In this document: piece by piece, positions 1 through 64,000 of the stretch
Position numbering within the stretch: position 1 is the stretch's first letter
Layout of the letters: each line of letters opens with the position of its first letter
Translations under genes and position numbers: made by a program
The notes under the pieces: generated by a model
The model's database searches: none
What the model saw: only the letters and a program-made list of their open reading frames with translations
Told to the model about the DNA's origin: nothing
From: Patescibacteria group bacterium
GTDB lineage: Bacteria; Patescibacteriota; Minisyncoccia; Phycocordibacterales; XYD1-FULL-46-19
Direction of reading: 5' to 3'
DNA length: 64,000 nt
Assembly: GCA_048617235.1 (NCBI GenBank)
Contig: JBMCHT010000001.1
Coordinates: forward strand, 118,043-182,042

Positions 1-971
1 AAGATATAACACTAAATAAAAAGCCCCTTCCCAAGCATGAATTCTTCTGGAGATACCGGAAATAACAAACAAGAAAGTGGCCAAAACCATAACCGGTAAA
101 CCAATAGTTAAAGTTTGTTCATCTAAAATCAAGGTGTTAAACAAACCCGGAATACCTACTACCATTAAAATATTAAAAACATTAGAGCCGAAAATATTAC
201 CCAAAGCCACCTCCGAATTACCTCTTAAAGCCGCTTTAATGGAAACCAACAGTTCAGGTAAAGAAGTACCCAAAGCCACGGCTATAATGGTAATTACCCC
301 AACCGCTACATTAAAAATTAAAGATAACTCCACTAAAGCATCAACTAAATATTTAGATCCAAAAGCTATTCCCAAAGATCCAATAACCAAAAACACAAAA
401 TCCCAACCGGACCAATTAGATTTCTCTTTACTTTGATCATCTTTTTCTAAAGCAGTATTATTGTCTAAAGATTGATTATTCAAATGTGGATTAACCTCTT
501 TAAGTTCAAGACTATCAGAAACCTCTTTATATAAAATGGTATATAAAATGTATATTACAAAGGCCGAAAACATTAAGAGGGCTTCACCAAAAGTAACCAC
601 TCCATCAAAAACCACTATAGCAAAAATAATTGTACTAGCAGCCAATAGAGGTAAATCCAAATCAATTAAACTTTTACTAACCATTAATTGTTTACCGGCA
701 ATAGAGGCTACTCCCACTACTAATAAAATATTAGCCACATTAGAACCAATAGCATTAGCAGCCACCACTTCAGTCACCCCCTGCCAAACAGAAACTAAAG
801 ACACTACCAATTCCGGCAAGGAAGTTCCAATACTGACAATAGTCACTCCAATAATAAATGGCGACAACCCAACCGCCAAACCCAAACGCTCGGCACTTTC
901 TATTAACCAATCAACTCCTTTAACCAAAACAAATAAAGAAACAACAAACACTACCAACCAAAAAATTGTCA
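1..971 (-). CDS. CaCA-family Na+/Ca2+ (cation/Ca2+) antiporter, YrbG-like; C-terminus runs off the window start
   Basis: Reverse-strand translation from the ATG at 971 gives MTIFWLVVFVVSLFVLVKGVDWLIESAERLGLAVGLSPFIIGVTIVSIGTSLPELVVSL... A second alpha-repeat follows: ...ALGTSLPELLVSIKAALRGNSEVALGNIFGSNVFNILMVVGIPGLF. The two G(T)SLPEL and GNIxGSNxxNIL alpha-repeats are the CaCA signature. The plus-strand ORFs 77..436 and 536..979 are its antisense shadows. Confidence 0.8.
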
Positions 972-1023
972 TAAAATAATTAATCTAAAAAATAAAAACA
1001 AACAGAGTAATTATAACATTACC

Positions 1024-1070
1024 TAAAAACAATAAACAATAAGAAAGCCGCCTCCCGGAGGAAGCGGCTT
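1024..1070 (-). terminator. Rho-independent terminator downstream of ddh (hairpin also readable on the plus strand)
   Basis: GC hairpin aagccgcctcc-cgga-ggaagcggctt, followed on the minus strand by a T-rich run (ttcttattgtttattgttttt). Confidence 0.5.
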
Positions 1071-1083
1071 GTTTGGAAAAAGC

Positions 1084-2112
1084 TTAGACGAAATGAAGCA
1101 TCTCTTCTTCCGACTCGAAAAAGAGATGGCCGGAGGCCACAGCCAGGGAGGAAAAAGCCCCCACTCGACCGGCTTGTTGGAAATTGCAAGTAGCTCGGGC
1201 GGCTGCCAACAGAATCCGAGCGGTGGCTTCGGCATTGCTTTGCCACTCCACCCGAAACTCCATCAAGCCGTTATCGCTTTTGGCGATAACCAGCCCGTCA
1301 TGGGGCATCCCCGGAAAACGATGGTAGAGTTCCTCTTGCAAGACAAACTCCACCTCTGTCTGAAACGGAGCGAAATAGCCGGGCATGCCGATTATAGCCT
1401 CCCGAATTCGCTCCCGTTCCCTACTGTCTACTGATTCCGTAGCTACAATACACTGTCGCCAGTGCATGTCGCCGGGGGTAAAAACCGGATTTTCTCCGGC
1501 TCGCACCCACTCAATCGCTTCTGGTTTGGCGTGAGTGAATTGACGGGCATCCACCACCCCCGGAATACTCCGGATGGCATCGGAATGCCCCATAGAGAGA
1601 CCTCCTGTCTTCGTCAAACCGTAAAAGGCATACGAGCGAACCCCTTCACCCAAAACGGCTTGAAAAAGAGCTCTCATGTTGGAAAAGAGCCCGGGATCCC
1701 AGCCTTGGCAAACCAAGGCGGTGTGACCGGTGGCTTTGGCCACCAGATCCATCTGGCGGAAATAGCCGATCCGGGGCAGGCCGGTCTCTTCATCTAAATA
1801 CTCACCGACATGGTCGTGAGTATCGAATGAATCAACCGTATTGGCCAAACCGGCCCAATACGGTCCCTGAACCGGCAAATCTGCCTTGGAGCCGCCACAC
1901 AAGATGGCCACATCGGACTTTTTCGCCAAAAGAGACATCATCCTACTGCCCCTTTCAGTTCCCACAACCAGATTCTCCGGAGCCCCGTCCCTGATGGCTC
2001 TCACCGGATTTCTGGTGACAATCCCCCTTACCCAAATCTTGGGGTGTATCTTTCTAGTCAACCGAAAGACGGTCTGGCCAATGTTGCCAAACCCCACAAT
2101 CACAATATCCAT
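1084..2112 (-). CDS. ddh: meso-diaminopimelate D-dehydrogenase (Ddh)
   Basis: 342 aa. N-terminal Rossmann motif IVIVGFGNIGQ. Motifs matching Corynebacterium Ddh: QGWDPGLFS, LSMGHSDAIRSIPGV, HWRQCIVA, GMPHDGLV. GC content is about 55% against about 35% in flanking genes. Confidence 0.8.
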   Translation of the reverse strand: MDIVIVGFGNIGQTVFRLTRKIHPKIWVRGIVTRNPVRAIRDGAPENLVVGTERGSRMMSLLAKKSDVAILCGGSKADLPVQGPYWAGLANTVDSFDTHDHVGEYLDEETGLPRIGYFRQMDLVAKATGHTALVCQGWDPGLFSNMRALFQAVLGEGVRSYAFYGLTKTGGLSMGHSDAIRSIPGVVDARQFTHAKPEAIEWVRAGENPVFTPGDMHWRQCIVATESVDSRERERIREAIIGMPGYFAPFQTEVEFVLQEELYHRFPGMPHDGLVIAKSDNGLMEFRVEWQSNAEATARILLAAARATCNFQQAGRVGAFSSLAVASGHLFFESEEEMLHFV

Positions 2113-2201
2113 TTCATTCTCCTTTCTCGGTCAAACAAATGGCCGATTTTGTATCTAATCCATCTCTAACATAAAAAAATACTTCTGTATATAACAAAAA
2201 A

Positions 2202-2837
2202 TTATGATTGTTTCAATTGATCTATTTTATTTAATAAAGAATGAAAACCATCCTCAAAGGCGGCATACCATTGACCACGAGGGCCTTTTCTCCAATTTTC
2301 TTGAGTAATTTCAACCATCTTGCCGGTTTCTTTATCTCCCACTTTTTTACCTAAACCTCTAGTAATCTCATGCGCCCAATCCTTAAATTGCTTCATTAAA
2401 GTTTTACGATCTTTACTGATAATCTCAGTAAAAATACCTTCAATTGAAAAAGTATCTAGACCGCCAAAAGCATAATCAATTCTTGGTCTTGATTTGTACA
2501 CAAAGGACTGGATTAACAAACTCTCGGTTATATCCAAAGGTTCTAAAAAATTTTTTATTTTAGATTCATAATTACTACCTAAATCCTTTTCCATATTTTG
2601 TCTAATTTCCTGTATTTTATCTTCTTGGCGAGCTTTATCTCCCAATCTTTTAAGACTGGATTCTAAATTAGTTATATTTTCCATAACTTTTCTTTTTTCA
2701 TCTTCAGAAACCCTATTATTATTTTTAGTCAGTTTTTCCAATTCAGATTTTAATTGCTCTAAAACTGAATTAAATAACTCTAAATCAGCCTCTTCTGAAG
2801 AAGGTTGGATTTTATCTTCATTTGCAAAATTTTCCAT
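2202..2837 (-). CDS. hypothetical protein, N-terminal coiled coil
   Basis: 211-aa ORF with AT-rich, host-like composition. The N-terminal roughly 110 aa are heptad-like and charged. No recognisable catalytic motif. Confidence 0.45.
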   Translation of the reverse strand: MENFANEDKIQPSSEEADLELFNSVLEQLKSELEKLTKNNNRVSEDEKRKVMENITNLESSLKRLGDKARQEDKIQEIRQNMEKDLGSNYESKIKNFLEPLDITESLLIQSFVYKSRPRIDYAFGGLDTFSIEGIFTEIISKDRKTLMKQFKDWAHEITRGLGKKVGDKETGKMVEITQENWRKGPRGQWYAAFEDGFHSLLNKIDQLKQS

Positions 2838-2912
2838 AATATCTTAAAAAACTTAAATTTTAATCTCCGAATAACTGACTATACAATAATATAAAAATTA
2901 ACAAATTTAAAA

Positions 2913-4169
2913 TTAAATAAAAAATTGAGTATTTAGATTCACTATTTTTTCAATTTCATCAAATTCGGCGTCAACCGGCAATTCTCTAAAAAAGGAACCG
3001 ATCCTTAAACAATAAATTGGATATAAAGCTTCTAATATTTGTTCTTTTTCCAATATTTTGGTCGTTTGTCTGAAATGAAATAGAAAATCATAAAGAATTT
3101 CTGCCCAAAAATCAACTGCTAAATAAATATGTCCATCACTTGATTCAGCACAATTCTGTAATTGAATAAATATCTTAGGTTTAACAATCTTTTTTATAAT
3201 ATTTGAACTATTTACAAAATTATCTTTAAAAGCTCTTAAATAAAAAAGAGTTTCTTGATCTGGATTATAAAGTTGTTTTATTTTTTCATTTATTTTTCTT
3301 TTTGGGAATATAAAATGATTTTTGTTTATTTCTAAAAAACCAAAGAGACTACCAATTATCTGAATAATAGCTTTTTTATACTTATTATCCACCACCGGTA
3401 AAGATGAATGGGATATAAATCCTAAATAAGGTTCTGCTATTTTTTTATTATTTTCTAACAAAAAAGCGGTATAAAAAATATCAATACCATAACCTGAAAT
3501 GTTTTCAACAAACCAATAAGATTCACTTATATTATTTGTAAATATAGCTAATTCTTCAACAATATCTCTGGTAAAAGATCTTAATCCACCCAACGGATGT
3601 CTGGGGGTTTGATTATAAAAAGCAGACAAAACCGGAAAAGCAAAATTATTGGTTGTTTCTGCATCATAGGCTCTGCGATAAACAGTTGGTATAACAGCAC
3701 AAGATTTTTTATCAAAAAAAATGGGTTCCAATAGTTTAACAATCCAATCTTGATTAATATTAGTAACATCGGCATCAAAAAACACTATTCCAAATTTAAA
3801 CCACTTAGCTATATCAACAAACAACCTCAAACTCCAACCTTTTCCAACTAAATTTTCATTTTTAGATAAACCAAAAAATTTAATATTTTCATCTTGTGGT
3901 AATTTAATTTTTTCAATTTCAATATCAGAGTAAAATTCACCAATAACCATTAAAAGAAAGATTTTACTGGGATAATTTTCTTTTAAACCTGATTGGATTT
4001 TTAAAAGAGTAGATTGAACCGTTTCTAAACTTTCTCGAGAAAAAGGTACCCCGACCACTATATCTAATTGTGAATCCGAAATATTATTAAAATCTAAAAT
4101 TTGATTTAATAATTTAGAATAATCTGAATTTTTAGATTGATACTGTCTATTATTTGAGTTAATAATCAT
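2913..4169 (-). CDS. glycosyltransferase-like protein (GT-A fold suspected, DxD motif)
   Basis: 418 aa. Contains FFDADVTNINQDWIVKLLEPIF, a DAD (DxD) motif in a GT2-like context, and LDIVVGVPFSRESLETV near the N-terminus. The family assignment is tentative. Confidence 0.4.
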   Translation of the reverse strand: MIINSNNRQYQSKNSDYSKLLNQILDFNNISDSQLDIVVGVPFSRESLETVQSTLLKIQSGLKENYPSKIFLLMVIGEFYSDIEIEKIKLPQDENIKFFGLSKNENLVGKGWSLRLFVDIAKWFKFGIVFFDADVTNINQDWIVKLLEPIFFDKKSCAVIPTVYRRAYDAETTNNFAFPVLSAFYNQTPRHPLGGLRSFTRDIVEELAIFTNNISESYWFVENISGYGIDIFYTAFLLENNKKIAEPYLGFISHSSLPVVDNKYKKAIIQIIGSLFGFLEINKNHFIFPKRKINEKIKQLYNPDQETLFYLRAFKDNFVNSSNIIKKIVKPKIFIQLQNCAESSDGHIYLAVDFWAEILYDFLFHFRQTTKILEKEQILEALYPIYCLRIGSFFRELPVDAEFDEIEKIVNLNTQFFI

Positions 4170-4194
4170 ATTTTCATCTTACTAAAATAAAAAA

Positions 4195-4425
4195 AGCGTT
4201 CACCGTGGTGGACACTTTAGCCTGTTGTTCTGGTGAGGAGTTTCCGACCTCCCACGCCCCCAGCCACAAATCTATACACTGCGGATCCAGCTTTGATTGT
4301 GTTTCGCTCATCTATCCGAAGGAGAGCGATCCGGGCTCAGTCCTCCCTGAGTATACGGACTCGAGCTTCCGTATGTACACCAGAACAACAGACTGCTATT
4401 AGCAAATATAAACTATATAAACTAG
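4195..4425 (-). ncRNA. GC-rich structured element: candidate ncRNA or cis-regulatory leader, alternatively a MITE-like element
   Basis: A roughly 200-nt segment of about 55-60% GC sits in an AT-rich intergenic region. A perfect 14-bp complement ctgttgttctggtg (about 4219-4232) and caccagaacaacag (about 4388-4401) closes it. Internal hairpins are present, e.g. gtatacgga/tccgtatgtac. On the minus strand it ends with a hairpin plus T-run (GUCCACC-ACG-GUGAAC-GCUUUUUUUAUUUU), about 25 nt upstream of the start of the glycosyltransferase-like gene. The six-frame ORFs here have no RBS. Strand assignment is tentative. Confidence 0.4.
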
Positions 4426-4483
4426 ATAGTCAATGCTATTTAAATACTTAATTTGTTAAAGTAATCTTATGAGATTTGAGAGT

Positions 4484-4822
4484 TCAAATAATCAAACAAC
4501 CACACTGTTTCTGTTTTAAAAGCTCTTTTTGTTCTTTTGGGGTATTAATAAAAATTCTTTGTTTAATTTGACCTTTGGCTAATTTTTCATCCAATGGTGA
4601 ATAATGATTATAGCCCCGCTTTTTAAATTCTTCAATTAATTTTTCATGTCTTAAATAAAGAGCCTTTTCTTTACCAACCCAACGTAAAGTTTCCGGATGA
4701 TAAGCATAACCTCCTGTCAATTTATGCTTGGTTAAAATATTCCACAAACCGTGTAATTCCCGGTGCTCGGCTAATAAATGCTTCCGACATAAATATTTTG
4801 GATGAATATCCCAAATGCGCAT
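4484..4822 (-). CDS. pyrimidine dimer DNA glycosylase-like protein (T4 endonuclease V / Pyr_excise-like family)
   Basis: 112 aa. N-terminus MRIWDIHPKYLCRKHLLAEHRELHGLW aligns with the T4 endoV / PBCV-1 PDG N-terminus (MTRINL..L.DQHLMAEYREL). ...LYLRHEKLIEEFKKRGY resembles ..FLRKRQIELIAECLKRGF. Confidence 0.5.
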   Translation of the reverse strand: MRIWDIHPKYLCRKHLLAEHRELHGLWNILTKHKLTGGYAYHPETLRWVGKEKALYLRHEKLIEEFKKRGYNHYSPLDEKLAKGQIKQRIFINTPKEQKELLKQKQCGCLII

Positions 4823-4905
4823 AATATTTTAATAATATATAAACCAAATTTAATATCCCTACCTATAATTTTTATCAAAAAGAAAACATTAACAAGAAAC
4901 TCTAT

Positions 4906-5601
4906 TTAATTAGAAACTTTATAAATTAAATGAAGATAAGAATTCTGTAATTTATTAACCGACTGAAGCTCTAATGCTTTTAGTTTAAACAATTCATCTT
5001 TTGAATGAAGGGATTCTCCGTCCATTAAGGTAGCTGTATCTTTTCCTCCAATCATTGCCGGGGCTATCACTAAAGAAATGTAATCTATCAAACCATTTCT
5101 AATAAACTTAGCATTTAATGTCCCACCAGTTTGAACAGTTACACCTTCGGCTCCGAAATTATTTTTTAATTTTGAAAACATGTCGGTAAAATCAATTTCA
5201 TTATCATATTTTAAAATCTCTATATTATCTAACTCTGCTTTAAGTTTAAAAACCGGGTGATCTTTATTAGTCGTAACTAAAATTAAGCTTTTTCCTTTTT
5301 TAGATATATATCTAATACCATTTTCATTTAAACGTGGTTTATTGTCTATCACTACAAAAGTTACCGGGATTTTAATTGGTTCATCAGTCTTTTCATTAAA
5401 ACCGATTTTAGAAAAAACTCGACCGGAATTTAAAGAGAAAAAATCTGTTGTCTTTTCTATTTCATAATATTGGCCAAGCCCCTCCTTTAAACCATCAATT
5501 TTCGGAAAATCCGAATCAACATCCATAATATCCGTATCTCCGGTTGAGATCTTTCCATCTACGGAAGAAAGCATAAATAAAGTAGTAATTGGTCTGTTCA
5601 T
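4906..5601 (-). CDS. RibD C-terminal domain / dihydrofolate-reductase-like family protein
   Basis: 231 aa. TLFMLSSVDGKIS at the N-terminus and VQTGGTLNAKFIRNGLIDYISLVIAPAMIGG are hallmarks of RibD_C (YwjB-like) reductases. Confidence 0.55.
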   Translation of the reverse strand: MNRPITTLFMLSSVDGKISTGDTDIMDVDSDFPKIDGLKEGLGQYYEIEKTTDFFSLNSGRVFSKIGFNEKTDEPIKIPVTFVVIDNKPRLNENGIRYISKKGKSLILVTTNKDHPVFKLKAELDNIEILKYDNEIDFTDMFSKLKNNFGAEGVTVQTGGTLNAKFIRNGLIDYISLVIAPAMIGGKDTATLMDGESLHSKDELFKLKALELQSVNKLQNSYLHLIYKVSN

Positions 5602-5649
5602 AAAAATTAATATAATGTAGATTTAAAAACTATATATTCATATATAATA

Positions 5650-5690
5650 TAACTATTTTAAAGAAAAGAAAACCGCCCTCCAACGGTTTT
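5650..5690 (-). terminator. Rho-independent terminator for the 5711..6076 gene
   Basis: Hairpin aaaaccg-ccctccaa-cggtttt, followed on the minus strand by cttttctttaaaa. Confidence 0.5.
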
Positions 5691-5710
5691 CGTTGTGGGC
5701 GACCTTACAC

Positions 5711-6076
5711 TTACAACAAGCTCACGGCGTGATCGAAATCGTTGATCCAGTGTTTAGTGAGGATTTCACAAATCACTGGCAAACCACCATCAACATCAAC
5801 AATCTCCATCCATATGTGAACTTGCCCTTTCCCCCCATCGAACTCAGGATAATCCCAGATTGCCTTTGGGCCAAAGCTGACACTCCCACCACACTCAGAG
5901 GAGAAATGAAGTCGGTAAATATCCTCTCCAATAGGAGGAACAAAATCCCTCTCCAAAATATAGTACCATCCCTTTTTGAGGATCTCGGGATCAAATGCCC
6001 CTTCATCTTCCTCCCCCACCTCTATAGATTCGATGAAATCACTCCCAAACTCATTAAAGAGTAACAAGAACTTCAT
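5711..6076 (-). CDS. hypothetical small acidic protein
   Basis: 121 aa counting from the ATG at 6076. That ATG is preceded by a strong SD, AAAGGAGG, 8 nt upstream. The gene has moderately elevated GC and terminators on both sides. The overlapping plus-strand ORF 5693..6064 has no RBS. Confidence 0.5.
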   Translation of the reverse strand: MKFLLLFNEFGSDFIESIEVGEEDEGAFDPEILKKGWYYILERDFVPPIGEDIYRLHFSSECGGSVSFGPKAIWDYPEFDGGKGQVHIWMEIVDVDGGLPVICEILTKHWINDFDHAVSLL

Positions 6077-6361
6077 TGGAAAACCTCCTTTCAGTTTGTT
6101 GTTCACATGTTACTGTACAATCCATTTTCAATTATATAGTCTTTTTTTATGTTAGTCAAGTCGAAACGGTTCGAATGTCCAGTAAACCCCAACCAAAATA
6201 CCGCCCACTAAGGCGGTATTATCTGGGGCTCCCCCTTTTGGACGAGTTTAGAACTTTGGATTGGGATAAAATAAAGAGGGAATTTGAAGAATTTGGGATT
6301 TTTGGAATATTTCCAAATCTACAACTTTAGAACTAAAAACTATCCTGATACAATTGTCTTA

Positions 6362-6856
6362 ATGAAAAACTTAGCATTTATTGACTGACAAAATCTATAT
6401 ATGGGAACCAAAAGTTGCAACCCTCCCTAGAAAGTTGATTTAGTTAAATTTAGAAAATATTTACTAGATAAGTACCAAGTAAATGAAGCTTATTATTTTT
6501 TAGGTTATGTTCAGAATGAAAATGAAGAATTGTATGACAAAGTACAAAAAGCGGGATTTATTTTAAAATTTAGAGAACATAATCCAGTAATGCTTGGTAA
6601 GAAAAAAGGTAATGTTGATTCTGATATTATTTTTGAAATAATGAAAAAACTCTATCTAAGAGAAGATTTTGAAAAAATTGTTTTAGTATCTGGTGATGGT
6701 GACTACAAAATGCTTGTAGATTTTTTAATTGAAGAAAATAAATTTGCTATGTTATTGTTTCCAAACGAAAAATTTGCTTCTTCTTTGTATAAAAAAATTA
6801 AGTCTGATCACAAGGCTTTTCTGGAAGATAGTGACATTAAAAAGAAAATTTCTTAA
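6362..6856 (+). pseudogene. NYN-domain (LabA-like) protein pseudogene
   Basis: ATG at 6362 encodes MKNLAFID-TGA-QNLYMGTKSCNPP-TAG. The TGA falls exactly at the conserved Gly of the NYN FIDGxNL motif, consistent with GGA>TGA. Further stops and frameshifts follow. The distal part, reopened as a TTG-start ORF at 6530..6856, still encodes the NYN core: ...YYFLGY...KGNVDSDIIFEIMKKL...KIVLVSGDGDYKMLVDFL. Confidence 0.55.
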
Positions 6857-7019
6857 TTAAGACAAAGCTATATAATAAAAGAAAAAGGCCCCTTAGGTAT
6901 TTAGCCGTTCGGGTCCTTTTTCGTCTTGATATCTATATAGTTACAAATTTACAGAAAAAGTCAAGTATTATAGGTAATGTGTACACTCTTTTGGCACACT
7001 TTATTTTTCTTTACATTAG

Positions 7020-7334
7020 CTCCGCGGGCAGGACTCGAACCTGCGACCAATCGATTACACTTATCCTAAAATTACTTCTAGGGGTGGACTATATCATCAT
7101 CATATTTGTAAAAAACAAACTTAGATGCGAGGCGCTTCCCCTCCGATATTTTCGGAGAGTACTCCTAAAAAGGATAGTCTCTGAACCTTCCCTATCTATA
7201 ATTATTATCAGGGCTTGGCTGCTGATTGCCCTATTAGGGTTTCCAGCAATTCACCTCGTTATTCACCTTTAGATTTCTCTAAAGGGCTGCAACTAACTTA
7301 CAGTCGACCGCTCTACCAACTGAGCTACCGCGGA
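7020..7334 (-). tRNA. tRNA-Asn(GUU) interrupted by a group I intron in the anticodon loop. Exon 1 is 7300..7334, exon 2 is 7020..7057.
   Basis: Minus-strand 5' exon: UCCGCGG-UA-GCUC-AGUUGGUA-GAGC-G-GUCGA-CUGU. This gives a canonical D-arm, G18G19 and U33. Minus-strand 3' exon: UAA-UCGAU-UGGUC-GCAGG-UUCGAGU-CCUGC-CCGCGGA-G. This gives the T-arm GGUUCGAGUCC and an acceptor fully complementary to the 5' strand. Joined, the loop is CUGUUAA with U1-A72 and G73, matching E. coli tRNA-Asn. A separate intact tRNA-Thr(UGU) exists at 50634..50706, which argues against the Thr alternative. Confidence 0.65.
7058..7299 (-). ncRNA. group I self-splicing intron, about 242 nt, no ORF
   Basis: The 5' splice site follows U35. 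P1 forms between exon CUGU and the intron GCAG, with a U-G wobble at the splice site. P2 hairpin is CCUUUAGA-GAAA-UCUAAAGG. P3 is UGAAU/GUUCA. The catalytic-core P7 is ...UUCAGAGACUA... paired with ...UAGUC.... P8 hairpin is UCCU-UUUU-AGGA. A terminal omega-G sits at 7058. Confidence 0.65.
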
Positions 7335-7397
7335 ATATTTAATTTAATAAAGACCAACTGTCTAAATACTAGCAAAAAGAAATAAAAAAGCCAAGAG

Positions 7398-8090
7398 ATG
7401 TTATATAATACAATTATGGAAAACATAATAGCCATCTGGAAACCTGCCGGCCCTACCTCTCACGATATTATCAATCAATTACGCCGACAAACCGGGATTA
7501 AAAAAATCGGTCATGCCGGGACTTTGGATCCTTTGGCTGAAGGAATTTTAGTGGTAGGTATCGGTCGGGCAGGAACTAAACAATTAACTGAATTGGTTTC
7601 TAAAAAGAAAGAATACCAAGCGATTATTTGTTTGGGAGCGGAATCGGAAACCGATGATGCCCAAGGCCCGATTACTCCCCGACCCTCTGTTATTATTCCG
7701 AATTTAAATCAAATTGAAACTGCTATTAAAAAATTTATTGGTCGAATTAAACAACAACCGCCCATATATAGCGCTCTTAAAATTAAAGGCCGGCCAGCCT
7801 ATAAAATAGCCCGGGGTGGAGAAAAACCGGTTTTAAAAACCAGATCGGTGAATATTTTTAAAATTGATATTCTTTCTTATGATTACCCGAATTTAACTTT
7901 AAAAATAGAAACCGGTTCGGGAGTCTATATCCGGGCTCTGGCTCGAGATTTGGGTGAGGTATTGGAAACCGGTGCTTATTTAGCCCGATTAACCAGAACC
8001 CGAGTCGGTAGCTTTGATAAAACCAATTGTGTTAGGATAGATGAATTGCCAGATAATTATAAAAAAGAATATGCCTCAAAAACAAACTAA
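7398..8090 (+). CDS. truB: tRNA pseudouridine(55) synthase TruB
   Basis: IAIWKPAGPTSHDII and GHAGTLDPLAEGILVVGIGRAGTK, i.e. the HxGTLDPxAxGxL motif. The true start is probably the ATG at 7416 (MENIIAIW). Confidence 0.85.
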   Translation: MLYNTIMENIIAIWKPAGPTSHDIINQLRRQTGIKKIGHAGTLDPLAEGILVVGIGRAGTKQLTELVSKKKEYQAIICLGAESETDDAQGPITPRPSVIIPNLNQIETAIKKFIGRIKQQPPIYSALKIKGRPAYKIARGGEKPVLKTRSVNIFKIDILSYDYPNLTLKIETGSGVYIRALARDLGEVLETGAYLARLTRTRVGSFDKTNCVRIDELPDNYKKEYASKTN

Positions 8091-9882
8091 AGATAAGATT
8101 TTAAAATGGAATTTAAACATTTTGTATAAAAGTTTAACCGATCCTCAAATTGAAAAAGATTTAGCTAAAGGTAGAAAGTTGGCTCTTGGTTTTGCCGGAA
8201 AATATAAGAAAAAACAAGGTTGGGAAACTTCAGCTTCTCAATTAAAAAAAGCTTTGGCAGAATATTTTAAATTAGCCGAATGGGGGGTAGATAACCAAGC
8301 GGGATACTATTTATCTCTAAAGCAATCTTTAGATTTACAATCTCCGCAAATTCAAGCCAAACTTAATTTATTAATCAAAGAAGCTACGGAAACCGCCAAT
8401 CTGTTAACCTTTTTCGATTTACGCCTATCACAAATTAATAAAAAAGATCAACAAAAATTATTAAAAAATCCTTCATTAGCTTATTATCAACCATTTTTAA
8501 AACAAATCTTCACCTCTGCTCCCCATCGCTTATCCGAAGAAGCAGAAAATGTAATCAGTTTAAAACAATCTCCGGCTCATGCCGATTGGGTTCATTTAAC
8601 CGAAGCCGGTTTACACAGTCGCCAAGCTAAACTACCGGGACCGGATAAAAAAACAAAAGACCGATCTTGGTCGGAAATTTTAAGTTTAACCGCTCATAAA
8701 CAAAAAAAGATTCGTCAACCGGCCATTAAAGCGGCCGAGCGAATATTAGCCGATCAAACTGAAGTAGCTACTGCTGAAATAAACGCTGTTTTAAAAAATA
8801 AACAAATAAATGATAATTTACGCAAATTTAATAAAGCCGAAGAAGCCAGATTATTAGGGGATCAGATATCAATTAAATCGGTTAACAGTTTATTGGAGAC
8901 CATTAAACAAAATTACAAATTGAGTCACCGTTTCTATCAACTTAAAACTAAATTACTAGGACAAGATAAAATAACTTATCCGGAAAGAAATATTAGTATC
9001 GGTCAATTACCGGATAACATTTCTTTTAACGATAGCTTGAATATGGTTAAAGAAGCTGTAAATCAAATAGATCCTCAATTTTCAGATATTTTGACAAACC
9101 TGGTAAAAAACAGACAAATAGATTCTCACCCTAAAGCCGGAAAAACCGGTGGCGGTTTTTGTGCGCATTACCTACCGCATTCCCCCACTTTTATTTTACT
9201 CAATCATACCGGTCGCTTAACCGATGTCTTAACCTTGGCTCATGAATTGGGTCACGCCATTCATAACCAATTGATGAAAGAACAACCGGCACCTTATTTT
9301 GATCATTCTTTAGCTTTAGCTGAAACAGCTAGCACTTTATTGGAAAGCCATACTTTTGATTATCTTCTTAACCAATTATCACCTGAACAAAGATTAACTC
9401 TTTTGATGGAAAAATTAAATTCAGATGTAGCTACTATTTTTCGTCAAACCGCTGCCTATTTATTTGAAAGAGATTTACATCAAAACTTCCGCCAAAGCGG
9501 TTATTTGGCCACAAAAGATATTAATCGCTTGTTTACTCTGAGAATGAAAGCTTATTTGGGTTCGGCAATTAAAACAGATTCTGAAGTTAATAACTGGTGG
9601 ATTCATTGGAGTCATTTTAGAAGTTTCTTTTATGTTTATTCTTATGCTTATGGTTTTTTAACCGCTCAAGCCATTAAAGATAAAATAAATAATAACTCCT
9701 CAGAAATAGAAGCAGTTAAAAATATGTTAGCCACCGGAGGTACTAAAACTCCAACGGAAGCTCTAGCTATGATTAAATTAAATCCGGAAAAAAATGATAT
9801 CTGGCTCAAAGGCTTACAAGATTTTGAAATTAAATTAAAAGAAGCTGAACGCTTAGCTAAAACCTTCAAAATTAGTAAATAA
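8071..9882 (+). CDS. pepF: oligoendopeptidase F (M3 family metallopeptidase)
   Basis: About 600 aa. Zinc-binding HELGHAIH (HExxH) with the M3B-like context TGGGFCAHYLP. Start chosen at MPQKQTK (8071) to remove the overlap with truB. Confidence 0.75.
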   Translation: MPQKQTKDKILKWNLNILYKSLTDPQIEKDLAKGRKLALGFAGKYKKKQGWETSASQLKKALAEYFKLAEWGVDNQAGYYLSLKQSLDLQSPQIQAKLNLLIKEATETANLLTFFDLRLSQINKKDQQKLLKNPSLAYYQPFLKQIFTSAPHRLSEEAENVISLKQSPAHADWVHLTEAGLHSRQAKLPGPDKKTKDRSWSEILSLTAHKQKKIRQPAIKAAERILADQTEVATAEINAVLKNKQINDNLRKFNKAEEARLLGDQISIKSVNSLLETIKQNYKLSHRFYQLKTKLLGQDKITYPERNISIGQLPDNISFNDSLNMVKEAVNQIDPQFSDILTNLVKNRQIDSHPKAGKTGGGFCAHYLPHSPTFILLNHTGRLTDVLTLAHELGHAIHNQLMKEQPAPYFDHSLALAETASTLLESHTFDYLLNQLSPEQRLTLLMEKLNSDVATIFRQTAAYLFERDLHQNFRQSGYLATKDINRLFTLRMKAYLGSAIKTDSEVNNWWIHWSHFRSFFYVYSYAYGFLTAQAIKDKINNNSSEIEAVKNMLATGGTKTPTEALAMIKLNPEKNDIWLKGLQDFEIKLKEAERLAKTFKISK

Positions 9883-9899
9883 TTATTCTAATAATTTAT

Positions 9900-10169
9900 A
9901 TGCCTGATTCTTTAGAAAAAATTAAAAGCAATGGTCAAAATCTAAAAAAAGAAGTTGCTACCAGGATTAGTGGTTATATTACGGCCGCTTTCGGTTTGGT
10001 GGCCGGCTTGGCTTGGAATGATGCTATTTTATCATTAATAGATTTATGGTTTCCTTTGGATCGCAATCAAATTTTAGCCAAATTTATTTATGCTTTAGCC
10101 TTAACTGTTGTATTGGTTTTAGTATCTATTTATTTGGTTAAATTTTTTGATAAAAAGGATAAAAATTAA
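9900..10169 (+). CDS. small membrane protein, hypothetical
   Basis: 89 aa with two predicted TM segments (ISGYITAAFGLVAGLAW; FIYALALTVVLVLVSIYLV). Confidence 0.45.
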   Translation: MPDSLEKIKSNGQNLKKEVATRISGYITAAFGLVAGLAWNDAILSLIDLWFPLDRNQILAKFIYALALTVVLVLVSIYLVKFFDKKDKN

Positions 10170-10172
10170 AAT

Positions 10173-10754
10173 ATGTTTTCAAAAAATTCCACAGCAGATA
10201 AAACTGTCACTTGGCCTACAGCTGGTTCTCTGATAAAAAAAGGAAAAATAGGAATTATTCCAACCGATACTCTTTACGGTTTGGTGGCTCACATTAATAA
10301 ACCCAAAGCTATAAAAAAAATATATGAAATTAAGAATCGGCCAAAAAACAAACCTTTAATTGTTTTAATTGGTTCTTTAGAGCAACTTAAAAGATTACCC
10401 TTAGCTACCAAAAAAATAGATTATGAAATATTAAACACTTATTGGCCCGGTCCGGTCAGTTTAATATTACCCACCACTAAAATATTAAAACCAATCAGCT
10501 CTAATAAAACTTTAGCAATCAGATTGCCTCGTTCATCTAAACTAAGGAAATGGCTATGCCTTTATGGGCCTGTTGTCGCTCCCAGTGCCAACCCAGCCGG
10601 AAAAGAACCGGCTCGAACTTTAACTGAAACTAAAAAATATTTTAATCAGCGAGTAGATTTTTATGTCCCGGCAAAAAAACGCTTAACCAAGCCCCCTTCT
10701 GCTTTAATAGATTTAACCGTTTCTCAATTACAGATTTTACGTCCTTTTAGTTGA
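10173..10754 (+). CDS. tsaC: L-threonylcarbamoyladenylate synthase (TsaC/YrdC/Sua5 family)
   Basis: GKIGIIPTDTLYGLVA is the YrdC signature. The 193-aa single-domain size fits. Confidence 0.8.
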   Translation: MFSKNSTADKTVTWPTAGSLIKKGKIGIIPTDTLYGLVAHINKPKAIKKIYEIKNRPKNKPLIVLIGSLEQLKRLPLATKKIDYEILNTYWPGPVSLILPTTKILKPISSNKTLAIRLPRSSKLRKWLCLYGPVVAPSANPAGKEPARTLTETKKYFNQRVDFYVPAKKRLTKPPSALIDLTVSQLQILRPFS

Positions 10755-10782
10755 TAATCTTTGAAGTTTAATTTTAGATTAT

Positions 10783-10791
10783 GGTATAATA
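10783..10791 (+). promoter_or_regulatory. extended -10 promoter element (TGgTATAAT)
   Basis: tggtataat sits immediately upstream of the ATG at 10797, with about 6-nt spacing. This implies a leaderless or near-leaderless transcript for the tRNA-binding protein gene. Confidence 0.35.
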
Positions 10792-10796
10792 GTCAT

Positions 10797-11117
10797 ATGG
10801 TTACTTATGAACAATTTTCAGCTCTTGATTTAAGAGTTGGCACCATAATAGAAGCGGAACCGGTAATTGATGCCGATCGTCTTTTACGGTTAGTGATTGA
10901 TTTGGGTCACGAAGAACGCCAAGTGGTAGCCGGTATTGCTGAAGAATATGAAGCTGAGAAATTAATCGGCACCCAAGTAGTTTTAATAGTTAATTTAGAA
11001 TCCAGAGAAATTAAAGGTTTGGAAAGCCAAGGTATGATTTTAGCCGCCAGTGGAGATAATGGCCCGGTTATTTTAATGCCGGAAAAGCCGGTAGCCGATG
11101 GTACTACGATTAAATAA
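10797..11117 (+). CDS. tRNA-binding domain protein (CsaA/YgjH-like, EMAPII-type OB fold)
   Basis: FSALDLRVGTIIEAEPV...ADRLLRLVIDLGHEERQVVAGIAEEYEAEKLIGTQVVLIVNLESREIKG is the Myf/tRNA_bind domain. Confidence 0.7.
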   Translation: MVTYEQFSALDLRVGTIIEAEPVIDADRLLRLVIDLGHEERQVVAGIAEEYEAEKLIGTQVVLIVNLESREIKGLESQGMILAASGDNGPVILMPEKPVADGTTIK

Positions 11118-11124
11118 TTTAAAT

Positions 11125-11676
11125 ATGAAAAATTTAAACAAACATTCTTTAGCTATAAATCTTATTTCCTTATTATTTTTGGGAATTTTAATTTTACTTT
11201 TAATTCCTTTTACTAAAAAAGTAGATAATGAGATTGATAAAGCGGACTCTGAAAGAAAAATTGAAGTGGTAGATTTTCAAACTTGCCGTTTGGCCGGTTT
11301 TTTTGTTGATATTTTTTCTTTTCCTCCTGTTTGTATCACTGACGATGGACAAGAATTTATTTTAGACTTAGACGAAGCAGATAAATTATTACCACCCGTT
11401 TTAGATGATAATGGAACAATAATAGATCCAAACGAAGACACACTCTTTTATCCCGGACCTGTAGCTCAAGATGGCTGTTTACCGGCCGGTTGTTCTCAAC
11501 AATTATGTGTAGAAGCGGAAATGGCTCCGGATATTGTAACTACTTGTGAATTTAAGGCCGAATATGCTTGTTATTTACAAGGCGCTGTTTGTGGCCGAAA
11601 TTCTGAAGGAGAATGTGCTTGGTTGGAGACACCGGAATTAAAACAATGTCTTGATAATCCCCCTCCACTTAATTAA
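11125..11676 (+). CDS. hypothetical exported/membrane-anchored Cys-rich protein
   Basis: N-terminal TM helix (LAINLISLLFLGILILLLIPF) and a C-terminal domain with about 9 Cys (CITDDGQEF...CLPAGCSQQLCVEAE...CEFKAEYACYLQGAVCGRNSEGECAW). Confidence 0.45.
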   Translation: MKNLNKHSLAINLISLLFLGILILLLIPFTKKVDNEIDKADSERKIEVVDFQTCRLAGFFVDIFSFPPVCITDDGQEFILDLDEADKLLPPVLDDNGTIIDPNEDTLFYPGPVAQDGCLPAGCSQQLCVEAEMAPDIVTTCEFKAEYACYLQGAVCGRNSEGECAWLETPELKQCLDNPPPLN

Positions 11677-12077
11677 TTCAAACGACGCCAATAATACCAA
11701 AAAACAGACAAGCCCATTAAGGCTAAAGTAATATTTAAAGCTTGAATTGTTGGCCATTGCCAATAAAAAAGCCAAGCAAATTGAACAAAAACAATCAGAC
11801 CCAAATAACGCACCGCCTTAGACGGTAAAAACCAAAGACAAAAACTCAATCCCAAAAACAAGGACAATATTCCCAACCATAAAACCAAAAATTCCGATTC
11901 AAAACCGGATACTAAATTTATTATTCGAGCCGGCCAATAAGCGGTGGAAATTAAATCTGATCGAGAACCGGCCTCGGTTACCAAATAATAACCATTAATA
12001 ATATAGTAAACCCCCAAACCTAATCTAACAAAAGTTTCACCTTTTATTTTTTTTAATTTTTTTCTAATCGTTTCCAT
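11673..12077 (-). CDS. hypothetical integral membrane protein
   Basis: 134 aa with 4 predicted TM segments. No catalytic motif. Confidence 0.45.
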   Translation of the reverse strand: METIRKKLKKIKGETFVRLGLGVYYIINGYYLVTEAGSRSDLISTAYWPARIINLVSGFESEFLVLWLGILSLFLGLSFCLWFLPSKAVRYLGLIVFVQFAWLFYWQWPTIQALNITLALMGLSVFWYYWRRLN

Positions 12078-12180
12078 TTGTTCATTTTAAAACAAGACAA
12101 AAAATAAAACAATCAATCCGTTGCTTCTTTTGTCTTTTTTTGTTAAATTTAAACCTTAAAAGTAATTAAAATAAAAATAT

Positions 12181-12891
12181 ATGAACTGGGAAAAATTGAG
12201 TATTCCAATAGCTATAATAGGAGCCGGCTTAATTTTAGGAGCGGCGGTTTATTTTCAACCACAATTTAGTCCAACTGAGGATAATTTGGCAGCAGTCGGC
12301 GATTTAGATCAAAGTGACATCAGTTTGGAAAATGTTCGACCACTGACAACCGAAGATAATATAAAAGGATCTTTGGAAGCTCCGATAATTATTATAGAAT
12401 ATTCCGATCCTGACTGTTCTTTTTGCCATCGTTTTCATAACACTCTAAAAGAAATAGTTGATTTATATGATGACAATCAAGTAGCTTGGGTTTATCGCCA
12501 TTTTAATGTTTTTGGATCGGCTTCGGCTCAAAAATCCATCGCTTTTGAATGTGCCGGCGAATTAGAAAATAATTCCGGTTTTTGGTCTTATTTAGAGGCT
12601 TTTCATCAGGGTATAGATCAAAACAATAAAGCCGGTAATGTAGACGAATTGACATCCTTAGCCGGTGACATAGGATTAGATACTGCAGATTTTAGAGAAT
12701 GCTTAGAATCTGAAAGACCTAAAAATGTTATAGAAACAGATACCGATAACGCCATCGCCAGTGGTGGCTCCGGAACTCCTTTTTCTTTAATTAAATTACC
12801 TTCAGGAGAAATAGTGGAATTAGGTGGAGCTGTCCCCACTGAAAATTTAATTGAAATAATAGATGAATTATTAGAAGCTCCGGAAGAATAA
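12181..12891 (+). CDS. DsbA-like thioredoxin-fold thiol-disulfide oxidoreductase
   Basis: N-terminal TM anchor. CxxC active site in YSDPDCSFCHRFH. Thioredoxin-like length. Confidence 0.65.
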   Translation: MNWEKLSIPIAIIGAGLILGAAVYFQPQFSPTEDNLAAVGDLDQSDISLENVRPLTTEDNIKGSLEAPIIIIEYSDPDCSFCHRFHNTLKEIVDLYDDNQVAWVYRHFNVFGSASAQKSIAFECAGELENNSGFWSYLEAFHQGIDQNNKAGNVDELTSLAGDIGLDTADFRECLESERPKNVIETDTDNAIASGGSGTPFSLIKLPSGEIVELGGAVPTENLIEIIDELLEAPEE

Positions 12892-12895
12892 AAAA

Positions 12896-14209
12896 TTAAT
12901 ATCCGGACAATCTATCCGCTTTTCCATGTAAACGAATCTTTTCATGAGCTTTGGCTTCTATTTGCCTAATGCGCTCCCTGGTTACACCAAATTCTTTACC
13001 TACCTCTTCCAGAGTTCGCATAACACCATCATCCAAACCATGGCGCATTGCTAAAATCTTTCTTTCTTTAGGTGTTAAATCGCTTAGAATTTCATCAATT
13101 TGATCTCGTAAAATTCTTCTGGAAACATCTTGTTCCGGTGGGTCTATTTTATCATCAGGCACAAATTCTCCCAGGGAAGATTTATCTTCATCTCCGCTTT
13201 CTATTGATTTATCCAAAGAAGCCGTACTTTGATCTATTTTTTCAATGGCATGGATTTTATGTAAATCCATATCCATTTCTGTAGCCACTTCTTGTGGTAG
13301 GGGTTCTCGTCCCAAATCCTGAGATAGACGCCTCACTACTTGTTTGTATTTAGTTATGGTTTCCACCATATGTACCGGAATTCTAATTGTTCGCGACTGG
13401 TCTGCCAAAGCCCTGGTAACCGCTTGACGGATCCACCAAGTGGCATAAGTTGAGAATTTATAACCTTTACGCCAATCAAACTTTTCTACCGCTTTGAAAA
13501 GACCGATATTACCTTCTTGAATTAGATCTAATAAAGATAAATCGGAACTGCGATTAGCATACTTTTTGGCAATGGAAACCACCAGACGTAAATTAGCATT
13601 AGCTAATGTTTTGCGAGCCTCTTCATCTCCTTCTAAAATCCGTCTGGCTAAATCTTTTTCTTCGGCAGCTGTTAATAAACGATGACGACCAATTTCTTTT
13701 AAATAAATCTGAACCGAGTCCAATCCACCCCCATGACTTTGGTTAATTGAAAAATTTAACATTTGATCATCTGCTTCTTCCAACAAACTGCCTTCTTCCA
13801 AAATATCTATCCCGGCTTCTTCTAATTTATCATATAAATTATCCAAAAAATCCAAATCATTTTCTATAACCGGAAATTCATTTAAAAGTTCACTATAAGT
13901 TACAAATCGACGGCCGCGGCCTTTACGTATAAGATTGGAAGTTTTTTGCATTATTTCTTCCGGTTTTATTTTAGACCCGGTAGGAGAAACTTTCCTTTTC
14001 CCAACCGATTTTTTAACCGAATTTTTAGTAGCTGGTTTAGTGTTTTTTTTAGTTTTAGCAGGAGTATTTTTTTTGACAGTTTTGGATTTTACGTTTTTGG
14101 CACTCTTGGTAGTAATCGATTTCTTCTTGGCTTTAGTGATAGGAGACTTTTTTTTAGCGGAAGTGGTTTTTTTAGATTTAATGGTATTTTTTTTGGAAGA
14201 TGTAGCCAT
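12896..14209 (-). CDS. rpoD: RNA polymerase sigma-70 factor RpoD with a lysine-rich N-terminal tail
   Basis: Region 2/3/4 motifs: [51 protein letters not shown] and [23 protein letters not shown]. The N-terminal roughly 80 aa are K/T/S-rich ([25 protein letters not shown]...). Confidence 0.9.
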
Positions 14210-14246
14210 AAGTTAATATATATTAAGATGATAAAATTGATAAAAA

Positions 14247-16001
14247 TTAATTGAAATATTGATTTCTGAGCTCAGCTATAGTCTGAGTAATATCTTGACA
14301 CCTTTTTAAGTGTTTGTCTACTGATGCTTGATCCTCTTGTTTTTCCGCCGGTCCTATTTTTTGCTCTTCTTGCTTCCTTTTCTGCTCCCAATAATAAACA
14401 TGAGCCCTACCTACCACTTCTTGCCATAAAATTTTAGTTAAAGGTCCAAATTTTTCCACATACTCTTCTATTAAAAACAAAAGGGGTTCTTTTTGATCTT
14501 CATAATTAGCTTGTAAATTATCCTCTTCTTTTATGTCTTCCAATAAAGATCGGGCTTCTGTTTGATAATCAAAATCGTGATTGGTGGTTGTTTCCAACCA
14601 AAACCACCAAGCCCAGAAATATTGTAATGGATTATTAACTAACTGTTCTTTTTCTTCTGTTACTTCTTCCTCTTTTTTAATAGTAAACCGATTAAAATTT
14701 AACTCTTTTAAATCTTGCCAGATCGCCTCTGTCGGCATTTGCAATTTATCTGCCACCTCCATTACCACTGTCGCTTTTTCCACTTGACTGGGTATACTCA
14801 TGATGGCCGGATAAACTTCTTGTTTAATTAATTTTCCCAACTGTCTTTTATCTTGTCCAGCTGTAATTATTGCAGTTTTTAAATAAAAATTAATTATAGA
14901 ATCAGCTTGATCTAATAAGTATCGCCACTCGGCAATATCTTCTTTGATAATATCTGCCGGATCCCGACCCGGGGGTAAAATTAAAGCTTTAACTTGTAAC
15001 CCGGCTGCCAGTAGAGCTTCGGCGGATTTTTTAACCGCCGCCTGACCGGCTTTATCTCCATCAAAAGCCAAAATAATTTCATCGGTCAATCTACCTAAGG
15101 TTTTTACTTGCTTATCTGTCAAGGCGGTTCCGGAAATAGCTACCGTATTGGTCCAACCGGCTTGATGGCACATTAAAAGATCCATCTGACCTTCAACCAC
15201 CAAGCAATTATTATGCTCCCTAATTCCTTGTTTAGCCCAATTCAAACCATACAATAAAGAAGATTTATCATAAATATCTGTCTGGGGTGTATTGATATAT
15301 TTAGCTTCTACAGACTGGGTTTGATTACTAAAATCCAATAACCGACCGGAAAAGCCCACCGGTCGTCCGGAAACATCCAGTAAAGGAAACATTAAACGGG
15401 AACGAAAACGATCAAAAACACGACCGTTTTTTTGGCTTTTAATAGCTAAACCGGAACCGACTATTACCTCATCATTTATTTTTTGAGATCTTAAATAAGT
15501 AACCAATTTCTGCCAATCCGCCTCAGCCCAACCTAAACCAAAAGCCCTGATAGTTTTTTCAGTTAAGCCTCTATCTTTTAAATATTCCCAGACCGGAGTT
15601 TGTGGTTGTAAGCGATTAATATAATAATGTCCGGCCAATTTAATCGCTTGTAATAAATTTTCTCGATGATCTCCCTTTTTACCATCATAAGCTTCTATTT
15701 CCACTCCAGCCTTACGAGCTAAAATTCCCAACGCCTCTTTAAAATCCACTCCTTCTATTTCTTGAACAAAATTAAACATATCTCCAGTTTGACCGCAACC
15801 AAAACAACGATAAGATTGTCTATTAGGAGAAACAAAAAAAGAAGGCGTTCTCTCATTATGAAAGGGGCAACGAGCTTTAAAATTAACTCCCGCTTTTTCC
15901 AATTTAATATAGGAATCCACCACTTCCACTATATCCAATCTATCTTTTATTTTTTCAACTGAAGAAGATGACATAAACACATTATTAACCGATTGACTCA
16001 A
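14247..16001 (-). CDS. dnaG: DNA primase DnaG
   Basis: Zinc ribbon CPFHNERTPSF...CFGCG. The Toprim region includes VVEGQMDLL and ILAFDGDKAGQ. Confidence 0.9.
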   Translation of the reverse strand: MSQSVNNVFMSSSSVEKIKDRLDIVEVVDSYIKLEKAGVNFKARCPFHNERTPSFFVSPNRQSYRCFGCGQTGDMFNFVQEIEGVDFKEALGILARKAGVEIEAYDGKKGDHRENLLQAIKLAGHYYINRLQPQTPVWEYLKDRGLTEKTIRAFGLGWAEADWQKLVTYLRSQKINDEVIVGSGLAIKSQKNGRVFDRFRSRLMFPLLDVSGRPVGFSGRLLDFSNQTQSVEAKYINTPQTDIYDKSSLLYGLNWAKQGIREHNNCLVVEGQMDLLMCHQAGWTNTVAISGTALTDKQVKTLGRLTDEIILAFDGDKAGQAAVKKSAEALLAAGLQVKALILPPGRDPADIIKEDIAEWRYLLDQADSIINFYLKTAIITAGQDKRQLGKLIKQEVYPAIMSIPSQVEKATVVMEVADKLQMPTEAIWQDLKELNFNRFTIKKEEEVTEEKEQLVNNPLQYFWAWWFWLETTTNHDFDYQTEARSLLEDIKEEDNLQANYEDQKEPLLFLIEEYVEKFGPLTKILWQEVVGRAHVYYWEQKRKQEEQKIGPAEKQEDQASVDKHLKRCQDITQTIAELRNQYFN

Positions 16002-16050
16002 CCTAAAGTCGGTTAAGAATCGTAATTTTATAAAATTCTAAAAGTTCCTC

Positions 16051-19000
16051 TTAATTATCATCTTCCATCCTGGCAATAGAGCCATTTTCCGCTTCTGCTT
16101 CTGCTATTTCATTATAATCAGGAATTAACCCGGTTCCGGCCGGTATTAATCGACCAAGAGCTACATTTTCTTTTAATCCGCGTAATTTATCTACTTTTCC
16201 GGCAACAGCAGCATTAATCAAAACTTTAGTGGTATGTTGAAAAGAAGCAGCCGACAAGAAACTACTGGAAGACAAAGCCACATCGGAAATTCCCAAAATA
16301 ACAATCTTACCTTTAGCCGGCTCCCCTCCTTCAGCCTTAACTTTAGTATTTACTTCTTCTAATTCCGCTTTATCCACCACTTCATTAATCTGTAAATCAG
16401 TATCACCTGGTTCTTGAATTTTACGACGAGAGAGCATTTGCCGAATAACCAACTCAATATGCTTTCTGGCAATATCCACCCCTTGCAATTGATAAATGGC
16501 ATTTATTTCTTTAATGATATAATCCTCTACTTTTGCTTGACCGGCTAATTTTAGATAATTAACCAAATCTACTGAACCATCAGTTAAAATTTGCCCGACT
16601 GTAATTGTATCTCCTTTTTCTATTAACAAATTACGAATGGCCGGTACTGTATATTCCACAGTTGATTTTTTCTTTTTATCTTTAGCCACAGCCGGATCAG
16701 TTAAAATAACAATGGTTCTGTCCTTAGCTCCGACTTTTATCTCCATCACTTCTCCTTCAACTTCAGACAATAAAGCAGAAGCTTTAGGATTACGTCTTTC
16801 AAATATTTCTGTCACTCGAGGTAAACCACCGACGATATCTCCTCCTTCTTGAGAAACTCCTCCGGCATGTTTGGTTCTCATAGTTAATTGGGTACCGGGT
16901 TCTCCAATAGCTTGAGCGGCTACCACTCCAACCGGTTCTCCAATCTTAATCAATCCTCCTCGACCCTGGTCTTCACCATAACAAGCTCGACAAATACCTC
17001 TGGTATTTTTACAAGTAAGAGGAGTTCTAACCCTAACTTCTGTTATTCCAGCCTCATCTATACTCTTCGCATCTGCTTTAGATAATAAATGACCGTCCGG
17101 GAATAATTCTTGTCCGTTTTGATCTTTTACCGACTCTAACAAAATCCGACCGCGAATACTATTGGCTAAACCTTCTTCAAATCCTAAAATATGGCTCTGA
17201 TTAAATACTTTACCTTGTTTATCTTGACAATCATCCGCATTAACTATTATATCCTGAGCTACATAAACCAATTTTCTGGTCAAATAACCGGCTTGAGCCG
17301 TATTCAAAGCGGTATCTGCCAAACCTTTACGCGAACCGTGAGTAGAAACAAAGAATTCCAATGGTGTTAATCCCTCTTTAAAAGAAGAAACAATCGGGAA
17401 ATCTATTAACTGACCTGATGGATTAGTCATTAAACCAATCATCCCGGACATTTGAGTCACCTGAGCTACAGAACCTCGAGCATTGGAATTTAACATATCC
17501 GAAACAGATTTATGCTCTCCCAAACTGCCGGGAACCAATTTTTCCACTTCATTTCTGGCTTTAAGCCAAGTTTCAATAAACATTTGGTAACGCTCATTAT
17601 CTGACAATAAACCATCATTATATTGTTCATATATTTGAATAGTTTCTTCTTGAGCTTTTTTAATAACATCCTCTTTCTTAGCCGGCACCACCACATCATC
17701 AATTCCCCAAGTAATACCGGAGGTAGTAGCATATTTAAAACCAAAAGATTTGATTTTATCCAATATATCTGGCATTAAGGACATATCATAACGATGAACC
17801 AATTGATCAACTAAAGCTGACATACCTTTACCGGTTACCGCCTGATTGAAAAAGGGAAAATCTGCCGGCAAATTATTGTTAAAAAGAAGACGGCCAACAC
17901 TGGTTTCTATTATTTTTTCCTTATATTCTCCATATTTTTCCTTCTTGGTCATCTTAACGTTAATTTTGGCTTGCAAATCTACATGGTCAAAATCATGAGC
18001 CATAATAGCGTGATTAGGACTGGAAAAATATTGTCCACTGCCTCGAGCATCCGCTATTTCTTTGGTTACCCAATAACAACCCAAAACAATATCCAATTTC
18101 ATATTAATAACCGGATCACCGGAACCGGGCTTTAACAAATTCCGGTTAGCGGCTACCAAATCTCTGGCTTCTTTTTGAGCGGGAACAGACAAAGGTACAT
18201 GAACCGCCATTTGATCCCCATCGAAATCGGCATTGAAGGCACTACAAACCAAGGGGTGAATTTGAATAGCACTACCTTCTATTAAAACCGGTTGAAAAGC
18301 TTGAATACCCAAACGATGTAGAGTTGGTGGTCGATTAAGTAAAACATATTTATCTTTAATCACATCTTCCAATATAGCCCAAATATCCGGAGATTGTTCA
18401 TCTATTAATCGTCCGGCTCCGCGAATATTAAAAGCTAACTCTTTTTCTAAAATTTGAGCAATAATAAACGGTCGAAATAATTCCAAAGCCATTAATTTCG
18501 GCAAACCACATTGAGAAATTTTTAAATCAGGCCCTACCACAATTACACTACGACCGGAATAATCCACTCGCTTACCAATAAGGTTCTGACGAAAACGACC
18601 TTGCTTCCCTCTTAAATTATCTGCTAAAGATTTCAATGGTCGTCTTTGACTTTGATTCATCACTCCTTCACCACCGGACTTTCTGATATTATTATCAATC
18701 AAAGCATCAACCGCTTCTTGTAATATCCTTTTTTCATTTCTTAAAATAACCTCCGGGGCATTAAGATCTATTAATTTTTTTAAACGATTATTACGATTAA
18801 TCACTCGACGATAAAGATCATTTATATCACTAGTAGCATGACGGCCTCCATCTAAAGCCACCATCGGTCTTAAAGCCGGTGGAATAATTGGTACAACTTT
18901 AAGGAGCATCCATTCAGGTCTAACTCCGGCTTTGAGCATAGATTTAACCAAATTATATCTTTTTCGCAATTTTATCCTTTCTGTAGATTTAGCTGTTTCC

Positions 19001-19728
19001 AAAGAAGAAGATACCTGCGAAAGCAAATCTTCCAAATCTATTCCTTGGCAAATTTGATTTAAAGCTTCAGCTCCAATACCAGCCTCAAAAACCTGTCCGT
19101 ATTTAAGAGATAAACGATGATATTCAATTTCATCAATAACTCGCCACGGTTCTATTGATTCCAATTGCCGTTTAGCCCCTAATAAAGCTTGTTTAATGGC
19201 CTCTTTTTCTTTATCAGAACCGGCTGCTTTAACTTTGGTTTTATATTCATTATCTAATTGTTTTAAAACTTTGGTTTTTTCCACATCATCAACATCAGTA
19301 ATAATATAACCGGCAAAATAAATAACCTTTTCTACATCTGTGATTGTTAAATTAAGTAAGATTCCCAAACGACTAGGTATATTACGAACAAACCAAATAT
19401 GAGATACCGGACATGCCAGATCAATATGACCCATTCTTTCTCTTCTAACTATTGAACGGGTAACTTCAACTCCACATTTTTCACAAACAATATCTTTATA
19501 TCTGACTCTTTTGTATTTACCACAATAACACTCATAGTCTTTTTCCGGACCAAATATTCTTTCATCAAACAAACCGTTTCTTTCAGATCGGCCACTACGA
19601 TAATTAATCGTTTCAGGTTTGGTCACTTCACCGTAAGACCAAGCTCTGATTCTTTCTGGAGATGCTAATTTCAAACTAACCGCATTAAAATCCTCCATTA
19701 TATTATTGACTTTGTTATTTTTCATCAT
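16051..19728 (-). CDS. rpoC: DNA-directed RNA polymerase subunit beta'
   Basis: 1225 aa. Contains the NADFDGDQM catalytic motif and the zinc-binding CEKCGVEV segment. Confidence 0.95.
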   Translation of the reverse strand: MMKNNKVNNIMEDFNAVSLKLASPERIRAWSYGEVTKPETINYRSGRSERNGLFDERIFGPEKDYECYCGKYKRVRYKDIVCEKCGVEVTRSIVRRERMGHIDLACPVSHIWFVRNIPSRLGILLNLTITDVEKVIYFAGYIITDVDDVEKTKVLKQLDNEYKTKVKAAGSDKEKEAIKQALLGAKRQLESIEPWRVIDEIEYHRLSLKYGQVFEAGIGAEALNQICQGIDLEDLLSQVSSSLETAKSTERIKLRKRYNLVKSMLKAGVRPEWMLLKVVPIIPPALRPMVALDGGRHATSDINDLYRRVINRNNRLKKLIDLNAPEVILRNEKRILQEAVDALIDNNIRKSGGEGVMNQSQRRPLKSLADNLRGKQGRFRQNLIGKRVDYSGRSVIVVGPDLKISQCGLPKLMALELFRPFIIAQILEKELAFNIRGAGRLIDEQSPDIWAILEDVIKDKYVLLNRPPTLHRLGIQAFQPVLIEGSAIQIHPLVCSAFNADFDGDQMAVHVPLSVPAQKEARDLVAANRNLLKPGSGDPVINMKLDIVLGCYWVTKEIADARGSGQYFSSPNHAIMAHDFDHVDLQAKINVKMTKKEKYGEYKEKIIETSVGRLLFNNNLPADFPFFNQAVTGKGMSALVDQLVHRYDMSLMPDILDKIKSFGFKYATTSGITWGIDDVVVPAKKEDVIKKAQEETIQIYEQYNDGLLSDNERYQMFIETWLKARNEVEKLVPGSLGEHKSVSDMLNSNARGSVAQVTQMSGMIGLMTNPSGQLIDFPIVSSFKEGLTPLEFFVSTHGSRKGLADTALNTAQAGYLTRKLVYVAQDIIVNADDCQDKQGKVFNQSHILGFEEGLANSIRGRILLESVKDQNGQELFPDGHLLSKADAKSIDEAGITEVRVRTPLTCKNTRGICRACYGEDQGRGGLIKIGEPVGVVAAQAIGEPGTQLTMRTKHAGGVSQEGGDIVGGLPRVTEIFERRNPKASALLSEVEGEVMEIKVGAKDRTIVILTDPAVAKDKKKKSTVEYTVPAIRNLLIEKGDTITVGQILTDGSVDLVNYLKLAGQAKVEDYIIKEINAIYQLQGVDIARKHIELVIRQMLSRRKIQEPGDTDLQINEVVDKAELEEVNTKVKAEGGEPAKGKIVILGISDVALSSSSFLSAASFQHTTKVLINAAVAGKVDKLRGLKENVALGRLIPAGTGLIPDYNEIAEAEAENGSIARMEDDN

Positions 19729-19751
19729 AATAAATATTTGAAATTAGTTTT

Positions 19752-22700
19752 TTAATTTTGAATTTGTTTTAATTCTATATCCAGAGCCAAGCCTCTCAGC
19801 TCATTTAACATCACATTAAAAGAAGCCGGAACATTGGGTTGTTTAATATATTCACCTTTAACTAAAGAATCAAAAGCCTGGGATCGGCCAACAATATCAT
19901 CTGATTTAATAGTCAACATTTCCCTTAAAATGTAAGCAGCACCATATCCTTCCATAGCCCAAACTTCCATTTCTCCAAAACGCTGGCCACCACCTTGAGA
20001 CCGTCCTCCTAAAGGCTGTTGAGTAATTAAAGAATAAGGACCAACTGATCTCATATGAATTTTATCTTCAACCATATGAGTCAACTTCATAATATACATA
20101 TAACCGGTAGCAATCGCTTGTTTAAATTTCTCTCCGGTTCGGCCGTCAAATAATTCCATTTTACCATTTTCGGCAAAACCAGCTTCTTTTAACTCTTGCC
20201 TGATTTCTTCAGGGGTCGCTCCTTGGAAAACGGGAGTAATTGCTTGATAACCCAAAGCCTGAGCCGCCAAACCTAAATGTAATTCCATAATTTGACCTAA
20301 ATTCATACGGCTAGGCACTCCTAATGGCGTTAAAATTACATCAACTGGCTCCCCGTCAGCTGAATAAGGCATATCTTCTACCGGCAAAATACGAGAAATT
20401 ACTCCTTTATTTCCATGCCGACCGGCCAATTTATCTCCAACCGAAACATTGCGCATTTGAGCTACTTGAATATAAATCTTCTTGATTACTCCGGACTCCA
20501 TCTTATCACCTCGTTCTCGAGAAAAAACCTTAACCCCAATTACCCTACCTTTTTTACCGTGAGGTAAACGCAAAGAAGCATCTTTAACATCACGAGATTT
20601 CTCACCAAAAATTGAACGCAATAAACGTTCTTCCGGAGTTAATTCCGTTTCTCCTTTGGGAGTAATTTTACCCACCAATATATCGCCTGGAGTGACTTCG
20701 GCTCCTATTCTAACTATACCTTCTTCATCTAAATTTCTTAATTTAACTTCACCGACATTCGGAATATCGTGGGTAGTTATTTCCGGACCCAATTTGGTAT
20801 CCCTAACACTGATATCAAATTCTTGTATATGGATACTAGAAAATTTGTGATCACGAACCAATCTTTGGGAAATAATTATAGCATCTTCATAATTAGATCC
20901 TTGCCAAGACATAAAAGCCACTCGGACATTTTGCCCAACCGCTACTTGACCGCCGGAAGTTGAAGAGTTATCAGCCAACAAGTCTCCGGCTTTAACTTTT
21001 TGTCCTATATTAACTATCGGTTTATGATGAAAAATACTGGTTTCATTAGTCTTTTGAAAACTGATCAAAGGATATTCATCCACCTCTCCTTTATCTGTTT
21101 TTATTTTAATCTGCTGGCCATCTACTGCTATTATTTGACCGGCTCTTTTAACATAAAGTAAACGCCCTGAATCCCGAGCCACTCTTGATTCCATACCGGT
21201 AGCCACTAAAGGGGCTTCACTTATAACTGGTGGTACACTCTGTTTCTGCATATTGGAACCCATTAAAGTTCGATTAGAGTTATCATGTTCCAAAAAAGGA
21301 ATCATAGAAGTAGCTACCGAATAAGCCTGATTGGTGGCCACCTCCATAAAATCTACATCATTCGGCTCAACCAAACTGGGTCGAGTTTTAAAACGAACCT
21401 CTATCTGCTCATCAATCAAACGACCATCTTTATCCAACCCAACTCCCCCATGAGCTATTTTATATTTTTCTTCCTCTAAAGCATTTAAATAAACTACTTC
21501 ATTGGTTAAACGACTATTTTTAACTTTAATATAAGGAGTCTCGATAATACCAAATTCATTAACTCGAGCAAAAGCGGTTAAATGTAAAATCAAACCGATA
21601 TTTGGCCCTTCCGGCGTATGCACCGGACACAAACGGCCATAATGTGAAGTATGTACATCCCGAACCTCAAAACCGGCTCGTTCTCTAGTTAAACCACCCG
21701 GACCCAAAGCCGATAAAGTCCTTAAATGTTCCACTTCATACAAAACATTAGTCTGGCTCATAAATTGAGATAATTGATTGGTGGTGAAAAACTCTTTCAA
21801 GCGAGCCTGAAGCGGTCTGGGATTAACTAATTGAATCGGTAATAAAGTAGCCGAATCCACTGTAGACATCCTATCTTGAATATGACGTCTCATTTGAGTC
21901 ATACCTACTTTCATCCGTTGTTGTAACATCTCACCCATACTACGAACCCGACGAAATCCTAAATGATCTATATCATCGGGAATAGCTTCCGGAGTATTAT
22001 TTAATTCTATAATATGTTTAATAGTTAAAATTAAATCTTCTAATTTTAATAATCTGTCTTCACGAGCTTTATCATCAACCGGTAAACCAAAACGCTCATT
22101 AAAACGCAATCTTCCAACAACTGAAAAATCATATCTTTCTCGACTAAAAAGACCATCAACAAATTCTCTGGCACTAGCCGGAGTAGCCAAATCGCTATCT
22201 CGATGTCTTTTATAAATCTCCATATAAGCCTCATCCACTGTTTTAGCATTATCTTTGTCTAAAGTATTTTTTATTGTCTCAGTATCCACACCCGCTTTTT
22301 CAAACATATTTAATATCTCTTTATCATCCATATCATGCCCTTTAATTGCAGCTAGGGTTCTAATTAAAGCAGTAATCGGAAATTTTCGTCTCCTGTCTAT
22401 TCGGCCATAGATAACTCCATCAGCTTCTGTTTCCAATTCCACCCAAGCCCCTCGCGCCGGACTTATTTTAGCCCCAAAATAATTATAACCTCTTATTTGA
22501 TTGGCAGTAAAAAATACACCAAAACTTCGAGCCAACTGCGGTACCATCACTCTTTCTATACCATTGAAAATGAACGTACCATGATCAGTCATAACCGGGA
22601 AATCAGCTAAAAATATTTCTTGTTCTTTGGTTTGATTTAAATTTTTATTATGTAACTTAACTCTAACTTTTAAAGGTGCCTCGAAAGATAATCTGTTACT

Positions 22701-22928
22701 CTTGGCATAATGTTCATCAAATTTTGGTCTTTCTAAATTAAATTCTGAAAATTCCAAATGGAATTTTTTACCGGAATAATCCTCAATGGCTGAAAATTCT
22801 TCAAACAATTCTTTCAAACCTTCATTAACCAACCAATCATAAGATTGTAATTGCAAATCTTTTAAATCCGGCATATCGATTAACGGTTTCCTGTAAGAAG
22901 AAAAAGTTTTTTGTTTTTGGGGCATCAT
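19752..22928 (-). CDS. rpoB: DNA-directed RNA polymerase subunit beta
   Basis: 1058 aa. Conserved blocks include GRHGNKGV, FGEMEVWA and the rifampicin-region-like segment. Confidence 0.95.
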   Translation of the reverse strand: MMPQKQKTFSSYRKPLIDMPDLKDLQLQSYDWLVNEGLKELFEEFSAIEDYSGKKFHLEFSEFNLERPKFDEHYAKSNRLSFEAPLKVRVKLHNKNLNQTKEQEIFLADFPVMTDHGTFIFNGIERVMVPQLARSFGVFFTANQIRGYNYFGAKISPARGAWVELETEADGVIYGRIDRRRKFPITALIRTLAAIKGHDMDDKEILNMFEKAGVDTETIKNTLDKDNAKTVDEAYMEIYKRHRDSDLATPASAREFVDGLFSRERYDFSVVGRLRFNERFGLPVDDKAREDRLLKLEDLILTIKHIIELNNTPEAIPDDIDHLGFRRVRSMGEMLQQRMKVGMTQMRRHIQDRMSTVDSATLLPIQLVNPRPLQARLKEFFTTNQLSQFMSQTNVLYEVEHLRTLSALGPGGLTRERAGFEVRDVHTSHYGRLCPVHTPEGPNIGLILHLTAFARVNEFGIIETPYIKVKNSRLTNEVVYLNALEEEKYKIAHGGVGLDKDGRLIDEQIEVRFKTRPSLVEPNDVDFMEVATNQAYSVATSMIPFLEHDNSNRTLMGSNMQKQSVPPVISEAPLVATGMESRVARDSGRLLYVKRAGQIIAVDGQQIKIKTDKGEVDEYPLISFQKTNETSIFHHKPIVNIGQKVKAGDLLADNSSTSGGQVAVGQNVRVAFMSWQGSNYEDAIIISQRLVRDHKFSSIHIQEFDISVRDTKLGPEITTHDIPNVGEVKLRNLDEEGIVRIGAEVTPGDILVGKITPKGETELTPEERLLRSIFGEKSRDVKDASLRLPHGKKGRVIGVKVFSRERGDKMESGVIKKIYIQVAQMRNVSVGDKLAGRHGNKGVISRILPVEDMPYSADGEPVDVILTPLGVPSRMNLGQIMELHLGLAAQALGYQAITPVFQGATPEEIRQELKEAGFAENGKMELFDGRTGEKFKQAIATGYMYIMKLTHMVEDKIHMRSVGPYSLITQQPLGGRSQGGGQRFGEMEVWAMEGYGAAYILREMLTIKSDDIVGRSQAFDSLVKGEYIKQPNVPASFNVMLNELRGLALDIELKQIQN

Positions 22929-23161
22929 AATATTATTAAAATAAAACTAGACTTATTTATAAAAATAAAACTTTCAGACAATAAGCAAAATCAAGCTGAC
23001 CAGACAAAATGTCCGCCAACTGTAAATTTTCTTAATGTTTTATAATGGAAGATCGTTATCCTTCGGAACTCAATCTCGTCCGTAAATGTTACCCTAAAGA
23101 TAACATAAAGAATAAAAAAGTCAAAAAAAATAAAGGTGGATAAATTAAATATAAAATTTTA

Positions 23162-23812
23162 TTATTTATTGGTTTTCTTTTTCCATTGATTTATCTTTTG
23201 ATGATGACCGGATTTTAAAACTGCTGGCACCGAATAATGCTTACCTTTATCTTTGATGATCTCCGGCCTGGTATAAATAGCCGAACCGGCCGGTCGAGTA
23301 TCCTCCAAAGAATCACCTGAGCCCAAAACCCCGGGTAAACGACGAGCTACCGCATCCACCACTACCATGGCCGGTAATTCCCCACCGGATAAAATATAAG
23401 AACCAATAGAAACTTTATCCGCTGTCAATATTTCAGCTGCCCGAGCATCTATACCTTCATAACGCCCGGCTACCAGTACCAAATGCTGAAAAGATTCAGA
23501 CCAATTTTCTGCTATCTCATCATCAAATTGATAACCGCGAGGATCAAGAAAAATAACTTTAACTTTCTTTTTCCGACCAATAATTTGTCTTACCGCTTTA
23601 ATCACCACCGGTGCTTTTATAACCATTCCCGGTCCTCCGCCATAAGGCCTTCCGTCCAGTCGATCTTTATCAGTGTTTAAAAAATCACGAAGCTGATAAT
23701 AATTTATTTTTATTATTCCTTTGGTTTGAGCTCGACCGATAATTGAAGAATTAAAATAAACCTGAAACACCTCCGGAAAAAGACTAATTATATGGAAATT
23801 AATTTTTTTCAT
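23162..23812 (-). CDS. trmD: tRNA (guanine37-N1)-methyltransferase TrmD
   Basis: HIISLFPEVF...GRAQTKGII and the RPYGGGPGMV SAM-binding loop. Start taken at MKKINF. Confidence 0.85.
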   Translation of the reverse strand: MKKINFHIISLFPEVFQVYFNSSIIGRAQTKGIIKINYYQLRDFLNTDKDRLDGRPYGGGPGMVIKAPVVIKAVRQIIGRKKKVKVIFLDPRGYQFDDEIAENWSESFQHLVLVAGRYEGIDARAAEILTADKVSIGSYILSGGELPAMVVVDAVARRLPGVLGSGDSLEDTRPAGSAIYTRPEIIKDKGKHYSVPAVLKSGHHQKINQWKKKTNK

Positions 23813-23892
23813 AAAGACAAAAGTCAACCGCCACACTTTTAAATGAGTGTGGCGATGACTTACATTTTTTATTTTTGAAGTAAAACAAGGTA

Positions 23893-24249
23893 TTACATTT
23901 TCAGATCATTCATGGCCTGATCGACCGATTCCGAAGCACTAGCTTCAGGAACTTCTGCAGCAGGAGCTTCACTACGATTAGCTTCTCGAGTTGATCCTTC
24001 CGGTTCATTTATTTTTAGATTAACTCTGGCATTATTTTTCATTCCCACTACTCGTAATAATGTTCTGATAGCTTTGGCAGTATTGCCTTGGCGACCAATA
24101 ATTTTACCCATATCGTCCGGATGAACATCCAGAGTGATTAACACTCCCATTTCATCAACTTGACGACCCACCTTAACAGCTTCCGGATTGTCTACCAAAG
24201 AACGGACAACTGTTTCTAAAAACTCTTGATCTTGATATTTTTCTGACAT
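23893..24249 (-). CDS. KH-domain RNA-binding protein (YlqC/KhpA-like)
   Basis: VLITLDVHPDDMGKIIGRQGNTAKAIRTLLRV is a KH GxxG loop. It sits in the conserved rpsP-KH-trmD arrangement. It has an acidic C-terminal extension. Confidence 0.75.
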   Translation of the reverse strand: MSEKYQDQEFLETVVRSLVDNPEAVKVGRQVDEMGVLITLDVHPDDMGKIIGRQGNTAKAIRTLLRVVGMKNNARVNLKINEPEGSTREANRSEAPAAEVPEASASESVDQAMNDLKM

Positions 24250-24412
24250 AATAATTTTTACTAACTGTTTATATTTATTACTAAGCTTAATTCGACCGTC
24301 AGGATATTGTCCGAAAATGATTAAAATTATTCGGTACCCAAGACTAACTTATTGTAATCTAAAAATTAGATTTGTCAAAATAATTGAGTAACTAAAATCT
24401 TGTCTTAAAAAA

Positions 24413-24856
24413 CTAAACAGAAGTCACTTCTTTTTCTTCCAATTCCTCTTGGTTATTTTCCGTTTCTGCCAAATTTTCAGCATCAACTGCCTCATTTTCT
24501 TTATCTTTAACTGTGGTGGTTTCAGTTTCTGTTTTTACTTCAGTTTTATCTTTATCAGCTTCTTTTTCTTTAGTCACCGGTTTGGTTTTTGGTAAAATAT
24601 TTATTTTCGGTCCGGAAATAATTTGCAAACTAACCAGTAAATTATGAACTGTGTCTGATTTTTGAGCTCCGACAGACAACCAATATAAAACCCTATCTTT
24701 TTTTATTTGAGCTTCCGATCGCGGTCGTCGCGGATCATAAGAACCAATTATTTCTTTAAAACGACCACTTTTGGGGCCGTTCTGGGAATCGGTCACAATC
24801 ATTCTAAAAGCCGGATTATTTTTACGTCCGACCCTTTGTAATCTTATGGTTAACAT
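24413..24856 (-). CDS. rpsP: 30S ribosomal protein S16 with a K/E/T-rich C-terminal extension
   Basis: MLTIRLQRVGRKNNPAFRMIVTDSQNGPKSGRFKEIIGSYDP is the canonical S16 N-terminus. Confidence 0.9.
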   Translation of the reverse strand: MLTIRLQRVGRKNNPAFRMIVTDSQNGPKSGRFKEIIGSYDPRRPRSEAQIKKDRVLYWLSVGAQKSDTVHNLLVSLQIISGPKINILPKTKPVTKEKEADKDKTEVKTETETTTVKDKENEAVDAENLAETENNQEELEEKEVTSV

Positions 24857-24952
24857 ATAGGTCAAAATGATAGCAAAATCTTTGATTCCGGTCAATAGAT
24901 AACCCCTTGGGTTCAAAAAAAATGTCTGTTATACTAACACCACTTTCTTAAA

Positions 24953-26917
24953 ATGAACAAAAAAACAAGCAAAAACAAGCAAATTGAAGGTTTGTTATCT
25001 ATATCCGGTAAAGGAACCGGCTATCTTAATTTAATTGACCAAGATTTAAAAATAGAAATTCCGGCGAATAATTTAAATCGAGCTCTACCCCAAGATAAAG
25101 TCTTGGTTAGTTATAAATTAAAAGACAATCACAAAGCCATTGGTAAAGTTGAGAAAATTTTAGATAGATATACCGGCCCTCGACCGGGTCGAGTAATTAA
25201 GGTTTTAAATAAAAACAGTTATCAAATTACCTTGGATAATTCATCTTATTACACTCCAATATTAATTAAACCAGACCCCGATAAAAAATTAAATATTGCC
25301 GACAAAGTGGTTATAGAAATACAAGACTGGCCTGCAGATTCTCCTCTACCTCTGGGTAAGTTTTTAAAACACTTAGGTAAAGTCGGGGAAAATGAAGCGG
25401 AAATTTTATCAATGATTATCGGTCGCGGTTTAGCTTTGGATTTTCATCCTTCTTTACTAGAATCAATAAAAAATAAAAAAGAAACCTGGGAACAATCTAT
25501 TACAACCGAAGCCGACCAACGGCGAGATTTCAGAAATATTCTAACGCTTACCATTGATCCGGACGATGCTAAAGATTTCGATGACGCTCTCTCTATTCGT
25601 CGACTAGAAAATAATAAACTGGAAGTGGGCATACATATTGCCGATGTTTCCCATTATGTATTACCGGAAAGCACAATAGATAAAGAAGCTCGTCATCGAG
25701 CCACCTCTATTTATTTAGTTGATCGAGTTATACCTATGTTGCCGGAAGTATTATCTAATGATATCTGCAGCTTAAGACCACAAACTGACCGTTTGGCTTT
25801 TTCGGTAGTAGTCACCTTCACTGTTGACGGACAATTAGAAGATGAATGGTTTGGCCCAACAATTATTAAATCCGATTCGCGTTTAAATTATCAAGAAGCA
25901 GAAAAAATAATTACTACTACCGACAGACCGTCAACTAAAGATAACTTAAACACCATAGAATCAGCTTTGGCCGAACTTAATAATTTGGCTCAAAAACTAA
26001 AAAAAGCCAATCAGGAAGCCGGGGCAGTTTCTTTTTCTTCCGATGAAGTCAAATTTAAATTAGATAAAAAAGGAAAGCCCTTAGACGTTATTATTAAAAA
26101 ACAACTTCAAGCCAATGAATTGGTGGAAAATTTTATGCTTTTGGCCAATAAACTGGTGGCCGAATATGCCCATCGAGTTACTCGTCACCAAGAACATACT
26201 TTTGTTTACCGAGTTCATGATTATCCTGATCCTGAAAAAATAGGACAACTGATTTCTTTCCTAAAACCCTTGGGTTATAATTTAAAAATTCAAGATGATG
26301 AATTGGAACAAACTGATCTTAACCATCTGCTTCAACAAGCGGAAAATCAAGCCGAACACAGTTTAATCAATAGAACCGCTATTCGAGCCATGGCTAAAGC
26401 GGTATATTCGGAAAAAAATATAGGCCATTGGGGTTTGGCTTTTCCTTATTATACCCATTTTACTTCCCCTATTAGACGTTACCCCGATCTTTTAGTTCAC
26501 CGTCTTCTAAAAACTTATCTTCAAGGTAAAAAGCCCAACCAAAAAGAATTGGATCAATTAAGTGAAATATTACTTCATTGTTCTCAACGAGAACAATTGG
26601 CCGCTGAAGCCGAAAGAGAATCAATTAAATTAAAACAAGCCGAATATATGCAAAATTTTATCGATCAAACCAGAATCGGGATTATTTCCGGCTTAACCGA
26701 TTGGGGTATTTTTGTAGAAGATGTTCAAACCAAAGCCGAGGGTTTAATTCGTCTATCAGAAATAAAAAAAGATTATTATCAATTATCAGATAATCGTTAT
26801 TTTGTTATCGGTCAAAGAACGGGACATAAATTATCTTTAGGCGATCAAATAAAAATTAAAGTTATAAATGCTAACCCGGCTTCTCGTCAAATTGATTTCG
26901 GTTTAATAATTGATTAA
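24953..26917 (+). CDS. rnr: RNB-family 3'-5' exoribonuclease (RNase R/II-like)
   Basis: RNB catalytic motifs DPDDAKDFDDALSI and HIADVSHYV. C-terminal S1-like domain (GIISGLTDWGIFVE...). Confidence 0.85.
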   Translation: MNKKTSKNKQIEGLLSISGKGTGYLNLIDQDLKIEIPANNLNRALPQDKVLVSYKLKDNHKAIGKVEKILDRYTGPRPGRVIKVLNKNSYQITLDNSSYYTPILIKPDPDKKLNIADKVVIEIQDWPADSPLPLGKFLKHLGKVGENEAEILSMIIGRGLALDFHPSLLESIKNKKETWEQSITTEADQRRDFRNILTLTIDPDDAKDFDDALSIRRLENNKLEVGIHIADVSHYVLPESTIDKEARHRATSIYLVDRVIPMLPEVLSNDICSLRPQTDRLAFSVVVTFTVDGQLEDEWFGPTIIKSDSRLNYQEAEKIITTTDRPSTKDNLNTIESALAELNNLAQKLKKANQEAGAVSFSSDEVKFKLDKKGKPLDVIIKKQLQANELVENFMLLANKLVAEYAHRVTRHQEHTFVYRVHDYPDPEKIGQLISFLKPLGYNLKIQDDELEQTDLNHLLQQAENQAEHSLINRTAIRAMAKAVYSEKNIGHWGLAFPYYTHFTSPIRRYPDLLVHRLLKTYLQGKKPNQKELDQLSEILLHCSQREQLAAEAERESIKLKQAEYMQNFIDQTRIGIISGLTDWGIFVEDVQTKAEGLIRLSEIKKDYYQLSDNRYFVIGQRTGHKLSLGDQIKIKVINANPASRQIDFGLIID

Positions 26918-27068
26918 GAAACTATGTGGATAAATTATTTGACTATCGTCAATAAAATCTTAGAATAAAAATATGTTCAAATATAAACAAAACTTCCTCG
27001 GCCTCATTATTATTACCATTTCTGATGGAGGTTTTGCCGATGTTTAAAAAATTCTTTTCAAATATCCA

Positions 27069-27100
27069 CAAACCCTTCATCAGCCGATGAAGGGTTTTTT
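27069..27100 (+). terminator. Rho-independent terminator
   Basis: Perfect hairpin aaacccttcatc-agccg-gatgaagggttt, followed by tttttt. Confidence 0.7.
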
Positions 27101-27141
27101 GGTCTTTGATTACAAAAAAAAAGAGAGAGGAGGTGATATTT

Positions 27142-27315
27142 ATGCAAGTTGTTCCGGTTTCAATTTGTTGGGTAATGGGTTGTTTTGTGGTGGATTATAC
27201 ATCACATTACACTCACCTGAAAGTAGTGGGAAAGGATGGATCTACATCCTTTGTTCCCGCTGCTCCACCATCACCAACCAAGATGCCTGCCAAAGAGATC
27301 ATCTACTCTCTTTGA
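27142..27315 (+). CDS. small hypothetical protein, 57 aa (Cys/Trp-containing hydrophobic N-terminus, Pro-rich C-terminus)
   Basis: The ATG at 27142 is preceded by a strong SD, AGGAGGTGAT, 7 nt upstream. The ORF MQVVPVSICWVMGCFVVDYTSHYTHLKVVGKDGSTSFVPAAPPSPTKMPAKEIIYSL is bounded by terminators on both sides. GC is higher than in its neighbours. Confidence 0.4.
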   Translation: MQVVPVSICWVMGCFVVDYTSHYTHLKVVGKDGSTSFVPAAPPSPTKMPAKEIIYSL

Positions 27316-27322
27316 CAGACAA

Positions 27323-27357
27323 GCGCCACCGTCTCTTGAGACCGGTGGCGTTTCTTT
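27323..27357 (+). terminator. Rho-independent terminator
   Basis: Hairpin cgccaccg-tctcttgaga-cggtggcg, followed by tttcttt. It overlaps the stop of the SMC-like gene. Confidence 0.6.
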
Positions 27358-29509
27358 ATTTAGCATAACTTTCAGCTTGATCAAATTTAACAGATAAAAT
27401 ATCAGACACTCCTTCTCGATTTATGGTTACTCCATATAGAATATCAGCTCGGGACATGGTTTCTCGATTATGAGTTACTAAAATCAGCTGAGATTGTTTG
27501 GATAATTCTTCAACTAAATCACCATAACGTTTAGAATTAGCCTCATCTAAAGCGGCATCAGTCTCATCCAAAACCAAAAACGGTGGTGGTTTGATTCTGG
27601 TCATAGCAAACAATAAAGCTATAGAAACCAAAGATCTTTCACCACCGGATAAGACTTCTAAACCTTTTACTTTTTTACCGGGCAAATTAACTTCCACCTC
27701 CACTCCTTTAACCATCTCTTCAGCTTCAAATTCTTCTTTTTCTTTAACAACTTGTAATTTTAAAGTTCCCCGACCACCGCCAAACATTAACTGTAATAAT
27801 CGATTAAACTCAGCACTGATTTTAGTTAAACCTTCAGTAAACTCTTTGTCTATTTTTGTCTCTAAATCAGTAATTAAAATTCGCAAACGGGTAGCGGTCT
27901 CTTCCAAATCTGTTAATTCTTCAGTTAAAAATTCATTACGAGTCTTAGTTTCTTCATATTCAGACATAACCTCGGCCGTATCTACCCCTACCGCTTCCAA
28001 TTTTAATTTCAAACGCTCTATTTGTCGTCGACAATTCTGTTGTTCATTTCTGGTTTTATTAAAATCCACCTCCTGATTGTCTGTATAATAATTTACAATA
28101 TCCCGACCTACCAACAAAGATCCTTCGGCTAATTCCCGTTTTAAATCTTCTTCCGTCGTTTTTAATTGTTCGGCTCGACTATTACAAGAATTTAAATTCT
28201 CAATTACCAAACGCTTATCGGCTTTTAATTCATAATAACGTGATAATTTTTGATTATCAGCCGATAAAATCGATTGTCTTTCTTTATCTAAATCTCTACC
28301 AATTTGAGATAGTTCTTGTAATTGATTAGCTAATTGTTTTAAATCTTGTTCTATTACTATTTTTCTTTTTTCCAATTCATTATCTATTTCAGCTACTGAA
28401 ACAGTTTCAACTGACACCCCAACTAAATTTTGCGACCAAGACAATAATTTTTCTCCGGCTTGACGGACTTTCTCCCAATTATTAGTAGCCAACAACTCCT
28501 CGCCTAACTGTTTTAAATAAAAACTATATTGTTTTAATTGATCTTGATTAACCACAGATTCTTTATGGGTTGTTTGTTGACTAGCAGCTATTTCTCCCTC
28601 CAGACGACCTAAAGATCTTTCCAACTCAGATCGACGATTTAAAACTGTTTGGCGTTTATTTTCTAAATCGTTTATTTTGTTTTTTATCTCCTCTATTTTA
28701 TTATTTGATTTTTTTTGCTCCGCTTGAGCCAATTCCGATTCAATCATTTCTAATTTTTGTTTAGCAATTATTTGGCTTTGATTTATTTTTTCTTTTTCCG
28801 ACTTTATATATTCTCGCTCCCCACCCAAATAGACTTTATATAATTGACGCAACTCTTGACGCCAATCTTCCGCCTGACGAATTTTATCAACTTGTTTCTC
28901 TAAAAAACGTAAATGAGGAGCGATTTCTTTCTTTAAACTCTTAACTTGATTAATATTATCTTCTGTTTGATTTAATTTTTTTTCAGATTCTCCCAGTTGC
29001 GTTCTAAATAATCTTAACCCCAGAGCTTCTTCTAAAATAGCTTGCCGATCTACCGGTCTGGCTAATAAAATACGGTCAGCTTCACCTTGAGAAATAACAT
29101 GATAACCGGATGAACCCAAAGATACCTCAGCTAATAAAGCCACCACATCTTTTAATCTAACCGGAGAACCATTAATAGCATAACCACCGGAGCCATCCCT
29201 AAAAACCGTTCTGGTAATAATTATTTCATCATAATCTATAGAGAAACTTCTATCGGAATTATCAAAAATCAGAGAAGCAGAAGCTCGAGACAAACGGCCT
29301 TGGGGACCGGAAAAAATAAGATCCTCCCCCTTTTTACCCCTTAAAGATTTTAATGATTGCTCCCCCATCACCCAACGCAAACTCTCAGTTATATTTGATT
29401 TACCGGAACCATTAGGTCCGACTACTGCCGTAATCGGGGATGGAAAAACCAAAATTGTTTTTTTGGCAAAAGACTTAAAACCGGATAATTCCAGTTGTTT
29501 TAATTTCAT
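27356..29509 (-). CDS. smc: SMC-family chromosome segregation ATPase, short form without an evident hinge
   Basis: N-terminal head FKSFAKKTILVF...VVGPNGSGKSNITESLRWVMGEQSLKSLRG...DLIF. C-terminal head LSGGERSLVSIALLFAM and the Walker B motif LVLDETDAALD. The protein is only 717 aa, with coiled-coil arms of roughly 190 aa. Confidence 0.75.
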   Translation of the reverse strand: MKLKQLELSGFKSFAKKTILVFPSPITAVVGPNGSGKSNITESLRWVMGEQSLKSLRGKKGEDLIFSGPQGRLSRASASLIFDNSDRSFSIDYDEIIITRTVFRDGSGGYAINGSPVRLKDVVALLAEVSLGSSGYHVISQGEADRILLARPVDRQAILEEALGLRLFRTQLGESEKKLNQTEDNINQVKSLKKEIAPHLRFLEKQVDKIRQAEDWRQELRQLYKVYLGGEREYIKSEKEKINQSQIIAKQKLEMIESELAQAEQKKSNNKIEEIKNKINDLENKRQTVLNRRSELERSLGRLEGEIAASQQTTHKESVVNQDQLKQYSFYLKQLGEELLATNNWEKVRQAGEKLLSWSQNLVGVSVETVSVAEIDNELEKRKIVIEQDLKQLANQLQELSQIGRDLDKERQSILSADNQKLSRYYELKADKRLVIENLNSCNSRAEQLKTTEEDLKRELAEGSLLVGRDIVNYYTDNQEVDFNKTRNEQQNCRRQIERLKLKLEAVGVDTAEVMSEYEETKTRNEFLTEELTDLEETATRLRILITDLETKIDKEFTEGLTKISAEFNRLLQLMFGGGRGTLKLQVVKEKEEFEAEEMVKGVEVEVNLPGKKVKGLEVLSGGERSLVSIALLFAMTRIKPPPFLVLDETDAALDEANSKRYGDLVEELSKQSQLILVTHNRETMSRADILYGVTINREGVSDILSVKFDQAESYAK

Positions 29510-29537
29510 TATTGCCTATTCTAACAAAAATCTAAGA

Positions 29538-30257
29538 TTAATCCAGCCATTTTTTTGCTTGCAAGCCACCGGTAGCCGCTTGTTGTTCAGCTGCTTGTTT
29601 GGAAAATCCCTCACCCACAGATACTTCTTCATCACCCAACTTTAAAGCTACTGTAAATTTTTTATTATGATCCGGACCTGTTTCGCTAATCACTTCATAA
29701 GCAGGAGTAATCCCGGTTACCTCTTGAGCTTTTTCTTGAAATAAACTTTTAGCGTCTTGCCATAAACCACCGGCTACCATCTTATCGGTTTTTATTAATA
29801 AATATCTTTTTATTAATTCTTGAACCGTATCATAACCTTGATCCAAATAAACAGAACCAATTACCGCCTCAAAAGTGTTGGCTAAAATATAATGACGAGC
29901 CCGACCAATATCCTTAGCTTCCCCTTTGGATAACAACAAATAATCATCTAACCCCATCTGATCGGCTGTCTCAGCCAAAGACTGTGTATTAACCAAAGCT
30001 GCTCGAAAAGCAGTTAACTCACCTTCGGTTCTACTTTCATATTTATGATATAAATAATCAGTTACCACCAATTCCAAAACCGCATCTCCTAAAAATTCCA
30101 ATCTTTCGTTGTGAGGTAAGGGCCAATCTTTATGTTCATTCAAATAAGAGCGATGAGTTAAAGCTTGTTTAAATAACTCTAAATCTTTAAATTTTAAACC
30201 TAAAGATTCTGACAATTTTAAAAAGTTTTTATCATTATTATTCATTTTTATTTTCAA
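29538..30257 (-). CDS. rnc: ribonuclease III
   Basis: ERLEFLGDAVLELVV is the RNase III signature. A C-terminal dsRBD is present. Confidence 0.9.
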   Translation of the reverse strand: MKIKMNNNDKNFLKLSESLGLKFKDLELFKQALTHRSYLNEHKDWPLPHNERLEFLGDAVLELVVTDYLYHKYESRTEGELTAFRAALVNTQSLAETADQMGLDDYLLLSKGEAKDIGRARHYILANTFEAVIGSVYLDQGYDTVQELIKRYLLIKTDKMVAGGLWQDAKSLFQEKAQEVTGITPAYEVISETGPDHNKKFTVALKLGDEEVSVGEGFSKQAAEQQAATGGLQAKKWLD

Positions 30258-31155
30258 TTTTTTTTATTTTTTTCAAACCGGCGACAATTATCGGTAAAAT
30301 ATCATCATAAATTTTTAAATCGGTTATATCTTGAATTAAAAACCAACCAACATCATCTAAACCTCCTTTGGCCTCCCCTAAACTAAGTTGATCAAGATTT
30401 ACACTTTTAGCTAATAAATAATTAACCTGTTTTCTAACTTTCCCTTTTTCCGGATCTGAAGCGATGTACTCATTACTGTCCAAAATCTCAACCACTTCAA
30501 TATCTAAAGACATTTCTTCCTTTATTTCCCTTTTAACCGTATCGGCCGGGGTCTCCCCTTTTTCTATATGCCCCTTGGATAGAGTCCAATAACCGAAAAC
30601 ATCATGAACTAAAGCTAATTTTAAAGCTCCGGCCGGAGTTTTGGTATAAACTACCGCTCCGGCTAAATGTTCCACCGGCATTTTTTCAAAAGAAATATCC
30701 GTTTTTTGTTTTTTAGGTATTTCGTGTTTATCCGGCTCACCTAATTCTTTATAAACCGCTCCCAAAACCCCGTTAACAAAACGTCCACTGTTTTCTCCTC
30801 CGAATATTTTAGCAATTTCTATAGCTTCATTAATAGCTACTCTGGCCGGTACTTGAAAACGATCACCAAACAACAACTCATAAAGTCCGATTCGTAAAAT
30901 ATTCCTATCAACAATAGCAATTTGAGGCAAAGGCCAATCCGGAGCCGCTTTGGTTATAATATCATCTAATTGTTTCCTTTTAGAGATAGTTTTAACTGCT
31001 AAATCAACAGCAAAATTAATATCATTTAAACCGGGAGCAAAATCTTCAGCTTGACGTTTAACGATATCTGAAACGGAATCATCCGCCAAGCCTCTAAAAT
31101 CCCATTCAAAAAGGGATTGCATAGCCAGGCTTCTAGATAAATGGCGATTAGCCAT
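30238..31155 (-). CDS. nusB: NusB transcription antitermination factor fused to a C-terminal Nudix hydrolase domain
   Basis: N-terminal roughly 140 aa: ARVAINEAIEIAKIFGGENSGRFVNGVLG (NusB). C-terminal: the Nudix box GHIEKGETPADTVKREIKEEMSL, i.e. GX5EX7REUXEEXGU. Confidence 0.7.
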   Translation of the reverse strand: MANRHLSRSLAMQSLFEWDFRGLADDSVSDIVKRQAEDFAPGLNDINFAVDLAVKTISKRKQLDDIITKAAPDWPLPQIAIVDRNILRIGLYELLFGDRFQVPARVAINEAIEIAKIFGGENSGRFVNGVLGAVYKELGEPDKHEIPKKQKTDISFEKMPVEHLAGAVVYTKTPAGALKLALVHDVFGYWTLSKGHIEKGETPADTVKREIKEEMSLDIEVVEILDSNEYIASDPEKGKVRKQVNYLLAKSVNLDQLSLGEAKGGLDDVGWFLIQDITDLKIYDDILPIIVAGLKKIKKIENKNE

Positions 31156-31231
31156 ATAAAAAAATCAGACAATAAAAATAATAAATTTTCAATATTCTCA
31201 AAATAAAGAAACCAACCAACAAGCGCCCCGA

Positions 31232-31486
31232 CTATTCGGGCCGTTCATTAGCTGACTCCTCATTTTGCTTTTCGGCTTGGGCTTGTTTTTTAGCTTGGAT
31301 TTTTTCCATTTTTTTGGAAATATCAATCACTTGCCGACCGCGGTAATAACCACAGTTTAAACAGGCTTTATGCCTAACATGCCAAGCTCGACAATGATTA
31401 CACTGCGAAAGCGGCGGAGTCTTCAAAAAGTGATGACCTCGCCTATTACCCGTATGGGCTCTGGTATGTCTCATGCGAACTGACAT
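31232..31486 (-). CDS. rpmF: 50S ribosomal protein L32 (zinc-ribbon form) with a C-terminal extension
   Basis: MSVRMRHTRAHTGNRRGHH...LSQCNHC...CLNCGYYRGRQV matches the L32 consensus (..RRAHDAL....C..CG...HRVC..CGYYRGR.V). Confidence 0.85.
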   Translation of the reverse strand: MSVRMRHTRAHTGNRRGHHFLKTPPLSQCNHCRAWHVRHKACLNCGYYRGRQVIDISKKMEKIQAKKQAQAEKQNEESANERPE

Positions 31487-31532
31487 AATGAGTCAATATA
31501 AACAATTATTAACAAAAATGCAAGCCTTAAAA

Positions 31533-32129
31533 TTATATTTTTAATCTTTTTAAAAAACTTCGCCGATGAATAGGACTCAAACCAAATTCTTTAATTTTAG
31601 TAAAATGATAAGCAGTACCATAACCTTTATGCCTATCAAAACCATAATCGGAATAAAGTCTGTGATAATAATCCATCCTTTTATCTCTTCTGACTTTAGC
31701 TAAAACCGAAGCCAAAGCCACAGCCGGCATTTTTTCATCAGCCTGAGGAAAAGATAAACAATTAAACTCAGTCGATAAAGGCAGACCGGCATCCAAACAA
31801 ATCAGAGTATTTTGTTTGTTAAAATTAATTTTCTCTATTAAACGATTAACTGCTACCGCTAAGGCATAAGATAAACCAACTTTATCTATTACTATCGGCT
31901 TGATTGAAACTTCAGCCATTTGCCAATGATTAAAATTTTTTTTCTCCAACAAAAAATCATACCAAGACAATCTTTGTTTCAAAGTTAATTTTTTAGAATC
32001 TTTCCGAGGCCAATTTTCTTCGGTAATAGGCATTAAAACCCCGGCCACTGTCAAAGGACCGGCTACCGGTCCGCGACCAACCTCATCTATACCCAAATAA
32101 TAAGAAAACATATAATTTAATTTTAACAA
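31533..32129 (-). CDS. rnhB: ribonuclease HII
   Basis: YLGIDEVGRGPVAGPLTVAGV is the RNase HII N-terminal motif. Confidence 0.9.
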   Translation of the reverse strand: MLKLNYMFSYYLGIDEVGRGPVAGPLTVAGVLMPITEENWPRKDSKKLTLKQRLSWYDFLLEKKNFNHWQMAEVSIKPIVIDKVGLSYALAVAVNRLIEKINFNKQNTLICLDAGLPLSTEFNCLSFPQADEKMPAVALASVLAKVRRDKRMDYYHRLYSDYGFDRHKGYGTAYHFTKIKEFGLSPIHRRSFLKRLKI

Positions 32130-32189
32130 TTTAAAAAATCAAAAGCCAGAAATTTGCCCTTTATAAGCTTATGCTATAATAATTAAGTA

Positions 32190-35100
32190 ATGTCTTTTGT
32201 TCACCTTCATACCCACAGCCATTATTCTCTTTTAGATGGATTATCTAAATCTAAAGACTTTGTCAGAAAAGCCCAAGAGTATGGCATGCCGGCGGTCGGT
32301 TTAACCGATCACGGTACTATGTATGGAATAATAGATTTTTATGACACCTTAACTCAAGCCGGTCTCAAGCCCATTATTGGCGTAGAAGCTTATATGGCTA
32401 AAAGATCTTTACATGATAAAGAACCTCATATAGATTCAAAACGTTATCACCTGACTTTACTGGCCGAGAATAATACCGGCTATGAAAATTTAATTAAACT
32501 AACCACTATCGCCCACCTAGAAGGTTTCTACTACAAACCACGAATAGATAAACAAGTTTTAAAACAGCATGCCGAAGGCTTAATTTGCCTTTCCGGCTGT
32601 CCCGGAGGTGAATTAGCCGAAGCTTTAATGGTTAACAATCTTGATCAAGGTAGAAAAATAGTAATGGAATTCTTAGATATTTTTGGCCCTAATCATTATT
32701 TTCTTGAAGTTATGAATCATCCAGAGGTAGAAAATATAAAAAATATTCATCAAGGTTTAAAAACTTTGGCCAAAGAGTTTAATTTACCATTGGTAGCCAC
32801 TTATGATTCCCATTATCCTGAAAAAGAAGACGCTGAAGCTCATCACACTTTAGTGGCCATTAACACCGGAGCCGAAGTGGCTGATCAAGGTTTGAATATG
32901 AAAAACGGTGATTATTCTTTTATTGGACCTGAAGAAGCAAAAAAACTTTACCAAGATTTTCCGGAAGCTGTAGCTAACACCGTTAAAATTGCCGAACGTT
33001 GCAATGTTTCTATCACTTTGGGTGAATTTATATTCCCCACTTTTGGTTTACCTCGAAATACTACAGCCGATGAAGAGTTAAAACATTTATGTCTTTTGGG
33101 AATGAAAAAAAGAGGGTTAACTAATAAACCGGAGGCAATCAAGCGTCTTGATTACGAATTAGATATTATTAAAATGAAGGGCTATGCCGATTATTTTTTA
33201 GTAGTCGGAGATTTAATACGTTTTGCTCGTGAAAATAATATTTATTACAACATTAGAGGATCAGTAGCCGGCTCTATGACCACCTATTCTCTTGAAATTA
33301 CCAAATTGGATCCAATTGAATATCAAATTCCTTTTGAAAGATTTTTAAATCCCGAACGCCCTTCAGCTCCGGATATTGATATGGATTTTGCCGACAATCG
33401 CCGAGATGAGATTATAGAATACGCCAAAGAAAAATATGGAAGCGACAAAGTGGCTCAAATCGGGACTTTCGGCACAATGATGGCTCGAGGTTCAGTTCGG
33501 GATGTAGCCCGCGCTTTAAGTTATCCTTACTCTGTTGGCGACCGTCTAGCCAAGTTAATTCCTCTAGGCTCTCAAGGTTCTGCCATGACCATAGATCGAG
33601 CTCTAAAAACGGTACCCGAACTTAAAGAGGCTTATCAAAATGAAACCGATACCAAAAAAATTCTCGATCTAGCTAAAAAAATTGAAGGTTCAGCCAGGCA
33701 TATTTCCGTTCACGCCGCCGGTGTGGTAATTGCCCCTGAACCTTTAAATCGTTATGTTCCAATGCAATATGACCCCAAAGGTCAATCTATTATCACTCAA
33801 TATGATATGTATGCTGTCGGTGAAGATGGAGTTGGTTTAACTAAATTTGATTTTTTAGGCCTAAGAAATTTATCTATTTTGGCCAATGCTGTTCGTTTGG
33901 TTAAAAAAATTTATAACCAAAATATAGATATTGAAAATATTCCTCTGGATAATAAAAAAACTTTTTCTCTCTTGGCTCGTGGTGAAACAGAAGGTCTGTT
34001 CCAATTAAACGGCGCCGGAATGACCAGGTGGCTTAAAGAATTAAAACCAACCAATATTGATGATATTAACGCTATGGTGGCTTTATACCGACCGGGACCA
34101 ATGGAATTTATCCCCGAATATATTAAACGAAAACACAATCCTCAACTGGTAGATTATCCACATCCGGCTCTCCAAGAAGATCTGGAAAGAAGTTATGGTC
34201 TTTTAATTTATCAAGAAGATGTAATGATGACCGCCATAAAATTAGCCGGCTATTCTTGGTTGGAGGCTGATAAATTCCGCAAAGCCATGGGTAAAAAAAT
34301 TCCCAAACTAATGGCCGAACAAGAAAAAAAATTCAAAGACGGTTGTATTAAAAACGGAATTGATAAAAATAAAGCCGTTGATTTATGGAATCGGATTAAG
34401 CCCTTCGCCGCTTACGCTTTTAATAAAGCCCATTCAGCTTCTTACGGACGAGTAGCTTATGAAACCGCTTATATGAAAGCCAATTACCCGGTTGTTTATA
34501 TGTGTGCCTGTCTAACCGCTGAATCCGGAGATATTGAACAAATTGGAGTCTATGTCGGAGAAGCCAAAAGAATGGGTATAGATATATTACCACCGGCTGT
34601 TAATGAAAGTTTTGGCGATTTTACCGTGGTTGATAATCCCCTTAAAGAAAATGAAAAAGCAATTCGCTTCGGTCTCTATACTATAAAAAACTTAGGTTAT
34701 GATATTGCCGACCACATAGTGGAAATTAGAAAAAAAGATGGACCCTTTCAATCTTATTCTAATTTTCTAGACAGAATTACTCATAAAAATCTAAATCGTA
34801 AATCCTTAGAAGCCTTAATTAAAGCCGGAGCTTTAGATTCTTTTGGCCATGATCGTGGCCATCTCCTACATAATCTGGAAGAAGCCGTATCTTATAACCG
34901 TACCCAATCAAAAAACACTAATAGTCAACAAAGCTCTCTATTTGATCTCATGACCGACACTTCCTCCGTCCCAATATTTAAATTAAAAACCGGATCCGAA
35001 ACTGAAAGCGAACAATTATTATTATGGGAAAAAGAATTGTTGGGTTTATATATATCCGGTCACCCTTTAAATAAATTTAAAGACAAGTTTTCCAAAAAAC

Positions 35101-35384
35101 AAAACACTATTGCTCATAATCGCCAATTAAACAATGGTGCCATTGTCCAAATCGCCGGCATAATAGAAAATGTTAAAGTTATCACCACTCGTCGTGGTGG
35201 CTATATGGCCTTTATCAGATTAGCTGACTTTAGTGACAAAATGGAAATCGTGGTCTTTTCAGAATCTTGGGATAATTATAAAAATCTCTTAATTGTGGAT
35301 CAGTGTGTCGTGATTAAAGGTAAAATATCTCATCGTCAAGGCGATATCTCTCTTTTACTGGAAAAAGCTAAAAAATTAGAATAG
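32190..35384 (+). CDS. dnaE: DNA polymerase III alpha subunit
   Basis: PHP domain HLHTHSHYSLLDG, a palm/fingers region, and a C-terminal OB fold. 1064 aa. Confidence 0.95.
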   Translation: MSFVHLHTHSHYSLLDGLSKSKDFVRKAQEYGMPAVGLTDHGTMYGIIDFYDTLTQAGLKPIIGVEAYMAKRSLHDKEPHIDSKRYHLTLLAENNTGYENLIKLTTIAHLEGFYYKPRIDKQVLKQHAEGLICLSGCPGGELAEALMVNNLDQGRKIVMEFLDIFGPNHYFLEVMNHPEVENIKNIHQGLKTLAKEFNLPLVATYDSHYPEKEDAEAHHTLVAINTGAEVADQGLNMKNGDYSFIGPEEAKKLYQDFPEAVANTVKIAERCNVSITLGEFIFPTFGLPRNTTADEELKHLCLLGMKKRGLTNKPEAIKRLDYELDIIKMKGYADYFLVVGDLIRFARENNIYYNIRGSVAGSMTTYSLEITKLDPIEYQIPFERFLNPERPSAPDIDMDFADNRRDEIIEYAKEKYGSDKVAQIGTFGTMMARGSVRDVARALSYPYSVGDRLAKLIPLGSQGSAMTIDRALKTVPELKEAYQNETDTKKILDLAKKIEGSARHISVHAAGVVIAPEPLNRYVPMQYDPKGQSIITQYDMYAVGEDGVGLTKFDFLGLRNLSILANAVRLVKKIYNQNIDIENIPLDNKKTFSLLARGETEGLFQLNGAGMTRWLKELKPTNIDDINAMVALYRPGPMEFIPEYIKRKHNPQLVDYPHPALQEDLERSYGLLIYQEDVMMTAIKLAGYSWLEADKFRKAMGKKIPKLMAEQEKKFKDGCIKNGIDKNKAVDLWNRIKPFAAYAFNKAHSASYGRVAYETAYMKANYPVVYMCACLTAESGDIEQIGVYVGEAKRMGIDILPPAVNESFGDFTVVDNPLKENEKAIRFGLYTIKNLGYDIADHIVEIRKKDGPFQSYSNFLDRITHKNLNRKSLEALIKAGALDSFGHDRGHLLHNLEEAVSYNRTQSKNTNSQQSSLFDLMTDTSSVPIFKLKTGSETESEQLLLWEKELLGLYISGHPLNKFKDKFSKKQNTIAHNRQLNNGAIVQIAGIIENVKVITTRRGGYMAFIRLADFSDKMEIVVFSESWDNYKNLLIVDQCVVIKGKISHRQGDISLLLEKAKKLE

Positions 35385-35474
35385 AAACATATTTTCCTAA
35401 AATAAAATTTGCAATAAACAAAAAAGTTGTTAGAATGTTAGGCGTCTATTAATTTAAATAAATATCAAAAATAA

Positions 35475-37268
35475 ATGGAAGATTCAGATTCTGGTAAACA
35501 AAATCAAACCACTTATAAAACCGGCCAAATAACCCGAGTCAATGGCCCCCTAGTACAAGCCAAAGGCATGTCCGAGGCTAAAATGTATGAAATTATTAAA
35601 GTATCGGATGAAAACTTATTGGGAGAGATAATAGAATTAAATGGAGATATTGCCTCCATCCAAGTTTATGAAGAAACCGGTGGCATCAGTCCGGGCATGC
35701 CGGCCTATCGCACCGGTCGTACCATGTCAGTAGAATTAGGTCCCGGTTTATTAGAATCTATTTACGACGGCATTCAAAGACCATTATCTGTTATTGAAGA
35801 GCAAGCTCAAAGCCCTTTTATTAATCGCGGTATAGAAGCCCATGGATTAGATAGAGAACGCCGATGGAAATTTGAACCGCAAGTTCAATCCGGTCAAACT
35901 GTAGGCCCCGGAGATATTCTCGGCCAAACTCAGGAAACTTCCTTAATTAGCCATAAAATAATGGTACCGGCCGATCTTAGTGGAAAAATTAAAAGTATTG
36001 AAAAAGGAGAATACACTGTCACTGAAACCATAGCTATTATAACAGACGATCAAGGTCAAGATCACTCTATTACCATGTTGCAATACTGGCCAATCAGACA
36101 ACCACGCTCTAAAATTAAAAAAATATTTCCAGATAAACCCTTAATTACCGGCGGACGATCAATAGATACGTTTTTTCCTATAGTTAAAGGTGGGGCCGGA
36201 TCCATTCCCGGACCTTTCGGTTCCGGTAAAACCGTCACCCAACAATCTTTAGCTAAATATTGTGATGCTCAGGTAATAGTTTATATCGGTTGTGGTGAAC
36301 GTGGTAATGAAATGACCGAAGTCTTGAACGAATTTCCTCATCTAACCGATCCTAATTCCGGTGAACCTTTAATTAGAAGGACGGTTTTAATTGCCAACAC
36401 CTCCAATATGCCGGTAGCCGCTCGTGAAGCTTCTGTTTATACCGGTATAACTATCGCCGAGTATTATCGCGATATGGGTTACTCTGTGGCCTTAATGGCT
36501 GATTCCACTTCTCGATGGGCTGAAGCCATGAGAGAAATCTCCGGTCGCTTGGAAGAAATGCCGGGAGAAGAAGGTTACCCTGCTTATCTGGCCTCCCGTA
36601 CCGCTCAATTTTACGAAAGAGCCGGGATGGTGGAATGTTTAGGTCAAGATGGCCGTACCGGAGCCCTAACCGCCATCGGAGCCGTTTCTCCTCCAGGAGG
36701 AGACTTATCCGAACCGGTCTCTCAAGCTACTCTTCGAGTAACTAAATGTTTTTGGGGTTTAGATGCCGATTTAGCTTATCGTAAACATTTTCCGGCTATT
36801 AACTGGCTTTCCTCTTATTCGCTATATGTAGATAATGTTAAAGATTATTGGAGACAAAAAGTAGCAGAAGATTTTCCGGAAATAAGATCTGAAGCTCTAA
36901 ATCTGTTACAAAAAGAAGCTAAATTAATGGAAATAGTTCGTTTGGTTGGTATGGAAGGATTATCGGAACAAGAAAAATTGGATCTGGAAATCGCTAAATC
37001 TATCAGAGAAGACTTTTTATTCCAAAATGCTTTTGATCCGGAAGATGCTTATACTCCACTTGATCGACAATATCAAATATTGAAATCCATTCTCTATATT
37101 CATCAACTTGGTTTGGAAAATATAAAAAACAAAACTAATTCTTTTAATCAACTAATGACTGCCGGAGTATTCTCTGACCTACCTCAATTAAAAACTTTAA
37201 AAACAGAAACGGAATTTGAAAACTTCAGAAACAAAATAAAAGAAATAGCGGCCAATAATAATCAATAA
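35475..37268 (+). CDS. atpA: V/A-type ATP synthase catalytic subunit A
   Basis: Walker A GPFGSGKTV and the non-homologous region typical of A subunits. 597 aa. Confidence 0.9.
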   Translation: MEDSDSGKQNQTTYKTGQITRVNGPLVQAKGMSEAKMYEIIKVSDENLLGEIIELNGDIASIQVYEETGGISPGMPAYRTGRTMSVELGPGLLESIYDGIQRPLSVIEEQAQSPFINRGIEAHGLDRERRWKFEPQVQSGQTVGPGDILGQTQETSLISHKIMVPADLSGKIKSIEKGEYTVTETIAIITDDQGQDHSITMLQYWPIRQPRSKIKKIFPDKPLITGGRSIDTFFPIVKGGAGSIPGPFGSGKTVTQQSLAKYCDAQVIVYIGCGERGNEMTEVLNEFPHLTDPNSGEPLIRRTVLIANTSNMPVAAREASVYTGITIAEYYRDMGYSVALMADSTSRWAEAMREISGRLEEMPGEEGYPAYLASRTAQFYERAGMVECLGQDGRTGALTAIGAVSPPGGDLSEPVSQATLRVTKCFWGLDADLAYRKHFPAINWLSSYSLYVDNVKDYWRQKVAEDFPEIRSEALNLLQKEAKLMEIVRLVGMEGLSEQEKLDLEIAKSIREDFLFQNAFDPEDAYTPLDRQYQILKSILYIHQLGLENIKNKTNSFNQLMTAGVFSDLPQLKTLKTETEFENFRNKIKEIAANNNQ

Positions 37269-37274
37269 AAAAAT

Positions 37275-38666
37275 ATGTCAGCAGAAAATTTAAAAGAATA
37301 TAAAACAGTTAAATCCATTGCCGGACCCTTGATTATTGTTGAAGGTGTTTCCGGTATCGCTTATGATGAAATGGTTGAAGTTAGAGTTCCCGGCGAAAAT
37401 AAAGTTCGGATGGGAAAAGTCTTAGATTCTCATCAGGACAAAGCTATTGTGCAAATGTTTGATCCGACCAATGGAGCCCAAACTCAAGGTACTCGAGTCA
37501 GATTTACCGGCAAAGCGGCTACTATGAATTTGGCCGAAAGTATGTTGGGGCGTGTTTTTTCCGGAGCCGGACAACCAATAGATGGCGGACCGGAAATTAT
37601 ACCGGAGAAAAACACTCCCATTTCCGGAGCTCCAATAAATCCTTGGAGTCGAGAATTTCCAAACGACTTTATTCAAACCGGTATTTCTTCAATTGATGTA
37701 ATGAATACCTTGGTTCGCGGTCAAAAATTACCTATTTTTTCCGGTTCCGGTTTACCGCACGCTCGCCTGGCTGCTCAAATAGCTCGTCAAGCTAAAGTAG
37801 TCTCCGGAGAAAATTTTGCTATTGTTTTTGGTACTATGGGAGTAACTTTTGAGGAAGCAGCTTATTTCCAAAAAGAATTTACCGATACCGGCGCCATAGA
37901 AAGATCAGTCCTATTTGTTAATACAGCCGCCGACCCGGTGATTGAAAGAATTTCCACCCCCCGTCTGGCTCTAACTTGTGCCGAATATTTGGCTTTTGAA
38001 AAAAATATGCATGTTTTGGTTATTCTAACCGATATGACTAATTACTGTGAAGCTTTGAGAGAAATTTCTTCCACCAGAAAAGAAGTTCCCGGACGTCGTG
38101 GATACCCCGGTTATATGTATACCGATCTATCTACCATTTTTGAAAGAGCCGGAAAAATCAAAGGTTGCTCCGGTAGTATTACTCAGATACCAATTTTAAC
38201 TATGCCTGATGACGATAAAACTCACCCCATTCCAGACTTAACCGGTTACATTACCGAAGGTCAATTTATTATTGCCCGCGATCTTTATAATAATGGTATT
38301 TTTCCACCGGTGGATGTTCAAGGTTCATTATCTCGTCTATGGTCAGCCGGAGTCGGCCCGGAAAAAACTCGTGAAGACCATTCTAGTCTTAAAGATCAAT
38401 TATTTGCCGCCTACGCTGTCGGCAAAGAAGTTAGAGAACTGGCAGTGGTTTTAGGAGAATCCTCTTTATCTGAATCTGATCGTGACCATCTTCGTTTCGC
38501 TGATGCTTTTGAACAAGAATTTTTAAACCAAGGAGAACAAACTGACAGATCCGTAGCTGAATCTTTAGATATTGGTTGGCGTTTATTAACTATTCTGCCA
38601 CCAGAATCTTTAAAGAGAGTCAAAGCCGATATGATAGAAAGATATCTACCAAAAAAAGACAAATAA
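37275..38666 (+). CDS. atpB: V/A-type ATP synthase subunit B
   Basis: 463 aa. Called by similarity to regulatory B subunits. The P-loop is degenerate. Confidence 0.9.
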
Positions 38667-38682
38667 TTTAATTATTTTATTT

Positions 38683-39303
38683 ATGAGTAAAACCAGTCCC
38701 ACTAGGATCAATCTTCTCAACCAAAAAAAGGACTTAAAAACAGCCCAAAAGGGTTATAAATTACTCAAAGATAAAAGAGATGGTTTGATGAAAAAATTTA
38801 TGGAAGTGATTAAACAAACCAAAAATCAGCGTCGGATAGTTGAAAAAGAACTCTCTTTTGTCTTCCATAATTATCTACAAGCTTCTTCTATTTTGGATCA
38901 TCGTTTCATAGTAACCGCCTTGGCCGGTACCGGAGCCAAAATTAAATTAAAAGCCGATTACCATAATTTAATGTCCGTCCCTATTCCGGAGATAAACTCT
39001 TCTTTGGAAGGTAATCCTTTAAATTACAGTTATCTGGAAACTAACGGAGATTTAGACACAGCAATCAATCGTTTAGCCGAAATCTTACCCTCTTTAATGA
39101 AACTAGCCGAGATGGAAACCACTATTGAAAATTTGAGTTTGGAGATAGAAAAAACCAGACGTCGCACCAGTGCCTTAGAACACAAAATGATACCGACATT
39201 AGAAAAAAATATTCGTTTTATCAGTGATCGTCTAGAAGAACAAGGTCGAGAAACCATTGTCAGAACCATGAGAATTAAAGCCATGGTTACCGCTAATGAA
39301 TAA
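38683..39303 (+). CDS. atpD: V/A-type ATP synthase subunit D
   Basis: 206-aa coiled-coil central-stalk protein, immediately after A and B. Confidence 0.75.
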   Translation: MSKTSPTRINLLNQKKDLKTAQKGYKLLKDKRDGLMKKFMEVIKQTKNQRRIVEKELSFVFHNYLQASSILDHRFIVTALAGTGAKIKLKADYHNLMSVPIPEINSSLEGNPLNYSYLETNGDLDTAINRLAEILPSLMKLAEMETTIENLSLEIEKTRRRTSALEHKMIPTLEKNIRFISDRLEEQGRETIVRTMRIKAMVTANE

Positions 39304-39311
39304 TTTTAAAT

Positions 39312-39620
39312 ATGACTTTACTTAAAAATATAACCGAAGCCGAGAACCAAGCCCAAATCAAGTTGGACAAAGCCAAAACAGAAGGCGAAGCAATAATTAC
39401 TGCAGCTAATAAATCAAAACAAAATATTTTAAATCAAGCTGAAACTGAAGCTCAAACCGAAGCTAAAAAAATAAAAGAACAAGCCAAAAACAAAGCCTTG
39501 GAAACCACTAAAGAAATAACTAATAAAAATAACCAAGCTTTAGAAAAATTGCAAACTTTGGTGACTAAAAATAAACCGGTTGTTTTAGATAAAATATTAA
39601 AACAGATTACCGAATTTTAA
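39312..39620 (+). CDS. V/A-type ATP synthase subunit G/H (peripheral stalk)
   Basis: 102-aa all-helical protein rich in A/E/K/Q. It lies between D and I. Confidence 0.5.
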   Translation: MTLLKNITEAENQAQIKLDKAKTEGEAIITAANKSKQNILNQAETEAQTEAKKIKEQAKNKALETTKEITNKNNQALEKLQTLVTKNKPVVLDKILKQITEF

Positions 39621-39629
39621 TTTATTAAT

Positions 39630-41585
39630 ATGGCTATTATTCCAATGCAAAAAGTAAGATTATTGGTTCACAAACAAACTGAACCTGAAATTTTAGCTTA
39701 TTTGCAACACAAACAAATAATGGAAATCTCTGCTAAAACGGAAACGGTGAATCAAGTTTGGATTTATAAAAATAAAGAAACTTTTACCAATGAAGCTTTA
39801 GCGGCTGATTTGGATTTCGTGGTTAATTTTCTGGAAGACTATAATCCCAAATCCAATATTAAAAAAGCCCTGGAAGGTAAAACGGTAATAGTTAAAGAAG
39901 AGTTGATTATCGATACAGTCAATAATTTCAATCCCCAACAAGTGATAACTAAAGCCATAGAATTAGAAAAAAAACTAAACAAAGCCGAACAAGAATTATC
40001 AGATAATAAAAATACTCTTCATTTATTATTCAATTGGATTGCTTGGCCTTATCCTTTAGATTGGCCTTTAGAAACCACTCACACCGCCACTTTATTATTA
40101 TCCGGTTCCACCGTTAATTTAAAAGATTTCTCCCAAAAACTAACAGAACTAAAAACCCCTCAACCGGAAGTGGAAAATATAAGCGAAACTGCTTTGGCGG
40201 TTACTGTTTGGCGATCAGAATTAAAAAGCGTTACCGAAATGGCTAGTCGTCACGATCTAACTCCCATCACTTTACCAACTGTTAAAACTACCGGGCAAAC
40301 AATAACGGAAAAAATAACGGAAATGGAAACCGATCAAGAAAAACTTTATCAGGAAATAGCAAGCATAAAGAATCAATTGAGAGATTTAACTGAACAAAAT
40401 CTGGATAAATTAAAAATATTAAGTGATTATTGGTATTGGGAAAAGAACAAACATGAAGTCAGTCAATCTCTACCGGGTACAAACAAAGTCTCAATCATTA
40501 ACGGTTGGATACCCCAAGCGGAAATTGATAACTTACAAATGGAAGTTAAAAAAATAACTCCCTATGCCATTATAGAAAAAACAGAACCCCAACCGGAAGA
40601 AATACCCCCAACTAAGATTCATAATAATGCTTTAGTGGCTCCTTTTGAAACCGTTACCCGTTTATACGGCTTACCGGGAACTAAAAATATAGATCCGACT
40701 CTTTTCTTGTCCGGCTTCTTCTTTATATTTTTTGGTCTCTGTTTAACCGATGTCGGCTATGGTTTAATCTTACTGCTGTTAACCGGCCTGATTCTAACTT
40801 GTTATAAACTACCCAAAGACATCAAGCCAATGATTAATCTTATTTGGTTGGGTGGTTTATCTTCTGTAATTATTGGTTTGTTTTTTGGCGGTTATCTCGG
40901 CATAGATCCGCAATTTTTACCAGCTTGGGCCAGAGCTTTACAAAAATTTGACCCCATTGGTGAACCAATGACGGTATTTTTCTTATCTTTAATGATGGGA
41001 GTATTGCAAATAATTTTTGGCCTAATCTTGGATATTTACCGTCAAGCCAAACTGGGTTATTTAAAGGACGGTCTTTTAGATCAAATTCCTTGGTTATCTT
41101 TATTTACCGGTTTGGGGTTGTGGGCCGGCGGTCAATTTGGAAACTGGTCTTTAGCTGAAATTATAGCTCCATGGTGGATAATAATCTCGATTATTGCTTT
41201 GGTATTAACTCAAGGACGAAAAGAAGATAATCTGATAAAAAAACTATTTATGGGCGTACTTAGCCTTTATAATTCTGTCGGTTTTTTATCCGATGTTTTA
41301 TCTTACTCTCGCCTCTTGGCTTTGGGTTTGGCTACCAGCGCTATGGCTTTTTCGGTTAACATGATTGCTTTAATGGTTAAAGATATGATTCCGATTGTCG
41401 GCTGGATTTTAATGATAGCTATTTTAATAGTTGGTCATTTATTTAATCTTACGGTCAATTTACTGGGAGCTTTTGTTCATTCCGCTCGTTTGCAATTCGT
41501 TGAATTTTTTGGTAAATTCATAACCGATACTGGACGCAATTTTGAAGCTTTTGGCCGTCAAGAAAGACATGTTACTTTTGATTAA
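39630..41585 (+). CDS. atpI: V/A-type ATP synthase subunit I (a-subunit)
   Basis: 651 aa. Soluble N-terminal half plus a multi-TM C-terminal half containing the conserved Arg-bearing helix region (LSYSRLLALGLATS). Confidence 0.8.
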   Translation: MAIIPMQKVRLLVHKQTEPEILAYLQHKQIMEISAKTETVNQVWIYKNKETFTNEALAADLDFVVNFLEDYNPKSNIKKALEGKTVIVKEELIIDTVNNFNPQQVITKAIELEKKLNKAEQELSDNKNTLHLLFNWIAWPYPLDWPLETTHTATLLLSGSTVNLKDFSQKLTELKTPQPEVENISETALAVTVWRSELKSVTEMASRHDLTPITLPTVKTTGQTITEKITEMETDQEKLYQEIASIKNQLRDLTEQNLDKLKILSDYWYWEKNKHEVSQSLPGTNKVSIINGWIPQAEIDNLQMEVKKITPYAIIEKTEPQPEEIPPTKIHNNALVAPFETVTRLYGLPGTKNIDPTLFLSGFFFIFFGLCLTDVGYGLILLLLTGLILTCYKLPKDIKPMINLIWLGGLSSVIIGLFFGGYLGIDPQFLPAWARALQKFDPIGEPMTVFFLSLMMGVLQIIFGLILDIYRQAKLGYLKDGLLDQIPWLSLFTGLGLWAGGQFGNWSLAEIIAPWWIIISIIALVLTQGRKEDNLIKKLFMGVLSLYNSVGFLSDVLSYSRLLALGLATSAMAFSVNMIALMVKDMIPIVGWILMIAILIVGHLFNLTVNLLGAFVHSARLQFVEFFGKFITDTGRNFEAFGRQERHVTFD

Positions 41586-41620
41586 AATTAAAAGAATTAA
41601 TAAATTAATAAAATATAAAT

Positions 41621-42094
41621 ATGGAATTATTACTTGCCCCTATATTGGTTTTCACCGGTGCCGCTATCGCTTCAACTTTATCATTTATTGGATCAGCCTT
41701 GGGAATGAATTATGCCGGCCAAGCCGCTTCCGGAGCTACTTCGGAAAAACCGGAATTGTTTGGGAAAATGCTCTTAATGCAAGCCTTGCCCGGTTCTCAG
41801 GGTATTTACGGATTAGTGGGTGCTTTCTTAATTTTAAGCTTTGCCGGTTTCTTGGGTGGCGACGCTTCCTCTTTAACCGTCACTGAAGGTGCTCTATATG
41901 CCATTGTTGGCTTGCCTATCGGTTTTTCCGGTCTGCTCTCAGGTATGCTTCAAGGTCGAGTAGCAGCTACCGGTGTTTTAATGATTGCCAAAGACGATGC
42001 TTTAGTCTCCCGAGCTATTATCTACTCAGCTATGGTGGAAACTTGGGCTATCTTCGGTTTATTGATCGGTTTCATCCTCTTAACTTCCATCTAA
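41621..42094 (+). CDS. atpK: V/A-type ATP synthase subunit K (proteolipid c)
   Basis: 157-aa hydrophobic, Gly/Ala-rich proteolipid with duplicated hairpins. Confidence 0.8.
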   Translation: MELLLAPILVFTGAAIASTLSFIGSALGMNYAGQAASGATSEKPELFGKMLLMQALPGSQGIYGLVGAFLILSFAGFLGGDASSLTVTEGALYAIVGLPIGFSGLLSGMLQGRVAATGVLMIAKDDALVSRAIIYSAMVETWAIFGLLIGFILLTSI

Positions 42095-42106
42095 ACTTAA
42101 AATAAT

Positions 42107-42685
42107 ATGCCCGACTCCGATTTAATTAAAAAAATATTAACTGATGCTGAAAGTGAAGCTCAAGCTACACTCAGTCAAGCTCAAGCCGAGGCGGATAAAA
42201 TAACCACCGAAGCCAAAAAAGAAGCAGATAAAAAGAAAAAAGAAATCTTGAAAAAGGCCGAGATAGAAGCTGAAAAGACAACTTCTCAACTCATAGCCGT
42301 AGCCAGGCAAAAAGCCAAATTAGAGACAGAAACAGCTAAAGACTCTTATATTCAAAATATTAAAAAAGAAGCTGAAGAAATTATAATTACTTGGTCAACT
42401 GATAAATACACTGCTTGGCTGGAAACTGAACTTAAAAAAATAAAAATTGAAGCAGAAAATGATATAGTTTGTAAAACCACCCCAAAGAGAATAACCGAAA
42501 CCGAACAAGCCTTAAAAAATATCGGTTTAACTATTCCGGTTAAAGCCGATAAAAATATTTCCGCCGGAGTTGTATTAGAATCACCAAAATCAGTCTACGA
42601 CTTATCTTTAATAAAAACAATCACAGAAGTTTTAACTGAAAATAAAGCAGACCTAGCTTCTGTTTTATTTAACGATTCTCGCTAA
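42107..42685 (+). CDS. atpE: V/A-type ATP synthase subunit E
   Basis: 192 aa with an A/E/K-rich N-terminal coiled coil. Called by size and position. Confidence 0.6.
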   Translation: MPDSDLIKKILTDAESEAQATLSQAQAEADKITTEAKKEADKKKKEILKKAEIEAEKTTSQLIAVARQKAKLETETAKDSYIQNIKKEAEEIIITWSTDKYTAWLETELKKIKIEAENDIVCKTTPKRITETEQALKNIGLTIPVKADKNISAGVVLESPKSVYDLSLIKTITEVLTENKADLASVLFNDSR

Positions 42686-42689
42686 CATT

Positions 42690-43685
42690 ATGAATCATCA
42701 GTATTTATACTCAGCCTCTTTAATTAAAACTTTAGAAAAAGATTTATTGTCAGCTGAACAATTAAACAGGTTATTGGCTTCAGAAACCGGTCAAGATATT
42801 AAAAATGCCTTAACAGACACTTTTATCGGTCACGGTTTAGCCGAAAACGAGGAACAAACTTTAACTTTGGCTCAAGTTAACGAACTTTTAGAAAAAGCGA
42901 TTCTGGAAGCCAAGAATATATTAACAAACAGTGCTCCGGAACCGGAAATACTCGGTTTAATCTGGTTAAAATATGATTTGCATAATATCAGAGCTTTTTT
43001 AACCAGTCGCGGTTTAAATTTATCTGATGAAAATACCAATAAACGCTGGATTTCTCCCTTGGGTCAATATCATCCTCCACTGTTATTAGAGGCTTGTGAA
43101 AATGCAAGTTTAAAATGGATAAGGCCCGAATGGGAAATTATTGACGACTTAATTAAAAGACCAGATCAACTCAATTACCAAATTGACGCCAATATAGATT
43201 TGGCCTATCTCTTATCCGTTGATAAAATAGCCCAAATAGCCTCACCTTTTATTAAAGAATATACATCCACCATTATAGATTTTCATAATATTATCAATTA
43301 TTTGCGCCATAATACTGACCAATCAATATCTCCTCCTCTGGCTCCCAGTGGCTCTGTTTCACCCGAACAATTACAGCAATTAACCAAAGAGGAGGCCTTA
43401 AAATTATTTTATCGCTTTGGCGGAGAATCTACTTGGAAAGAAGCCGTGGAAGAATATTTAGAAACCGAACAATTTACCGCTTTAACTAAAAATATAGACA
43501 ATTATTTGATTGATTGGTTGATTGAAAACTCTAGGAAAAATGTTTTTTCCGTTGCTACTCTCTTGTCTTATTTTAATAATAAGAAAAATGATGCTCGAAT
43601 AATCAGATCGGTTGTCTCCGGATTATTGGCTGGCTTAGATCCACAATTAATTAAAAATAATTTGAGAAAAATCAGACATGCCTAA
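42690..43685 (+). CDS. atpC: V/A-type ATP synthase subunit C
   Basis: 331-aa helical protein. Called by size and position between E and F. Confidence 0.55.
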   Translation: MNHQYLYSASLIKTLEKDLLSAEQLNRLLASETGQDIKNALTDTFIGHGLAENEEQTLTLAQVNELLEKAILEAKNILTNSAPEPEILGLIWLKYDLHNIRAFLTSRGLNLSDENTNKRWISPLGQYHPPLLLEACENASLKWIRPEWEIIDDLIKRPDQLNYQIDANIDLAYLLSVDKIAQIASPFIKEYTSTIIDFHNIINYLRHNTDQSISPPLAPSGSVSPEQLQQLTKEEALKLFYRFGGESTWKEAVEEYLETEQFTALTKNIDNYLIDWLIENSRKNVFSVATLLSYFNNKKNDARIIRSVVSGLLAGLDPQLIKNNLRKIRHA

Positions 43686-44016
43686 AACAAACGATAAAAA
43701 ATTATTAATTATCGGTTCAGAAGAATTAATAACCATATTTCAAGCCATTGGAGCAGAGATCTATAACTGCCAAAAACCGGAAGAAGCTTTTACAAAAATA
43801 CTGGATTTAAAAAATGATTCCCATTCCGACTATGGCGTTATTTTGATTTCCAACGCCTTAACCGGCCAATGGCCGGATACTTATTTTGATCAATTAACCG
43901 GTACCGGCTTACCAGCGGTTATTTCTATACCAGATTTAACAGGAAAATCAGATCTGGATAAACTCCGTCGTTTAACTGAGAGAGCTATCGGTTCAGATAT
44001 TTCCGATACTCAATAA
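43678..44016 (+). CDS. atpF: V/A-type ATP synthase subunit F
   Basis: 112 aa. N-terminus KKLLIIGSEELITIFQAIGAEIY resembles subunit F (..IAVIGD.D...GF.LAG). Confidence 0.6.
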   Translation: MPKTNDKKLLIIGSEELITIFQAIGAEIYNCQKPEEAFTKILDLKNDSHSDYGVILISNALTGQWPDTYFDQLTGTGLPAVISIPDLTGKSDLDKLRRLTERAIGSDISDTQ

Positions 44017-44018
44017 AA

Positions 44019-46088
44019 CTAAACATCTATATTAGCCAATTTAGCATGAGTTTGAATAAATAAACGCCTGGGTTCTACTAAGTTACCCATTAAAATATCA
44101 AAGGTTTCATCAGCCTTTACTGCATCATCTATGGTTACTTGTTTAAGCACTCTTTGTTCCGGATCCATAGTGGTTTCCCACAACTCTTCCGGATTCATCT
44201 CTCCCAAACCTTTATATCTTTGCAAATCGATTTTAGTTCCGGTTTTCTTTTTCTCTGTCTCTTCTATCTCTTCCGTCTCTTCTTGATCATCATCTTCAGT
44301 TTCAATTTTTGCAATTTCCGCTCTCATCCCTCCCAACTTTTTAACCAAATCATTTTTCTCTTTTTCGGTAAAAACATAATGAATTTCTTTACCTTTTTTG
44401 ACTTTATACAAAGGCGGTTGAGCTATATATAAATAACCACCTTCTATCACCGGTCTAAAATGACGATAAAAAAGAGTCATTAACAAAGTCCGAATATGAG
44501 CTCCGTCCACATCGGCATCAGTAGCGATTATAATTTTATGATAACGCAATTTATCCAAATCAAAAGTATCCCCAATGGCAGTCCCCAGAGCAATAATTAA
44601 TGACTTTACCTCTTTAGAGGCCAACACCTTATCTATCCGTGCTTTTTCTACATTTAAAATTTTACCCCTTAAAGGCAAGATAGCCTGAGTTCGTCGATCT
44701 CGACCCTGTTTACTGGAACCACCGGCTGAGTCCCCCTCTACTATAAATAACTCCGATTCAGATGCATCTTTAGTTTGACAATCTGCCAATTTACCGGGCA
44801 ATGTCAATCCATCCAAAGCCCCTTTTCTCAAAACCGAATCCTTGGCCGCCTTAGCCGCTTTTCTGGCTTTTAAAGCCAGAAATACCTTAGCGATTATGGC
44901 TTTGGCATCATCCGGATGTTCTTCTAAAAATAAAGACAAAGCCTCTCCAAAAACATTTTCTACTGCACTCCTGGCTTCCATTGTCCCTAATTTAGCTTTG
45001 GTTTGACCTTCAAACTGAGGATCTTGCAACTTAACCGATACTACAGATACTAAACCCTCCCTAACATCATCTCCGGTAAAATTACCATCACTCTCTTTTA
45101 ATAAATTATTTTTTCGAGCATAGTCATTAAGAGATCGAGTTAAAGCCGTTCTGAAACCCGTCAAATGAGTTCCCCCTTCCGGTGTTAAAGTATTATTGGT
45201 GAAACTAACTTCTCGGCTATCTATATCGTCTATATATTGAAAAGCCACTTCTACCTCCACTTGATTGTGACTTTTTTCCACATAAAAAATATTTTTATGA
45301 ATCGGTTTTTCTTTTTTATTATAAAACTTAACCAAAGACAATAAACCACCTTCAAAATAAAAAGAGCGAGTGGGAACTTCCAAACCCAAATCAGATACAA
45401 AGAAAACCTCCTCGGCTTTTACCGGTTCAATCGCTTGGCGGGCATCTATTATTCTTATACGCAAACCTTTAACCAAATAAGCCTGACTGCGCATATGATA
45501 GACTACCCTCTCCCAATCATACTTAGTTTCCGAAAAAACAATTTCATCCGGTTTAAAAGTAATTATGGTTCCTTGTAAATCAGATTTACCAACTTTTTTA
45601 ATCGGATTATCAGGCACTCCACATTTATAAGTTTGTACATAACATCCTCCATCTCGATGAATTTCCGCTCGCAACCAAGAAGACAAAGCATTAACCACCG
45701 AAGCTCCCACTCCATGCAATCCTCCGGAGATTTTATAACTATCGCCTGAAAACTTTCCTCCGGCATGTAAAACTGTCATTACCGTTTCCAAGGTAGACTT
45801 TTTTGTTTTAGGATGAGGTTCCACCGGGATACCGGTACCATTATCTACAATTCTAACCGCTCCTTCGGGTAATAAAGTGATCTCCACTTCATCCGCATAA
45901 CCATTCATAGCCTCATCGCGCGAGTTATCAAAAATCTCCACCAAAAGATGGTGCAAACCGTCAGGTCCGGTAGAACCGATATACATTCCCGGTCTTTTTC
46001 TAACCGGTTCCAAACCCTCTAAAACCTGAATTTGTTCGGCTCCATATTTTCTGGTTTGATTCTTGTTTTTGTTATTTTTAGCCGGCAT
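44019..46088 (-). CDS. gyrB: DNA gyrase subunit B
   Basis: GHKL ATPase HHLLVEIFDNSRDEA, the Toprim EGDSAGG motif, and the C-terminal tail. 689 aa. Confidence 0.85.
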   Translation of the reverse strand: MPAKNNKNKNQTRKYGAEQIQVLEGLEPVRKRPGMYIGSTGPDGLHHLLVEIFDNSRDEAMNGYADEVEITLLPEGAVRIVDNGTGIPVEPHPKTKKSTLETVMTVLHAGGKFSGDSYKISGGLHGVGASVVNALSSWLRAEIHRDGGCYVQTYKCGVPDNPIKKVGKSDLQGTIITFKPDEIVFSETKYDWERVVYHMRSQAYLVKGLRIRIIDARQAIEPVKAEEVFFVSDLGLEVPTRSFYFEGGLLSLVKFYNKKEKPIHKNIFYVEKSHNQVEVEVAFQYIDDIDSREVSFTNNTLTPEGGTHLTGFRTALTRSLNDYARKNNLLKESDGNFTGDDVREGLVSVVSVKLQDPQFEGQTKAKLGTMEARSAVENVFGEALSLFLEEHPDDAKAIIAKVFLALKARKAAKAAKDSVLRKGALDGLTLPGKLADCQTKDASESELFIVEGDSAGGSSKQGRDRRTQAILPLRGKILNVEKARIDKVLASKEVKSLIIALGTAIGDTFDLDKLRYHKIIIATDADVDGAHIRTLLMTLFYRHFRPVIEGGYLYIAQPPLYKVKKGKEIHYVFTEKEKNDLVKKLGGMRAEIAKIETEDDDQEETEEIEETEKKKTGTKIDLQRYKGLGEMNPEELWETTMDPEQRVLKQVTIDDAVKADETFDILMGNLVEPRRLFIQTHAKLANIDV

Positions 46089-46256
46089 ATAAATTGACAG
46101 ACAAAACCAAATTGGTAAATCTTTACCTTTTAAATAAGCTAAAATTCAATCAATCTAATTTATTTTTTAACTTAAACTCACCCTTTTATTATACACCAAT
46201 ATCGACAATAAACCAAGCTTTTCTATTACAAAATACGGCTTAACCATAACCTGTTT

Positions 46257-48146
46257 TTACCTAATTTCCAAACCTTGCTCTTTTAATTTATTTTCAATTC
46301 CAGACATGATTTTATTAACTTCCGAATCGGTTAAAGTTTTATCTGCAGATTGAAAAACCAACCGGTAAGCCAAGGACACTTTTCCTTCTTTTTCATAACG
46401 ATCAAATAAACTAGGACCAAAAACCAGCCAAGAACCGGCTAAATTTTTAACAATATTTTCTACTTCAGCCTCCGATTCACCGGCTGTTAACCATAAAGAT
46501 ATATCTCTAATTATAACCGGATAAACCGAAAGCGGTTTGTATTTTACCTCTTCCTTGATTAAACCAGCTTCTTTTAAAGATTGGTGGTCATCAATAACCG
46601 CTTTCGGTAAGCACCCTTCCCAAATTGTTATTTTATCCTCGGTTTTGGTTTTTTGCCATTCTATTTCTTCTGTTCCCCAAATATTTTTAAGATTGGCTAC
46701 TGCCTCAGTTAAAACAACATCTGCCTCTTTATGCCATCTAGATTTTCTATGCCCCAAACCAATAGCCAATCTAACTTCTTCTTTATCCGGAGCCAAAAAA
46801 ACCGTTCCAATCTCAAAAACCATTACCGGATCTGTATCAAAAACCAGATAATTTAAATTTCGTTTAATTAATGTTGTTAAATTATCAGCCAAATTAGTCC
46901 GTAAAAAAGATTTAGTTTTATCTGCCGGATTGGCCACCTTAACTTTCCCCTGATCGGTAAAACTACGACTATAAATTTCATTCCAACCGGCTAAAGCCAA
47001 TTGACGCCTAACCGCTTGAATAGACACCCATAAAGGATCATCCCTTCTTTTATTTTCAAATGTTGTCGGTAAAACTTTCTCTAGTTTATCATAACCATGC
47101 AATCGACCGACCTCTTCCACTAAATCCACCGGCTCTTTAATATCTCTACGCCACCAAGGGACGGTAATTTCCATATCGGGACTAACGACAAAACCTAAAT
47201 GATTTAAATACCTCTTAACGGTATTTTCATCCAACCGCAAGCCCAATTTTTGACCCAGATAGCCTACATCCACTTTAAACTTAATCTCTTCTTCCTCTTG
47301 TGGATAATAATCAAAAATCGAACCGACTTTTCGAGCTCCGGTTAAGGCCACTAAACCGGTAATAAAATAATTAAGAGCTTCTGCCGTCAAAACTGGAGAC
47401 GGATTATTCTCAAAACGTTTAATCGAGTCTGTTCTCAAACTCAATCGAGTGGCCGTTTTCCTAACCCGTACCGGTTGAAAATTAGCCGATTCCAAAATCA
47501 AATTAACCGTTTCTTCGCTGACTCCGGCTCTTATTCCTCCTTTAATTCCGGCTAAGGCCAGAGGGCCAATTTCATCAGCTATAACCAAATCTTGATTAGA
47601 TAAAATATAATTTTTATTATCCAAAGAAGTAAATTCTTCTCCTTCACCGGCTAAACGAACCTCTATTTTACCTTTAACTTTGTCTGCATCAAAAGCATGT
47701 AATGGTTGACCGGTATCCAACATTATAAAATTAGACAAATCTACCACATTATTAATCACTCCCGCTTCTAAATTTTTTAAACCGGTTGCCAACCAGGTCG
47801 GAGAAGGGTTTATCTTAATTCCTTCCACTTTAACCGCCATATAACGGCGACAATCTTTATCTATATTACCGACAACCACCGATGAATCATCTCCGGCTAA
47901 AGCTAAATAATTTCTAGTTGGAAAATCTATTTCTAAAATGGCCGCCAATTCCCGAGCCAACCCTTCATGACTCAAACAATCTCCGGCTCGGTTGGGCAAA
48001 ATATCTATTTCTAAAATATGATCATCTCCTAAATCTATAATAGCTTCCACTTCAAAAGCTTTATCGTTGATACTTTTAATCAACTTGGTAACCGGAGGTA
48101 ATTGACCGGACAATCTTTGATTTAACCAATTATAAGAATAAAGCAT
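46257..48146 (-). CDS. pheT: phenylalanine--tRNA ligase beta subunit (short form)
   Basis: B3/B4 domain (HAFDADKVKGKIEVR), a B5 domain, and a C-terminal FDX-ACB-like domain (FDRYEKEGKVSLAYRLVFQS). It lies downstream of pheS. Confidence 0.85.
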   Translation of the reverse strand: MLYSYNWLNQRLSGQLPPVTKLIKSINDKAFEVEAIIDLGDDHILEIDILPNRAGDCLSHEGLARELAAILEIDFPTRNYLALAGDDSSVVVGNIDKDCRRYMAVKVEGIKINPSPTWLATGLKNLEAGVINNVVDLSNFIMLDTGQPLHAFDADKVKGKIEVRLAGEGEEFTSLDNKNYILSNQDLVIADEIGPLALAGIKGGIRAGVSEETVNLILESANFQPVRVRKTATRLSLRTDSIKRFENNPSPVLTAEALNYFITGLVALTGARKVGSIFDYYPQEEEEIKFKVDVGYLGQKLGLRLDENTVKRYLNHLGFVVSPDMEITVPWWRRDIKEPVDLVEEVGRLHGYDKLEKVLPTTFENKRRDDPLWVSIQAVRRQLALAGWNEIYSRSFTDQGKVKVANPADKTKSFLRTNLADNLTTLIKRNLNYLVFDTDPVMVFEIGTVFLAPDKEEVRLAIGLGHRKSRWHKEADVVLTEAVANLKNIWGTEEIEWQKTKTEDKITIWEGCLPKAVIDDHQSLKEAGLIKEEVKYKPLSVYPVIIRDISLWLTAGESEAEVENIVKNLAGSWLVFGPSLFDRYEKEGKVSLAYRLVFQSADKTLTDSEVNKIMSGIENKLKEQGLEIR

Positions 48147-48149
48147 AAA

Positions 48150-48893
48150 TTAAAACTGATTAATAAAACGCAAATCACCATTATAAAGCTCTCGGATATC
48201 ATTGATGCCGTATTTTAACATAGCCACTCGATCCACCCCTAAACCAAAAGCCAGCCCCTGCCACTTATCCGAATCTATACCACCGGAGCGCAAAACAAAC
48301 GGATGCACCAAACCGGCTCCTAAAATCTCTATCCAGCCGGTTTTTTTACACAAACCGCAACCTTTACCTTTACAAATAAAGCAACTAACATCTACCTCCA
48401 AACCGGGTTCCACAAAAGCAAAATAACTCGGTCGCAATCTAATATCAGTATCCGGACCAAATAGTTTATGACTAAATTCCATTAAAACTCCTTTTAATTG
48501 AGCTAAAGAAACTTCTTTATCTATCAATAAACCTTCAACTTGATAAAATTGAGCCTCATGAGTAGCATCGGTACTTTCATTTCTATAAACTCGTCCCGGA
48601 GCCATCACTTTCAACGGCGGTTTATTCTTCTCCATATATCTGACTTGAACCGCACTGGTATGAGTTCGCAACAGAAGTCCCAAGGAAACCGGATCCAGCC
48701 AAAAAGTATCTTGCATATCCCGAGAAGGATGATCAGCTGGAGTATTTAAAGCATCAAAATTATAAAACTCTTTCTCTATTTCCGGCCCTTGAGCCACCAC
48801 AAACCCCATTTCGGCTAAAATGTCTACCACATCGGTTACTACCTGAGTTAAAGGATGTAAACTGCCTCGATCTTGTTTTATCACAACAGACAT
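48150..48893 (-). CDS. pheS: phenylalanine--tRNA ligase alpha subunit (short form)
   Basis: Class II motifs FNFDALNTPADHPSRDMQDTFWL and GLAFGLGVDRVAML. Confidence 0.9.
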   Translation of the reverse strand: MSVVIKQDRGSLHPLTQVVTDVVDILAEMGFVVAQGPEIEKEFYNFDALNTPADHPSRDMQDTFWLDPVSLGLLLRTHTSAVQVRYMEKNKPPLKVMAPGRVYRNESTDATHEAQFYQVEGLLIDKEVSLAQLKGVLMEFSHKLFGPDTDIRLRPSYFAFVEPGLEVDVSCFICKGKGCGLCKKTGWIEILGAGLVHPFVLRSGGIDSDKWQGLAFGLGVDRVAMLKYGINDIRELYNGDLRFINQF

Positions 48894-48986
48894 TTTGCTA
48901 TATTTTAAAAGTTATTATCAGATTTTCATTCTAGCAAAAAAACACAGAAAAATAAACATTATTTTCAGATTTAAAACTTTTTGATT

Positions 48987-50144
48987 CTAATCACCATCTA
49001 TATGAGTATTATAAAAAATATCCACATATTCTTTATAAATATAGGAACGATTATATTTTTTTCTTGCATCACGTAAATACAAAATACCAATATCCACAAA
49101 ACGGTCAATAAGTTTCTGTGCTCCGTTAACACTAAATCCCGTCCAATTTCGTATTGTATTAACATCTATAATTGGTAATGAAAAAAGACGTGGCAATACT
49201 TGGATTGAACTTTTTGAAGCACGTTTATCCATATTTTGTATTTTCAAAATATCTTTTTCACGAAGTTTTGTGATTTTGTGAACTGTTTCAATCGCCTCTT
49301 CTGCAGTTTCTGTAATACCTGAGAGAAAAAATTGAACCCAAGCTTCAATATCACCGTCATGATATCCATTAAGACGATCATAATAAACTTTTTGATGCTT
49401 CTTTAAAAATGACGATAAAAACAAAACCGGCTTTTCTAATAAACCGGATTCTCGAAAATAAAGAGTAGTCAACATTCGTCCCGTTCTTCCGTTTCCATCC
49501 CTAAAAGGATGAATCGTTTCAAATTGTGCATGTAAAATAGCCGCTTTTGTCAGAGGCAATAAAGAGTCATCTTGATGAACGAATTTTTCCCAATCACTAA
49601 CTACTCGAGGCAATTCATGGGTTGGAGGAGGCACAAATTTTGCATCTTGTGGACGAGTACCGTTAATCCAATTCTGATCATGACGAAATTCTCCCAGACG
49701 AGCATTATGCGTCACCCATGTTCTTTCCATTAATTCACGATGTATTAATTTAATTAAACGTGTACTGATTGGAATCTTTTCCAAAGCCTTAATTCCATTA
49801 TTTAAGGCTTTAATATAATGTATGATATCATCAACATCTTCCGGTAAATTTGCATCAATGTTCGCTTCCGCTTCCAAAGCGTCAATCATAGTTGCTCCCG
49901 TACCTTCAATTTGACTGGAAGAAGCGGCATCTTTAAGAATATACATAAAAATAAAAAAATCCACATCAGGTAATAGTTGAGTTATTCCATCTAATTTACT
50001 GACAAAATGTTGAGCTTTTGAATCTTGTTTGATAAGTTCAGGAGAAAAATTAAAACCACCTTTTGGTGGAAAAGGTGTTGGTATAAAGGCTTTATATACC
50101 CCCCATTGTCCATCTTTTTGTTGTATAAAATTTCCTAATTTCAT
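48987..50144 (-). CDS. Fic/DOC family protein
   Basis: The canonical Fic motif HPFRDGNGRTGRML (HPFx[D/E]GNGR). 385 aa. Confidence 0.85.
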   Translation of the reverse strand: MKLGNFIQQKDGQWGVYKAFIPTPFPPKGGFNFSPELIKQDSKAQHFVSKLDGITQLLPDVDFFIFMYILKDAASSSQIEGTGATMIDALEAEANIDANLPEDVDDIIHYIKALNNGIKALEKIPISTRLIKLIHRELMERTWVTHNARLGEFRHDQNWINGTRPQDAKFVPPPTHELPRVVSDWEKFVHQDDSLLPLTKAAILHAQFETIHPFRDGNGRTGRMLTTLYFRESGLLEKPVLFLSSFLKKHQKVYYDRLNGYHDGDIEAWVQFFLSGITETAEEAIETVHKITKLREKDILKIQNMDKRASKSSIQVLPRLFSLPIIDVNTIRNWTGFSVNGAQKLIDRFVDIGILYLRDARKKYNRSYIYKEYVDIFYNTHIDGD

Positions 50145-50265
50145 AGCAATAAAAATTAGTTAATATTATAATATATCAATATGCACTATCTTAACAATTA
50201 GTTATATTTAATGCAAGCAATTATCACTAATTACCTTTCCAAATTCTAATTAATGTCCCACAATC

Positions 50266-50633
50266 TTCGTGAGCCGGAGAGAGGACTCGGTGTCAGCTCA
50301 CCTGGCTATAATTCTTCGCTTTGCTTGAATTCTAGCCGGTGGCTCCTACCCGGGCTCGCGGTCTCGCTCAGCTCGACAACGCTCCGCCTTTCTCGTCCTC
50401 ACGGATGAGTATAAATACTCATCCTTCTCCGGTCTCACTCACGATGTTCGTGAGCCGGAGAGAGGACTCGGTGTCAGCTCACCTGGCTATAATTCTTCGC
50501 TTTGCTTGAATTCTAGCCGGTGGCTCCTACCCGGGCTCGCGGTCTCGCTCAGCTCGACAACGCTCCGCCTTTCTCGTCCTCACGGATGAGTATAAATACT
50601 CATCCTTCTCCGATCTCACTCACGATGTTCGTG
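50266..50633. repeat. two tandem 181-bp GC-rich direct repeats, each carrying a copy of the tRNA-Thr 3' end (att-like)
   Basis: The segment cgtgagccggagagaggactcgg recurs at about 50271, 50452 and, within the tRNA, 50632. The period is exactly 181 bp. The two full units differ by a single base (ccggtctc versus ccgatctc). Unit GC is about 55%, and each unit carries an internal perfect hairpin gatgagtat-tta-tactcatc. Confidence 0.8.
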
Positions 50634-50706
50634 AGCCGGAGAGAGGACTCGAACCCCCAACCTACCGCTTACAAAGCGGTTGCTCTACCAATTGAGCTAC
50701 TCCGGC
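50634..50706 (-). tRNA. tRNA-Thr(UGU)
   Basis: Minus strand: GCCGGAG-UA-GCUC-AAUUGGUA-GAGC-A-ACCGC-UUUGUAA-GCGGU-AGGUU-GGGGG-UUCGAGU-CCUCU-CUCCGGC-U. This is a full cloverleaf with anticodon UGU. Confidence 0.85.
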
Positions 50707-51026
50707 TTATTTTCCAAATGCTTGTCTTTGGCTTTTCTTAAAGATTTAAACATTTTAGATTCTAATCTGACTGTTAAAACTCTAATTATTCGCACCAAAC
50801 CCCATATAATAGATAACAGCTTCAGACTGAACTCTCTATAACCATCACGCACCCAAGAAAAAATTTCAAACGCTACTTTATCTCCCCAAGGTGAAATAAT
50901 ATCCAAAACCCCGGATTCTTTTTTTATTTTACTTGAATCTAAAACCAATTGCCAATGGCGATAAATTAACCAATTTAATAAAGTTAAATAAATTAATCCC
51001 CCGATTATAAAAAAAGACCAAGTCAT
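50697..51026 (-). CDS. hypothetical membrane protein
   Basis: 109 aa with two TM helices. Its 3' end overlaps the tRNA-Thr 5' end by about 10 nt, so the gene call is uncertain. Confidence 0.35.
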   Translation of the reverse strand: MTWSFFIIGGLIYLTLLNWLIYRHWQLVLDSSKIKKESGVLDIISPWGDKVAFEIFSWVRDGYREFSLKLLSIIWGLVRIIRVLTVRLESKMFKSLRKAKDKHLENKPE

Positions 51027-51038
51027 AATAATTACTCC

Positions 51039-51494
51039 TTAAGCTCCCACTTCCAAACGAGAAATTTTAACAACATTTACTCTTTCTCCAAATTTTTGAG
51101 TGGCTTCTTTAATCACATCAGCTATTGTCTGTTCCGGATTTTTAATATACGGCTCAGCTAGAAGACTATCAATATCCTCAGAACCGGTAGCAGTCAAATG
51201 CATAGCCAAATCATTAGCCACTTCTATAAATTCAGGATTTTTAGCTACAAAATCCGTCTCACAAGCCAATTCCACCAAAGATCCGATTAAAAGATTGTTA
51301 TGAACATAAGAACCCATTACCCCCGAACCCAATTCTCTGTCAGCTTTCTTATTGGCAATTTCGGCTCCTCTGGCTTTTAATGACTCTAAGGCTTTATCCA
51401 TATCTCCGGCAGCTTCCTCCAAGGCTTGCTTGCATTGAGCAATAGAGATACCGGTTCTGTTTCTAAGTTCTTTTATTTGTTCAGTCGAAGACAT
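51039..51494 (-). CDS. tsf: elongation factor Ts (short form)
   Basis: IKELRNRTGISIAQCKQALEEAAGDMDKALESLKARG is the UBA-like N-terminus of EF-Ts. The 151-aa size matches the short CPR-type EF-Ts. Confidence 0.85.
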   Translation of the reverse strand: MSSTEQIKELRNRTGISIAQCKQALEEAAGDMDKALESLKARGAEIANKKADRELGSGVMGSYVHNNLLIGSLVELACETDFVAKNPEFIEVANDLAMHLTATGSEDIDSLLAEPYIKNPEQTIADVIKEATQKFGERVNVVKISRLEVGA

Positions 51495-51543
51495 AATAAA
51501 TTAAATTTAATTTAATAAAATAATAAAAACAATTTAAAATATT

Positions 51544-52368
51544 TTAAACTTTTTCCACTCCAATTTTTTCGTTTATTTTCTCTTCCTCTCCTTTGGCTTC
51601 CTCTACGGCTTGTTGATTAGCTTTGGTTTGACCGGCAACATAAGCAGCTGTTAAACGATTAACAAAAAATTCAATACTGGTCTTAGCGGAGTCATTGGCG
51701 ATTATCGGATATTCTATGCCAGCAACATCACAATCTACTCCTGATAAAGAAACAACCGGAACTTTGGTTATCTTAGCTTCCTTGATAGCCGTTTCTTCAA
51801 ATTTGGAATCTATCACCAACATAGCTCCCGGTAATTTTTTCATTTCCACTATGCCATCAAAATATCTTTCTAAATCTTTTTTCTCTTTGGCAATCATTTG
51901 CCTTTCTTTCTTTTTGTATTTATTTATTTCTCCGGATGCCTCTTGATCTCTAATTTCCGTTAAACGCTTAATTCTCTTTCTAATTTCTTCAAAATTAGTG
52001 AAAGTACCCCCCATCCAACGCTCAGCCACATAAGGCATTTCTAAAGCGGCAGCTACTTTTTTGATTATAAAACGAGCCTCCGGTTTATTGCCAACTAACA
52101 ATAATTTCTTACCTGATTGACCCAATTCTCGTAAAAATTCCTCAGCCATTGTTAAGTCTTTAAGAGTTTTCTCCAAATTTATAATGGCATTATCATTTCG
52201 ATAACTAAAAATAGATTTTTCCGTCGATGGGTGTCGACGACTTCTTTTGTAACCAAAATGAGCTCCGGCTTGAAACATTTCTTTAATCAAAGGGCTGGAA
52301 ATCCCCTCTAAATCAAAGTTTTCTTCTTCCATTGAAGGCATTTTAGTTTTATTTATGGTATCAGTCAT
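51544..52368 (-). CDS. rpsB: 30S ribosomal protein S2
   Basis: MFQAGAHFGYKRSRRHPSTEKSIF matches the S2 consensus. It is followed by tsf in the conserved rpsB-tsf order. Confidence 0.9.
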   Translation of the reverse strand: MTDTINKTKMPSMEEENFDLEGISSPLIKEMFQAGAHFGYKRSRRHPSTEKSIFSYRNDNAIINLEKTLKDLTMAEEFLRELGQSGKKLLLVGNKPEARFIIKKVAAALEMPYVAERWMGGTFTNFEEIRKRIKRLTEIRDQEASGEINKYKKKERQMIAKEKKDLERYFDGIVEMKKLPGAMLVIDSKFEETAIKEAKITKVPVVSLSGVDCDVAGIEYPIIANDSAKTSIEFFVNRLTAAYVAGQTKANQQAVEEAKGEEEKINEKIGVEKV

Positions 52369-52419
52369 ACGGCAGGCAGTTTAACAAAAAATAGTAAAAA
52401 TAGCAACCTAAAGAGATTA

Positions 52420-53418
52420 TTATTCGGTTAAACCTACTTGTAAATCTTCTATAATTTGCCCTATATCCCCTAACATAATTTTTTCATAATTATGCCAGCT
52501 TTTACCAAGGCGATGATCGGTTACCCTATCCTGTAAAACATTATAGGTTCTGATTTTTTCCGATCGATCAGCAGTACCTATTTGCTCTCGTCTCTTTTCC
52601 GATTCCTCCGCTTGCCGACCTTTTTCTTCTTTGGCAGCCAATTTATTATATAAAATACTTAAAGCTTTTTCTTTATTTTTAAGTTGAGATCTTTCGTTAG
52701 TACAACGAACACTTTCACCAGTCGGTTTGTGAATAACTCTGACAGCCGTTTCCACTTTATTGACATTTTGACCACCCTTACCTCCCGATCGAGAAGTTTC
52801 AAATTCCAAATCCGCCGGATTAATTTCAAATTTAACCTTTTTATCCATAGGCATTACCGCCACTGAAGCGGTAGAGGTATGAACTCGTCCTTGTTTTTCG
52901 GTAGCCGGTACTCTTTGAATCCGATGAACTCCGGTCTCGTAAGCCAGCTGATCATAAACCCCGACTCCGGCCAAAGAAAAAACCACTTCTTTATAACCAC
53001 CCAAATCACTATAAGATTCATCTATAATCGATACCTGCCAACCCATACTTTCAGCATATTTTTGATACATCTCGGCTAAATTTGTAGCAAATAAAGCTGC
53101 TTCTTCGCCGCCGGCTCCGGCTCTAATCTCCATTACTAATTCCTTAACTATCTGATTATTTTTTGAAATAGAATCATTTTTAGCAATATTTAGAATTTGT
53201 TCGCCGGTGGCTTTAAGAGCCTGATATAAATATTGAGATTCTTGCTCTGCCAGAGATGCCATTTCCGGATCCTCTTGTTTCATTTTTTCCATATCAGTAA
53301 TCTCCGCTTGTAATCTTTTATATTCTTCAGCTAAATAAGCGGTTCGAGGATCAGTTAAAAAACCCTCCAACTCTTCGACGGAAATTAAGTTTTCTGCTGC
53401 CGTATTATCTGTAGACAT
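52420..53418 (-). CDS. prfA: peptide chain release factor 1
   Basis: The GGQ motif (SRSGGKGGQNVNKVETAVR) and the RF1-specific PxT tripeptide, seen as RVPATEKQGRVHTS. Confidence 0.85.
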   Translation of the reverse strand: MSTDNTAAENLISVEELEGFLTDPRTAYLAEEYKRLQAEITDMEKMKQEDPEMASLAEQESQYLYQALKATGEQILNIAKNDSISKNNQIVKELVMEIRAGAGGEEAALFATNLAEMYQKYAESMGWQVSIIDESYSDLGGYKEVVFSLAGVGVYDQLAYETGVHRIQRVPATEKQGRVHTSTASVAVMPMDKKVKFEINPADLEFETSRSGGKGGQNVNKVETAVRVIHKPTGESVRCTNERSQLKNKEKALSILYNKLAAKEEKGRQAEESEKRREQIGTADRSEKIRTYNVLQDRVTDHRLGKSWHNYEKIMLGDIGQIIEDLQVGLTE

Positions 53419-53465
53419 AAATAAAAATAACCAAAAACTCTTAAATGGAAAAATCCTTTAATAAG

Positions 53466-53789
53466 TTAAACTATTTCGGTTTTGTCTGTAGAATCGGCAA
53501 TATTTACTTTTGAATCTTCAGTTTGAGAGTTTTCTTTTTTATTATCTGTTTTCTTGGTTTTAGTGGCAGGTTTTTGACGCAACTGACTGGCTGCTTGCTG
53601 TCTGGCTTTAAATTTTTCCACTCGACCGGCCGTGTCCATTACTTTTTCTTTACCGGTAAAGAAAGGGTGGCAATCACTACAAACCTCTACATTTATTTCT
53701 TTTAATATAGAACCAACAGTAAAAGCACTACCACAGGCACAGGTAACTTTTGTTTCTTTATTAAATTCCGGATGAGTATCTTTTTTCAT
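53466..53789 (-). CDS. rpmE: 50S ribosomal protein L31 with a C-terminal extension
   Basis: MKKDTHPEF...CACGSAF...[10 protein letters not shown] is the L31 zinc-ribbon form. Confidence 0.9.
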
Positions 53790-53813
53790 AACACTCCCGA
53801 CTATACCAAAAAT

Positions 53814-55214
53814 TTAATTACCTTGCAAGACATCTATTTGTCTTTGAATATTGGCAGCTATTTGCATAACCGAATCCCCATAAAAAGCATTATGAGGTTG
53901 ATTCCAGCCACCGCCGGCATAATACCTTAAAGCGGCTCTTCTTTCATCAGAATAGCTTCTGGTACCGGCTCCCAAATCTCTTAACAACAAACCGGAGGCA
54001 GTAAAAGCATCTACCGGATTCCAAGGATCCGGTGGCTGATTACCGGTAACGGCGCTAATTCTGGCTTGATAAGGTTTCCAAGTAGAAGGAATAAACTGTG
54101 ATGGTCCCATAGCTCCACCATAACCAACAGATAAAGGACAAGAAACTCTGGTGTTTAAAGGATCCCGACCTAACCCCCGAAGTAAAGTTTGCAAAATAGG
54201 TAAATCTCGAGTGGGGTGAATACCATTGGCAAAAAGCTTTCCGGTATTAATTCCTTTGGTTTGACCACTATTTAAATCCGAAATAACACAAGAACCAACA
54301 TGCTGACCTAAATTGGATTCTTGAGTAATAATAGCCAATAGAAAAGCCGGTCTAATTCCGGTATTCTTTTCAACTTCTCGAGCCAAATCATAAGCCTCAC
54401 CAAAAGAAATACCCTCAACATCCCGCAGGCGGAAAAGCTCATTTCTTATACGATTTCTTTCCGCCTCTCTTTCAGTCAATACCTGCTTATAAGCATTCTC
54501 TTCCGACTTAGATAAAGATAATAAGTATTGTTTTTCTTGTTCGGCTTGGCGGATTTTGGCTGTCTCCTCTTCTATTACTTTTTTAGCATCCAATTCAGCT
54601 GCTCGTCTTTTCTCCAAATTTACCTTCTCGGTGGAAGCTCGTTGTTGAGTATTTCTAATAGAGTCTAAAGATTTATGAATAGCGGTTTGGAGTGAATGAA
54701 TAGAATTTAAATCTACAAACAACTCAGATAAACTACTGCTGTTTAAAACTATTTCCGTTAAGGTTAAATCATCCATATCTCGCATTTGCTTAACCATATA
54801 AGTTAAAGCTTCCTTATCTCTGATTATTTTACTATCTAAATCACTAATTAAATCTTCTCGCTCACTAATATCCCCTCCTAAACGCTTAATTTCCAACTCT
54901 TTAGCTTGTATATTCAAACGAGCCTGATTAATCTGATAAGTCAAAATATCTATATCTCTGGAAATGGAAGCGCTCTCTTGTTGTTTATTTTTCAATAAGG
55001 CTCGATTAGCTGCTATTTCTTTTTCCACCTTAGCCAAATCAGCCTGTAACTCTTTCTCTCTGGCCTCTGTATTCACTTGAGCTATTACTTGATTAACCCC
55101 TAAAAAAACCATTGAAAAGAAAATAACCGAAATTACTAAAAATCGATATTTTAAGATATTATTTAAAATTGACTTCATGCCATTAATTCTAACCGAAGGA
55201 CAAAAACTTAACAA
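53814..55214 (-). CDS. MltB-like lytic transglycosylase with N-terminal TM anchor and coiled coil
   Basis: C-terminal domain LLAIITQESNLGQ...VGYGGAMGPSQFIPSTW resembles Slt35/MltB (GAMGQxQFMPSS). The N-terminal roughly 250 aa are coiled-coil. Confidence 0.55.
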   Translation of the reverse strand: MLSFCPSVRINGMKSILNNILKYRFLVISVIFFSMVFLGVNQVIAQVNTEAREKELQADLAKVEKEIAANRALLKNKQQESASISRDIDILTYQINQARLNIQAKELEIKRLGGDISEREDLISDLDSKIIRDKEALTYMVKQMRDMDDLTLTEIVLNSSSLSELFVDLNSIHSLQTAIHKSLDSIRNTQQRASTEKVNLEKRRAAELDAKKVIEEETAKIRQAEQEKQYLLSLSKSEENAYKQVLTEREAERNRIRNELFRLRDVEGISFGEAYDLAREVEKNTGIRPAFLLAIITQESNLGQHVGSCVISDLNSGQTKGINTGKLFANGIHPTRDLPILQTLLRGLGRDPLNTRVSCPLSVGYGGAMGPSQFIPSTWKPYQARISAVTGNQPPDPWNPVDAFTASGLLLRDLGAGTRSYSDERRAALRYYAGGGWNQPHNAFYGDSVMQIAANIQRQIDVLQGN

Positions 55215-55302
55215 TAGGTCTTTTTAAAAAACTCTATTATCATTCAATTAAAAATTAAAAACGGCTTTTAACCGTTTTCTTTTGATTAATATATTTCTTA
55301 GA

Positions 55303-55965
55303 TTAATTTGTTTCTTCTTTTGTCTCTGTCTTATCTTCTTCCTCCTCATCCTTACCCTTCTTCTCAACTTCTACATTCTCAAGATCCGGCTGAGCCTCAT
55401 CTTCTTCAGTTACTTCTTCCCCAGCTTGCCCGGCTAAAATTATAGTTTCTTCAACCGGAATAATAGCTTCTACTCCAGAAGGTAGTTTAAGATCAGCCAC
55501 GGTTATAGGATCATTAACTTTATCTAAAACAGAAATATCCACTTCAATCTCATGCGGTAAATCTTTAGGAAAAGCCTTGACCGGCAATTCATGAATAACC
55601 TTAACCAAAGTTGCTCCTTGTTCTTTAACCGCCGGAGATTCTCCAACAAAAACCAAGGGTACATCTACTTCCACCATCTTACCTTTTTCCACTTTATAAA
55701 AATCTACATGAATCGGCTCATCAGTCACCGGATTATAATCAACTTGATAAATTAAAACTTCGTAATCCTTATTATCCAATTTTAAATTTATAACTGTAGA
55801 TTCTCCCGCTTGACGAAAAACTTTTTTAAATTCCGGCGCCTCCAATTGACAATACTCAGCCACTTGCCCTTGACCATACAAAACAGCCGGCAAATAACCA
55901 TTAGCTCTTAATTGTTTAACTTTTTTACCAAAATCTTTTCTGGCTTGTGTTTGCAACTTCAACAT
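55303..55965 (-). CDS. rplY: 50S ribosomal protein L25 / general stress protein Ctc
   Basis: MLKLQTQARKDFGKKVKQLRANGYLPAVLYGQGQ is the L25 N-terminus. The C-terminal tail is acidic. Confidence 0.85.
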   Translation of the reverse strand: MLKLQTQARKDFGKKVKQLRANGYLPAVLYGQGQVAEYCQLEAPEFKKVFRQAGESTVINLKLDNKDYEVLIYQVDYNPVTDEPIHVDFYKVEKGKMVEVDVPLVFVGESPAVKEQGATLVKVIHELPVKAFPKDLPHEIEVDISVLDKVNDPITVADLKLPSGVEAIIPVEETIILAGQAGEEVTEEDEAQPDLENVEVEKKGKDEEEEDKTETKEETN

Positions 55966-56014
55966 AGTTAACTAGGATATAACAAAAAAGACAAAAAAGC
56001 AAGTATTTTAACCC

Positions 56015-56884
56015 TTAACCCAGATTAGAAAATAACTTCAACCTGTTTTTAACCACTTCTTTAACGGCTTCCCGAGCCGGTTTTAAAAGCCTGTAAGGAG
56101 CTACTTCAGTCGGATTTTCAGTCAAAGATTGCTCCAAACCTTCCCGATAAGCTACCCTTAATTCAGTGCTAATATGAACCATACCGATACCGGCTATTAT
56201 AGCCGCTTTAAAATCTTCATCACTAATACCCGAACCTCCATGCAAAACCAAAGGTACTCCGGCAATTTCCCTAATATTTTTTATTCGCTGGATATTAAGT
56301 CGCGGATTACCGGATTTAATCATACCATGAATATTACCCACAGCCGGCGCTAAGCAATCCACTCCGGTCTCCTCTACAAATTTTTTAGCTTCATCCGGAT
56401 CAGTCATCATCACCTCATCCACTATGGCTCCGGTCGGAACCTCATCCATTACTTTGGAAGATTTACCAATATAACCCATCTCCGCCTCTACAATAATTTC
56501 CGGATTAATAGCTTTAACAGCTTCAGTTGCCTCTTTAGTCATTTCAATATTTTCAACCAAACTTTCTCCGGCAGCATCAAAAATAACAGCATCAAAACCG
56601 GCTTGAGCCGCCGCTACCACTTTAGCCACCGAATATGTATGATCAGCATTTAAAAAAACCGGATAATCAAACTCTGATCTTAAACTTTTAACAATGGCTG
56701 CTATTTGTTTAACCCCCATAAATTCTCTTTCTCCTTCGGATACCCCAATTACTACCGGTAACTCTAATTCTTGAGCTGCTTCAAACACCGCCCAGACTCC
56801 TTCCAAATTGGAAACATTAAAATGACCCAAAGCTTGTTTGTTTTTTTCAGCCTGTTCTAAAGCTTGTTTTAAACTTAAATCCAT
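56015..56884 (-). CDS. fba: class II fructose-bisphosphate aldolase
   Basis: HFNVSNLEGVWAVFEAAQELELPVVIGVSEG and PLVLHGGSGISDEDF are the class II FBA / TBP aldolase family motifs. Confidence 0.8.
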   Translation of the reverse strand: MDLSLKQALEQAEKNKQALGHFNVSNLEGVWAVFEAAQELELPVVIGVSEGEREFMGVKQIAAIVKSLRSEFDYPVFLNADHTYSVAKVVAAAQAGFDAVIFDAAGESLVENIEMTKEATEAVKAINPEIIVEAEMGYIGKSSKVMDEVPTGAIVDEVMMTDPDEAKKFVEETGVDCLAPAVGNIHGMIKSGNPRLNIQRIKNIREIAGVPLVLHGGSGISDEDFKAAIIAGIGMVHISTELRVAYREGLEQSLTENPTEVAPYRLLKPAREAVKEVVKNRLKLFSNLG

Positions 56885-56954
56885 GCTTTTAATTATAACA
56901 TATTATCTTTTATGATATAATAAAAGATATCTAGTAATTTAATTCTTTTATTTT

Positions 56955-57953
56955 ATGTCTGAAAATAATTTAGATTTTTTAGCCATCGGCGATGTGGTAG
57001 ATGATGCTTTTATCGGTCTAAAAGATGCTAAAATCAATTGCGATATGCAACGTGGTCAAGAATATTTATGTGTTCGCTTTGGAGATAAAATACCATATGA
57101 ATCCGTCACTGTTGTTCAAGGGGTCGGTAATAGTCCCAACGCTTCGGTTAGTGCCGCTCGTTTAGGTTTAAATTCCGGTTTGTTATCTTATGTCGGAAAA
57201 GATAAAGAAGGTCAAGAAATAATAGAAACTCTTAAAAAACAAGGAGTTAATACCGATATGATTTTTGCGCAAGAAGGTAAAAAATCCAATTATCATTATG
57301 TTCTCCGATATGAAGAAGAAAGGACTATTCTGGTTAAACACGAATATTATGATTATGATTTACCGAATATTGGGCAACCAAAATGGATTTATTTAAGTTC
57401 TTTGGCTGAAAACTCTCTCCCTTTCCAACATCAAATAGCCTCTTATGTTAAAACTAATCCGGAAATTAAAATGGCTTTTCAACCGGGCACCTTTCAAATA
57501 AAACAAGGAGTGGAAGAATTAAAAGATATTTACGAAGCCTCAGAACTGTTTTTCTGTAATACTGAAGAAGCTCGTCGGGTAACCGGTTTAAAAGAAGCGG
57601 AGATTAAAGATCTTTTAAAAGCGGTAAATGATCTCGGGCCGAACATTGTCGTTATCACTGATGGCCCTAAAGGAGCTTATGCTTATGATGGTCAAGAAAC
57701 TTGGTATATACCAATGTATCCGGATCCCAAACCACCGGTAGATCGTACCGGAGCCGGAGATTCTTTCTCCTCTACCTTTACCGCTGCTTTAGCCGCCGGC
57801 AATGATATCCCTACAGCTATCTCTTGGGGACCTATAAACTCCATGAGTGTGGTTCAATACATTGGCGCCCAAGAGGGTCTCTTGAGTAAAGAAGAAATTC
57901 TAAAATTCTTAGAAGAAGCTCCGGCGAATTATAAGCCGGAAAAAATAATCTAG
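56955..57953 (+). CDS. PfkB-family carbohydrate kinase (ribokinase-like)
   Basis: The C-terminal DRTGAGDSFSSTFTAALAAG (GAGD anion-hole motif). The N-terminus is a Gly-rich sugar-binding region. Confidence 0.75.
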   Translation: MSENNLDFLAIGDVVDDAFIGLKDAKINCDMQRGQEYLCVRFGDKIPYESVTVVQGVGNSPNASVSAARLGLNSGLLSYVGKDKEGQEIIETLKKQGVNTDMIFAQEGKKSNYHYVLRYEEERTILVKHEYYDYDLPNIGQPKWIYLSSLAENSLPFQHQIASYVKTNPEIKMAFQPGTFQIKQGVEELKDIYEASELFFCNTEEARRVTGLKEAEIKDLLKAVNDLGPNIVVITDGPKGAYAYDGQETWYIPMYPDPKPPVDRTGAGDSFSSTFTAALAAGNDIPTAISWGPINSMSVVQYIGAQEGLLSKEEILKFLEEAPANYKPEKII

Positions 57954-57954
57954 A

Positions 57955-58953
57955 TTAATTTTTTTTACGAGTTATTACTTTCTGAACCGCTTTAATTATA
58001 GCCGGCTTGGTTAAACCGTAATATTCCAATAATTCTTTAGGAGAACCGGATTGACCAAACTTATCAGTTACTGCCACTTGTTCTATCGGTACCGGCTTTT
58101 CTTTAGCTAAAACCATAGCTACCGCTTCACCTAAACCACCAATTGCTTGATGTTCTTCTGCTGCTACTACCGCTCCGGCTCTTTGAGCCCATTCGATTAT
58201 TGTTTTATTATCTAAAGGCTTAATAGTGTGACTGTTAATCACTGCTACCTCCAAACCGGTTTTAGCTAACTCCATCGCCGCTAATAAAGATTCATAAACC
58301 ATTTGACCACAAGCTATAATTAAGACATCCGGTTTTTCCGGAGCAATTAAAACATTGGCTCGACCAATAATAAAAGGAGATTCAACTGTAGTAATTATTG
58401 GACTTTTATCTCGAGCCAATCGCAAGTAAGTTGGCTGATTGGTTTTGGCTATAATTTGAGTGGCCTTTTCAGCTTCCAAAGAATCACAAGGAACTATAAC
58501 CCTCATTCGGGGTAAAACCCTCATCAAAGCTATATCTTCCAAAACCTGATGACTACCTCCATCATAACCAACAGAAACACCACCATGACTGCCAATTATT
58601 TTTACATTAACATTATTATAACAAACCGTAGTTCTAATTTGCTCCCAATTACGACCGGGACTAAAAACAGCATAAGAAGTAACAAAAGGAATTTTGCCAA
58701 AGGCCGCCAAACCACTGGCAACTGTTACTAAATTCTGCTCGGCTACTCCTACTTGGAAAAATCTCTCCGGAAATTCCCCGGCAAAAGCTTCGGTTCTGGT
58801 AGATTCGGTTAAATCACCACAAACGGCTACTACTTGCTTGTCAGCCCGACCAGCCATCACCAAACCCCGTCCATAACCGTTACGAATTGGCTCTTGATCT
58901 ACAGATAATTCCATCCATTTAGAATTTAATTTTTGTTTTGATTCTGTTTCCAT
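57955..58953 (-). CDS. transketolase, C-terminal subunit (Pyr- and C-terminal domains)
   Basis: FQVGVAEQNLVTVASGLAAFGKIPFVTSYAVF is the transketolase pyrimidine-binding domain. Split-gene arrangement. Confidence 0.85.
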   Translation of the reverse strand: METESKQKLNSKWMELSVDQEPIRNGYGRGLVMAGRADKQVVAVCGDLTESTRTEAFAGEFPERFFQVGVAEQNLVTVASGLAAFGKIPFVTSYAVFSPGRNWEQIRTTVCYNNVNVKIIGSHGGVSVGYDGGSHQVLEDIALMRVLPRMRVIVPCDSLEAEKATQIIAKTNQPTYLRLARDKSPIITTVESPFIIGRANVLIAPEKPDVLIIACGQMVYESLLAAMELAKTGLEVAVINSHTIKPLDNKTIIEWAQRAGAVVAAEEHQAIGGLGEAVAMVLAKEKPVPIEQVAVTDKFGQSGSPKELLEYYGLTKPAIIKAVQKVITRKKN

Positions 58954-58971
58954 TTTTATTTAATTTAAAAA

Positions 58972-59832
58972 CTAATCTCTTTCACTTTCCAACCTATTCC
59001 CAAAAGTTCGCAACTCTCTTAAAGCCATCTGTCCTTCTTCATGATTTGGTGGTTTACCATGCCATTCAAATTTTCTTTCAAATTCCTCGACTCCTTTCCC
59101 GGGAACAGTGTGGGCAATAATAACCGTTGGCCGGTTAAAGACCGCTTTAGCTCGACCAAAAGCGTCATTTAAAACTTCAAAATTATGACCATCCGCTTCT
59201 ATAACATGCCAATTAAAAGAACGCCATTTATCAACTAAAGGCTCAAGAGGCATAATCTCTTCAGTAAAACCGTCTATTTGAATATTATTACGATCAACCA
59301 CCGCTATTAAATTATGTAAACCTTCTTTACCGGCCAACATTATGCCTTCCCAACTATTACCGGCATTTAACTCTCCATCAGACATCAAACAATAAAAAAA
59401 CTTACCGGAAGACAACCCATTATCTAATCTATCGGCCAAAGCCATGCCTATAGCTTGAGATAAACCCGAGCCCAGAGGACCGGAACTGGTTTCCAAACCC
59501 GGTAAATACTCACGATAGGGATGACCCTGCAAACGAGAGCCGAATTGCCTTAGAGTTTTTAATTCACTAATCGGAAAATAACCGGCACAAGCCATGGTAG
59601 CATATAGAACCGGACAAATATGTCCATTGGATAAAATTAGTCTATCCCGATCCGGCCACTCCGGCTCCTCCGGTCGATGACGCAAAATATGAAAATAGAG
59701 TAAAGTAAAAATATCCGCCATTCCCAAAGAACCGGCCGTATGACCGGAGCCGGCAGTCATTAACATTTCAATAACCAAACTCCGAATAGTATTAGCTTGA
59801 ATGGTTAAACTTTTTATTTTATCATCATTCAT
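58972..59832 (-). CDS. transketolase, N-terminal subunit (TPP-binding)
   Basis: GSGHTAGSLGMADIF...RDRLILSNGH...GPLGSGLSQAIGMA are the thiamine-diphosphate binding motifs. Confidence 0.85.
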   Translation of the reverse strand: MNDDKIKSLTIQANTIRSLVIEMLMTAGSGHTAGSLGMADIFTLLYFHILRHRPEEPEWPDRDRLILSNGHICPVLYATMACAGYFPISELKTLRQFGSRLQGHPYREYLPGLETSSGPLGSGLSQAIGMALADRLDNGLSSGKFFYCLMSDGELNAGNSWEGIMLAGKEGLHNLIAVVDRNNIQIDGFTEEIMPLEPLVDKWRSFNWHVIEADGHNFEVLNDAFGRAKAVFNRPTVIIAHTVPGKGVEEFERKFEWHGKPPNHEEGQMALRELRTFGNRLESERD

Positions 59833-59835
59833 AAT

Positions 59836-60468
59836 TTATAGAGATTGAAATTGTTGTAGAGTGTGAAGAGGATCTTCAGTTTGCCAAATAGCCGAACCGA
59901 CAGCCAATTGAGAAGCTCCGGCAGCCAAAACCAAACCGGCAGTTTCTTGATTTATTCCCCCATCTATCTGAATTATAGCATCGGGACATTCCTGTCGCAA
60001 AAACTTTATTCGCTCTAAAACTTTTTGATTAAATTTATGCCCTTGGTAACCAATCTTATCTATGGCCATTAATTGCACCAATCCTAATTCTTTAATTAAT
60101 GGCAATAATTCTTCCAAATCCGTTTGCATTTCAACCGAAACTCCGGCCTCTACGACAGTGGTTTCTTTAATCGCTCTCAAAGTCTCCATTGGTTGGCCTT
60201 TGGCCTCAATTTGAATCCAAATTCTATCAACCACCTCGATCCAATCTTCAATTATTTCTTCAGGATTATCTACCATAAAATGAGCTTCTAATTTTATTTG
60301 ACCAGTAATCGTTTTTAAATCCATCGCTGTTTGCCAAGTGCTCGGCGGAACAAATTTGCCATCCATAATATCCAATTGCGCCCATAAAACATGACCTTCC
60401 AATAAGTCTATTTTTTCTTTAACTTCTTTAAAATTTTGACCAATAATGGCCGGGATGATATTATTCAT
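59836..60468 (-). CDS. rpe: ribulose-phosphate 3-epimerase
   Basis: IIPAIIGQNF...LWAQLDIMDGKFVP and QIDGGIN match the Rpe consensus. Confidence 0.8.
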   Translation of the reverse strand: MNNIIPAIIGQNFKEVKEKIDLLEGHVLWAQLDIMDGKFVPPSTWQTAMDLKTITGQIKLEAHFMVDNPEEIIEDWIEVVDRIWIQIEAKGQPMETLRAIKETTVVEAGVSVEMQTDLEELLPLIKELGLVQLMAIDKIGYQGHKFNQKVLERIKFLRQECPDAIIQIDGGINQETAGLVLAAGASQLAVGSAIWQTEDPLHTLQQFQSL

Positions 60469-60471
60469 AAA

Positions 60472-60939
60472 TTAAAATTCCAACTCCTCTTGAGGATTAT
60501 CTATTTTAACTATTCGTCGAATATGTCTATCTTCTCCGGAAAAATCCGTATTCAACCATAAATCCACGGCTTCAATTATCTCTTCAGTAGCCAAAAATCT
60601 GGAACCCAAAGCTAAAACATTGGCATTGTTATGAGTTCGAGCTAAAGTTAATATTTCTTTACTGCCACCATAATAAACCGCCGCCCGCACCCCTTGATAA
60701 CGATTAGCTACCATCGCTTCCCCTTGACCGGAACCACCTAATAAAATTACCCTGGCTTGACCAGGTTCCTCTCCAGTCAACCTTAAAACAGCCATATGCA
60801 TAAAATCCGGATAATCATCTGCCGGTTCCAATGAAAAAGCTCCTTCATCGGATACTTTATAGCCCATTTGTTTCAAATGTCTTTTTAATATTTCTTTATG
60901 CTCAAAACCGGCATGATCAGCCGCTAAAAATATTTTCAT
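60472..60939 (-). CDS. rpiB: ribose-5-phosphate isomerase B
   Basis: MKIFLAADHAGFEHKEIL is the RpiB/LacAB family N-terminus. 155 aa. Confidence 0.9.
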   Translation of the reverse strand: MKIFLAADHAGFEHKEILKRHLKQMGYKVSDEGAFSLEPADDYPDFMHMAVLRLTGEEPGQARVILLGGSGQGEAMVANRYQGVRAAVYYGGSKEILTLARTHNNANVLALGSRFLATEEIIEAVDLWLNTDFSGEDRHIRRIVKIDNPQEELEF

Positions 60940-60956
60940 AAATATTAATTATAAAA

Positions 60957-61982
60957 TTAGGCTCTTCCGGCCGTAATAATATGCTCGACCAAAGCTCCGG
61001 TATAACCGGCTTCATTGTCATACCAAGATAAAATTTTAACCAAATCACCATCAACCACCCTGGTCATTTGTAAATCAACTATAGCCGCTTCATTTCGACC
61101 AATAATATCCGAAGACACTAAAGATTCATCCGTTACCGCCAACACTTTTTTCCATCTTTCTGTTTGAGATGCTTCGATTAAAATATTATTAACCTCTTCC
61201 GTAGTTGTCTCCCGTGTAGTCACCATAGTTAAATCGGCAATTGAACCAACTAAAACCGGCACCCGTAAAGCGATACCATCAAATTTATTTTCCAAATCTG
61301 TTAAAACCTCCGTTACTGCCTTGGCCGCTCCGGTACTACTGGGAACAATATTGGCCGCTCCGGCTCTACCCCGACGCCAATCTTTTTTATCCGGACCATC
61401 AACAATTCCCTGACTGACGGTATAACCATGAACAGTATTAAGCATAGCTTTTTTAATTCCAATACTTTCTTTTAAAATTTGGACTACCGGACTAACTGCA
61501 TTAGTGGTACAAGAAGCATTGGAAGATATTTGGCAAGTAGCCAAATCATGATTATTTACTCCCATTAAAACCGTAGCGGTTTCCACTCCGGGCACCGGTT
61601 CTCCTTTAGCTGGAGCGGTAATCACCACTCGTCTGGCTCCGGCCGTTAAATGATCTTTGGCTTTTTTATACTCAGTAAAAAAACCGGTGGCTTCAACCAC
61701 TATATCCACCTCTAAATCTCCCCACGGCAATTGACCCGGTTCCGGCTCAGAATAAAAAGGAATAACTTGATCATCAATAATAAATTTTTCATCTTTAACT
61801 TCAATCTTAAAATCTGCCAAACCGTAAGCGGAATCATAACGCAAAAGATAAGCCAAATTTTCTATATCTATCAAATCATTAAAAGCCACCAATTCAATTT
61901 CTTGAGGACGTTTTATAGCCTGGCGGACAAAAGCTCGTCCAATTCGTCCCAAACCGTTAACTGCTACTTTTATTTTTTTCAT
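60957..61982 (-). CDS. gap: glyceraldehyde-3-phosphate dehydrogenase
   Basis: KVAVNGLGRIGR and the active-site SNASCTTN. Confidence 0.9.
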   Translation of the reverse strand: MKKIKVAVNGLGRIGRAFVRQAIKRPQEIELVAFNDLIDIENLAYLLRYDSAYGLADFKIEVKDEKFIIDDQVIPFYSEPEPGQLPWGDLEVDIVVEATGFFTEYKKAKDHLTAGARRVVITAPAKGEPVPGVETATVLMGVNNHDLATCQISSNASCTTNAVSPVVQILKESIGIKKAMLNTVHGYTVSQGIVDGPDKKDWRRGRAGAANIVPSSTGAAKAVTEVLTDLENKFDGIALRVPVLVGSIADLTMVTTRETTTEEVNNILIEASQTERWKKVLAVTDESLVSSDIIGRNEAAIVDLQMTRVVDGDLVKILSWYDNEAGYTGALVEHIITAGRA

Positions 61983-62052
61983 AGATTTTCAAATGTAAGT
62001 TAATAATAACTCCATTATAACAATTCATTAACTGACAGCCAAACTTTAAAAT

Positions 62053-63459
62053 CTATTTTATTTCTTTTCTGATTATTTCAGCCAAAATTTTAGGATTAGC
62101 CGCTCCGCCGGAAGCTTTCATACCTTGGCCTACCAAAAATTGTAAAACTTTTTCATTACCGGCTTTAAAATCCGAAACCACTTCCGGATTATCGATAATT
62201 ACTTTTTTAACAATAATCACCAATTCTTCTTCACCGCTTTGTTGAAATAAATTCTTTTCAGTAGCTACCGCTTTTGGAGATCCACCGTAGGACATAATAA
62301 CAGCTAAAACCTCCTTGGCTCCGCGCGAAGACAACTCACCGGATATAACCAAAGATAACAATTCAACTAAAGCCTCGGTTTCCGGCAATTTAGCTTCTTT
62401 AATCGTCTTTAAAATACCCACAACATCACTGGTGATATAATTGGCTATCAATTGAGCCTGGTTACTGTCACCTAAACCAACTAAAGTTGTTTCAAATAAA
62501 TCAGCCAAATTCTTAGAGGAAATTAAAATTTCAATATCTGATTCTTTTATATCAAACTCCGCCTGAAACCGTTGTCGTTTCTGAGCCGGACTCTCTGGAA
62601 TTGTCTTTTCTAAGTCCACTAATCCTGATCTACCTTTTAATTTAATTCGCGGTAAATCCGGATCAGGAAAATAACGATAATCATGAGACATTTCTTTTTT
62701 TCTTTGAGAAAAAGTTACTCCCTTATTTTCATCCCAACCTCTAGTCTCTTGTTCTATTTGCCCTCCTGCCTCCAAAACGCTTATTTGACGATCATATTCA
62801 TAAGCAATAGCCTTTTCTACCGCTTTAAAAGAATTTAAATTTTTAACTTCCACTTTCGTTCCCAATTTATCAGTCTGACTAACAGAGACATTGGCCTCCA
62901 CTCGCATCTGTCCCAATTCCATATTGGCATCGGAAATATTTAAATACTCCGGCCCTAAAACCAAACGCAATTCCCGAGCAAAAAAACCGGCTTGTTCAGC
63001 GGTTTCTATTACCGGCTCGGTTACCAATTCCAATAAAGGCAAACCCCCACGATTAAAATCCACCAAACTGATATTTTTCTTAGGGTGATGTTGATTCCGA
63101 GCTGTATCTTCTTCCAAATGAGCTCGAGTAACAGCCACTCCGGCTAATTCTCCACCGGCCACCAACGGTTCATCATACTGACTTATTTGATAGCCTTTGG
63201 GAATATCCGGATAAAAATAATTTTTTCGATCAAACTTTACCCAATCAGCCAAACGACCATTTAAAACCAAACCTAAACGCAAAATTGAAATTACCGCTTG
63301 AATGTTAGGAGTTGGTAAGGTTCCCGGGTGACCTAAACAAATAGGACAAATATTGGTATTAGGAGCAGCCGAGGTGTCATTTCGACAAGCACAAAACATT
63401 TTAGTCTTAGTATTAAGCTCAACATGAACCTCCAATCCGACTGTTAATTTATATGACAT
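62053..63459 (-). CDS. gatB: Asp-tRNA(Asn)/Glu-tRNA(Gln) amidotransferase subunit B
   Basis: MSYKLTVGLEVHVELNTKTKMFCAC is the GatB N-terminus. A C-terminal GatB/YqeY domain is present. Confidence 0.9.
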   Translation of the reverse strand: MSYKLTVGLEVHVELNTKTKMFCACRNDTSAAPNTNICPICLGHPGTLPTPNIQAVISILRLGLVLNGRLADWVKFDRKNYFYPDIPKGYQISQYDEPLVAGGELAGVAVTRAHLEEDTARNQHHPKKNISLVDFNRGGLPLLELVTEPVIETAEQAGFFARELRLVLGPEYLNISDANMELGQMRVEANVSVSQTDKLGTKVEVKNLNSFKAVEKAIAYEYDRQISVLEAGGQIEQETRGWDENKGVTFSQRKKEMSHDYRYFPDPDLPRIKLKGRSGLVDLEKTIPESPAQKRQRFQAEFDIKESDIEILISSKNLADLFETTLVGLGDSNQAQLIANYITSDVVGILKTIKEAKLPETEALVELLSLVISGELSSRGAKEVLAVIMSYGGSPKAVATEKNLFQQSGEEELVIIVKKVIIDNPEVVSDFKAGNEKVLQFLVGQGMKASGGAANPKILAEIIRKEIK

Positions 63460-63460
63460 C

Positions 63461-64000
63461 CTATTCAATATAACGGATTTCCGGTTCCAGTTCAAGACCA
63501 AAACGCTTTTTTACTCTTTGCCTTAACTCCTTATCTAAAGCCTTAACATCGGCAAAAGTACCTTGTCCTTTATTTATAATCAAATTACCGTGGTAATCAG
63601 CTACTTTAACTCCGCCAACGGTTAAACCTTTAGCTCCCACTTCTTCCAATACCCAACCGGCCGGTAATTTACCAACAATTATTTTATCTGCCGGTAACTG
63701 GAATTCTTTTGGTAAATCGGCTACCGGCCAATTTTTATAAAAACTACCCGGACACAATAAACCGGGAGGATATTTGGCTTCCCTTTTAACTATAATCTCT
63801 CGACTAATTTCTTGTAATTTATTTTTATCAACCGGAGTTAATTGAAATTCCGCCGCCAAAACCACTCCTTGATTTTTTTTAAACAAACTATGACGATAAG
63901 AAAAATTACACTCCTTTTTCTCCAATCTTAATAATTGATAACCATCAAAAAAGGTCACTGCTGTTAAATGATCACTAATAGATTGACCATAGGCTCCGGC
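63461..64000 (-). CDS. murB: UDP-N-acetylenolpyruvoylglucosamine reductase MurB, C-terminal part (N-terminus beyond window end)
   Basis: ...GGVKVADYHGNLIINKGQGTFADVKALDKELRQRVKKRFGLELEPEIRYIE matches the MurB C-terminal domain (GGA.VS.KHANFIVN.G.A.A.DV..L...V...FG..LE.EV). Confidence 0.75.
   Translation of the reverse strand, partial: AGAYGQSISDHLTAVTFFDGYQLLRLEKKECNFSYRHSLFKKNQGVVLAAEFQLTPVDKNKLQEISREIIVKREAKYPPGLLCPGSFYKNWPVADLPKEFQLPADKIIVGKLPAGWVLEEVGAKGLTVGGVKVADYHGNLIINKGQGTFADVKALDKELRQRVKKRFGLELEPEIRYIE

Follow-up and report, generated by a model that had tools for sequence, protein, structure and literature searches.

[quoted passage not shown] These introns are of subgroup IC3 and interrupt tRNA-Leu(UAA) at 34/35 (Anabaena/Nostoc), tRNA-fMet at 33/34, and tRNA-Arg(CCU) and tRNA-Ile(CAU) (Azoarcus) at 36/37. 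The number of settings was raised from four to 21 in the preprint of Williams 2020 (10.1101/2020.01.27.920355). According to Nakagawa et al. 2026 (mSystems, PMC13011429), the class of that preprint in which tRNA-Asn is interrupted at 35/36 is named 'Asn.4Ug'. The survey of Nakagawa et al. covered 95 complete Patescibacteria genomes and reported group I introns at 35/36 in 15 tRNA-Asn(GUU) and 3 tRNA-Asp(GUC) genes, genes which are often missed or are miscalled as tRNA-Thr(UGU) interrupted at 33/34 (PMC13011429). In the same work, 25 of 28 introns at 35/36 were assigned to subgroup IA and no Patescibacteria tRNA intron was assigned to IC. An HNH endonuclease was also reported for these introns. 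One family member, the intron of GCA_016700035.1, self-splices in vitro with GTP to give a product sequenced at 35/36, and its omega-G-to-C mutant is blocked (PMC13011429).

The locus described here lies at 7334-7020 on the minus strand of the window (the whole 64-kb stretch of DNA that was analysed) and is a tRNA-Asn(GUU) gene whose positions 35 and 36 are separated by an ORF-less group I intron of 242 nt. Almost certainly, the gene belongs to a Patescibacteria bacterium near Paceibacteria/Vogelbacteria, and the element between U35 and U36 is an IA-like group I ribozyme. The present analysis establishes the anatomy of the locus, its exact boundaries, its family membership and the conservation of its structure by covariation. 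As judged from sequence similarity, the window intron is a member of the published Patescibacteria tRNA-Asn 35/36 family, Asn.4Ug. The Paceibacteria entries in Table S3 of PMC13011429 are visibly homologous to it, and its pre-tRNA is 67-74% identical to published members and alignable with them end to end (72% for GCA_016700035.1, the homolog that splices in vitro). Published work on this family already covers where it inserts, which phylum hosts it, its IA-like structure and its self-splicing. The original prediction for this DNA, made from the sequence alone, correctly pointed out that Asn-GUU at 35/36 is not among the classical hosts (Leu-UAA, fMet, Arg-CCU and Ile-CAU). Its further suggestion that this may be a new insertion site is out of date, as the site appears in Williams 2020 (bioRxiv 10.1101/2020.01.27.920355), by the account of it in PMC13011429, and in PMC13011429 itself.

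Gene layout and intron structure

When introns are allowed, ARAGORN run on the raw DNA calls a tRNA-Asn(gtt) with a 242-nt intron at 35/36. The joined exons form a 73-nt cloverleaf that is also called tRNA-Asn(gtt). With default settings, ARAGORN misses this gene and makes a single call in the 64-kb window, a tRNA-Thr(UGU) at 50633-50706. Neither the default nor the intron-aware search finds a second tRNA-Asn within the 64-kb window. The intron matches the Rfam model RF00028 (Intron_gpI; 7309-7065, minus strand; 108.1 bits, where the gathering score is 50; E-value: 4e-27; model positions 1-253 of 253), and this is the one group I intron match in an Rfam scan of the whole window. The original prediction had described a tRNA-Asn(GUU) gene with a compact ORF-less group I intron in the anticodon loop, a description borne out by RF00028, intron-aware ARAGORN (ARAGORN -i), covariation and the intronless ortholog discussed below. 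Its coordinates (7020-7334, minus strand), intron length (242 nt) and split (35/36) are exact by ARAGORN and RF00028, and the RF00028 search that it proposed as a check returned the match given above (108.1 bits, E-value: 4e-27), which puts the observation far outside chance.

The 5' exon (7334-7300, minus strand) has the sequence TCCGCGGTAGCTCAGTTGGTAGAGCGGTCGACTGT and the 3' exon (7057-7020, minus strand) has the sequence TAATCGATTGGTCGCAGGTTCGAGTCCTGCCCGCGGAG. The features of the locus, all on the minus strand, are listed here with the evidence for each in parentheses.

7300-7334, minus strand: 5' exon of tRNA-Asn(GUU), 35 nt, positions 1-35 (U1 to U35); contains the acceptor 5' strand, the D arm, the anticodon stem 5' strand and C32 U33 G34 U35 (ARAGORN -i)
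7058-7299, minus strand: group I intron, 242 nt, no ORF, IA-like architecture (RF00028, RNAfold, homology to published Patescibacteria tRNA-Asn introns)
7287-7303, minus strand: P1, exon C32-U35 plus intron A1-A2 with the internal guide UUGCAG (intron 8-13)
7266-7285, minus strand: P2, CCUUUAGA / UCUAAAGG, 8-bp stem with a GAAA tetraloop cap (pair check, RNAfold, covariation)
7252-7258, minus strand: P3 5' strand, CGAGGUG, with its partner at 7134-7128 (covariation)
7185-7248, minus strand: P4-P5-P6 domain; P4 UGCUGG/UCAGCA, P5 CCC/GGG, P6 GC/GU plus CCCU/AGGG (covariation, RNAfold)
7175-7181, minus strand: P7 5' strand, G-(A)-GACUA with a bulged A, with its partner UAGUCC at 7091-7086
7139-7174, minus strand: P7.1 (UCCU/AGGA) and P7.2 (CUCUCCG/CGGAGGG), between P7 and P3' (covariation, RNAfold)
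7128-7134, minus strand: P3 3' strand, CGCCUCG (covariation)
7098-7127, minus strand: P8, outer stem CAUC...GAUG and inner stem GUUUGU/ACAAAU (covariation for the outer stem, RNAfold)
7086-7091, minus strand: P7 3' strand, UAGUCC (pair check, alignment)
7065-7082, minus strand: P9, CCUAGAA / UUUUAGG, 7-bp stem with a GUAA tetraloop cap (covariation, RNAfold)
7058-7058, minus strand: omega-G, the last intron nucleotide, directly before U36 (G in 48 of 48 homologs)
7020-7057, minus strand: 3' exon of tRNA-Asn(GUU), 38 nt, positions 36-73 (U36 to G73); contains U36 A37 A38, the anticodon stem 3' strand, the variable loop, the T arm, the acceptor 3' strand and discriminator G73 (ARAGORN -i, alignment, ortholog)

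All 21 tRNA stem pairs and all P1-P9 pairs are standard pairs in the window sequence. RNAfold, run blind to the hand-drawn pairing scheme, gives a minimum-energy structure of the intron that recovers P2, P3, P4, P5, P6, P7.1, P7.2, P8 and P9, and the intron alone folds with a z-score of -3.06 against shuffled sequences. The P3 pairing agrees with the Rfam consensus alignment, and the stretch that forms P7.1 and P7.2 is an insertion relative to the RF00028 model. P1 places the wobble pair U35.G10 at the 5' splice site and has the loop GUUAG. P7 is, by analogy, the putative guanosine-binding helix. Following P9, a 7-nt tail closes with the omega-G at 7058. Several of these elements had been read from the sequence beforehand and are retained here: P1 as CUGU/GCAG with its U.G wobble, P2 as a GAAA-capped hairpin (present in the structure and also recovered by RNAfold), and the terminal omega-G (G at 7058, as in 48/48 homologs).

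A 4-bp P10 can be drawn by eye between GUUA of the P1 loop and UAAU of the 3' exon, both in the window and in the metagenome locus L138. In most homologs, among them the one that splices in vitro, the P1 loop has no UUA (also by eye), so P10 is probably dispensable.

Stop codons are present in all three sense frames of the intron, which is therefore without an ORF. On the opposite strand, a 97-aa ORF (6979-7272, plus strand) runs antisense to the intron; with no match in Pfam and a position over a conserved structured RNA, it was rejected as spurious. A consensus scan for promoter-like and terminator-like sites around the tRNA-Asn gene found none above chance.

Covariation in the pre-tRNAs

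Pairing was assessed in a MAFFT alignment, clean in the core, of 48 distinct pre-tRNAs: that of the window, 8 that are published and 39 from the genome scan described below. Standard pairs fill 91.7% of cells, compared with 74.9% in shuffled alignments and 35-44% in controls whose 3' partners are displaced by 1-3 columns. Compensatory changes on both sides are found in 66 of the 91 pairs, and none of 500 shuffles reaches any of the observed measures. In the acceptor, D and anticodon stems, 98-100% of cells are paired and 13 of the 16 pairs show compensatory changes. Pairing is complete (100%) in the acceptor stem, which links the halves on either side of the intron, and 5 of its 7 pairs covary; that its 7 bp pair between the halves had been part of the original prediction. 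The anticodon stem is 98.3% paired, with covariation in 5/5 pairs.

Within the intron, P3, P4, P5, P6a and P8 are 85-100% paired, all with compensatory changes. P3 is paired in 98.5% of cells and has four pairs with compensatory changes, P4 is 100% paired with covariation in 5/6 pairs, and P5 and P6a covary, the outer P6 pairs being invariant. The outer stem of P8 is 97.4% paired (3/4 pairs covary), and its inner stem is of variable length and poorly aligned in the 48 sequences. Compensatory changes are found in 7 of the 8 pairs of P2. The peripheral helices are also conserved as pairings: P7.1 is 97.6% paired, P7.2 is 81% paired (7/7 pairs covary) and P9 is paired in 79.8% of cells (7/7 pairs covary). 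U-1, omega-G and U36 are invariant in 48/48 homologs. In P1, the exon pairs CG, UA, GC and UG are likewise invariant (48/48), and the next pair, which belongs to the intron, covaries (GC in 22 sequences, AU in 10 and CG in 9).

All six pairs of P7 are present in 48/48 sequences without any variation. This invariance is partly by construction, because the 18-nt motif by which 39 of the 48 aligned sequences were picked spans the P7 5' strand. As they are invariant, P7 and the four exon pairs of P1 provide no covariation evidence either way, and the predicted P7 is assigned from sequence conservation and homology only. P7 had originally been drawn as GACUA/UAGUC, and this pairing is confirmed. 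In the covariance check proposed for P3 through P7, P3 to P6a covary, as does P8, and P7 is invariant and uninformative.

The one wrong item in the structural list of the original prediction is P3, which had been given as UGAAU/GUUCA. The true P3 is formed by CGAGGUG (7258-7252) and CGCCUCG (7134-7128), with four covarying pairs. The earlier pairing sits on J3/4 and J6/7 and overlaps both the true P3 and P6. It was tried in two registers. As P3 in register A it is paired in only 62% of cells. In register B (intron 47-51/114-118) it is complementary in 98% of cells, but changes are few and confined to one side, none of them compensatory. Because it has no compensatory change and overlaps the covarying P3 and P6, register B was treated as a misassignment.

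Host genome, empty sites and intron relatives

The neighbours of the intron-containing gene are ordinary chromosomal genes (truB, pepF, sua5, rpoD and dnaG). RpoD of the window is 100% identical to an NCBI protein of 'Patescibacteria group bacterium', and its nearest named relatives are from Ca. Vogelbacteria and Ca. Paceibacterota (76-78% identity). The gene order trmD-rpoB-rpoC-dnaG-rpoD-dsbA...sua5-pepF-truB is largely common to the window and those relatives. The window DNA is also found on a contig of metagenome run SRR11308339. Protein similarities and gene order place the host, a Patescibacteria MAG, near Paceibacteria/Vogelbacteria.

At the syntenic position adjoining truB/pepF, relatives have a tRNA-Asn(GTT) without interruption; a Ca. 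Vogelbacteria MAG (L125), for example, has an intronless tRNA-Asn at the same site. The spliced product of the window gene is identical at 73/73 positions to the uninterrupted tRNA-Asn(GTT) at this syntenic site in L123 and L124, and the 5' exon is identical to the corresponding part of the L123 gene. CCA is not encoded at the 3' end of the window gene, where the bases after G73 are CTA, and is likewise unencoded in the intronless ortholog (L123/L124). A CCA-adding enzyme is thus needed for this tRNA-Asn. U1-A72, G73 and the restored loop CUGUUAA are shared with E. coli tRNA-Asn, as had been noted from the sequence at the outset. When the spliced tRNA is compared with annotated E. coli sequences by BLAST, the best local match among the matches listed is a tRNA-Lys (89% identity over positions 4-68) and the full-length matches are tRNA-Asn (78% identity); taken alone, this comparison is ambiguous as to the isotype and was given no weight in fixing it.

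Relatives of the intron were collected with an 18-nt core motif in a scan of one genome per species, and the host gene was resolved by enumerating CTGT|...G|TAA splice pairs. The motif is found in at least 120 genomes, nearly all of them Patescibacteria MAGs. At least 86 of the 120 matches listed are tRNA-Asn(GTT) genes with the intron at 35/36. Most of the remaining 34 run off the end of the locus or have an ARAGORN call of Asn(gtt) or the Thr(tgt) 33/34 miscall, and a few are truly in other hosts (Tyr-GTA, Asp-GTC and Phe-GAA). Intron length is bimodal among the matches listed (209-400 nt and 524-723 nt), and at 242 nt the window intron is among the more compact members (209-723 nt among the matches listed). 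The long introns have an ORF of 91-127 aa with a Cys/His pattern in the P1 loop. One of the two such ORFs scanned has a borderline HNH match, which agrees with the HNH report in PMC13011429. The closest species representative among the matches listed is a Ca. Paceibacterota MAG (L042; 80% intron identity). Scanning metagenomes for the P9 sequence yielded 21 contigs, on which 19 of the 19 resolvable genes are tRNA-Asn interrupted at 35/36.

Two of these metagenome loci, L138 and L141, have exons identical to those of the window and an intron that is 88% identical over aligned positions. Their intron has an insertion of ~58 nt in the P4 5' strand that is absent from the window intron. The identical 73-nt tRNA-Asn is found without an intron in L123/L124, with one of 242 nt in the window and with one of 292 nt in L138/L141. 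There are also exon-identical copies that differ only by the HNH endonuclease ORF (L129, L134 and L137 versus L145; L146 versus L131). The exon-identical copies hint, without proof, at ongoing gain and loss. It is doubtful that this reflects rapid gain and loss of the intron at a single site, despite its having no endonuclease of its own. If it does, ORF-less copies might be spread through Patescibacteria communities in an active homing cycle, either by reverse splicing or in trans by siblings that carry the HNH ORF. It is speculative that GTP-dependent splicing serves as an RNA-level control on tRNA-Asn supply in reduced genomes, an idea raised in PMC13011429.

Splicing model, alternative readings and known systems

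When both splice sites are moved 2 nt upstream, a U still precedes the 5' site and a G still ends the intron, and the locus could then be read as a tRNA-Thr(UGU) interrupted at 33/34. ARAGORN accepts the shifted splice product as tRNA-Thr(tgt) and calls many homologous loci Thr(tgt) i(33); ARAGORN and tFind often call family members in this way, and the same Asn/Thr ambiguity is documented in Table 1 of PMC13011429. In P1, however, U33 pairs with A, and it is U35 that forms the invariant U.G wobble. Compared with the intronless syntenic ortholog, the Asn product is identical at 73/73 positions and the Thr product at only 71/73. The body of the tRNA (U1-A72 and G73) resembles E. coli tRNA-Asn, the full-length E. 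coli matches listed are tRNA-Asn with no tRNA-Thr among the matches listed, a normal tRNA-Thr(UGU) is already present in the window at 50633-50706, and the sequenced in vitro product of the homolog has its junction at 35/36. Asn was chosen over Thr because of the U.G wobble at U35, the tRNA-Thr(UGU) already in the window and the 73/73 versus 71/73 identities; the Thr reading is highly improbable and is refuted in practice. A further reading, in which the two halves are remnants of separate decayed tRNA genes flanking a free-standing group I ribozyme, had been allowed for in the original prediction. The 7-bp acceptor and 5-bp anticodon stems pair across the intron (100% and 98.3% paired), with covariation in 10 of their 12 pairs, which excludes two unrelated tRNA fragments, and the joined halves are identical at 73/73 positions to an intact gene in a relative. 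The chance that the halves are such remnants is negligible.

It is also unlikely that the tRNA-Asn gene of the window is a dead or silent copy, with an intron unable to splice or a gene that is untranscribed, while a functional intronless tRNA-Asn elsewhere in the genome does the work. The view extends over 64 kb of the genome, an intronless second tRNA-Asn could lie elsewhere, and consensus promoters and terminators were not found around the gene. Against this, all core helices, the U.G pair, the omega-G and the tRNA stems are intact, the exons are identical to the uninterrupted gene of a relative, synteny with relatives shows this to be the conserved site of their tRNA-Asn, and the 64-kb window holds no further tRNA-Asn. 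The interrupted tRNA-Asn(GUU) of the window is inferred to be the only tRNA-Asn gene of its genome, in which case splicing would plausibly be essential. Catalytic activity of the window copy is expected by homology to the family member that splices in vitro.

The mechanism proposed for the window intron draws on the standard group I chemistry reviewed in PMC3984707 and on the in vitro result for the homolog. The precursor would be transcribed as a single RNA, in which the intron would fold into P1-P9 with a P3/P7 pseudoknot and peripheral P7.1 and P7.2. An exogenous guanosine held in P7 would attack the phosphodiester after U35, at the U.G wobble of P1 (exon CUGU, guide GCAG). The omega-G (7058) would next occupy the guanosine site, and the 3'-OH of U35 would attack after the omega-G. 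U35 would in this way be joined to U36 and the loop CUGUUAA restored. Ordinary processing of the 5' and 3' ends would follow, as would CCA addition, because CCA is unencoded.

The tRNA-Asn of such genomes may look absent, because default finders miss the gene and intron-aware finders often call tRNA-Thr. Completeness estimates and tRNA inventories of Patescibacteria may be distorted as a result.

The window intron resembles the classical IC3 introns in being of the self-splicing group I ribozyme type, in residing in the anticodon loop of a bacterial tRNA and in being compact and, as most of them are, ORF-less. The U.G wobble of P1, the omega-G and similar P4-P6 core sequences are also shared. 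Unlike the classical introns, which interrupt other tRNAs at other positions and lack P7.1 and P7.2, it is hosted by Asn-GUU at 35/36 and has both helices between P7 and P3'. As P7.1 and P7.2 are present, by RNAfold and covariation, the window intron is classified as IA-like and not IC3. P7.1/P7.2 are an established mark of subgroup IA, as reportedly set out by Michel and Westhof in 1990. The two are described as subgroup IA helices in PMC3984707 and PMC2248736. The P7.1/P7.2 periphery is also seen in the IA introns that phages and Bacillota carry (for example T4 td, Twort orf142, B. cereus nrdF and S-PM2 psbA; PMC2248736). A search against phages found generic core similarity only: BLAST similarity to phage introns extends over the P3-P7 core (33-39% of the window intron, 72-80% identity). 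The phage and Bacillota IA introns interrupt protein-coding genes, whereas the window intron interrupts a tRNA gene.

The window intron is closest to the Asn.4Ug introns, with which it shares host gene, insertion point and phylum, as well as P1 (CUGU/GCAG), the omega-G, P7.1/P7.2 and the core sequences GGUGAAUUGC, CAGCCAAG, GGUUCAGAGACUA and GAUAUAGUCC. Its P1 loop is minimal and has no HNH endonuclease ORF, and its exact sequence is outside the 15 published examples, which are from complete genomes only. With the family published and one member validated in vitro, the discovery value of the locus is small. The additions beyond PMC13011429 are modest: an exact natural empty-site ortholog, identical exons without an intron, with a short intron and with a longer one, and an endonuclease ORF that comes and goes between exon-identical copies. 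The empty-site ortholog and the longer sibling introns in identical exons provide clean comparative material for studying intron gain, intron loss and endonuclease turnover.

Genes and other features around tRNA-Asn

The gene order trmD-rpoB-rpoC-dnaG-rpoD-dsbA...sua5-(DUF5654)-pepF-truB-tRNA-Asn is largely kept in the nearest relatives, as judged by comparing window 7020-16001 with loci L122, L123, L125, L127, L150 and L151. The tRNA-Asn gene and truB, which encodes tRNA pseudouridine-55 synthase, are divergently oriented. Among the 120 more distant intron-bearing loci listed, 24-28 likewise have dnaG and rpoD no more than a few kb away from tRNA-Asn. Other features of the window are as follows.

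1084-2112, minus strand: diaminopimelate-dehydrogenase-like ORF, in the stretch 1-2000 of raised G+C
4484-4822, minus strand: small ORF encoding a pyrimidine-dimer excision domain of the T4 endonuclease V type (PF03013)
6979-7272, plus strand: 97-aa ORF with a GTG start, antisense to the 3' exon and to the greater part of the intron
50633-50706, minus strand: tRNA-Thr(UGU), uninterrupted and ordinary (Rfam, 71 bits)

The tRNA-Thr(UGU) gene is the sole tRNA besides the split gene in the 64 kb. Its presence removes the need to read the split gene as another Thr(UGU). The 97-aa ORF could be annotated by a gene caller; it is almost certainly spurious, because it lacks any Pfam match and lies across a conserved structured RNA. 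In the matching Logan contig, no gene is called across window 6979-7272.

Positions 1-2000 have a G+C content of 44%, compared to 29-36% over the following 12 kb, and this jump may mark foreign DNA. The PF03013 protein shows 67% identity to its counterpart in a Ca. Falkowbacteria locus (L105). The remaining window ORFs compared with these loci show 31-61% identity or have no match.

Taxonomic labels of intron-bearing contigs

The Patescibacteria-type tRNA-Asn intron occurs on many contigs whose MAGs bear the label "uncultured Gammaproteobacteria" or "Candidatus Saccharibacteria" (TPA bins), and single contigs are labelled Omnitrophica or Methanobacteriaceae archaeon. Loci with such non-matching labels include L017, L025, L026, L032, L036 and others, as well as L023, L076 and L110. 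These labels probably represent placeholder taxonomy or mis-binned contigs. The same labelling point was raised for an "archaeal" match by Williams 2020 (bioRxiv 10.1101/2020.01.27.920355).

Insertions in related introns

The closest copies of the window's intron are found on three metagenome contigs, Ga0208904_1000154, Ga0075116_10007318 and Ga0209542_10307954 (L138, L141 and L142). All three carry an insertion of approximately 58 nt within the 5' strand of P4 (GAATTG[...]CTGG) that is able to fold as two hairpins; other family members have one extra nucleotide at the same point. An insertion within a strand of a core helix is unusual among group I introns. In the tRNA-Asn intron of L114, the P8 loop contains a 32-nt tRNA copy (405-436 in plus-strand coordinates, the feature being on the minus strand). 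This copy, CTCGGCCTGGATTCGAATCCCAGCTCCCGAGC, matches the T arm together with the 3' acceptor strand in the locus's own host tRNA. L114 was excluded from the pre-tRNA alignment.

Endonuclease-like ORFs

In the relative represented by L123, the tRNA-Asn at 15355-15432 lacks an intron and has the sequence of the window's joined exons. Directly upstream, between truB and this tRNA, is an ORF of 63 aa that contains a GIY-YIG domain (15114-15305, plus strand). The GIY-YIG domain is a homing-endonuclease-type fold. This ORF could encode a free-standing or degraded endonuclease tied to intron turnover here, or could be an unrelated small URI-domain gene.

Elsewhere, exon-identical tRNA-Asn genes differ by the presence of an HNH-like ORF of approximately 110 aa in the P1 loop. 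This is the case for introns of 562 nt (L129, L134 and L137) versus 309 nt (L145), and likewise for introns of 565 nt (L146) versus 251 nt (L131). Both comparisons show the pattern that would be expected of an endonuclease gain-and-loss cycle.

Follow-up and report, generated by a model that had tools for sequence, protein, structure and literature searches.

The window analysed here is a stretch of 64,000 nucleotides of DNA from a Patescibacteria group bacterium. On its minus strand lies a tRNA-Thr(UGU) gene without an encoded CCA, followed by two tandem units of 181 bp and, further downstream, by a gene of the Fic family. The features at the locus, in the direction of the tRNA, are:

50634..50706, minus strand: tRNA-Thr(UGU), found by ARAGORN and by the Rfam tRNA model (71 bits); its cloverleaf is retained in the fold of the whole region
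50634-50651, minus strand: copy R0, the last 18 nt of tRNA-Thr and the source of the repeated sequence
50453..50633, minus strand (50452..50632 in the comparison of the two repeats): unit 1, 181 nt, one full element (Tandem Repeats Finder; covariance model R1, 95.7 bits, E = 3.5e-21)
50272..50452, minus strand (50271..50451 in the comparison of the two repeats): unit 2, 181 nt, 180/181 identical to unit 1 (covariance model R1, 96.9 bits)
50253..50271, minus strand: diverged, L1-like trailer behind R2 (CACGAAGAUUGUGGGACAU), from the period-181 comparison; it may be the original trailer of the tRNA or the beginning of a third, truncated unit
48987..50144, minus strand: Fic-family gene (Fic_N and Fic domains, Pfam), outside the element

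A first-pass annotation, made from the letters of the window, had described two 181-bp units with one mismatch behind tRNA-Thr. Tandem Repeats Finder bears this out (period 181, 2.2 copies, 98% matches, no indels), the sole difference being U versus C at 50613/50432, inside the segment called A below. The same annotation had the tRNA 3' end occurring three times in direct orientation at an exact 181-bp period, and this is what a count of CGAGTCCTCTCTCCGGCT gives. This 18-mer runs from C56 to U73 of tRNA-Thr, that is, from the middle of the T-loop to the discriminator, and is present in exactly three copies at 181-bp spacing; the number expected by chance is 0.01, and three copies were reached in 0 of 100 shuffles. 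The exact repeat comprises 24 nt, made up of the 18 nt of tRNA-Thr and the flank CACGAA, and weaker likeness continues for about 13 nt beyond the last copy. Hence the 6 flanking nucleotides claimed for the end of each unit stand, whereas the tRNA part is 18 nt (C56-U73) and not the roughly 22 nt that had been proposed. The units are indeed GC-rich, with a GC content of 0.55-0.57 versus 0.365 for the window.

Independent Logan contigs from the same sample end exactly at the repeat, and neither contig end can be explained with less than one full unit and the R repeat. This shows that the repeat exists; the count of two copies is that of the assembly. The one-base difference between the units argues for at least two distinct copies. 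A spurious ORF across the unit junction, sought as a confirmation of the tandem order in the Logan assembly, was not on record. We infer that the two window units arose very recently, by duplication or by two insertions.

The units had been said to abut the Fic gene directly. They are separated from it by an AT-rich spacer of about 125 nt with a promoter-like site at 50165-50194. The translation of the Fic gene carries an SxxxEG motif, which we take to be of the inhibitory type; the other flanking gene encodes a 109-aa protein without a Pfam match. The presence of Fic at this tRNA in related genomes had been suggested as a check: Fic is missing from all the syntenic relatives examined, which leaves a link to the array unsupported, and other members of the family described below lie in unrelated contexts. 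Since Fic is missing from the syntenic relatives and has its own promoter-like site, its adjacency is incidental, and we see in it unrelated cargo of the variable stretch beside the tRNA.

Anatomy of a unit

In the direction of the tRNA, a unit consists of L1, A, H1, B, GAAAG junction with P2, P3 and R, in this order:

50621..50633, minus strand: L1 of unit 1, linker hairpin (CACGAACAUCGUG; stem reaching CUCACGA/UCGUGAG), from the fold; L1-type hairpins occur family-wide
50607..50617, minus strand: segment A of unit 1 (GAGAUCGGAGA), antisense to the acceptor 3' strand; pairs with the 3' half of R
50584..50605, minus strand: H1 of unit 1, 9 bp with a UUUA loop, from the fold
50573..50581, minus strand: segment B of unit 1 (GAGGACGAG), antisense to the T-stem 3' strand and the 3' half of the T-loop; pairs with the 5' half of R
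50534..50572, minus strand: GAAAG junction and hairpin P2 of unit 1 (GGC / GGAGCGUU / GUC...GAC / CGCGA / GCC), with invariant alignment columns
50471..50533, minus strand: P3 of unit 1, long variable hairpin with GCAAAGC/GCGAAG in its terminal loop, from the fold
50453..50470, minus strand: R1 of unit 1, exact 18-nt sense copy of tRNA C56-U73, all of it paired with B and A in the predicted fold
50440-50452, 50426-50436, 50403-50424 and 50392-50400, minus strand: L1, A, H1 and B of unit 2 (unit 1 shifted by -181)
50353-50391, 50290-50352 and 50272-50289, minus strand: P2, P3 and R2 of unit 2

H1 (GGAUGAGUAUUUAUACUCAUCC) is the perfect hairpin pointed out by the first-pass annotation, with 9 bp and a 4-nt loop. 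No part of the family is better conserved than the GAAAG junction and P2, a hairpin with an asymmetric internal loop. The predicted fold has R paired over its full length, through the discriminator: B takes up the 5' half of R, and A the 3' half. The single base that distinguishes the two units faces a G in this helix, so that U.G at 50613 stands against C-G at 50432. Because the copy begins at C56, the T-stem 5' strand is absent from the unit, and the units have neither a tRNA-like T-arm and elbow nor a free discriminator/CCA end; ARAGORN is negative on them. Real ORFs are absent from the window units, which contain spurious ones only.

Folding of the unit RNA had been recommended, and it yields a minimum free energy of -74 kcal/mol for a single unit (z -5.2), with a fold that is common to the homologues and supported by covariation. 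For the whole region of tRNA and array, the minimum free energy is -208.7 kcal/mol (z = -9.9) and the tRNA cloverleaf is undisturbed.

A family behind tRNA genes

The two 181-bp units are members of a widespread, unannotated family of small structured non-coding elements located 3' of tRNA genes. A typical element is GC-rich, measures about 135-200 nt, and lies directly 3' of a tRNA gene and on its strand. Two options raised at first sight, a miniature element targeting tRNAs and an array of structured RNAs, both fit such a family, and the search for other copies that accompanied them found the unit widely and with a conserved core rather than at this locus only. No earlier description of such elements was found in open-access papers and bioRxiv; on that search the family is previously undescribed.

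A scan of species-representative genomes for the 18-mer gave 23 loci, mostly tRNA-Thr genes of Patescibacteria, each with a single copy. At one of them, L008 from a Campbellbacteria MAG, a diverged homologue of the unit is found directly behind tRNA-Thr (blastn, E = 7e-8). The gene order is that of the window (S2, EF-Ts, small membrane protein, tRNA-Thr), and in H1 the sequence is changed while the pairing is kept. Looking up EF-Ts homologues added three further syntenic loci: L026 (Parcubacteria MAG) contains a unit, whose segments A and B follow the different tRNA-Thr sequence of L026 itself, and L027 and L029 have no unit. These taxonomic labels cover three members, namely those of the window, L008 and L026, and all three are Patescibacteria.

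In metagenomes, a first pattern (CTCCGGCTCAC..GTGAGTGAG) had no matches. A pattern combining the T-loop with the conserved motif GAAMGSCGGAG..GUC retrieved 51 loci, of which about 40 are true. In the loci found in this way, 48 units lie behind tRNAs for Thr, Pro, Gly, Gln, Ile, Glu, Trp, Leu, Arg, Lys, Ala, Ser, Val and Cys. A covariance model was built on 26 complete units and run over 504 kb of fetched metagenome and MAG contigs. It gave 73 matches, nearly all directly 3' of a co-oriented tRNA and together covering at least 14 amino-acid identities, in a sample that is biased to tRNA linkage by the tRNA-anchored pattern with which the loci were drawn. The model itself has no tRNA anchor, and in the 504 kb it found only a few units, at about four sites, that have no tRNA next to them or further up in their array. 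Divergent subtypes are missed by it, for example the Lys-Leu spacer in L038; in the window it recovers the two known units only. In some tRNA clusters, there is a unit behind each gene.

The direct copy R always starts at C56 +/- 1 nt and ends 1-5 nt beyond the discriminator, unless the array continues. Family-wide, R corresponds to the last 18-19 nt of the tRNA; it equals the tRNA end in most members and is decayed at several loci. The sequences of A and B go with the tRNA beside them; for 25 of the 46 units, the cognate R is among the best 4 of 46. In L076 and L035, B is a closer fit to the R that follows it than to the tRNA, a hint that selection acts on the pairing inside the unit. Canonical terminators are present behind R at several loci. 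Nearly all the tRNAs of family loci are devoid of an encoded CCA, and in this respect there is no difference between tRNAs with and without units.

Independent minimum-free-energy folds of 32 units share one common architecture. In a model-based alignment of 71 distinct sequences, standard pairs occupy 87.5% of the pair cells versus 61.4% in shuffles, and the covariation score is 0.487 versus 0.148 in shuffles and 0.06-0.09 in slid controls. On none of five covariation measures was the observed value matched in 500 shuffles, and a MAFFT alignment that was not fitted to the structure concurs. In these 71 sequences, H1 is paired in 96% of cases with 9-36 double changes per pair, and the pairs of P2 are kept at 98-99%, with GC/CG and CG/UA swaps beside invariant loop bases. 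The helices of the tRNA strand contain 102 G.U pairs versus 3 A.C mismatches. Folding favours the sense over the antisense strand in 27 of 31 units, with a mean advantage of 9.5 kcal/mol. This asymmetry and the more stable sense fold indicate that the structure is selected on the tRNA-sense strand. The elements thus combine what is generally asked of a conserved structured non-coding RNA: a shared fold, compensatory changes and a single strand.

The strand-specific fold would most naturally be that of an RNA transcribed together with the tRNA. The top strand as single-stranded DNA may be an alternative: it would tolerate G.T pairs as well, and loops such as GCGAAGC are especially stable as DNA. 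Rfam 15 models, including those for HDV-like, hammerhead, twister and other ribozymes, tmRNA, 6S, SRP and T-box, matched only the tRNAs, at thresholds of E up to 10 for the window region and up to 0.1 for 10 other loci; the sensitive mode produced only chance-level matches.

Turnover and its explanations

The distribution of the units is patchy. Fifteen syntenic Patescibacteria loci share the order rpsB, tsf, tRNA-Thr, a variable region of 0-6 kb and then pheST. Of these, just the window, L008 and L026 have the unit; L009 has a variant without H1. In a conserved Cys-Leu(UAA)-Lys(CUU)-Leu(UAG) tRNA cluster, units lie behind different members in different contigs, and both filled and empty sites are seen. 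Arrays are recurrent: L032 has three units of two subtypes that all match tRNA-Gly, L047 has two identical 176-bp units by the tRNA and, further off, the decayed remains of a third, L076 has five or more units, and the arrays of L036, L058 and L061 end in partial units. Furthermore, cores are shared between tRNAs. In L035 (tRNA-Gln) and L043 (tRNA-Trp), both from one sample, they are 100% identical over 68 nt, the identity starting inside B at the T-loop complement, and in the contig of L040 the units of tRNA-Arg and tRNA-Val are 92% identical over 125 nt; as to A, H1 and B, the members of each pair differ. As far as sequence comparison goes, patchy presence, arrays and shared cores indicate a turnover by gain, loss, stacking and module exchange. 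The identical cores within a genome could be due to gene conversion instead of transposition.

No gene for mobility was encountered. Integrases, transposases and reverse transcriptases are lacking among the window ORFs checked, and Pfam revealed no recombinase or reverse transcriptase among the unmatched window ORFs. Clustering of neighbouring ORFs disclosed no recurrent protein family within 3 kb of the units at about 45 loci, which holds likewise for recombinase, TnpB and IscB genes, and no integrase is recurrent near 60-odd family members. A larger element bounded by the R core was not found, the 23 genome loci having a single copy each. Neither the window array nor the best-scoring family member had a relevant match in BLAST searches of phages and plasmids, and IMG/VR scans for the unit body-R junction, H1, the core motif and the tRNA-anchored motif returned nothing or GC-rich coding false positives. 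The first-pass annotation had advised looking for a cognate integrase or a larger element; no larger or autonomous relative with the same ends or att arms emerged from the phage, plasmid and IMG/VR collections and the 23 loci.

The explanation that we prefer, and that holds about half of our confidence, is that the family is a selfish, non-autonomous structured element that homes to tRNA 3' ends and is probably co-transcribed with the tRNA. The element would be transcribed together with the tRNA and would fold as a closed multi-branch RNA; R would be wholly sequestered by A and B, so that the extra tRNA 3' end would not disturb the folding of the tRNA. Without an enzyme of its own, such an element may be gained, lost and stacked at the 3' ends of tRNA genes, and these ends, identical across very distant genomes, would offer a persistent homing target. 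Recombination via the R repeats, either as Campbell-type insertion and excision or as unequal crossing-over, probably builds and remodels the arrays, and a putative enzyme, if any, would act in trans. It could be imagined that A and B become matched to a new tRNA by templated correction of the inverted repeat against R. A mobility enzyme, a free form or a donor copy did not turn up, so that it is the distribution only that speaks for mobility. The conservation of the structure and of the P2 loop could be explained equally well by a function that is useful to the host.

Such a function is at the heart of the main rival, which we regard as possible though on the unlikely side: the units might be a host-beneficial, cis-acting RNA module of tRNA transcription units. 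A closed, exonuclease-resistant fold would make the linker the site of endonucleolytic entry, serve to protect the precursor or to terminate it, or offer a processing protein a binding site in the P2 loop, and A, B and R would match the tRNA through co-evolution or through homogenisation against it. This would account for the position and orientation of the units, fixed behind tRNAs even between the genes of tRNA clusters, and for the strong conservation of structure and P2 sequence over deep divergence. The terminators behind R at several loci are consistent with a single transcript, and the lack of a linked mobility gene, the near-universal lack of an encoded CCA in the tRNAs concerned and the better fit of B to its own R in L076 and L035 all agree with such a module. 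However, most orthologous tRNA-Thr loci, and many tRNAs of the same contigs, do without a unit; arrays of 2 to at least 5 units, unlike ones included, have no obvious processing purpose; R copies are decayed at several loci; CCA status is the same whether or not a unit is present; and it is not evident why a processing signal should contain a copy of the tRNA 3' end.

A bolder form of the preferred homing element, which we consider doubtful, is a new class of mobile structured RNA. In this case, the RNA of the element itself would use A and B to find tRNA genes or transcripts and would bring about insertion at T55|C56, as guide or as catalyst, duplicating the tRNA 3' end so that the host tRNA stays intact, by means of a trans-acting enzyme or a ribozyme activity not yet described.

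The remaining explanations are much less likely than the homing element and the host module. The first-pass annotation had seen in the direct repeats the footprint of an att site. Direct repeats of the tRNA end that start from the T-loop and reach just past the 3' end are indeed present, and a T-loop class of tRNA att sites was reportedly recognised by Williams in 2002. The units might then be leftovers of integrase-mediated integration at the T-loop, or an 'attP-only', cis-mobilizable mini-element consisting of attL and attR arms and duplicated by accretion, whose conserved bases are protein-binding arm sites and not RNA. The length of the units resembles that of summed attP arms, the interval from tRNA-Thr to pheS is a variable cargo region, and tandem accretion and cis-mobilizable elements are known phenomena (review PMC5704250). 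We nevertheless hold this origin to be improbable: the remnants of integration and excision that were suggested lack an integrase, both in the window ORFs checked and recurrently near the units, a larger element bounded by the same core, and phage, plasmid or IMG/VR relatives. Moreover, compensatory changes and the G.U/A.C asymmetry are unexpected of double-stranded protein-binding arms, and an internal antisense copy of the tRNA end is foreign to att sites.

An assembly error or a plain local slippage duplication of no wider meaning has very little credit with us, even though near-identical tandem copies are difficult for short-read assembly and the Logan contigs break at the repeat; against it stand the one-base difference between the copies, the full unit and R required by both contig ends, and homologous units and arrays in dozens of independent assemblies. 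Finally, tandem structured repeats upstream of a Fic gene and on its strand recall the RNA antitoxin repeats of a type III toxin-antitoxin-like system, or another regulatory RNA for Fic, but this idea, to which we give next to no credence, is effectively refuted by the distribution of the family, since Fic adjoins no other member and no syntenic locus, has its own promoter-like site, an N-terminal Fic_N domain and the SxxxEG motif, and the units measure 181 nt versus roughly 36 nt for ToxI.

If the preferred reading holds, Patescibacteria carry an abundant, unannotated class of structured elements tied to tRNAs. It would represent a new RNA family to be annotated in genomes where these GC-rich islands now give rise to spurious ORFs and break assemblies. 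It would also mean that a genetic element exploits the tRNA 3' end, the most conserved sequence of a genome, in a new way that leaves the tRNA undamaged. The segments that track the tRNA might point to a novel RNA-guided or template-copying mechanism of insertion, or else to a novel step of tRNA maturation in reduced bacteria.

Comparison with known systems

Several known classes of RNA and DNA were set aside. tmRNA, SRP RNA, 6S RNA and RNase P RNA have the wrong size and motifs and Rfam is negative for them; for T-boxes there is no model match and the complementarity concerns the wrong part of the tRNA. Integron attC sites and IS200/IS605 ends were rejected for want of a conserved core or cleavage motifs, and a casposon-like target-site duplication for want of terminal inverted repeats or Cas1. 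If the tRNA end had been copied by snap-back, H1, between A and B, would be left unexplained.

Other systems are similar in part. As in tRNA-like structures and tmRNA, the 5' and 3' ends are joined in one helix, with a genuine acceptor and T-stem sequence on its 3' side; unlike these, the units have no T-loop or elbow, the discriminator and trailer are paired, and ARAGORN and Rfam are silent. IS110 bridge RNA and the omega RNA of TnpB and IscB are likewise structured RNAs of 150-200 nt with segments that match the insertion target. However, the units have no adjacent recombinase, TnpB or IscB, and their target-matching segments pair with each other instead of being exposed in open guide loops.

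The primer-binding sites of retroviruses, LTR elements and retrozymes resemble the units in 18-19 nt of complementarity to the 3' end of a specific tRNA, and in small tandem units. In the family described here, the complementarity is split by a hairpin and paired intramolecularly to the sense copy, and a linked reverse transcriptase is absent. In L031 and L032, the pairing partner of segment A is the genomic trailer (CAA, CAAUAU) instead of CCA, and segment A is therefore not a primer-binding site of the retroviral type.

HDV-like 'theta' ribozymes adjoin phage tRNA genes (PMC10879173). Like the units, they are compact structured RNAs beside tRNA genes, for which a role in tRNA maturation is conceivable. 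In contrast to the theta ribozymes, the units match no ribozyme model, are 2-3 times larger, contain both sense and antisense copies of the tRNA end, and are found in bacterial contigs instead of phages.

With MITEs and the REP/BIME, Correia and ERIC/BOX repeats, the units share that they are short, non-coding, multi-copy and rich in hairpins, that they have no enzyme of their own, and that such repeats are often co-transcribed with neighbouring genes. They differ in being tied to tRNA 3' ends in a fixed orientation, with terminal sequences that vary with the tRNA; constant terminal inverted repeats, a short target-site duplication or a partner transposase were not found.

Lastly, the tRNA att sites of tyrosine integrases (T-loop class), with their tandem accretion and CIMEs, also have a repeat that begins in the T-loop and regenerates the tRNA. 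CIMEs and att arrays, too, have several repeats in a row and small, integrase-less units with att-like flanking repeats. The units are distinguished from such tRNA att elements by a length of only 135-200 bp with neither integrase nor cargo nearby, and by a covarying single-strand fold, an antisense copy of the tRNA end and one core that is used over at least 14 tRNA identities.

Core and stem module

The core of the unit is made up of two hairpins, P2 and P3. At two loci of one metagenome, L035 (476-653, after tRNA-Gln) and L043 (3045-3158, after tRNA-Trp), a 68-nt core is 100% identical. L1, A, H1 and the stem portion of B show no relationship between the two units, so the core evolves or moves apart from the tRNA-specific stem module.

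A variant subtype of the unit is found at four loci:

L009 3677-3800, variant subtype
L062 9017-9194, variant subtype
L039 3202-3399, variant subtype
L038 1652-1813 (-), variant subtype

Here, after the tRNA or an R copy there come, in order, a terminator-like hairpin, an antisense copy of R that runs uninterrupted, with no H1, and GAAAGG(C)GGAG. The L039 antisense copy fits its upstream R, not the tRNA at this locus.

One unit stands without a detectable upstream tRNA:

L042 6844-7010 (-), unit without detectable tRNA

No tRNA is detectable upstream of it throughout this 10.8-kb locus, and degenerate R-like copies lie farther upstream, so the tRNA is either lost or unrecognisable.

Genomic surroundings in the window

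48987-50144 (-), Fic gene, with a Fic_N region
51039-51494 (-), EF-Ts gene, 151 aa
7065-7309 (-), group I intron (Rfam Intron_gpI, 108 bits)

In Patescibacteria, the stretch from tRNA-Thr(UGU) to pheS carries variable cargo. Window 48900-50270 was compared with loci L003, L004, L009, L014, L023, L026, L027 and L029: the interval is empty in L029, is occupied by glycosyltransferase genes in L026 and L027, and holds 2-6 kb of other genes elsewhere. Among these loci, only the window has a Fic gene in it. The Fic protein carries both an SxxxEG-type motif within its Fic_N region (SSSQIEG) and the active-site motif HPFRDGNGRTGR, and therefore looks like a self-inhibited type that would not need a separate antitoxin.

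EF-Ts is only 151 aa long in the window and its closest relatives, versus about 194 aa at unit-carrying loci of Campbellbacteria and Parcubacteria. Its nearest homologue is only about 63% identical, so the window genome is without a close sequenced relative.

Elsewhere in the window, the group I intron splits the anticodon loop of a tRNA gene (7012-7338, minus strand; exons UCCGCGGUAGCUCAGUUGGUAGAGCGGUCGACU / UGUAAUCGAUUGGUCGCAGGUUCGAGUCCUGCCCGCGGAG). ARAGORN gives no call for this gene. It is possibly another one resembling tRNA-Thr(UGU), and no unit follows it.

Spurious ORFs and recurrent loop motifs

The GC-rich units give rise to spurious ORFs of 51-73 aa, in the window at 50253-50741 on the plus strand, opposite to the units. 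One of them extends into the tRNA, and they could be miscalled as genes.

Family-wide, GC-NNN-GC mini-hairpins (GCGAAGC, GCGUAGC, GCAAAGC) recur in the loops of L1, P2 and P3, as does a GAAC-N-AGYGA motif:

50495-50507, P3 loop of the window with a recurrent motif

Similar motifs are also present 3' of tRNAs that lack a unit, in the tRNA trailers of loci L014 and L015. As DNA, d(GCGAAGC) is unusually stable.
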